Shown here one piece after another: positions 1 through 20,000 of a stretch of DNA of 20,000 nt. The stretch's first letter is position 1. The number at the start of each line of letters is the position of its first letter. The stretch is taken from the IMG/VR virus record IMGVR_UViG_3300027782_000076; one strand, 5' to 3'. The notes below the pieces were generated by a model that made no database searches, was not told the origin of the DNA, and saw nothing but the letters and a program-made list of their open reading frames with translations. A program made the position numbers and the translations under genes. This DNA comes from an uncultured virus (IMG/VR IMGVR_UViG_3300027782_000076) (taxonomy: Duplodnaviria > Heunggongvirae > Uroviricota > Caudoviricetes > Crassvirales).

Positions 1-356
1 GCCGTCGAGCGCTGAATCGTTTTGTTTACGTCCATCGACGTTAATTTCCCAATTGGAATTGCATTGTTACGAAAGTCCATCACGGGCAGGTAGTCAATAT
101 GCTCGATGTCGTTCACGACGATACCAACCTTAACGTAGGCGGTAGTTCCGTCGGTGAAATAATTTAAGCCCGTGTGGTCGTGCTCGTAAATTTTACGCTG
201 AGCGTTTGGATAGTGGGTCTTTAATAAAGACCAAGCGTTTGCCCAAGACAAGTAGTCAAGGTTTCCCTTGCGCTCAATCTTGTCCTTGATGCTGATTGCT
301 GATAATGTTTTGAATACCTCGTTGGTACTCGAAACTGCTGTTGTGTTTGTCGCCAT
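1..356 (-). CDS. sak: Sak/Rad52-like single-strand annealing protein (DUF1071 / Sak3-like), 3' end off-window
   Basis: Not in the ORF track because there is no stop in the window. Manual translation from ATG at 356: MATNTTAVSSTNEVFKTLSAISIKDKIERKGNLDYLSWANAWSLLKTHYPNA...YLPVMDFRNNAI...DVNKTIQRSTA. The YLSWA.AW, LPVMD.RN and N.TIQR motifs are typical of DUF1071. Confidence 0.85.
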   Translation of the reverse strand, partial: MATNTTAVSSTNEVFKTLSAISIKDKIERKGNLDYLSWANAWSLLKTHYPNAQRKIYEHDHTGLNYFTDGTTAYVKVGIVVNDIEHIDYLPVMDFRNNAIPIGKLTSMDVNKTIQRST

Positions 357-367
357 TTTGTTTTGGA

Positions 368-670
368 TTAAATTGTGATTGAATTTTGAATGTTTTTTAC
401 TAATTTTTTGTAGTCGGCGTCTTGTTTCATCTTGTTTTCAAATGAAGATACGCCCCTATAGATTGTTGACCAACTTGTCTTGTAGCCATTCTCCTTCATA
501 TAGGTATTAATTGTTGCTAAGGGCATCGGTCTTACTGAACATAGATAGTACAATAAGTGCCTTGCGTCTACATACTCCTGAACCTTTGATTTTTTAAATA
601 GGTGCTTTCTCTCTATACGAAATGTCTGAACTACCTTCTCCACACACTCATTAAATATATCTTTTTTCAT
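368..670 (-). CDS. Stand-alone DnaA C-terminal (domain IV)-like HTH DNA-binding protein
   Basis: 100 aa. The pattern KSK.QEYVDARHLLYYLC...PLATI...STIYRGV resembles Bac_DnaA_C (SR..iv.aRq.amYl...sl..Ig...HtTv.ha). Confidence 0.65.
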   Translation of the reverse strand: MKKDIFNECVEKVVQTFRIERKHLFKKSKVQEYVDARHLLYYLCSVRPMPLATINTYMKENGYKTSWSTIYRGVSSFENKMKQDADYKKLVKNIQNSITI

Positions 671-697
671 TGTATTGTAATTAAATTTGATTGTTCA

Positions 698-729
698 CAA
701 ATATACACATTGTGCATTGATTATGCAAT
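698..729 (-). promoter_or_regulatory. Bacteroidota sigma70-type promoter
   Basis: Minus strand ATTG-N20-TATATTTG against the consensus TTTG-N19-21-TAnnTTTG, upstream of the 670 start. Confidence 0.65.
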
Positions 730-1100
730 TATTTGGAAATAAACTTCCTTGCGACTCTGTCCCACAACTCCTCCTCTACCAATTCGAGCGACTTATCTTT
801 GATGATGCTATTCATCTCGTCCGATTGTTCTGCGTCGTTAATCTCGAGCAGGAAATCTCCCGTGATTAAGATTTGGATGTAGAAACCGCCAACGTACCTT
901 ACCACGTCCCTGCAATCGGGTCTGAGCCTTGCGCTTGGGTTGTAGTGTACAAACAACTCTCTCGGTGTTATTCTGCCCGTGTTAATAAACAAATCAAAGC
1001 TCATCTCTCCGTCTTGCATCTTCTGCAGGGTTTGGATGTACAATTTATCGGGCTTGTCCTTTAGTTTTTCCTTCAGGATTTCTTCTGCTACTATGGTCAT
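729..1100 (-). CDS. Hypothetical phage protein
   Basis: 123-aa ORF, ATG start, co-oriented in a densely packed minus-strand operon. Confidence 0.75.
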   Translation of the reverse strand: MTIVAEEILKEKLKDKPDKLYIQTLQKMQDGEMSFDLFINTGRITPRELFVHYNPSARLRPDCRDVVRYVGGFYIQILITGDFLLEINDAEQSDEMNSIIKDKSLELVEEELWDRVARKFISK

Positions 1101-1131
1101 CTTATTTTTACTAAATTGTTAAACAATATTT

Positions 1132-1530
1132 TTATGCGTAAACTACTTCGCCCAATGCAATGTATTGGAATATAACGTCCGAACTTGTGGCGTCTCCGTG
1201 TTCGTTTATTTCGTTTAGGATAGCCCAACTATTATCGTCGGTAGCACACTTTTGCAGTCTTTCACTCATCGTAGTCATACTGATTGTTCCAACTGCGTCC
1301 TCGTCCTCCTCCTCTTCGATGTCGTGTATCTCTACGTCAATGTTGTGGTCGTACACTGCTGAGAATAGAGCCTGACTAAATGGTATACTCCTATCAGGCA
1401 CAACTTCTCTGACTTTCTTAACGGCTTTACCTCCGATAAGATACCAATAATTACTCCCGCCCTCTAATGCGGTTACAAAGATGTCTTCCAAGACTTCTCT
1501 TGTCAATTCAATGTTAATAGATACTTTCAT
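1132..1530 (-). CDS. Conserved hypothetical acidic phage protein (ALEGGSNYW ... DA..sD.ifQ...GEvvY type)
   Basis: 132 aa, A-rich leader, overlaps the upstream stop (ATGA). Confidence 0.8.
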   Translation of the reverse strand: MKVSINIELTREVLEDIFVTALEGGSNYWYLIGGKAVKKVREVVPDRSIPFSQALFSAVYDHNIDVEIHDIEEEEDEDAVGTISMTTMSERLQKCATDDNSWAILNEINEHGDATSSDVIFQYIALGEVVYA

Positions 1531-1715
1531 ATTTGGTTTATTATAAATTTAACTTTTGATTTTGTGTTTGGGTTTAACTCTAATTGCCCTATCGAACACC
1601 ACCCATTTGCCCATTCGAAATTGTTTTCTCCTATCCAAGTTATCTTGCGGAGAACTTTGCCGTGTTCGTTTTGTAAATAAAACAAATCACCTTTGTAAAT
1701 TCCTTTCGTCTTCAT
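1527..1715 (-). CDS. Hypothetical phage protein
   Basis: 62 aa, translationally coupled to both neighbours. Confidence 0.7.
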   Translation of the reverse strand: MKTKGIYKGDLFYLQNEHGKVLRKITWIGENNFEWANGWCSIGQLELNPNTKSKVKFIINQI

Positions 1716-1716
1716 T

Positions 1717-1920
1717 TTATTTTATAGTTAAATGACCTACTTCTATTCCGATGTCTTCTCCGTTTTCCAACGCTTGATTTATTTCAAAAAAGTCTTCGAC
1801 TAAACTTTCGCTATCGTCATCGTGTAAAACATATAATGAAAATAGTCCGCTTTGATAAACTTCTTTGGCTATGTCAGTTACTAAGAACCACACAAAGCCT
1901 TGTACAACTTTTGCTCTCAT
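1717..1920 (-). CDS. Hypothetical phage protein
   Basis: 67 aa, tight packing. Confidence 0.75.
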   Translation of the reverse strand: MRAKVVQGFVWFLVTDIAKEVYQSGLFSLYVLHDDDSESLVEDFFEINQALENGEDIGIEVGHLTIK

Positions 1921-1923
1921 AAT

Positions 1924-2250
1924 TTAGTTTGTTATTGTTTTAGTTATTAAACTCTCGATAATTTCAAACTTCCCGTCCTGAAAGTAAATATCAACGGGAA
2001 AGTCAATGTCAGGTAAGCACAATGTCTGCTCACCGAATAGGTTCATATTCACTGCCCCAAAATCCTCGATAAAGTAATCCTCGATTTCGCTCCAATGGAT
2101 GAGCAACTCGATGTCCACCTCGTTAATTTTTATCTCCACCGAATATATCAATGCAGACTTGTTGTTGACCTCGAACACTTCGAGGTCGATTGTTGGGAAC
2201 TTGTTCTCTTGTACCCAAGAACTCAGCTCCGATAATTTAAATTTTTTCAT
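1924..2250 (-). CDS. Hypothetical acidic phage protein (start revised to 2250)
   Basis: The ATG at 2250 follows the A-rich leader TTAAAAACCAAAACAAACAAACAA. The ORF-track start at 2286 lies inside the hammerhead. Confidence 0.75.
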   Translation of the reverse strand: MKKFKLSELSSWVQENKFPTIDLEVFEVNNKSALIYSVEIKINEVDIELLIHWSEIEDYFIEDFGAVNMNLFGEQTLCLPDIDFPVDIYFQDGKFEIIESLITKTITN

Positions 2251-2275
2251 TTGTTTGTTTGTTTTGGTTTTTAAA

Positions 2276-2329
2276 TCCCGTTTCATCCTTTTGGAATCAT
2301 CAGTCGAGACAACTCATCTCGATACGGGA
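2276..2329 (-). ncRNA. Type III hammerhead ribozyme (HHR-1)
   Basis: Minus strand: UCCCGUA^ UCGAGA-ugaguug-UCUCGA CUGAUGA uUCC-aaaa-GGAu GAA ACGGGA. Complete core, 6-bp stem I, 6-bp stem III, GUA triplet. Predicted cut between 2323 and 2322. Confidence 0.88.
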
Positions 2330-2358
2330 GAGTGTCCTTAAAGACACTCCCGTTTTTT
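2324..2358. terminator. GC-rich hairpin; followed by T6 on the + strand (terminator-like against antisense transcription); overlaps HHR-1 stem III
   Basis: ACGGGAG-AGTGTC-cttaaa-GACACT-CCCGT-TTTTT. Confidence 0.45.
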
Positions 2359-2460
2359 ATGGTCTAAACCTGACGACTTCGGTCTCGGTGAACCAACTAC
2401 AAAAACCCCCGTAATAATAGTGTGCGAACCCCATCGAACCTCAGTCGTTATAATAAAGCA

Positions 2461-2491
2461 CTAAGATAGCATATACATTGCACATATCAAA
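2461..2491 (-). promoter_or_regulatory. Bacteroidota sigma70-type promoter
   Basis: Minus strand TTTG-N19-TATCTTAG (one mismatch to TAnnTTTG). Confidence 0.6.
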
Positions 2492-2497
2492 ATTAAA

Positions 2498-2698
2498 TTA
2501 ATCTTTGTAGCTTGGCTTGATAGCAAAGCACTCAATCATCTCGTCGTGATAGGCGTCAATATTATTGACCTTAGTGAACTCGTTCGCTTGTTGTTTGGTC
2601 TCAAACTCAGCCACCAATCTTTCACTCTTGCACCTATATATTTTGGCGTAATTCGTCGGTACTTCGACCACGCTCCACACAATTTTCTTATTCATCAC
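2498..2698 (-). CDS. Hypothetical phage protein
   Basis: 66 aa, in operon. Confidence 0.7.
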   Translation of the reverse strand: MMNKKIVWSVVEVPTNYAKIYRCKSERLVAEFETKQQANEFTKVNNIDAYHDEMIECFAIKPSYKD

Positions 2699-2891
2699 AG
2701 GCCTCCTTTACTATTTCAAATACTCTGACGCCGTTAACTTCCCTGAACTCAATCGGGTACAACTTGATTAACATTTCTAATTTGTCCTTGAAGAATCCTC
2801 GTCTGCTCTTAGGCAGATAAATCAATCTGTCAATCACCTCTTGCGTCAACTCCCTGCGCTCTTGGTACACATCTACTTTTTGCTCTTGCAT
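2688..2891 (-). CDS. Hypothetical phage protein
   Basis: 67 aa, in operon. Confidence 0.7.
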   Translation of the reverse strand: MQEQKVDVYQERRELTQEVIDRLIYLPKSRRGFFKDKLEMLIKLYPIEFREVNGVRVFEIVKEACDE

Positions 2892-2895
2892 AACT

Positions 2896-3045
2896 TTAGT
2901 TTTTAAGTTTAATTTTAATCATATCCAAAATAAAATTGTCAATGTTCTGCTGTCCCCAACTGCGGGCACCCTCGAACGAATCAAAGTCCTTACGTGCTAC
3001 CTTGTAGGCGTTGTCTTTGTTTAGGTATTCAATGTAAATCTCCAT
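2896..3045 (-). CDS. Small hypothetical phage protein (49 aa, below ORF-track cutoff)
   Basis: MEIYIEYLNKDNAYKVARKDFDSFEGARSWGQQNIDNFILDMIKIKLKN*; exactly fills the gap between its neighbours. Confidence 0.7.
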   Translation of the reverse strand: MEIYIEYLNKDNAYKVARKDFDSFEGARSWGQQNIDNFILDMIKIKLKN

Positions 3046-3046
3046 C

Positions 3047-3235
3047 TTACTTGTTGTTTAGGGTTTCGTCTAATCTATTACACCCGTACGCAACTGCGCC
3101 TAAGGATAAAAACATTGTACACATTAGCACCACCCATTCGAACGGGTTTAAGCTATCTAAAATACTCATCAGGTAGACTATCAGACCTGAATAAGCTAAG
3201 CCTCCTAAGGCTAATAAAATTATTGTTTTTTTCAT
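3047..3235 (-). CDS. Small membrane protein with two predicted TM segments
   Basis: Hydrophobic stretches IILLALGGLAYSGLIVYLMSIL and WVVLMCTMFLSLGAVAYGC. Confidence 0.7.
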   Translation of the reverse strand: MKKTIILLALGGLAYSGLIVYLMSILDSLNPFEWVVLMCTMFLSLGAVAYGCNRLDETLNNK

Positions 3236-3236
3236 C

Positions 3237-3533
3237 TTACTTTCTTTCTAATTGATAAAGTTTTGTCTCAAATTCTTTGGTCATTTCCTCAACGTCGTAA
3301 ACCTTTTCGTTGTCGTCGTCCTCGTAATAATAAATGGGGACACTTATGCTATCGTCCGACGTTTCGTAGCTATCGAATTGATACTTATCGGTGTTAATCA
3401 TATCGCAGTTTATAGACGATATAAACCACATTACCGACCACACCATTCCATTGTCTTCCGCCCATTGTAGGCGCTCTTCCTTTGTTTGCTCGACCATATC
3501 GAATGGCGATGCAAAGATTCTTGTTTCTTTCAT
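3237..3533 (-). CDS. Hypothetical acidic phage protein
   Basis: 98 aa, leader TTAAACCAAACAAAAA-ATG. Confidence 0.75.
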   Translation of the reverse strand: MKETRIFASPFDMVEQTKEERLQWAEDNGMVWSVMWFISSINCDMINTDKYQFDSYETSDDSISVPIYYYEDDDNEKVYDVEEMTKEFETKLYQLERK

Positions 3534-3566
3534 TTTTTGTTTGGTTTAATTAAGCACTATTGCTTG

Positions 3567-3610
3567 GGCTATGCAAGGGACTCGAACCCTTGTTTATACC
3601 ATACATAGCC
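3567..3610 (-). ncRNA. tRNA-like element: acceptor stem plus T-arm, no anticodon arm
   Basis: Minus strand: GGCUAUG-uauGGuauaaa-CAAGGG-UUCGAGU-CCCUUG-CAUAGCC. Perfect 7-bp and 6-bp stems, a canonical TPsiC-type loop, and GG in the linker. Confidence 0.65.
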
Positions 3611-3617
3611 AATCTAA

Positions 3618-3857
3618 TCAATCGTAGTCGGGGAAAAAATCTTCCCAACCATCTGCAATTCCGTTTGTGTTCATTCTGCGCATTGGCTCCTGTCTCTGCT
3701 CCTCCTGTTCGCCTTGCACATCGATAAAATAAATCGTGTCAGGAAATAAATCCTTTAAACTATCCATCTCGATTACCGCCTCGTCGTACGATAAATCACT
3801 TGCCTCGATTTGTGGGTACCCGTCCTCGTCCACGCCACATACTCTGAACTTGTCCAT
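3618..3857 (-). CDS. Hypothetical acidic phage protein (start revised to ATG 3857)
   Basis: MDKFRVCGVDEDGYPQ...; starts 5 nt after the stop of the 3863-4027 ORF. Confidence 0.7.
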   Translation of the reverse strand: MDKFRVCGVDEDGYPQIEASDLSYDEAVIEMDSLKDLFPDTIYFIDVQGEQEEQRQEPMRRMNTNGIADGWEDFFPDYD

Positions 3858-3862
3858 ATCCG

Positions 3863-4027
3863 TTAGTATTTGTCCGTTAAACACTCTCTACGCTCCACCT
3901 TAGACCCGTCAATCGTTAGCGCCATCTTAACTGCGTCGGAACACTTTTTGAACGTGTACATCTGCACAAACTTTCCTAAGCATAGGCAGTCCACTGCCCA
4001 CAACTTAGCCATCTTTAATTTTCTCAT
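3863..4027 (-). CDS. Small hypothetical phage protein (54 aa, below cutoff)
   Basis: MRKLKMAKLWAVDCLCLGKFVQMYTFKKCSDAVKMALTIDGSKVERRECLTDKY*; fills the gap and has an A-rich leader. Confidence 0.6.
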   Translation of the reverse strand: MRKLKMAKLWAVDCLCLGKFVQMYTFKKCSDAVKMALTIDGSKVERRECLTDKY

Positions 4028-4031
4028 TTTT

Positions 4032-4517
4032 TTAGTTTAATTTAATTTTTTCCTCTAATAATATATCTAAGACTTCCAACTCGGACTCGTATTCCACGTC
4101 TCTCCACGAATAGACGTCGGTCTCCTTGTCGTAGTCTTTTATCCAATAGATGTCGGTCTCCTTGTCGTGGTCGATTCTATCAAAGTCCTCACCCTCTAAG
4201 TTCACTACGGACATACCGCCAACGTCACCGATAACGCAACCAAATATTTTACCATCGGTCTCAACGTAGTCGTAGCGATAGTCTAACCCGAATTTTAATG
4301 CAAGTTGGTCGACCTGATAAATATCAGGAGTACCCTCAGTAATGAAATCGACAACACCATCTTCAATAGTCAAATCAAAGCAATACTTTTCTTGTTTGCC
4401 GTCCATCAAATAAATACTATCGTATCTATTTTTGGTCGTTCGAGATTTAATAAATTCTAAGCATTCTGCGACTCTATCTCCTTGAAATAAAATCGTATTG
4501 TAGCAATTGTTCGCCAT
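4032..4517 (-). CDS. YubB/DUF1281-like (ferredoxin-like fold) phage protein
   Basis: N-terminus MANNCYNTILFQG resembles M(A/P)NWC.N...f.G; the later F.T..tP and y.Y.E.....fG pattern also fits. Confidence 0.5.
   Translation of the reverse strand: MANNCYNTILFQGDRVAECLEFIKSRTTKNRYDSIYLMDGKQEKYCFDLTIEDGVVDFITEGTPDIYQVDQLALKFGLDYRYDYVETDGKIFGCVIGDVGGMSVVNLEGEDFDRIDHDKETDIYWIKDYDKETDVYSWRDVEYESELEVLDILLEEKIKLN
4109..4172. repeat. In-frame tandem duplication with 36-nt period
   Basis: AATAGAcGTCGGTCTCCTTGTCGTaGTC (4109-4136) versus AATAGAtGTCGGTCTCCTTGTCGTgGTC (4145-4172); encodes DHDKETDIY / DYDKETDVY. Confidence 0.85.
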
Positions 4518-4523
4518 TTTTTT

Positions 4524-5141
4524 TTAATTATTTAAGTGGTTATTATTAATCAGGTAAAAATTATCGGTCACCTCTTGGTTATCCGTGTCAAACTCCTCGA
4601 TAAGCAAGTCGTAGTTTAACTTATGGGTGTTGCAAAACTTTAAGTAGTTTTTCAACCCTTGCACGTCGTCCAATTCAAAATGCTTATCAGGCAGAATGTT
4701 ACTTGGTCTCTTAGGGTCGTCGCACCTTATCAGGTAGTACATCTCGTATTGATTGCCGTAGTCGTTTATCCACTCGGTAAGCAATTCCCTTGTAACGTAA
4801 CAGGCATCGGGCGTACCATCGAACAATCTTAGCTTGCCGTTCGAATCGTGAGCCATACGCCCTTCCTGCCTCTTATGCAAAATCATTTCGTCTAATACGC
4901 TTTGTAGCTCGTGCTTAGATACCTTAGTTGGCTCGGGGGTATCAATTAGATACGCCCAAGATAACCACACGCTAAGACCATCGTTGTGGTCTCTTCTCGC
5001 AATGTACTTCGCATCGTCTTCCGACTCAGCCTGTACAATACATTTAACCTTCATTAACTCAGGCTCAGCCTTGTCAATGTCTCTCGATGGGTTAACCACT
5101 AACTGCATCGAAACTTCGTACTCTTTTAATTTCTTGTCCAT
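4524..5141 (-). CDS. Hypothetical phage protein
   Basis: 205 aa, A-rich leader. Confidence 0.8.
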   Translation of the reverse strand: MDKKLKEYEVSMQLVVNPSRDIDKAEPELMKVKCIVQAESEDDAKYIARRDHNDGLSVWLSWAYLIDTPEPTKVSKHELQSVLDEMILHKRQEGRMAHDSNGKLRLFDGTPDACYVTRELLTEWINDYGNQYEMYYLIRCDDPKRPSNILPDKHFELDDVQGLKNYLKFCNTHKLNYDLLIEEFDTDNQEVTDNFYLINNNHLNN

Positions 5142-5154
5142 TTTTTTGGTCTCC

Positions 5155-5463
5155 TTATTTTTGATTTAATTTAATTTTTGTCCATAGAATTTCACAACCG
5201 CAACAATTATACACCTCGATTCCGATGTACCCGTCTTTCTCTTTGTATTTAAAGTAATCTCGGCTACGACCTACGCAGTAAACACCTTTGTGACCTATTG
5301 CGTCAGCCTTGTCAATTTGTATCATCTCGGTATCTTGGAAATACTCGATGCCGTCAAACATTCCATTGAACCTTGACTTTGTTTCGACGAATAATTCGTC
5401 TGCATTTTTAATGAACGACTTTAGCGTCGCCATCGTGATTTTTTTGTTTTTTAAATTTTCCAT
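5155..5463 (-). CDS. Conserved hypothetical phage protein (ITmATlKSFIk ... VG.SRDyF ... GIEVyNcCG)
   Basis: 102 aa, starts 22 nt downstream of HHR-2. Confidence 0.8.
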   Translation of the reverse strand: MENLKNKKITMATLKSFIKNADELFVETKSRFNGMFDGIEYFQDTEMIQIDKADAIGHKGVYCVGRSRDYFKYKEKDGYIGIEVYNCCGCEILWTKIKLNQK

Positions 5464-5485
5464 TTTTTTATGGGTTTAAGGGGTT

Positions 5486-5538
5486 TGCCGTTTCGTCCTT
5501 TTGGACTCATCAGGTGGGACACTCATCCCACGACGTCA
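5486..5538 (-). ncRNA. Type III hammerhead ribozyme (HHR-2)
   Basis: Minus strand: UGaCGUC^ GUGGGA-ugagug-UCCCAC CUGAUGA GUCC-aaaa-GGAC GAA ACGgCA. Canonical core, G10.1-C11.1 pair, GUC triplet. Predicted cut between 5532 and 5531. Confidence 0.92.
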
Positions 5539-5559
5539 GGAGCGCCTGAGCGCCCCTGA
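5536..5559 (-). other. GC-rich 10-bp hairpin directly 5' of HHR-2
   Basis: Minus strand UCAGGGGCGC-ucag-GCGCUCCUGA with no U-tract; begins 5 nt after the stop of the 5565-5969 gene. Confidence 0.7.
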
Positions 5560-5564
5560 TTTGA

Positions 5565-5969
5565 TTACTCTATCGGGTGAACTTTAATATCATTCTCAAC
5601 CAATTGCTGAAACCAATTTTTCAACTCTAAATCAGCGACGTATATCCACGTCGACACCTCACGGGATAGGGCGTTGGTGCTACGCGCCCTGACGTTGCCC
5701 TTGCGATTCAATGTTACTTCGTAATTACCGATTATTACTTTAAGTTTCTCTTGCTGATGTTTGTTAGCGTGGTTCGGATTGTTAAAGTAAAGTAAATGGT
5801 ATTTGTACTCCTCAATTTGGTATTGATAGGTATATAAATTCTCACCTACTTCGGCAAAGTTTTCTAAGAAATTTGCGTTCAATAATTTTTGCAAATCTTT
5901 AACCTTGTACTCCAAATATTTAATTTGGTTTGTTACTTCTGATGCGATGTCGTTGATGTCTCTTCTCAT
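5565..5969 (-). CDS. Hypothetical phage protein with N-terminal coiled coil
   Basis: 134 aa, leader TTAAACCAAAAAAAAA-ATG. Confidence 0.75.
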   Translation of the reverse strand: MRRDINDIASEVTNQIKYLEYKVKDLQKLLNANFLENFAEVGENLYTYQYQIEEYKYHLLYFNNPNHANKHQQEKLKVIIGNYEVTLNRKGNVRARSTNALSREVSTWIYVADLELKNWFQQLVENDIKVHPIE

Positions 5970-6013
5970 TTTTTTTTGGTTTAAATTGTTTCTGATTAAA
6001 TTGATTAAATTGA

Positions 6014-6295
6014 TTATAATTCCTTAACTAAATACTTGTCGTACAACTCTTCCTTGTTCGGTTGTCCTGATACCCAATTGATGTACAGGTAAGGGTCGAC
6101 GCCATTGCTTAGGATGTGCTTAGCCGTTAGGATTTTGATGTCCTTAAAGTCGTAATCCATATCCTCGATATCGTACTTCGAGTAGTACAAAATATCTTCC
6201 TTGTCCGTTCCCTTGTAGTCCCATCCATTTACGATGATGAACGTGCCTTTAAGCACTGCAAAGTGCGTGTACTTTTTTGTTGCTTTGTGTTTCAT
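6014..6295 (-). CDS. Hypothetical phage protein, first gene of the leftward operon
   Basis: 93 aa, directly downstream of the promoter candidate at 6334-6364. Confidence 0.8.
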   Translation of the reverse strand: MKHKATKKYTHFAVLKGTFIIVNGWDYKGTDKEDILYYSKYDIEDMDYDFKDIKILTAKHILSNGVDPYLYINWVSGQPNKEELYDKYLVKEL

Positions 6296-6333
6296 TTTTA
6301 TAGGGGTTTAACAATGCTACCTGCATTGGATGT

Positions 6334-6364
6334 GCAATTTACATGCAATACTATTAATATCAAA
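6334..6364 (-). promoter_or_regulatory. Candidate leftward (early) promoter
   Basis: Minus strand TTTG-N19-TAAATTGC (variant -7 box); shares TTTTGATAT with the 2461-2491 promoter. Confidence 0.5.
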
Positions 6365-6783
6365 ATATTATTTACTTTTTTATTCACTTATTTTAAAAAC
6401 TCAATGTTTATGCGGGTTTCAGGGGCGCTCAAGTGATCAAAATTTGTAGTGTTTTGGGTGGTGCAGTAATAACCGCCTTTCTGCGTCTACCTGATAGTTT
6501 TTTTGTCCTGTGTTCACATTCATATTACCTGAGAGCAGTGCCTTGCGATGTGTCGAATGCGATGCGCAGAGCCACACAAATCACCTGCACCCAATCGACT
6601 CTACCTGAGTGCTGCGAACCACTCATTCAGGCTCAGGATGCCCACAGGAAAACGCCAAAAAATCCGAGGCGCTCGAGGGAAATCCTGACCCCCCCCCTGC
6701 AAAAAAAAATCGTTTCCGTCGCGGGGGTCGGCTCGCCAAACCGCTATATAGCCCAAACACTACTATCATCTGATATTTTTTTA

Positions 6784-6791
6784 TATCTTTG
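6784..6791 (+). promoter_or_regulatory. Bacteroidota -7 promoter box
   Basis: TATCTTTG 26 nt before the first rightward ATG (6818); no obvious -33 box. Confidence 0.6.
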
Positions 6792-6817
6792 TATTATTAA
6801 ACCTTATTATATATCAT

Positions 6818-7045
6818 ATGGATAATTTTAAAAACAGTGCGAACCTAAGTGGTTTGACAGTAAAGAACGGTAGATTGATTAACGACAGACCTAATATGGG
6901 TATTGCCGGAGTAACTGCTGCTTGTATTGCAAGAAAAGAATTAAAGAAGGCTAATAAGATTGAGATGTATGCTGAGGCGGTTGCTATGGGTAACAGAAGG
7001 TCTGAAATGTCTGAGGGTCCTGAATTTGTAAAACTTTTAAAATAA
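6818..7045 (+). CDS. Hypothetical basic phage protein
   Basis: 75 aa (GLTVKNGRLINDRP...). Confidence 0.75.
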   Translation: MDNFKNSANLSGLTVKNGRLINDRPNMGIAGVTAACIARKELKKANKIEMYAEAVAMGNRRSEMSEGPEFVKLLK

Positions 7046-7051
7046 ATAGAA

Positions 7052-7288
7052 ATGGCAAAGCAAACATTAAAGTCAAACGTAAGTCAGAGATTCTCTGATA
7101 AAAAAGCAGAGTACACAAGAGATTCTACAAAAATGGAAAACTCTATGAAAACAATGGATAGTATTGGCAAGGCAAATAAAAATGCAATGTTATTAAGTCC
7201 TCAGGATTCTGATAAATATAAAGCGGCAAAAGATACTTTCTATGCAGCTGCAGGTAGAACAACCCAAGCAATGAAAAAGAAGAAGTAA
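7052..7288 (+). CDS. Hypothetical basic (Lys/Met-rich) phage protein
   Basis: 78 aa ending MKKKK. Confidence 0.7.
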   Translation: MAKQTLKSNVSQRFSDKKAEYTRDSTKMENSMKTMDSIGKANKNAMLLSPQDSDKYKAAKDTFYAAAGRTTQAMKKKK

Positions 7289-7431
7289 TGATGGGCGGTA
7301 AGGACAGAGGCGATAGTGCCTTTGGTGTAAAGAAATACTTTCAAGGAGACAAGGGTAAGTCTATATTAGCTGCTAAGGCTGCTAAGGCTAAGAACATAGT
7401 CCAATTGAAGAAGCAAGAGTTGATAAAATAG
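7288..7431 (+). CDS. Small basic Lys/Ala-rich protein (47 aa, below cutoff)
   Basis: TAATG coupling; MMGGKDRGDSAFGVKKYFQGDKGKSILAAKAAKAKNIVQLKKQELIK*. Confidence 0.65.
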   Translation: MMGGKDRGDSAFGVKKYFQGDKGKSILAAKAAKAKNIVQLKKQELIK

Positions 7432-7464
7432 TATTTGTTTGTTATAGTTATATGTTTTGGTTTA

Positions 7465-7496
7465 GGGGAGTCTTTAGTTAGGCTCCTCTTTTTTTT
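7465..7496 (+). terminator. Rho-independent terminator
   Basis: GGGGAGTCT-ttagtt-AGGCTCCTC followed by T8. Confidence 0.8.
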
Positions 7497-7504
7497 ATCA
7501 AAGT

Positions 7505-7696
7505 AATAACAATGTTAGAATATCGACATTAAGATGTTAGATTTTACGACGATTATTGATAGTTAACTAATTGATTATTAATATACTGTCGATAATGTCA
7601 ATTTTAAAGTTAGTTTCTAATAGAAAATAAATATATAAAAGGAGGAAATATATATATATATATAGGGAGATTAAAAAACGACATAACGACATAAAT
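7505..7696. other. Origin-like non-coding region (short repeats, IHF-type site, (TA)8 tract)
   Basis: CGACAT/ATGTC/ATGTTAGA motifs in both orientations, AATCAAttagTTA on the minus strand at 7564-7576, (TA)8 at 7649-7664, tandem AACGACAT x2 at 7677-7692. Confidence 0.4.
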
Positions 7697-8284
7697 ATGA
7701 AAAACACGCTTGGATGGGCTTTAGCAATAGTTTTTGCTATTGCATTACTTAGAAATGGTTGTCACAATGGTGCCAATAATCTAACATTAGACACTGTAAA
7801 AATTGACACGCAGTACGTTGAGCTGCCTGCGCAGACTAAATACATTACTAAATTAGTCCCTAAAACCATAATTAAAAATGATACCATAATTAATACGGTG
7901 GTGGATACATCGTACGTAGTAGGAGACTATTATGCTACAAAGACCTACGAAGATAGTATAGAGTTTACGGGAGTTAAATTATTTTTAACCGAGCGCATTT
8001 CAGAGAATTCTATCCAATCAAGATTGGCATCACTCAAGATGACACAGGCTCAGATTACTAAGACCAATTATATGATTCATCGTAAGCAGGCATCAATTGG
8101 TGTAGGTGGTTCGGTACTGTTTGGTAAAAAGGGAGTGACCCTATCTGTCGACGGAGTATTTACCCCGGCTTATCAGCCGCACTTTTACTTTGTGGGGTAT
8201 GATTTAGTGACGGGACAAATGAGAGTAGGAGCAGCCTTTAAGTTTAATTTGAAGGGCTCAGAGAAGTTTGAACCTGCGCTCTAA
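7697..8284 (+). CDS. Envelope protein, candidate spanin (N-terminal TM/possible lipobox Cys, DT-rich linker, C-terminal amphipathic beta strands)
   Basis: MKNTLGWALAIVFAIALLRNGC...; DTVKIDT/KNDTII/VDTS; C-terminal SIGVGGSVLF...YFVGYD...MRVGAAFKF. Confidence 0.55.
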   Translation: MKNTLGWALAIVFAIALLRNGCHNGANNLTLDTVKIDTQYVELPAQTKYITKLVPKTIIKNDTIINTVVDTSYVVGDYYATKTYEDSIEFTGVKLFLTERISENSIQSRLASLKMTQAQITKTNYMIHRKQASIGVGGSVLFGKKGVTLSVDGVFTPAYQPHFYFVGYDLVTGQMRVGAAFKFNLKGSEKFEPAL

Positions 8285-8651
8285 CCCAATCGGTTAGATA
8301 TGGAGTATCGGGTCTCACAGAGGCTAATATTAGCTCAGACCAAAAGGATATACCATAAGCCATATTCTCATCTAATTCGTCTGCGATGTTTACATTGTGA
8401 TACTTCAGAACGTACTGCACAAGATGCGTGACCTCGTGAATAATGTCGCTGATGGTTGCCTCTTGCTTGAGGATAATATAACAAGTATTTAATTTGCCTT
8501 CTACGAAGGATGCCACCCAACCGCTGTAGTCTACCGACTCGTCGTAGTCTGAGTCGTATTGTAAAATTGACGCGGCAATGTCGTTGGTAACGACTACATT
8601 AACTTTCGTACCATAGGGTATATAGCGGTAAGTGGCAATGATATTATTCAT
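8244..8651 (-). CDS. HExxH zinc-metallopeptidase-like protein (start revised to 8651)
   Basis: IIHEVTHLV followed by DENMAY. The longer 8711 start would overlap the groEL promoter. Confidence 0.65.
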   Translation of the reverse strand: MNNIIATYRYIPYGTKVNVVVTNDIAASILQYDSDYDESVDYSGWVASFVEGKLNTCYIILKQEATISDIIHEVTHLVQYVLKYHNVNIADELDENMAYGISFWSELILASVRPDTPYLTDWVRAQVQTSLSPSN

Positions 8652-8674
8652 ACCCAAAATTAAGTAAAATATTT

Positions 8675-8704
8675 TTTGTGTATTAGCGATATTTGTTATA
8701 TTTG
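8675..8704 (+). promoter_or_regulatory. Bacteroidota sigma70-type promoter for groEL
   Basis: TTTG(8675)-N18-TATATTTG(8697-8704). Confidence 0.65.
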
Positions 8705-8731
8705 CAAACACACAACATTAAATCAAATTAA

Positions 8732-10348
8732 ATGCAAACAGAAAATTTAGGGTACTCCCCGAAGAACTTACAGTTCGACGAGCAGGGTAGGGAAAAATTA
8801 GCTAATGGTGTTAAGCTGATGGCGAAGGCTGTCAAGAGCACATTAGGTCCAAGTGGAAACACGGTGCTAATTGAATCACCAAATCACACACACGGTATTA
8901 CGGTAACAAAGGACGGGGTAACAGTAGCAAAGTCTATTGACCTGTTAGACCCTGTAGAAAACCTTGCGGTTAAGATTATGAAGGAGGCGGCAGACAGAAC
9001 TGCTACGAGTGCCGGTGACGGTACGACCACTGCAATTGTGCTAACCGAGGCTTTAGTAATAAATGGTCTTAACTTAATTAACGAGGGTTACAACAGAACA
9101 GAAGTATTAAGAGCGTTATCGGACATAACCACTAAGGTGGTGGACAAGTTGGTTAAAAAAAGTAAGAAGGTAAGTAACGCAATGTTGTCCGATGTGGCAA
9201 CTATATCAGCAAACAACGACAAGGAGATAGGTAAGATTATCTCTGAGGTATATAAAGAGGTTGGTAAGAACGGTATCGTGACCGTCGAGAGGTCGCAGAC
9301 TGCGGACACCTATGCTGAAACCACTAAGGGATTAAAGATTGAGAGAGGTTACTCGTCTCAGCTGTTTATCAATAACCAAAAGAAGGACGAGTGTATATTT
9401 GAGGACGTGATGGTAATGGTAGCAGATGTGGACATTAGTAACATCTTGCAGATTGAGAACGTATTAAAACCAATTATATCTGAGGGTAAAAAATTACTAA
9501 TCATTGCACCGTGCTCTACCAATGTGGTTAACACTATTGCCGCTAACGTAATGAAGAACAACTTAAAGATATGCACAATTCAACCACCGAACTTTGGGTA
9601 CAAGCAACACGAGCTGATGCAAGATATTGCTATTAGCGTCGGAGCCACGTACTTCAGCGAGAAAACCGGAGATGATTTGTCTCATATCAGTTACGCTGAT
9701 TTAGGTCACGCAAGTAGAGTAATTGTTGGTAGAGACAGCACGGTACTTGTTAAGTCAACTGCAAAGGCGGACGAAACATTAATTGCTGAGCGCGTTGCAC
9801 AGCTGTGGGATGCTTACGCAATGGCAAAGAGAAAGACGGACAAGGACTTTATCTTAGAGAGAATCGCATCACTCACGGGTGGTGTTGGTGTAATCTACGT
9901 CGGTGGTAACACTGACTTGGAGCAGAAGGAATTATTCGATAGAGTAGACGACGCGGTATGCGCGGTACGTTCAGCCTTGGAGGAGGGAATATTGTCGGGA
10001 GCGGGTAAGGCATTGTACGAGATTAACTGCTCAGAGTTTTTAACAGAAGATGCATCTGACGAATATAAGATTGCGAGTTTAATTATTCAACTTGCAATTG
10101 AGTCACCACTAAAACAAATATTAACTAATGCAGGATTAAGTTCTGAAGATATTTATAGCGGTGAGAAAAAAGAAGGTTGGGGCTATAACCTGAAAGATGG
10201 TAAGATGGGAGATTTAATTTCGATGGGTGTTATTGACCCATTAAAGGTAACGAGAAGCGCACTACAGAATGCAGTCTCAGTTGCAATAACTATACTAAGT
10301 ACGAATGCTATCATTACGATGTCAAGGACGTATGAAGCAGGTTCTTAA
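8732..10348 (+). CDS. groEL: Phage-encoded chaperonin GroEL (Cpn60)
   Basis: 538 aa. AVKSTLGPSG, VTKDGVTVAK, AGDGTTTA, VATISAN, ERIASLTGGV, RVDDA...AL.EEG, GVIDPLKVTRSALQNAVS. Confidence 0.97.
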   Translation: MQTENLGYSPKNLQFDEQGREKLANGVKLMAKAVKSTLGPSGNTVLIESPNHTHGITVTKDGVTVAKSIDLLDPVENLAVKIMKEAADRTATSAGDGTTTAIVLTEALVINGLNLINEGYNRTEVLRALSDITTKVVDKLVKKSKKVSNAMLSDVATISANNDKEIGKIISEVYKEVGKNGIVTVERSQTADTYAETTKGLKIERGYSSQLFINNQKKDECIFEDVMVMVADVDISNILQIENVLKPIISEGKKLLIIAPCSTNVVNTIAANVMKNNLKICTIQPPNFGYKQHELMQDIAISVGATYFSEKTGDDLSHISYADLGHASRVIVGRDSTVLVKSTAKADETLIAERVAQLWDAYAMAKRKTDKDFILERIASLTGGVGVIYVGGNTDLEQKELFDRVDDAVCAVRSALEEGILSGAGKALYEINCSEFLTEDASDEYKIASLIIQLAIESPLKQILTNAGLSSEDIYSGEKKEGWGYNLKDGKMGDLISMGVIDPLKVTRSALQNAVSVAITILSTNAIITMSRTYEAGS

Positions 10349-10580
10349 TAAAATTATACACGCCTATCCCGAGCAGGAGTTTCTCAAGGCTGACGGTCTT
10401 GATGAGGCGGTCATTGGCGTAGAGGAAGATGAGATGCGATTAGTTTATTCTGTAGATAAATGCATTGAAATTTTTATGAGTCAGGGGATGGAGTACGACG
10501 AAGCCTTAGAATTTTTTGATTATAATGTACGTGGAGCTTGGATGGGGGATAAAACCCCCATTTGGGTTAAGCTATTATAG
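10332..10580 (+). CDS. Conserved hypothetical acidic phage protein (ADG.DEA.IG ... EA.EFF.YN..GA..G..TP)
   Basis: Likely start MKQVLNK at 10332, overlapping the groEL 3' end. Confidence 0.75.
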   Translation: MKQVLNKIIHAYPEQEFLKADGLDEAVIGVEEDEMRLVYSVDKCIEIFMSQGMEYDEALEFFDYNVRGAWMGDKTPIWVKLL

Positions 10581-10832
10581 AAAACATCTATAGGTGGGAT
10601 TGATAAGATTTAACACCTACAAATATTACAAGTGCTGTAATGTCCTGTTTTTTAACGAATTAAGTGGACAAAGTGCATGAAACGTTACTAAAAAATTATG
10701 CAAACATTTAACAAGTACCAACAAAACAATTAACATTTGTAGCTCAAAAGTGAGCCGTATTGATACGAATTAATACGAATAATGAGCTTTAAAAATCCCA
10801 AAATGGGAACTATTTAAAAATTATTTTTTTTA

Positions 10833-10840
10833 TATCTTTG
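10833..10840 (+). promoter_or_regulatory. Bacteroidota -7 promoter box (near-leaderless transcript)
   Basis: TATCTTTG only 4 nt before ATG 10845. Confidence 0.55.
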
Positions 10841-10844
10841 CTAT

Positions 10845-11093
10845 ATGAAAAAATTAATAACTTGGTTAGGAGAAGTGCTCAAAGATGAGGCAGGAAATCC
10901 ATCATCAAAGAGAGTTGTAGGTATCATATGTGCACTAACGCTTTGCGTTACTATGTACTCTAATTCATTTACCGAGGCGCACTTTGCACCTTCAAGGGAA
11001 TTAGTTGACGCTGTAGCATTATTAACATTTGGTTGTTTAGGGTTATCCTCGGTAGATAAAATTTGGGGTAAGAAAAAAGAAGGAGAAGAATAA
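10845..11093 (+). CDS. Holin-like two-TM membrane protein
   Basis: 82 aa. D..G.PSSKRV.G motif, two hydrophobic helices, charged C-terminal tail KKKEGEE. Confidence 0.55.
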   Translation: MKKLITWLGEVLKDEAGNPSSKRVVGIICALTLCVTMYSNSFTEAHFAPSRELVDAVALLTFGCLGLSSVDKIWGKKKEGEE

Positions 11094-11380
11094 TGTCGGC
11101 TGTTAAAAAAACTGAAGTAAAGGTTCCTTCGGCAATGCCAATATCATTTGAGCAGTTTAGTAAGGACCCCGTTAAAGGGTTATTATTTATTGTATTGGTT
11201 GCAATTGGGTATTTATATGTGGACGGTAAGATGAATTACACTAAGCAGATAGATAAATGCAACGAGGAGGTGATTGTTCTAAATCAAAAAATAGACAAGT
11301 TAACCGAGCACATTAGAAAGAGTGACTCTACTTTAGGATATATGATTTCTAAAGTTGAAATGTTACAGATATTAAAATGA
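11093..11380 (+). CDS. Single-TM coiled-coil membrane protein
   Basis: GLLFIVLVAIGYLYV followed by a heptad region; TAATG coupling. Confidence 0.7.
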   Translation: MSAVKKTEVKVPSAMPISFEQFSKDPVKGLLFIVLVAIGYLYVDGKMNYTKQIDKCNEEVIVLNQKIDKLTEHIRKSDSTLGYMISKVEMLQILK

Positions 11381-11703
11381 GAATAGCAATTATACTTGTA
11401 CTTTTAATGACTGTTGTGCTTGCGCAGCCGCCAAAGATGATAGCACCTAAAGAGCAGGAGTTAGAAATTCTTATGCAAAAATCGCAGCAAAGGTTAAAAA
11501 AGATTGACGTTCTTACTAAACAGATTGATAAAATATCTTCAAGTAAAGTCTCAGGAATGAAAGAGAGTATTGAGACATTGCAAGAAGAAAAAGTACAACT
11601 AAAAAATGAACTACAAGAAACTAAGGCTATTGTTGAGTTTAACTCTGCTAATAAGTCTACCCATTTTAACCTTGAGCCAATCGTATCCGACTCAACGAAT
11701 TGA
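11377..11703 (+). CDS. Exported coiled-coil protein
   Basis: Signal-like MRIAIILVLLMTVVLA^Q, then a long helical Q/K/E-rich region. Confidence 0.7.
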   Translation: MRIAIILVLLMTVVLAQPPKMIAPKEQELEILMQKSQQRLKKIDVLTKQIDKISSSKVSGMKESIETLQEEKVQLKNELQETKAIVEFNSANKSTHFNLEPIVSDSTN

Positions 11704-12049
11704 GGGAAAAGATACGGTGGTTGTAATGACCAAGAAGCAGGCTGAGAATATTAATATGGTCTTTAAGAATACAAAGACTCAGATTGATAAACTTAAAATA
11801 GAGATTGACTCCATTACTAAGATTAAGCCTACCTTGGTTAGAGATACGGTGTACAAGCGTGGCTCTATTCTAATTCCAAATGGGAATTACTTACTATATA
11901 ACTTTAATGAGCAGCAGAATAGGTACGAGTTAGACCCCAACTCTGTGGTTACAGCAAAGGCTGTAGACGATTCAGTTACAAAAAAAGATGTAATCGTCAC
12001 GACAATAGGGTTCATATCGGTAATTGTTTTGTTTGTTATCTTTATATAA
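11606..12049 (+). CDS. Exported protein with C-terminal TM anchor
   Basis: Signal-like MNYKKLRLLLSLTLLISLPILTLS^Q; C-terminal VIVTTIGFISVIVLFVIFI. Confidence 0.7.
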   Translation: MNYKKLRLLLSLTLLISLPILTLSQSYPTQRIEGKDTVVVMTKKQAENINMVFKNTKTQIDKLKIEIDSITKIKPTLVRDTVYKRGSILIPNGNYLLYNFNEQQNRYELDPNSVVTAKAVDDSVTKKDVIVTTIGFISVIVLFVIFI

Positions 12050-12387
12050 TGGGTACCAACAAACCTGAATATATGCATTCGTGGAGGGAGAGGAATAGGA
12101 ATAAGGTTGTTGGTTATGAAAGGAAGCGCTATGAAAAGAGGAAGTATAGCAAGTATGGTATAACAAAAGAAATACTTAACCAAATATTACTCGAACAGAA
12201 TAACAAGTGTTATATTTGCAGCACTGAATTTACAGAGTCGGTTAAGTTAAACATAGACCACTGCCACACAACAATGAAAGTTAGAGGACTACTCTGCATT
12301 AATTGTAATTTAGGGGTTGGTCACTTTAAAGATAACATTGAACTGTTACAAAGCGCAATAGAATATATAATCAAATCAAAATTATGA
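12049..12387 (+). CDS. Endonuclease VII-family (His-Me finger) nuclease
   Basis: KYGIT...QNNKCYIC...NIDHCHTTMKVRGLLCINCNLGVGHFKDN..LLQSAIEY. Confidence 0.9.
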   Translation: MGTNKPEYMHSWRERNRNKVVGYERKRYEKRKYSKYGITKEILNQILLEQNNKCYICSTEFTESVKLNIDHCHTTMKVRGLLCINCNLGVGHFKDNIELLQSAIEYIIKSKL

Positions 12388-12641
12388 AAGCAATCGGCAA
12401 GAATATCATCATTACAATCGTAGACGAAGAGGTTACTACCTCGTCAGGGATATTATTATCAGGCGAAGACGCCAATCAACTAAGATATAAAAGAGGAATT
12501 GTTAAGGCTGCGGGTACAGACGTATCAGCAATTGCAGAAGGCGACGAAATTTACTATGACAAAGGTCACGGTTACACGATGGTGATACACAATGAGCAGT
12601 ATAGCATCATCCAAGAGCGTGACGTTGTCGTAGTATTATAA
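12384..12641 (+). CDS. groES: Phage-encoded co-chaperonin GroES (Cpn10)
   Basis: 85 aa. Mobile loop EVTTSSGILL, G.VKAAG, EGDEIYY, IIQERDVVVVL. Confidence 0.88.
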   Translation: MKAIGKNIIITIVDEEVTTSSGILLSGEDANQLRYKRGIVKAAGTDVSAIAEGDEIYYDKGHGYTMVIHNEQYSIIQERDVVVVL

Positions 12642-13091
12642 TTCCTTATCGTAATTAGGGTCAAGTTTCTTTTCCCTAATATAATTGTTCATCTGTTTCA
12701 TAAAATTGCGGTACACTTTGTCGGTGTACCGTACATTTTTTGCAAACATCGTGTTATTACACTGACTCATAGGTATCTCATCACCGTTTAGTTTCTTATA
12801 GATAGAGGTAATTACTCTTTTGGCTTTGTACGAGAGCTTATATACCTTTGATATTTGAGATGGTCCGTCTCTAAACTTATCTATCCAACCGTCGGCTACT
12901 AATTTGTCAAATCTACTCCTGTCCCAAGGCAGGAGCTCGTTAAATTCTTGGAATTTTTTTCTACTAAAGTATTCTTCGGAGTTGAGAAATAGGAGTATGT
13001 CTAATGAGTTCTGACATAGGTTATACTTAGCCATTATGTAGTACCTAATTACCCTCCAATATTTAAGATAATCATTATTTAAAGTTTTCAT
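12636..13091 (-). CDS. Winged-helix (MarR-like) DNA-binding protein
   Basis: L...LDILLFL ... FDKLVADGWI ... VYKLSYKAKRVI pattern. Confidence 0.55.
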   Translation of the reverse strand: MKTLNNDYLKYWRVIRYYIMAKYNLCQNSLDILLFLNSEEYFSRKKFQEFNELLPWDRSRFDKLVADGWIDKFRDGPSQISKVYKLSYKAKRVITSIYKKLNGDEIPMSQCNNTMFAKNVRYTDKVYRNFMKQMNNYIREKKLDPNYDKEL

Positions 13092-13105
13092 TCGATTTAA
13101 TTTAT

Positions 13106-13113
13106 TACTTTTG
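13106..13113 (+). promoter_or_regulatory. Bacteroidota -7 promoter box
   Basis: TACTTTTG upstream of ATG 13153. Confidence 0.55.
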
Positions 13114-13152
13114 TATCAAAGTTAATTATTATAAACCAATAATCTAAGTAAG

Positions 13153-13287
13153 ATGAAAAAATCTCAAGGTAAAAACACCAATTCATTGCCTGCTGCTTCT
13201 AAGTTAATGCCACCTGCGGGCGGTATGGCTAAGAAAGCTGTTAAAGCTGCAGTTAAAAAAGCTGTAGGAAAGAAAATGATGAAGTAA
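13153..13287 (+). CDS. Small histone-H1-like basic protein (44 aa, below cutoff)
   Basis: MKKSQGKNTNSLPAASKLMPPAGGMAKKAVKAAVKKAVGKKMMK*. Confidence 0.7.
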   Translation: MKKSQGKNTNSLPAASKLMPPAGGMAKKAVKAAVKKAVGKKMMK

Positions 13288-13291
13288 CATT

Positions 13292-13582
13292 ATGGCGGAC
13301 AAGTCCAAAATGAGTTGCAATCGCCCTGTCGCATCAGACAGAGCGGGAAAAAAGAAAATGGTTAAAGCCTGTGCCAACGGTGAAGAGAAACTTCTTCACT
13401 TTGGCGCAAAGGGCTATGGTAACAATTATTCTGCCGCTGCTCGCAAGAGTTTTAAGGCAAGACACAGCTGTGATACGGCAAGTGATAAATTAACTCCAAG
13501 GTATTGGGCTTGTAAAAACTTATGGGCAGGTCCCGGAGGTTCAACAACACCTAATCCTAAAGGAAGAAGAGGGAAATATTAA
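13292..13582 (+). CDS. Conserved basic phage protein (HFG..GY ... RKSFKARH.C ... YWACK.LW)
   Basis: 96 aa, very basic, with a Cys/His cluster. Confidence 0.8.
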   Translation: MADKSKMSCNRPVASDRAGKKKMVKACANGEEKLLHFGAKGYGNNYSAAARKSFKARHSCDTASDKLTPRYWACKNLWAGPGGSTTPNPKGRRGKY

Positions 13583-13584
13583 TT

Positions 13585-13803
13585 ATGCAACAGTCATCTA
13601 AAAAAACCAAAAGACCTGACACCCCATTGGCACCTACTCCTGTAGTAAGGTGGGCAGATAATATTAAAAACCCTGAGAACAAAGAGTATGTTGCTGAGGT
13701 AGCCTTTAATAAAAAGAAGATTGGTAAGGTTACTCAAGAAGAGTTTAATCAAAGATATGGCGTTAAGAAGGATTCTATTGCATATCTTCCAAAGAAAAAA
13801 TAA
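13585..13803 (+). CDS. Hypothetical basic phage protein
   Basis: 72 aa, PDTPLAPTP motif. Confidence 0.7.
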   Translation: MQQSSKKTKRPDTPLAPTPVVRWADNIKNPENKEYVAEVAFNKKKIGKVTQEEFNQRYGVKKDSIAYLPKKK

Positions 13804-13850
13804 TATGCCAAAGCAGGTTTGCTATCGGTAAAAGAGTTTTAAAAATTTAA

Positions 13851-13858
13851 TATCTTTG
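13851..13858 (+). promoter_or_regulatory. Bacteroidota -7 promoter box
   Basis: TATCTTTG upstream of ATG 13878. Confidence 0.55.
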
Positions 13859-13877
13859 TAAAATAAAATATATAAAA

Positions 13878-14063
13878 ATGAAAGCAACAGGAATTAGAGT
13901 TATGTTAAGCGGAGAAATTGCTAAGAATAGCCCAAGTTTAAAGAACGCTCAGTACGGTGGTGTAAAGATTGCAGGTAAAAAAGCAACTTGTAAAGGTCTT
14001 GCTGACCCTTGCATTATGAACGGTACCGTTGGTTCACAATTATCTTCAACTATAAAAAAGTAA
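13878..14063 (+). CDS. Hypothetical basic phage protein
   Basis: 61 aa. Confidence 0.65.
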   Translation: MKATGIRVMLSGEIAKNSPSLKNAQYGGVKIAGKKATCKGLADPCIMNGTVGSQLSSTIKK

Positions 14064-14064
14064 T

Positions 14065-14232
14065 ATGCCTATACGTAGCAGAGGATTAGGAGATACTATT
14101 GAAAAGATTACTACAGCTACAGGAATAAAGGCTGTTGTGAGCAAGATTGCAAATGCTACAGGTAAAGACTGCGGATGTAAGCAACGTAAAGAAGCATTAA
14201 ACAATAAATTCCCATATAAAGAAAATAAATAA
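14065..14232 (+). CDS. Conserved small phage protein (GLGDTIEKIT...DCGC..RK..LN type; 55 aa, below cutoff)
   Basis: MPIRSRGLGDTIEKITTATGIKAVVSKIANATGKDCGCKQRKEALNNKFPYKENK*; fills the gap. Confidence 0.8.
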   Translation: MPIRSRGLGDTIEKITTATGIKAVVSKIANATGKDCGCKQRKEALNNKFPYKENK

Positions 14233-14234
14233 AG

Positions 14235-14723
14235 ATGGCAACTCAAAAATTACAAGTAGGTAGAGCATTAAAGGTTATTCCAAGTGACTACGCTAATATT
14301 CCATTCCCGGCAGTTATGATTTCAAGTACAGTTACTTCTGTAAGTGGATTTACTTTAACAGATATTACTGCTGAATTTATTGCATTAGGCATTCAGGCGG
14401 GAGACATTCTTTATTCTTATGATGCTAACTATGCTGCAACGGTTGAATCTGTTGAATCTGAAACTACATTAGTATTAAATCTTACTACAGGGTTTCTTCT
14501 TGAGGGTAATGATTATATTGTTTTTAATGGTGAAAATAATAATGGCTGCGTATTATATATTGGTGTAGGACCTACAGCAGGAGCCGGAGACATTGCAATA
14601 ACAACTATTGGTTATGATGAGGTAGTATTAAAAAATGTTGCTCAAGGTCAATTTATCCCTGTGCAGACAATAAAACTATCTGCAGAAGGAACTACTGCAA
14701 CAAACATTTTAGCTCTTTGGTAA
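14235..14723 (+). CDS. Putative virion structural protein (beta-rich)
   Basis: 162 aa; C-terminal LYIG...GD...FIPVQ...GTTATNILALW; lies upstream of the tail fibre. Confidence 0.6.
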   Translation: MATQKLQVGRALKVIPSDYANIPFPAVMISSTVTSVSGFTLTDITAEFIALGIQAGDILYSYDANYAATVESVESETTLVLNLTTGFLLEGNDYIVFNGENNNGCVLYIGVGPTAGAGDIAITTIGYDEVVLKNVAQGQFIPVQTIKLSAEGTTATNILALW

Positions 14724-14797
14724 TATGAACGGCTTAATGATTGCTATAAGTATTTCCATTTCTTGAGGTAATTACATATTAGAATAAACATAAAATT

Positions 14798-17700
14798 ATG
14801 GCGAATAAAAAGTTTTCGCAATTTACAGACGTCATATCAATATCACCAAATATTTTTATTGTTGGATACGACTCTGTATTAAACGACAATATAAGAATAT
14901 TATCTACCGATTTACCTGCAATTATAGGTGCTGTTACAGGCAGTGGTACAGCGGGTAAATTACCAAAATGGCTTACTGCTACTTCTTTAGAAGATTCACT
15001 TATTAGTGATGATGGGATAGAGGTAACAATTGCAGGTTATATTAATGCAACAGCATTTGTAAAGGTTGGCGGTATAGCATCTGAATTTTTAAAGGCAGAC
15101 GGCAGCGTTGACTCAAATGTTTACATTACACTAACATCATTAAGCGCTTCAGCTCCTTTAAGTTATAATAACTTAACAGGTGCATTTTCAATTTCACAAT
15201 CAAGCGGTTCTACGGATGGTTATTTAAGTTCAACGGATTGGACTACCTTTAACAACAAGCAGGTTGCATTAAATGGCACAGGGCTTGTAAAGTCAACTGC
15301 AGGAGTAATTTCGTACATAACGGATAACTCTGCTGATTGGAACACGGCATATAATCAAAGAATTTCAAGTGCTACCTCACCACTAAGTATTGCATTAAAT
15401 ACAATTTCAATTCCTCAGGCAAATGTTTCCACAAATGGATACTTGAGTTTTGTTGATTGGAATACATTTAATAATAAACAGGATGCAGGTAATTACATTA
15501 CCTCGTTAACAGGAGAGGCAACAGGTTCAGGACCGGGAGCAGCTGCAGTAACATTATCAAACTCGGCTGTAATAGTAAAAATATTAACAGGTTTAAGTAT
15601 TACAGGTGGAGCTATTACTTCATCTGATTCAATTATAACGGCATTTGGTAAAGTCCAAAATCAAATAAATGGATTAATAGGTGGAGTTATTTACAAGGGA
15701 ACTTGGAACGCTTTAACCAATACGCCAACGCTAACAAGCTCGGTAGGTACACAAGGTTACTATTACATAGTTAATGTTCCGGGTTCAACAAACCTTAATG
15801 GTATTACGGATTGGAACTTAGGTGATTGGGCTATCTTTAATGGTACCGTTTGGGAGAAGGTTGATAATAGTGAGTCAGTAATTTCGGTGAACGGTTTTAC
15901 AGGAATTGTTTCATTAACTACAACAAATATTCCTGAGGGAACTAATTTATATTATACAGAGTTAAGGGTAGATGCAAACGCACACGTTACAGCTGCCTAT
16001 GATAATAGAATAACAAGTGCTACAGCACCATTAAATATAACATCAAATGTTATTAGTATTTCTCAATCAGGTATTTCTACAAATGGATATTTAAGCTCTA
16101 CTGATTGGAATACGTTTAACAATAAGCAAGTTGCATTAAGCGGGACCGGTCTTGTAAAATCTACCGCAGGAGTAATTTCATATATTACTGACAACTCTGC
16201 AAATTGGAATACTGCTTACGACAATATGATTGTTAGTGCTGCAGTAACGGGAACCACAACAAAGACATTAACATTAACACAACAAGATGGCGGTACTATT
16301 ACTGCTACTTGGAGTGATATTGACACAGGATTAACTTCTGTTGGATTATCTATGCCTGCTGCATTTGTTGTTACAAATAGTCCTTTGACATCAAATGGAA
16401 TACTTGCTGTAACAGCTGCAGGTGTTGCATCTCAATATATTAGAGGAGACGGTACTTTAGCAAACTTCCCTACTTCGGGAGGCGGAGGCGGGGGCGTATC
16501 TTACTACTTAAATGGAGGAACGTCTCAAGGAACAATAGGTGGAAATGCTTATTATCAAATGAGTAAGTCTGCTGTTGTAGGTAGTAATGCAGATTTTACT
16601 ATCAATGCAAATGGCTATATAGCAAACTTTATTACAAATGCAGGAGACCCTGCTTTACTAAACATTCCTGCAGGAAATTGGAACTTTGAAATATTCTTTA
16701 GTGCATCTTCAAATGGAGGTAGCCCAAGTTTTTATGTAGAATTATATAAATACGATGGTGCTACATTTACTTTGATTGCAAGTAACTCTGCTAACCCTGA
16801 AGGAATTACAGGAGGTACGGCAATTGATTTATATACAAGTGCTCTTGCTGTACCTGCAACTACTTTGACATTAACTGATAGATTAGCTATTAGAATTTAT
16901 GTTATACATAGTGGTAGAACAATAACATTACATACTCAAGGGACTCATTTATGTCAAGTTATAACAACATTTAGTGCGGGTATTAGTGCATTAAATGGAT
17001 TAACATCACAAATTCAATATTTTCAAACAGGAACAGTTGGGACAGATTTTAATATAGTTAGTGCAATTGACACTCATACATTTAATTTACCAACTGCAAG
17101 TGCAATTAATCGTGGTGCACTATCAAATACCGATTGGTCGGCATTTAATAGTAAACAAAATGCAATTACGCTTACAGTTATAGGTAATTCAGGTGCTGCT
17201 ACATTTATTGGGAATACATTAAACATTCCTCAATACCAAGCGGCAGGTACTTATATAAATTCTGTTACTGCTTCGTCACCATTATTTTCAAGTGGTGGAT
17301 TAAATCCAAATATTACAATTCAACAAGCAAGTGCTACTCTAAGTGGATATCTAAGTTCAACTGATTGGACTACATTTGATAGTAAACAAGCGGCGGGTAA
17401 TTATATTACAGCGTTAACGGGTGAGGCTACGGCTTCGGGTCCGGGCAGTGCTGCAGTTACGCTTACAAATAATTCTGTAACGGCTAAAATTTTAACGGGA
17501 TTAAATATTACCGGTGGAACGGTTAATGCTACAGACTCAATTGTAACAGCCTTTGGTAAAGTACAAAACCAAATTAATAGTTTAGTTGGTGGTACAATTT
17601 ACAAGGGTGTATGGAATGCATCTACTAATAATCCATTTTTAGCAAGTGGTGTTGGTACACAAGGATGGTACTACATTGTCAATGTTGCAGGTTCTACTAA

Positions 17701-20000
17701 CTTAGACGGAATTACAGATTGGAATATTGGAGATTGGGCAATTTTTGATGGCACTGCTTGGCAACAGGTAGATAACACGGACTCGGTAACTTCGGTTAAC
17801 GGATTTACGGGTGCCGTTTCATTAACAACTTCAAATATTACAGAAGGTACTAATCTTTACTACACAGCTGCAAGATTTAACTCAGCATTTGCTACTAAGA
17901 CCACAACTGACTTAGTAGAGGGTACTAATTTATACTTTACAGATGCAAGAGCAAGAGCGGCAATTTCATTAACAACTCTTGGAACAAGTGGAGCGGCTAC
18001 TTATAATAGTGGTATTTTAAATATCCCACAATATCAAGCAGCTTTAACTGACCCTGTTACAGGTGTTGGTACAACCAATTACGTTGCTAAGTGGACAAGT
18101 GGAACGGCTGTAGGGAACTCTTCAATATACGACAACGGTACGTTTGTTGGCATTGGTTCAACAACAGCATTAGGAGGTAGATTAAACATTACGTTTGATT
18201 CTACAACAGGTGATGCAATTATATTAAAAGATACAAGAGTATCACTTGGTAGTGGTCAATGGAGAATTGGTCCCGGCAGTGGCGTTATAGGTTTTGGAAT
18301 TTATTCTGATTTATTAGGATATAGCCCATTTAAAATTGCAAATTCAGGAGCGGCGACATTTTCGAGTAACATAACAGTAGTAGACCAAGTAAAAATATTT
18401 GATTCAGGATATCCAAGTAGTTATGCAACATCATTAAGAACTACTACAGGAGCTATAGGTATTTTACAACTTGGTAATAACAATGATAATTATATTTTAG
18501 CAGGTAATACAGGCGCAGGTGGATATTTAATTTTTAGAGTTAATTGTTCATCAGAAAGTATAACTTCAGGAGTTGAAGCATTTAGATTAGCGGCAAGTGG
18601 TGCAGCAACATTAAGTTCATTAGCAGGTTCGGGTAGCAGGATGGTTGTGGCGGATGCGTCAGGCGCATTATCTACTCAAGCAATTCCAAGTGGTGCAGTT
18701 GTATCTGTATTCGGTAGAACGGGTGCAGTAATTGCTGTTTCAGGAGATTATACAACAGCTCAGGTAACTGAGAGTGGAAACCTTTACTATACAGAAGCAA
18801 GGGTAGATGCTAACTCTAATGTGGCTGCAAATACTGCTGCAAGGCATAATGCGGTAACTTTAGGAACTGCAAATGGTTTATCTTTATCTACACAGGCATT
18901 ATCTTTAGCTTTAGCAAGTGGTTCAACAACTGGTGCTTTATCTTCTACTGATTGGACAACATTTAATAACAAGCAAAACGCTTTAACAAATCCTATCACA
19001 GGCACAGGTACTACTAATTACTTACCAAAGTTTACAGGAGCAAGTGCTTTAGGAAACTCATTATTATTTGATAATGGAAGTAATGTTTATTTAAACACTA
19101 CAACTGGAAGTTATAGATTTGAGGCAAATGCAGGGTCTTCGCAATATATTAATGCGAGATTTTATGGTTCAAGCCATTCATTAATTCAAGTTGAAAGCAC
19201 AACTGCAGGATTTCAAGCGTTATTATCTTTTTCAAGTCCAACAAGAACTTGGTCATCAGGCTTGCAAGGGGATGGCAGATTTAATATTTATGATAATACT
19301 GCTAACGCTGAAAGATTTACTATCACATCTGCGGGTAATGTTGGAATAGGAATAACTGCACCAAGTGAAAGATTAGAAGTACAAAGCGGTGTTGCGGGTG
19401 CTAAAATAAAAGTAAGTAATTCGGGCGGTGGTTATGCAACTTTAGAATGTTCATCAAATGCTACATCAGTTGCTCAATTAAGTTTTACAAATCAATTAAC
19501 TTTAAGCGGCGGTAATGTTATTTTAAGTAATGGTTTAACGGCAGGAGATTTAATATCAACATCATATGGAACTGCTCGTATTCAAGTAACATCAACCACA
19601 AATAGTGCAAATTCTGCATTAAGGTTTGGTGCTAAAAATGCAAGTGGAACTACTAAAAATGCAGGTTTATATTATGTATCGGGAGCAACAAGTGCAGACA
19701 CATTTATGTCATTTGCAGCAGATGATACCAATTATCAATTTAATTTTTTAGCTAATGGAAATTGTTTAATCGGCACAACCACAGATGCAGGTCAAAAATT
19801 AAGCGTAAATGGCGAAGTAAGTGCGGTAACTCGTTTTAGAATAAATCCAACCACACAATCAAATCAAATTATTGGTGATGGTACTGCTTCAAATTTAGCA
19901 GGTGCAAATAACTTACTATTAAGAAACGATAGTGGTTCTATATTTTTTGCAAGTGGTAGTGCTAATGTTCAAATGCTTTTAAATACAAGCGGAAATCTTC
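14798..20000 (+). CDS. Very long repeat-rich tail fibre / receptor-binding protein, 3' end off-window (>1730 aa)
   Basis: Absent from the ORF track, consistent with no in-window stop. ATG 14798 (MANKKFSQF...) is still in frame at the end (...QMLLNTSGNL). G/T/S/N-rich, with GYLSSTDWTTFNNKQ repeats, YKGTWNA.TN.P modules, EGTNLYYT, VVSVFGRTGAV and ITSAGNVGIG motifs. Confidence 0.9.
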   Translation, partial: MANKKFSQFTDVISISPNIFIVGYDSVLNDNIRILSTDLPAIIGAVTGSGTAGKLPKWLTATSLEDSLISDDGIEVTIAGYINATAFVKVGGIASEFLKADGSVDSNVYITLTSLSASAPLSYNNLTGAFSISQSSGSTDGYLSSTDWTTFNNKQVALNGTGLVKSTAGVISYITDNSADWNTAYNQRISSATSPLSIALNTISIPQANVSTNGYLSFVDWNTFNNKQDAGNYITSLTGEATGSGPGAAAVTLSNSAVIVKILTGLSITGGAITSSDSIITAFGKVQNQINGLIGGVIYKGTWNALTNTPTLTSSVGTQGYYYIVNVPGSTNLNGITDWNLGDWAIFNGTVWEKVDNSESVISVNGFTGIVSLTTTNIPEGTNLYYTELRVDANAHVTAAYDNRITSATAPLNITSNVISISQSGISTNGYLSSTDWNTFNNKQVALSGTGLVKSTAGVISYITDNSANWNTAYDNMIVSAAVTGTTTKTLTLTQQDGGTITATWSDIDTGLTSVGLSMPAAFVVTNSPLTSNGILAVTAAGVASQYIRGDGTLANFPTSGGGGGGVSYYLNGGTSQGTIGGNAYYQMSKSAVVGSNADFTINANGYIANFITNAGDPALLNIPAGNWNFEIFFSASSNGGSPSFYVELYKYDGATFTLIASNSANPEGITGGTAIDLYTSALAVPATTLTLTDRLAIRIYVIHSGRTITLHTQGTHLCQVITTFSAGISALNGLTSQIQYFQTGTVGTDFNIVSAIDTHTFNLPTASAINRGALSNTDWSAFNSKQNAITLTVIGNSGAATFIGNTLNIPQYQAAGTYINSVTASSPLFSSGGLNPNITIQQASATLSGYLSSTDWTTFDSKQAAGNYITALTGEATASGPGSAAVTLTNNSVTAKILTGLNITGGTVNATDSIVTAFGKVQNQINSLVGGTIYKGVWNASTNNPFLASGVGTQGWYYIVNVAGSTNLDGITDWNIGDWAIFDGTAWQQVDNTDSVTSVNGFTGAVSLTTSNITEGTNLYYTAARFNSAFATKTTTDLVEGTNLYFTDARARAAISLTTLGTSGAATYNSGILNIPQYQAALTDPVTGVGTTNYVAKWTSGTAVGNSSIYDNGTFVGIGSTTALGGRLNITFDSTTGDAIILKDTRVSLGSGQWRIGPGSGVIGFGIYSDLLGYSPFKIANSGAATFSSNITVVDQVKIFDSGYPSSYATSLRTTTGAIGILQLGNNNDNYILAGNTGAGGYLIFRVNCSSESITSGVEAFRLAASGAATLSSLAGSGSRMVVADASGALSTQAIPSGAVVSVFGRTGAVIAVSGDYTTAQVTESGNLYYTEARVDANSNVAANTAARHNAVTLGTANGLSLSTQALSLALASGSTTGALSSTDWTTFNNKQNALTNPITGTGTTNYLPKFTGASALGNSLLFDNGSNVYLNTTTGSYRFEANAGSSQYINARFYGSSHSLIQVESTTAGFQALLSFSSPTRTWSSGLQGDGRFNIYDNTANAERFTITSAGNVGIGITAPSERLEVQSGVAGAKIKVSNSGGGYATLECSSNATSVAQLSFTNQLTLSGGNVILSNGLTAGDLISTSYGTARIQVTSTTNSANSALRFGAKNASGTTKNAGLYYVSGATSADTFMSFAADDTNYQFNFLANGNCLIGTTTDAGQKLSVNGEVSAVTRFRINPTTQSNQIIGDGTASNLAGANNLLLRNDSGSIFFASGSANVQMLLNTSGNL
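15485..17866 (+). repeat. About 158-codon module duplicated within the tail fibre (15485-15958 and 17393-17866)
   Basis: Both copies read AGNYIT.LTGEAT.SGPG.AAVTL...AFGKVQNQIN.L.GG.IYKG.WNA.TN.P...GDWAIF.GT.W..VDN...SVNGFTG.VSLTT.NI.EGTNLYYT. Confidence 0.85.

Follow-up and report, generated by a model that had tools for sequence, protein, structure and literature searches.

Hammerhead ribozymes have already been described as a class in phage genomes, with a role that is unproven, and the elements reported here, including a tRNA-like minihelix, represent no new kind of element. Clustered hammerheads flanking phage and prophage genes were found by Perreault et al. (2011), who proposed that they process transcripts (PMC3088659; review PMC6155905); the same text already puts forward the idea that such clusters cut long transcripts down to mRNAs of gene or operon length. 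According to the same source, clustered hammerheads cleaved in vitro in prophage transcripts of ~2 kb, weak stems III are common and a U10.1-U11.1 mismatch is tolerated (PMC3088659). In the account given there of the haloviruses HF1/HF2, the hammerhead, HHphage, precedes the first gene of an early polycistronic transcript, 13 nt ahead of its start codon, and a mapped 5′ end lies at most 3 nt from the cut site (PMC3088659). By analogy, this mapped end is the strongest in vivo hint at a role of this kind, although HHphage is a single-copy, structurally variant high-salt hammerhead of an archaeal virus.

The T7 early mRNA offers a protein-based counterpart, in which RNase III sites cut the polycistronic transcript into hairpin-ended units. 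These sites depend on a host protein enzyme and a long double-stranded stem, leave 5′-phosphate and 3′-OH ends, and have no sequence or structural relation to the modules described below. In RiboJ, a hammerhead derived by engineering from the ribozyme of a plant satellite RNA, with a hairpin added downstream, lies between the upstream sequence and the gene leader; it strips the upstream context and leaves a 5′-OH RNA that starts with the folded ribozyme body. RiboJ and similar devices are synthetic ribozyme insulators (PMC6206723) and not natural phage elements, and the hairpin of RiboJ is downstream whereas that of the phage modules is upstream.

The window analysed here, a stretch of 20,000 nt from an uncultured freshwater phage, carries an operon of ~20 small ORFs on the minus strand (1-6295, ORF list), and two hammerheads and a minihelix sit between its genes. 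As in the clusters of Perreault et al., several hammerheads on one strand lie between small non-conserved genes of phage origin; the passages of that paper on these clusters describe neither a fixed package of abutting upstream hairpin, ribozyme and short leader nor a tRNA-like minihelix in the same slot (PMC3088659). A close match to one of our copies, that at 2275-2330, is the PaP3 hammerhead, which the legend of Figure S6 of the same paper names among active ribozymes (PMC3088659). The two align, and the element of PaP3/Bruynoghevirus (LUZ24-like Pseudomonas phages) equals our copy in stem-loop II with its U-U mismatch, in loop I type and in its GUA site; the core of our copy is 89.6% identical to 26 Bruynoghevirus records. 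The Pseudomonas element differs in that it occurs only once, close to the end of the genome, where it follows annotated early promoters and immediately precedes the first gene. Its ATG abuts or overlaps stem III, whereas here the ATG follows a leader, and no G+C-rich hairpin of the kind found here is evident before it. A search with RF00008 did not report the PaP3 hammerhead at E<=0.01.

Judged by their sequences, both elements are genuine type III hammerheads. The initial annotation had recognised two full hammerhead cores on the minus strand, and the Rfam type III model (RF00008) matches both over its full length (model positions 1-54), though under its gathering score of 48.5: the copy at 5485-5539, with the triplet GUC, scores 42.4 bits (E 4e-7 in 3.7 kb) and that at 2275-2330, with the triplet GUA, 34.2 bits (E 9e-5). 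They are the only ribozyme matches in the window at E<=10. The predicted cuts fall where they were first annotated, between GUC and G (between 5532 and 5531) and between GUA and U (between 2323 and 2322). Core positions are unchanged in both copies, and both are kept with their flanks in G001, the nearest relative. Stem II of the 5485-5539 copy opens with G10.1-C11.1, and its stem III is weak and missing from the minimum-energy fold. In the 2275-2330 copy, stem II opens with the U10.1-U11.1 mismatch, loop I has 7 nt, and the minimum-energy fold of the module is a three-way junction. Three stem I pairs differ between the copies, and each time both sides have changed, as had been pointed out in the annotation.

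The shared layout of hairpin, ribozyme, A-rich leader and ATG that had also been proposed is found in both modules (all on the minus strand). Directly upstream of the 5485-5539 hammerhead, a G+C-rich hairpin of 10 pairs with a UCAG loop is predicted at 5536-5559 and is kept in G001; the upstream product 5532-5562 folds at -19.1 kcal/mol (z -5.4) with a 3′ tail of 4 nt. Behind the ribozyme, an A-rich leader (5464-5484) carries UUAAACC, 9 nt ahead of the start of ORF 5155-5463 (102 aa), whose ATG lies 26 nt past GAAAC. Blastn synteny and ORF comparison show that hairpin, ribozyme and leader together (5440-5560) form an 87%-identical island in G001, with non-homologous genes on either side.

The 2275-2330 hammerhead is likewise preceded by a G+C-rich hairpin, here with a GUGUC...GACAC core (2329-2353, from folds and pattern match), of a class also present in relatives. 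In the fold of the full module, the outer pairs of this hairpin compete with stem III, a competition that could slow cleavage; in the cleaved product 2323-2362 the hairpin re-forms with a 1-nt tail at -16.4 kcal/mol (z -4.5). The A-rich leader (2251-2274) leads to the ATG at 2250 of ORF 1924-2250 (108 aa), 29 nt past GAAAC; this boundary follows the G001 homologue, which also has 108 aa and is 88.9% identical. An alternative 120-aa ORF in the ORF list begins at an ATG within the ribozyme. The gap upstream is mostly the relic of a deleted gene, whose 3′ end (2354-2453, from blastn synteny, aligned sequences and ORF comparison) lies outside the RNA module; the gene is intact in G001, where it encodes 364 aa with a GGACT domain (Pfam PF06094). 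In G001, the leader that belongs to this hammerhead is immediately followed by an additional ORF of 76 aa.

Sequence comparison places both copies in a widespread phage subfamily of type III hammerheads. In this subfamily stem I has 6 bp and stem II 4 bp, loop I begins with U, the loop that caps stem II is A-rich, and stem III is short. The covariation check suggested with the initial annotation bears out its pairing: in an alignment of 61 distinct sequences every stem I cell (100%) is paired, and each of the 6 pairs covaries, with changes on both sides. The stem scores 0.588 for covariation; shuffles give 0.155, with none of 500 reaching the observed value, and slid controls at most 0.104. 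On stem-loop II the 57 references drawn from viral contigs carry no independent information, as the pattern used to select them fixes it; 14 further copies, found by the Rfam model in 4 other phage records, show that stem II covaries while its loop stays A-rich. The intact core and covarying stems of all 61 show that the RNA fold is under selection. The U10.1-U11.1 variant is present in 29 of the 61 members, and the 62 parsed cleavage triplets are GUC (28), GUA (26) and GUU (8), with no others. Copies cluster on one strand; for 5 records, the matches listed number 1-4 each.

The layout recurs as well. The search that had been advised yields 63 distinct modules in other phage contigs, and this recurrence, together with the 87% island between non-homologous genes, upholds selection on the layout. 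An ORF starts 13-45 nt behind GAAAC in 55 of the 63, compared with 572 of 3404 control positions (17%). Of the 63 upstream 40-nt stretches, 32 reach a folding energy of -12 kcal/mol or lower, versus 3.1% of 1157 controls. Stable hairpins abut the cut site: the 3′ tail of the upstream product is <=6 nt in 54 of 62 modules, with a median of 4 nt. In relatives, some leaders are preceded by the GUGUC hairpin and no ribozyme, so the two can act independently of each other.

The third structured gap holds the minihelix (3568-3609, minus strand, motif finder), composed of a 7-bp acceptor stem, an 11-nt linker and a 5-bp T stem with the loop UUCGAGU. Its reading as a tRNA mimic stands for the tRNA-like acceptor plus T arm and falls for the full tRNA shape: at 42 nt it has neither D arm nor anticodon arm, ARAGORN finds 0 tRNAs in the window, and full tRNA identity is out. 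A search of the minihelix against Rfam gives only an 8-bit match to a tmRNA T arm. Across 5 homologues, 85 of 85 minihelix cells are paired and 2 pairs have changed on both sides, and in the 4 relatives the GUGUC hairpin stands directly before it. Directly behind it follows a 5-bp hairpin, AAGCA/UGCUU (3552-3565), which is paired in each of the 5 homologues, A-U giving way to G-U at one position. Next comes an A-rich leader (3534-3551) in which UUAAACC lies 9 nt ahead of the ATG that opens ORF 3237-3533 (98 aa). Plant mitochondrial mRNAs carry comparable tRNA-like "t-elements". Non-tRNA substrates of RNase P include phage M3 RNA, the P1/P7 C4 RNA precursor and operon mRNAs (review PMC11143913). 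In all of these, as in the minihelix, a tRNA-like fold lies within a longer transcript, and there it is a processing signal; RNase P recognises the stack of acceptor and T arm, the part present here. The minihelix, with its 42 nt between phage protein genes, is by this analogy a candidate substrate only. It probably takes the slot of the ribozyme, with host RNase P cutting on its 5′ side and a 3′ tRNA nuclease behind it; were it cut out, the 3552-3565 hairpin would be the 5′ end of the downstream RNA.

Based on the above data, we propose, as a reasonably probable reading, that these are genuine self-cleaving ribozymes in intercistronic cassettes that process the transcript into units with structured ends. 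The cassette would run from the upstream stop codon through a stable hairpin, the ribozyme and an A-rich leader of ~20-30 nt to the ATG. Within a long minus-strand transcript, each ribozyme would cut after GUC or GUA during synthesis. The upstream RNA would then end a few nucleotides past its hairpin in a 2′,3′-cyclic phosphate, and the downstream RNA would carry its 5′-OH on a first nucleotide that is by then part of a stem I pair, with an unstructured leader after the ribozyme body. The cut would thus uncouple neighbouring cistrons and leave a structured end on each, the stability and translation of each unit becoming independent of its neighbours. Protection of the ends fits the predicted products, the upstream one ending in a hairpin with the median 4-nt tail and the downstream one starting within stem I. 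A 5′-OH shields RNA from RNase E-type decay, and in the case of the glmS ribozyme it marks the RNA for RNase J1 in some bacteria; its protective value would depend on the host RNases. Against this proposal speak the 8 of 63 modules without a nearby ORF start and the 31 of 63 without a hairpin at -12 kcal/mol, along with the sub-threshold Rfam scores, the stem III missing from the minimum-energy fold of the 5485-5539 copy, the competition of hairpin and stem III in the 2275-2330 module and the GUGUC hairpins that occur alone.

Competition between hairpin and stem III might instead make the module a conditional switch that tunes the cut fraction, and with it the ratio of downstream to upstream expression, through folding kinetics, Mg2+, temperature or a bound factor. 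The UCCC stretch shared by stem III and the outer hairpin pairs of the 2275-2330 module, the extension of that hairpin on product release and the weak stem III of the other copy are in keeping with this, and Perreault et al. suggest in their text that slower phage variants may be regulated (PMC3088659). However, the overlap is not general, some modules merely abutting by eye, the minimum-energy fold at 2275-2330 is already the active three-way junction, and there is no ligand-binding or sensor domain, so that we regard a switch as unlikely. It is extremely improbable that the motifs are decayed relics that have lost cleavage. Both Rfam scores are sub-threshold and each copy has its blemish, the U-U mismatch or the weak stem III; yet no core position has changed, both copies and their flanks persist in G001, and the U-U variant, shared by nearly half of the subfamily, is tolerated according to Perreault et al., who list a phage example among the active ones (PMC3088659).

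A quite unlikely alternative would have the cassette serve as a mosaic linker or semi-selfish module at recombining gene borders, any benefit to expression being secondary. The 87% island and the extra 76-aa ORF of G001 point this way, as do the diverse orphan genes behind the modules (36 singletons among 56 distinct proteins; a Pfam family in 0 of 44 tested), the occurrence of the 2275-2330 stem I sequence in unrelated contigs and the likeness of its core to Pseudomonas phages. A linker, however, needs no catalytic core, whereas core and covarying stems are maintained in all 61 sequences compared, and phage mosaic junctions fall at gene borders anyway. Very unlikely is a terminator with clean-up, in which the hairpins would stop or pause transcription, possibly on the opposite strand too, and the ribozyme would trim read-through. 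Neither hairpin is followed by a T run or scores terminator-like on the coding strand, terminator-like sites occur at chance level (6 found against 5.6 expected), and each module is immediately followed by further genes without a change of strand, even though on the plus strand the hairpin at 2330-2349 followed by a T run scores terminator-like and GUGUC hairpins occur without a ribozyme, once in tandem at the apparent end of a gene block in G003.

Transcript processing, our preferred reading, concerns three structured gaps; the operon's other gaps, by contrast, are not more stably folded than shuffles (z +0.7 to +1.0). From gene content alone we infer that the operon is of the "early" class. 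Pfam finds no family in the 7 operon proteins tested. Among the RNA runs searched for words of this phage, only one contains 5% of them, as contigs. PHROG matches cover 2 of the 19 minus-strand ORFs scanned: phrog_2355 (1132-1530) and a Sak-like annealing protein (3-356), whose gene is the last of the minus-strand run and is truncated at the window edge.

Both hammerheads are read from the minus strand and belong to type III, in which loops close stems I and II while stem III is open. The copy at 5485-5539 aligns over its full length with the Rfam type III model RF00008 (42.4 bits, E 4e-7), with the predicted cut at GUC/G between 5532 and 5531, and the copy at 2275-2330 does so at 34.2 bits (E 9e-5), with the cut at GUA/U between 2323 and 2322. 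The initial annotation had described two complete hammerhead cores on this strand and had named the same cut positions; the full-length Rfam alignments obtained here agree with it on both counts, and the two stems I differ, as it stated, by three doubly changed pairs. The core CUGAUGA ... GAAA is unchanged in both copies, the NUH triplets being GUC and GUA, and the 2275-2330 copy carries a U-U mismatch at the opening of stem II. No other ribozyme match occurs in the 20 kb at E≤10 (Rfam). The E-value mode of the Rfam search was needed to see both copies; at the gathering threshold it returns 0 matches, both copies scoring below 48.5 bits, a cut-off that is a curation threshold and not a structural feature. 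Self-cleavage into 2',3'-cyclic phosphate and 5'-OH ends is predicted by analogy with phage PaP3, whose hammerhead can be aligned with the 2275-2330 copy, shares its stem-loop II including the U-U mismatch, and is listed among the active ribozymes in the legend of Figure S6 of Perreault et al. 2011 (PMC3088659). In the primer table of that paper it is entered as 'potential type3 HH at end of genome', and the text reports that a U10.1-U11.1 mismatch, at the first pair of stem II, is tolerated and that stems III are often weak. Of the upstream products of the window's two predicted cuts, that of the 5485-5539 copy folds at -19.1 kcal/mol (z -5.4) with an unpaired 3' tail of 4 nt, and that of the 2275-2330 copy at -16.4 kcal/mol (z -4.5) with a tail of 1 nt.

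The viral-contig collection was searched with a pattern built on the shared core and on stem-loop II, which retrieved 73 loci. Four of these (L016, L021, L035 and L044) were set aside as type I: in them stem III is the closed stem and stem I the open one, and the same ribozyme body thus occurs in permuted forms. We aligned 61 distinct sequences, comprising viral-contig loci, the window's two copies and the two copies of G001, the nearest relative record. In this alignment 100% of the stem I cells are paired and 6/6 of its pairs are changed on both sides, and stem III has 5/7 pairs changed on both sides, with 4-5 pairs well kept. The covariation score is 0.588 as against 0.155 for shuffles, of which 0/500 reach it, and controls with slid partners score at most 0.104. 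The search for helix covariation in related contigs, which the initial annotation had suggested, therefore finds compensatory change in stems I and III.

Stem-loop II is fixed by the search pattern, and it was therefore checked separately by running the Rfam type III model on five other records. This gave 15 matches, 1-4 in each record, on a single strand and within 1.5-6 kb; the hammerheads are clustered on the coding strand. Stem II covaries by eye in 14 copies from four of these records (GUUC/GAAC, GACC/GGUC, UUCG/CGAU, GUCU/AGAC), and its loop is A-rich throughout. The first base of loop I is U in 61/61 aligned sequences; in the 14 copies, which were found independently of loop II, the first base of loop I is again U and the last base of loop II is A (by eye). 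A loop I 5'-U and a loop II 3'-A are the partners in the activating tertiary contact known from hammerheads, which would give activity at low Mg2+ if it forms here. One of the relatives, G003, holds at least two further copies beyond those that the search listed. The 15 related copies likewise all score below the Rfam cut-off, which missed 17/17 copies scored here, so that this subfamily goes unreported by routine annotation. As a separate observation, the first pair of stem II is linked with the cleaved base among 62 parsed modules (L003-L075): G-C goes with C17 in 27/31 and U-U with A17 or U17 in 30/31. This link could reflect lineage or functional coupling, and exceptions to it occur inside one genome.

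The layout of hairpin, ribozyme, leader and ATG that was described for the window also recurs in related phage contigs, as statistics on 63 distinct modules from viral contigs demonstrate. An ORF starts 13-45 nt after GAAAC in 55/63 modules (median 26 nt), as against 572/3404 (17%) of same-strand control positions, and the upstream 40 nt fold at -12 kcal/mol or better in 32/63 modules as against 3.1% of 1157 controls. The position of the ribozyme is thus fixed between a stop codon plus hairpin and a leader plus ATG. The leaders are 49% A, and a Shine-Dalgarno-like core is present in only 17/56. Cut sites could be parsed in 62/63 modules and are GUC (28), GUA (26) or GUU (8). The upstream product has a median of 4 unpaired nt at its 3' end, with a tail of ≤6 nt in 54/62, and in a type III hammerhead the downstream product necessarily begins with the first base of stem I.

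Many hairpins of the window's lineage share a GUGUC-loop-GACAC core, with outer pairs that vary between copies. In the relatives this hairpin stands before hammerheads and, in G001, before the tRNA-like element; it also precedes a leader and ATG by itself (twice in G001, once in G003), and it occurs once in tandem (G003). Other contigs have unrelated G+C-rich hairpins. This range of settings and hairpin types argues for a structural element rather than a specific binding site, and for one that can work without a ribozyme. A reading of the GTGTC...GACAC palindrome as a protein operator was set aside: by eye, the flanking bases also pair and differ between copies, which suggests an RNA hairpin. 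On the plus strand, the hairpin before the 2275-2330 hammerhead (2330-2349) has a T run behind it and a terminator-like score, the only such call there, and might also stop antisense transcription.

Comparison with G001, which shares 22% of sampled words with the window, shows what is kept and what is replaced around the cassettes. The two are syntenic in reverse orientation (blastn), and both hammerheads and the minihelix of the third gap are in the same places. The 5440-5560 cassette of hairpin, ribozyme and leader has 87% identity with G001, and the genes flanking it have no blastn or blastp match there. The G001 copy of the 2275-2330 hammerhead has other neighbours than in the window: an additional ORF of 76 aa follows its leader, and upstream of it lies a 364-aa ORF (11786-12880 of its locus sequence L077) with a GGACT domain (gamma-glutamyl cyclotransferase-like) and a CxxC...CxxC tail, which ends right at the hairpin. 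The window retains the last ~100 bases of that gene (2354-2453, minus strand), with ~1 kb lost and frame-breaking differences; most of the gap before the 2275-2330 hammerhead is this gene relic. The homologue in G001 also supports a start at 2250 (108 aa) for the gene at 1924-2286 (minus strand), which the mechanical ORF list gives as 120 aa with its ATG placed inside the ribozyme.

The element in the third gap (3568-3609, minus strand) pairs as an acceptor stem of 7 bp and a T stem of 5 bp (loop UUCGAGU) joined by a linker of 11 nt, and is followed by a 5-bp hairpin, a leader and ATG. The initial annotation had called it a tRNA mimic. The acceptor/T-arm fold is kept in five sequences, but a full tRNA was rejected: ARAGORN finds 0 tRNA genes in the window, no tRNA model matches at E≤10 (Rfam), and the 11-nt linker stands in place of the D and anticodon arms. 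The sole Rfam match of the minihelix is an 8-bit match to the T arm of the tmRNA model. A rule asking for a 7-bp acceptor and a 5-bp T stem with a 7-nt UUCRANN loop finds one site in the window, and at least one in 26/300 random sequences of the same composition, so that the site by itself is weak evidence. In the window and four homologues 85/85 cells are paired, two pairs being changed on both sides and two more via G-U, which lends the minihelix modest support in a small sample. The GUGUC hairpin lies directly before it in 4/4 relatives and is absent in the window; a CCA behind the acceptor stem is found in the window only and not in the four relatives. Substrates of RNase P other than tRNAs are described, phage RNAs and operon mRNAs among them (PMC11143913), and by analogy the enzyme may cut the minihelix at the 5' end of its acceptor stem. 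A motif script also picks out in G001 a sequence of 84 nt that resembles a tRNA in shape and has a long variable region (L077 2202-2285, minus strand); it is in a segment that is not shared with the window and lies between two window-matching stretches.

The surrounding DNA is that of a phage, encoding GroEL (538 aa, 8732-10348, plus strand) and GroES (12384-12641, plus strand) homologues, endonuclease VII, a Sak-like annealing protein and a large tail-related protein (PHROG scan). The nearest GroEL in the phage collection is that of an uncultured Caudoviricetes record from a spring (63.6%), and the nearest from cultured phages are those of Flavobacterium phages (37%). The source is a freshwater metagenome, and the word matches among sequencing runs are freshwater DNA metagenomes, with one RNA run that matches 5% of words, as contigs. 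Between about 6295 and the left edge of the window the ORF list has ~20 small minus-strand ORFs, only two of which match a PHROG family; Pfam matches 0/7 of the operon's small proteins tested, and PHROG and Pfam scans give no function for the genes behind modules. In the remaining gaps of the operon, the folds are no more stable than those of shuffles (z +0.7 to +1.0). Promoter and terminator scans are at chance level (26 vs 22.1 expected and 6 vs 5.6 expected) and so are uninformative on transcription units. A UUAAACC heptamer stands 8-9 nt before four operon start codons (3543-3549, 5473-5479, 5978-5984 and 6305-6311, minus strand), whether a ribozyme is in front or not; this is the position of a ribosome-binding element, yet the heptamer is not Shine-Dalgarno-like, and it occurs 9 times across the whole window vs 5.8 expected.

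We propose that the cassettes punctuate the operon's message. A transcript would run through the gaps and be cut by the ribozymes; the upstream unit would end in the hairpin and a cyclic phosphate, and the downstream unit would begin at a base-paired 5'-OH and continue into an unstructured, A-rich leader, whereby the cistrons would become independent in stability and translation. We consider this whole mechanism, from the cut through the hairpin-closed 3' end and the 5'-OH leader to independent cistrons, to be reasonably probable. A 5'-OH end stabilises or destabilises RNA according to the host's RNases.

The observations themselves are an intact core, stems under selection, a fixed position and clustering on the coding strand. 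Four other explanations are less likely. That the ribozymes are dead relics is improbable. The hairpin could instead be a terminator and the ribozyme a means of cleaning up read-through; neither hairpin has a T run behind it on the minus strand. The cassette might also be a tuned switch in which the hairpin competes with stem III. The minimum-energy fold of the 5485-5539 copy has stems I and II and lacks the weak stem III, and that of the 2275-2330 module is the full three-way junction. The preservation of cassettes while neighbouring genes are exchanged shows selection on the cassette, but is equally what a recombination junction could produce, so that a mainly recombinational or selfish module is a further rival to transcript punctuation.

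More tentatively, and with less likelihood than the punctuation mechanism itself, the gene borders may hold an interchangeable slot, in which a stable hairpin (in this lineage one with a fixed GUGUC...GACAC core) is followed by a hammerhead, a minihelix cut by host tRNA-processing enzymes, or nothing, and then by the leader standard for the lineage, with the cassettes also serving as portable junctions for orphan genes between phages. If true, a cutter that needs no protein and one that depends on host enzymes would replace each other at a single site, much as tRNAs punctuate mitochondrial transcripts. The kinds of element at this locus are all known; what it offers is a clean, quantified picture. 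The ribozyme belongs to a constant package together with a short leader and a hairpin that would cap the 3' end made by the cut, this package is kept while surrounding genes are replaced, and a tRNA-shaped element is able to occupy the same position. Together these make the idea of transcript punctuation directly testable.

Perreault et al. (PMC3088659) report multiple hammerheads flanking genes in prophages and suggest that these divide long phage transcripts into mRNAs the length of an operon or a gene; ~2-kb native polycistronic constructs were cleaved in vitro, and a halovirus hammerhead lies 13 nt before a start codon, with a cut site that matches a mapped 5' end. A 2017 review (PMC6155905) describes hammerheads flanking small non-conserved ORFs and leaves their role open, as a 2019 review (PMC6765202) does for polycistronic processing. 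In the passages searched, we found no printed description of the hairpin-ribozyme-leader package, none of a minihelix that takes the ribozyme's place, and no paper linking a hammerhead with LUZ24.

Candidate test systems are cultured phages with related ribozymes, namely Bruynoghevirus on Pseudomonas and Cellulophaga phage phi18:3; RF00008 at E≤0.01 does not report their ribozymes, which were read by eye. The core of the 2275-2330 copy is matched at 89.6% by 26 Bruynoghevirus records. In Bruynogheviruses (phiIBB-PAA2, L076 1091-1140; PaP3, L082 1-90) the first gene has its start codon directly next to stem III or partly within it, and AAGGA lies in the 3' strand of stem II, ~7 nt before the ATG, so that the ribosome-binding site may be hidden by the ribozyme fold. 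Phage phi18:3, a cultured Bacteroidota phage, has an unannotated type I hammerhead with a CUGAAGA core, a closed stem III and GUC (L087 395-450); it lies between two small hypothetical genes, gp050 and gp049, with an A-rich leader behind it, and is a possible model system.

Follow-up and report, generated by a model that had tools for sequence, protein, structure and literature searches.

A hammerhead ribozyme of an uncultured tailed phage as a member of a recurrent intergenic cassette with a predicted role in mRNA punctuation

The hammerhead HHR-2, which lies between two small leftward genes in a 20,000-nucleotide stretch of DNA from an uncultured virus (hereafter, the window), is probably a copy of a standard, constitutive phage cassette for mRNA punctuation that would cap the upstream message, cut the transcript and give the downstream message a fresh 5′ end. 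Judging from the sequence and from folding models, we assign this reading, the predicted cleavage included, a probability of roughly 0.7. The cassette runs from a stop codon over ~5–7 nt to a GC-rich hairpin, followed by 4–6 nt ending in the triplet, a type III hammerhead, an A-rich leader and a start codon. Our comparisons establish this anatomy and show that it recurs with hairpins of unrelated sequence, that its stems covary and that it survives swaps of the flanking genes. The family geometry, with a cap hairpin 4–6 nt before the cut and ~5–7 nt past the stop and the next start ~27 nt downstream of the core (the family median), is a measurable rule, which allows direct tests of the mRNA-processing idea. 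The HHR-2 locus itself is an ordinary member, and its value lies in the family geometry and the natural alleles.

An earlier note on this DNA had called a hammerhead ribozyme with a canonical core, a GUC triplet and canonical stems I and II, and this call holds, with all of these elements found in their places (Table 1). HHR-2 agrees with the core consensus of type III hammerheads (C3 U4 G5 A6 N7 G8 A9, G12 A13 A14 A15, U16, H17; as given in the methods of PMC3088659, available text), its stems I and II are closed by loops while stem III is open, and the pairs adjoining the core are G-C, G-C and A-U, none of them mispaired. Loop I (UGAGUG) and loop II (AAAA) agree with the two halves, U-Nm-Y-N and R-Nm-A, of the tertiary loop-loop motif given in the text to Fig. 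S5 in the accessible part of PMC3088659. The first base of loop I is U in 128 of the 128 members of modal length among the matches listed, while the last A of loop II is fixed by most search patterns and its conservation is thus no test. Stem III was likewise seen as described, with three pairs (U5533-A5491, G5534-C5490, C5535-G5489), the mismatch A5536.G5488 and two further pairs (G5537-C5487, U5538-A5486), and UGA 5538-5536 does double as the closing bases of the 10-bp hairpin, which starts 5 nt after the stop codon. This hairpin has a modelled energy of −19.1 kcal/mol (z −4.8), and none of 200 shuffles was equally stable.

Table 1 Features of the HHR-2 region and the second hammerhead cassette, in window coordinates.
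Feature	Position	Strand	Details
Upstream ORF, 134 aa, no assigned function	5565..5969	-	stop UAA 5567-5565; no Pfam match; one weak PHROG match, E 0.0015
Spacer, 5 nt, predicted to be shielded by the terminating ribosome	5560..5564	-	family-wide short spacing; channel length from PMC7282821 (available text)
10-bp hairpin, loop UCAG	5536..5559	-	arms 5559-5550/5545-5536, one G.U
Stem III 5′ strand and GUC triplet (5534-5532)	5532..5538	-	predicted cut 5532/5531; A5536 is the mismatch
Stem I, loop UGAGUG	5514..5531	-	5531-5526/5519-5514, 6 Watson-Crick pairs, 7th U.G possible
Catalytic core CUGAUGA	5507..5513	-	
Stem II, 4 bp, loop AAAA	5495..5506	-	arms 5506-5503/5498-5495
GAAA core (5494-5491) and stem III 3′ strand	5486..5494	-	
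A-rich leader without Shine-Dalgarno-like site	5464..5485	-	start codon 27 nt past GAAA; family median 27
Downstream ORF, 102 aa, no assigned function	5155..5463	-	orthologs: L160 (with cassette), L159 (without)
HHR-1 cassette, same build	2275..2351	-	hairpin from 2351; GUA; U.U at stem II base; 6-pair stem III

The Rfam model RF00008 matched positions 5539-5485 (-) with 42.4 bits (E 2.2e-6), which is below the gathering score of 48.5 bits. This is an effect of the subfamily, because relatives with sound stems score 34–48 bits, and all 13 RF00008 matches in that set fall below the cut-off. HHR-2 shares with the type III members of RF00008 (clan CL00010) the topology, the core bases, GUC, the three stems and the loop motif, and differs from the model in its 3-pair stem III, its 4-nt loop II, its intergenic phage site and a hairpin that lies outside the model. 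Rfam models at E values up to 5 revealed no other ribozyme classes in the window, and cultured phage records contained no hammerhead match, with five short matches covering the ORF end and the hairpin. HHR-2 is a genuine and unexceptional phage hammerhead of type III within a cassette that is common, and it is predicted to cleave.

The window appears to be a segment of a tailed phage genome. The leftward run of small genes annotated without functions (1-6295) ends in a Sak-like annealing protein, and the rightward arm encodes GroEL (8732-10348 (+)), whose best match in a search of 50,697 phage records was an uncultured Caudoviricetes record at 63.6%. An 85-aa ORF at 12384-12641 (+) is GroES-like by eye. 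Most leftward start codons follow A-rich leaders without a Shine-Dalgarno-like site, from which we infer a putative host among the Bacteroidota. No relatives of the 134-aa upstream protein were found in viral contigs.

Core-pattern scans yielded at least 154 type III hits in 278 sequences, corresponding to 132 unique and 117 non-redundant hits, of which 115 had 70 nt upstream and 88 belonged to the subfamily. This set of 88 includes both hammerheads of the window, and type I/II and non-matching pattern hits were left out. As the members are kindred and were chosen by core patterns, the counts do not represent independent events. A hairpin of ≤−10 kcal/mol ending ≤12 nt from the cut was found in 70 of the 88 viral members among the matches listed, whereas dinucleotide shuffles reached 22.6% and upstream segments 34 of 335. 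The 27 type III members outside the subfamily contained such a hairpin in 19 cases, versus 36.8% of shuffles (among the matches listed). When the four cut-site bases were held free, a hairpin of ≤−8 kcal/mol was present in 73/88 members; its 3′ end was located 4–6 nt before the product end in 69 of these 73, and it was flush with stem III or had 1–2 bases in common with it in 62 members, in each case among the matches listed. A separate metagenome scan added 72 new members, 36 of them with a hairpin (9.7% of shuffles), and this set is a weaker but clear repeat of the enrichment; its stop-to-hairpin spacers measured 1–12 nt in 22/39 and >12 nt in 14/39 cases. Four loci (L168, L228, L237 and L272) had no strong hairpin and instead carried, in the same place, a common upstream motif (ATCCT...) with a 5-bp stem and an 11–13 nt loop, which is a second kind of end element. 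Matches to the core pattern also occurred in a 242-kb contig and in records of fewer than 500 bases (L008, L011, L219, L224).

The hairpin sequences vary widely between members, and G.U exceeds A.C in the hairpin arms (79 vs 45, p = 0.003). An inverted repeat at such a position might also act as an opposite-strand terminator or as a DNA binding site. The HHR-2 dyad is then followed by 5 T in 8 nt on the plus strand, the hairpin of HHR-1 scores terminator-like on that strand, and a GTGTC-N-GACAC palindrome, which is absent from HHR-2, recurs in 38/160 family hairpins and also stands alone in relatives. However, an A.C mismatch interrupts the HHR-2 stem on the plus strand, and the terminator listing does not include it; the matching G.U is kept in all four orthologous cassettes described below, and G002-G004 each contain a single copy of the HHR-2 dyad. 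Among the matches listed, ≥6 A preceded the hairpin in only 5 of 73 viral members, and ≥5 U followed it in 3 of 73. This makes a function of the dyad at the DNA level or on the opposite strand extremely unlikely. On the minus strand the hairpin is followed by CGUC, and no intrinsic terminator was listed at HHR-2 on either strand. A bias of folding toward the sense strand, considered as a means to distinguish the strands, was of no use, as 92 vs 65 of 160 members were matched by 92 vs 62 of 155 controls. An inverted copy of the 5′ arm and loop of the HHR-2 hairpin (5540-5559) is located at 6419-6438 (+), 859 nt away, with 13 nt exact and 20 nt at 85%. Long-range opening of the hairpin by this copy was rejected, since the copy is absent from G002-G004 and lies upstream of a promoter-like block near 6364; it is a chance match or a recombination relic.

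The distance to the stop codon was also constrained. Among the matches listed, 69 had a hairpin as well as an upstream ORF that reached ≥45 codons; the spacer comprised 1–12 nt in 53 of these 69 and 0 nt or less in three. Hammerhead-followed stops had a hairpin in 99 of 137 cases, starting at 4–9 nt in 67 of the 99, while at other stops of the same loci a hairpin was found in 46 of 287 cases and started at 4–9 nt in 17 of the 46 (Fisher p = 6e-4 for the 4–9 nt spacer, with heuristic ORF calls and some overlapping loci). Counted from the first P-site base, the bacterial mRNA channel takes up a further 11 nt (PMC7282821, available text). If UAA occupies the A site, position 5570 becomes +1, so that the first base of the HHR-2 hairpin (5559) is +12, i.e., at the entrance and outside the channel. 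Position 5559 is also +9 from the first base of the stop, where the outside-ribosome folding window of Chemla et al. 2020 opens (accessible text of PMC7518266). A terminating ribosome could thus open one hairpin pair at most, and we read the spacing as the shortest that keeps the hairpin folded.

Such a position would also suit a hairpin directed at the ribosome itself, which as a termination structure would block re-initiation or slow termination and thereby insulate the downstream gene. The termination structure of Chemla et al. 2020 resembles HHR-2 in placing a stable structure at the edge of the terminating ribosome, and such ribosome-edge structures were found to insulate translation when placed in a synthetic operon in E. 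coli; on the other hand, theirs is a statistical signal with a re-initiation test in a synthetic operon and no ribozyme (PMC7518266, as far as its text was available). A-site binding is hindered by some hairpins that lie 11–12 nt beyond the codon in the P site (PMC7282821, available portions), and the distance is 11 nt here; ribosome pausing, however, is limited to stem-loops of a particular build. Moreover, the hairpin is tied more tightly by its 3′ end to the cut (69/73 within 4–6 nt) than by its 5′ end to the stop (53/69 within 1–12 nt; both among the matches listed), and the two genes are on separate RNAs once cleavage has taken place. Insulation as the role of the hairpin seems quite unlikely to us, and the two readings, insulation and mRNA punctuation, are not exclusive.

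According to the punctuation reading, transcription of the leftward operon would let the hairpin fold first and remain folded, stem III would form flush beside it, and the ribozyme would cut after C5532. The upstream message would then end in a 3′ hairpin with a 4-nt tail, slowing 3′ exonucleases, and the downstream message would begin with a 5′-OH and the stem I hairpin, 68 nt before the start codon. The hairpin would escape melting because the spacer sets it just beyond the terminating ribosome. Model folds of the two products contain the 3′-terminal hairpin on the upstream and the 5′-terminal stem I hairpin on the downstream piece. Hairpins at the 3′ end and 5′-OH ends slow RNA decay, and in the RNase III processing of phage T7 transcripts the upstream piece keeps a stabilizing 3′ hairpin. 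The cassette would resemble the RNase III sites of the T7 early mRNA, at which intergenic cuts divide a long early transcript (PMC5371410, available text), but it would be self-cleaving, need no host enzyme and leave 2′,3′-cyclic phosphate and 5′-OH ends.

The accessible text of Perreault 2011 (PMC3088659) describes clustered phage hammerheads, for which the processing of long transcripts into gene-length messages was proposed; cleavage was shown for three clusters, and variants with U.U in stem II were active. The window resembles these clusters in its two copies 3.2 kb apart within one leftward run of small genes, as well as in the weak stem III and the nearby next start codon. The available main text of that paper mentions neither a hairpin fixed 4–6 nt ahead of the cleavage site nor the distance to the stop codon, and its alignment supplement may bear on both. 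Within the literature on phage hammerheads covered by our search, which mostly excluded subscription papers, no description of the layout was found, and one may be in print. The role of hammerheads in bacteria and phages is still considered open (PMC6765202 and PMC6155905, available parts).

Among the matches listed, the contiguous stem III comprises 4–6 pairs in 82/88 members, and HHR-2 is the only 3-pair member there; in the wider set of 160 members, four had ≤3 contiguous pairs. The fourth position of stem III is C-G in 138/160 members and A.G in two. Weak stems III are described as very common (Perreault 2011, PMC3088659, available text). A search with the core of the hairpin gave 75 matches, three of them followed by a hammerhead, namely L445, L425 and L466 (the L160 site). 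L445 also carries A.G, in contrast to the C-G of L425 and L160. The A of the A.G alleles pairs instead with the U at the 5′ base of the hairpin, so that one pair has been shifted across the junction from stem III to the hairpin, probably in a single event.

The four orthologous cassettes had 97.8% of their cells paired, and five pairs were changed on both sides across these four related rows (three in stem I, one in stem II and one in stem III). Nine inner pairs of the hairpin were kept in 4/4 cassettes, and one pair varied between A-U, G.U and G-C. The gene upstream of the cassette encodes 309–310 aa in three relatives and is replaced by the unrelated 134-aa gene in the window. Despite this swap the stop-to-cassette distance stayed within 1 nt, and the downstream genes are of two kinds. 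The 309–310 aa protein had no Pfam match; we assume a likeness to amidoligases. G001 and G004 are one and the same record, and this record, G002 and G003 all contain both hammerheads. In contrast, L159/G005 carries a 90% ortholog of the downstream gene with no hammerhead, and an RF00008 search of G005 found nothing, so this relative can do without the cassette. The L159 ortholog is preceded by a hammerhead-like word, which was rejected because it lies within a short reading frame (by eye) and has no RF00008 match in G005.

The A.G allele of HHR-2 probably cleaves more slowly or partially compared to L160 and L425, because the hairpin has taken over one pair of stem III and, in the model, a misfold of the core competes. 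Since the natural alleles (the window and L445 vs L160 and L425) differ exactly at the pair in question, they form a ready comparison set. In the extreme case, HHR-2 would be a decaying copy, with an A.G allele too slow to matter and the hairpin alone still working. The rarity of both the allele and such short stems III in the family and a misfold 2.6 kcal/mol under the active fold are in line with decay. However, L445, with different genes on both sides, has the same allele and an intact core; the window and L445 have common stem pairs, compensatorily different from those of L160 and L425; and the core and loop-loop bases of HHR-2 are all intact. Rates of more than 100 per minute are also reached by natural hammerheads of type III when loop contacts are present (PMC6155905, available text), which leaves room for loss. 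We consider decay unlikely.

The folding model (ViennaRNA) covers secondary structure and has no tertiary terms. Its lowest-energy fold for HHR-2 is inactive, with 5535-5532 pairing with core positions 5508-5511, a feature that the earlier note had missed. The modelled energies are −34.6 kcal/mol for the intact hairpin with three stem III pairs, −29.4 for a 7-pair hairpin with 3+2 pairs, and −37.2 for the misfold, which thus appears as the chief rival of the active fold in the model. Forming the active fold costs, relative to the ensemble, 5.16 kcal/mol with 60 nt upstream (rank 79/88 among the matches listed, at a family median of 2.3 kcal/mol), 3.67 from the stop on and 2.85 without the hairpin. 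From the stop on, L445 pays 3.89, L425 1.59 and L160 0.82 kcal/mol. An active fold 3.7–5.2 kcal/mol above the ensemble, calculated without tertiary contacts, runs counter to the punctuation reading in that HHR-2 may be a poor ribozyme. Coaxial stacking, considered as a help to the active fold, brought no gain in ViennaRNA. The suggestion that the weak stem III favours product release is reasonable, because stem III alone holds both products together (−1.7 kcal/mol as a duplex), but short stems III are the family norm.

The same note had also proposed that a ribosome terminating on the upstream gene unfolds the hairpin and so modulates cleavage. Such a switch would free UGA 5538-5536, lengthen stem III and speed up cleavage. 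The UGA overlap is real, the short stop-to-hairpin spacing near the ribosome edge is conserved family-wide, and covering 8 nt past the stop lowered the cost from 3.67 to 2.93 kcal/mol, with this step gaining >1 kcal/mol in 27/78 members. Yet the effect of masking was non-monotonic, with 3.60, 2.93, 4.89 and 4.24 kcal/mol at 5, 8, 10 and 12 nt, and a channel reaching 11 nt past +1 covers ~5 nt after the stop (PMC7282821, available text), where the gain was 0.07 kcal/mol. According to the model, the whole hairpin is worth ~0.8 kcal/mol (~4-fold) to the active fold, of which a terminating ribosome would reach 0.07. No switch helix was located within the stretch unwound by the ribosome, as the hairpin starts at +12. 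The two distal stem III pairs, gained at the expense of the hairpin, cost 5.2 kcal/mol, which also speaks against a trade-off between hairpin and stem III. Mutually exclusive pairing is not conserved in the homologs; L160 and L425 keep the hairpin together with a sound C-G stem III, and at costs of 0.8 and 1.6 kcal/mol these alleles need no rescue. Across 117 members, the stem III strand showed no enrichment, relative to shuffles, of pairing with the spacer or the base of the hairpin (p = 0.15); a displacement of stem III by the flank of the hairpin, built into the RNA, was rejected for the same reason. A ribosome-operated switch is hence very unlikely, and the hairpin overlap is not good evidence for one but a by-product of the flush junction and one substitution.

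A small indirect effect of translation on HHR-2 cleavage may exist. Masking the coding sequence lowered the HHR-2 cost by 1.5 kcal/mol through the removal of another weak pairing. Masking up to stop+5 gave a median gain of 0.9 kcal/mol in 78 members and >1 in 32, where removal of upstream sequence is in general expected to help. A family-wide coupling, in which the ribosome would clear upstream mispairing sequence without melting the hairpin and marginal alleles would be cut mainly on translated messages, is a rather unlikely extrapolation from the model. If true, it would represent a natural translation-sensing ribozyme with a tunable uncut fraction.

HHR-1, the second hammerhead of the window, matched RF00008 at 2330-2275 (-) with 34.2 bits, also below 48.5. 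Across the 160 members, U.U goes with GUA (57/66) and a paired base with GUC (75/94), possibly by shared descent, and the HHR-1 ortholog in G002 combines G-C with GUA. The HHR-1 cassette is located 5 nt past the stop of a 25-aa ORF remnant (2434-2357), whose end matches that of the 362–364 aa GATase/GGACT gene preceding HHR-1 in G001-G003. This gene seems to have been deleted in the window, leaving the hammerhead cassette and its stop spacing behind. The 20-kb window contains a single GTGTC-N6-GACAC palindrome (2332-2347), as against 3–4 copies in the 6.6–8 kb early regions of G001-G003 (L508, L509, L510), where it often lies just past stops and lacks a hammerhead. The operon of G001-G003 starts with a 212–216 aa gene, which is missing from the window operon. 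Promoter-like blocks were noticed in the window at 6364-6334 (-), 2491-2460 (-) and 6784 (+), which we take to resemble the Bacteroidota promoter consensus. Two of these blocks start with TTTGATAT, followed by 19 nt to a TA-rich octamer, and the block at 6364-6334 (-) is kept in G003 and G004.
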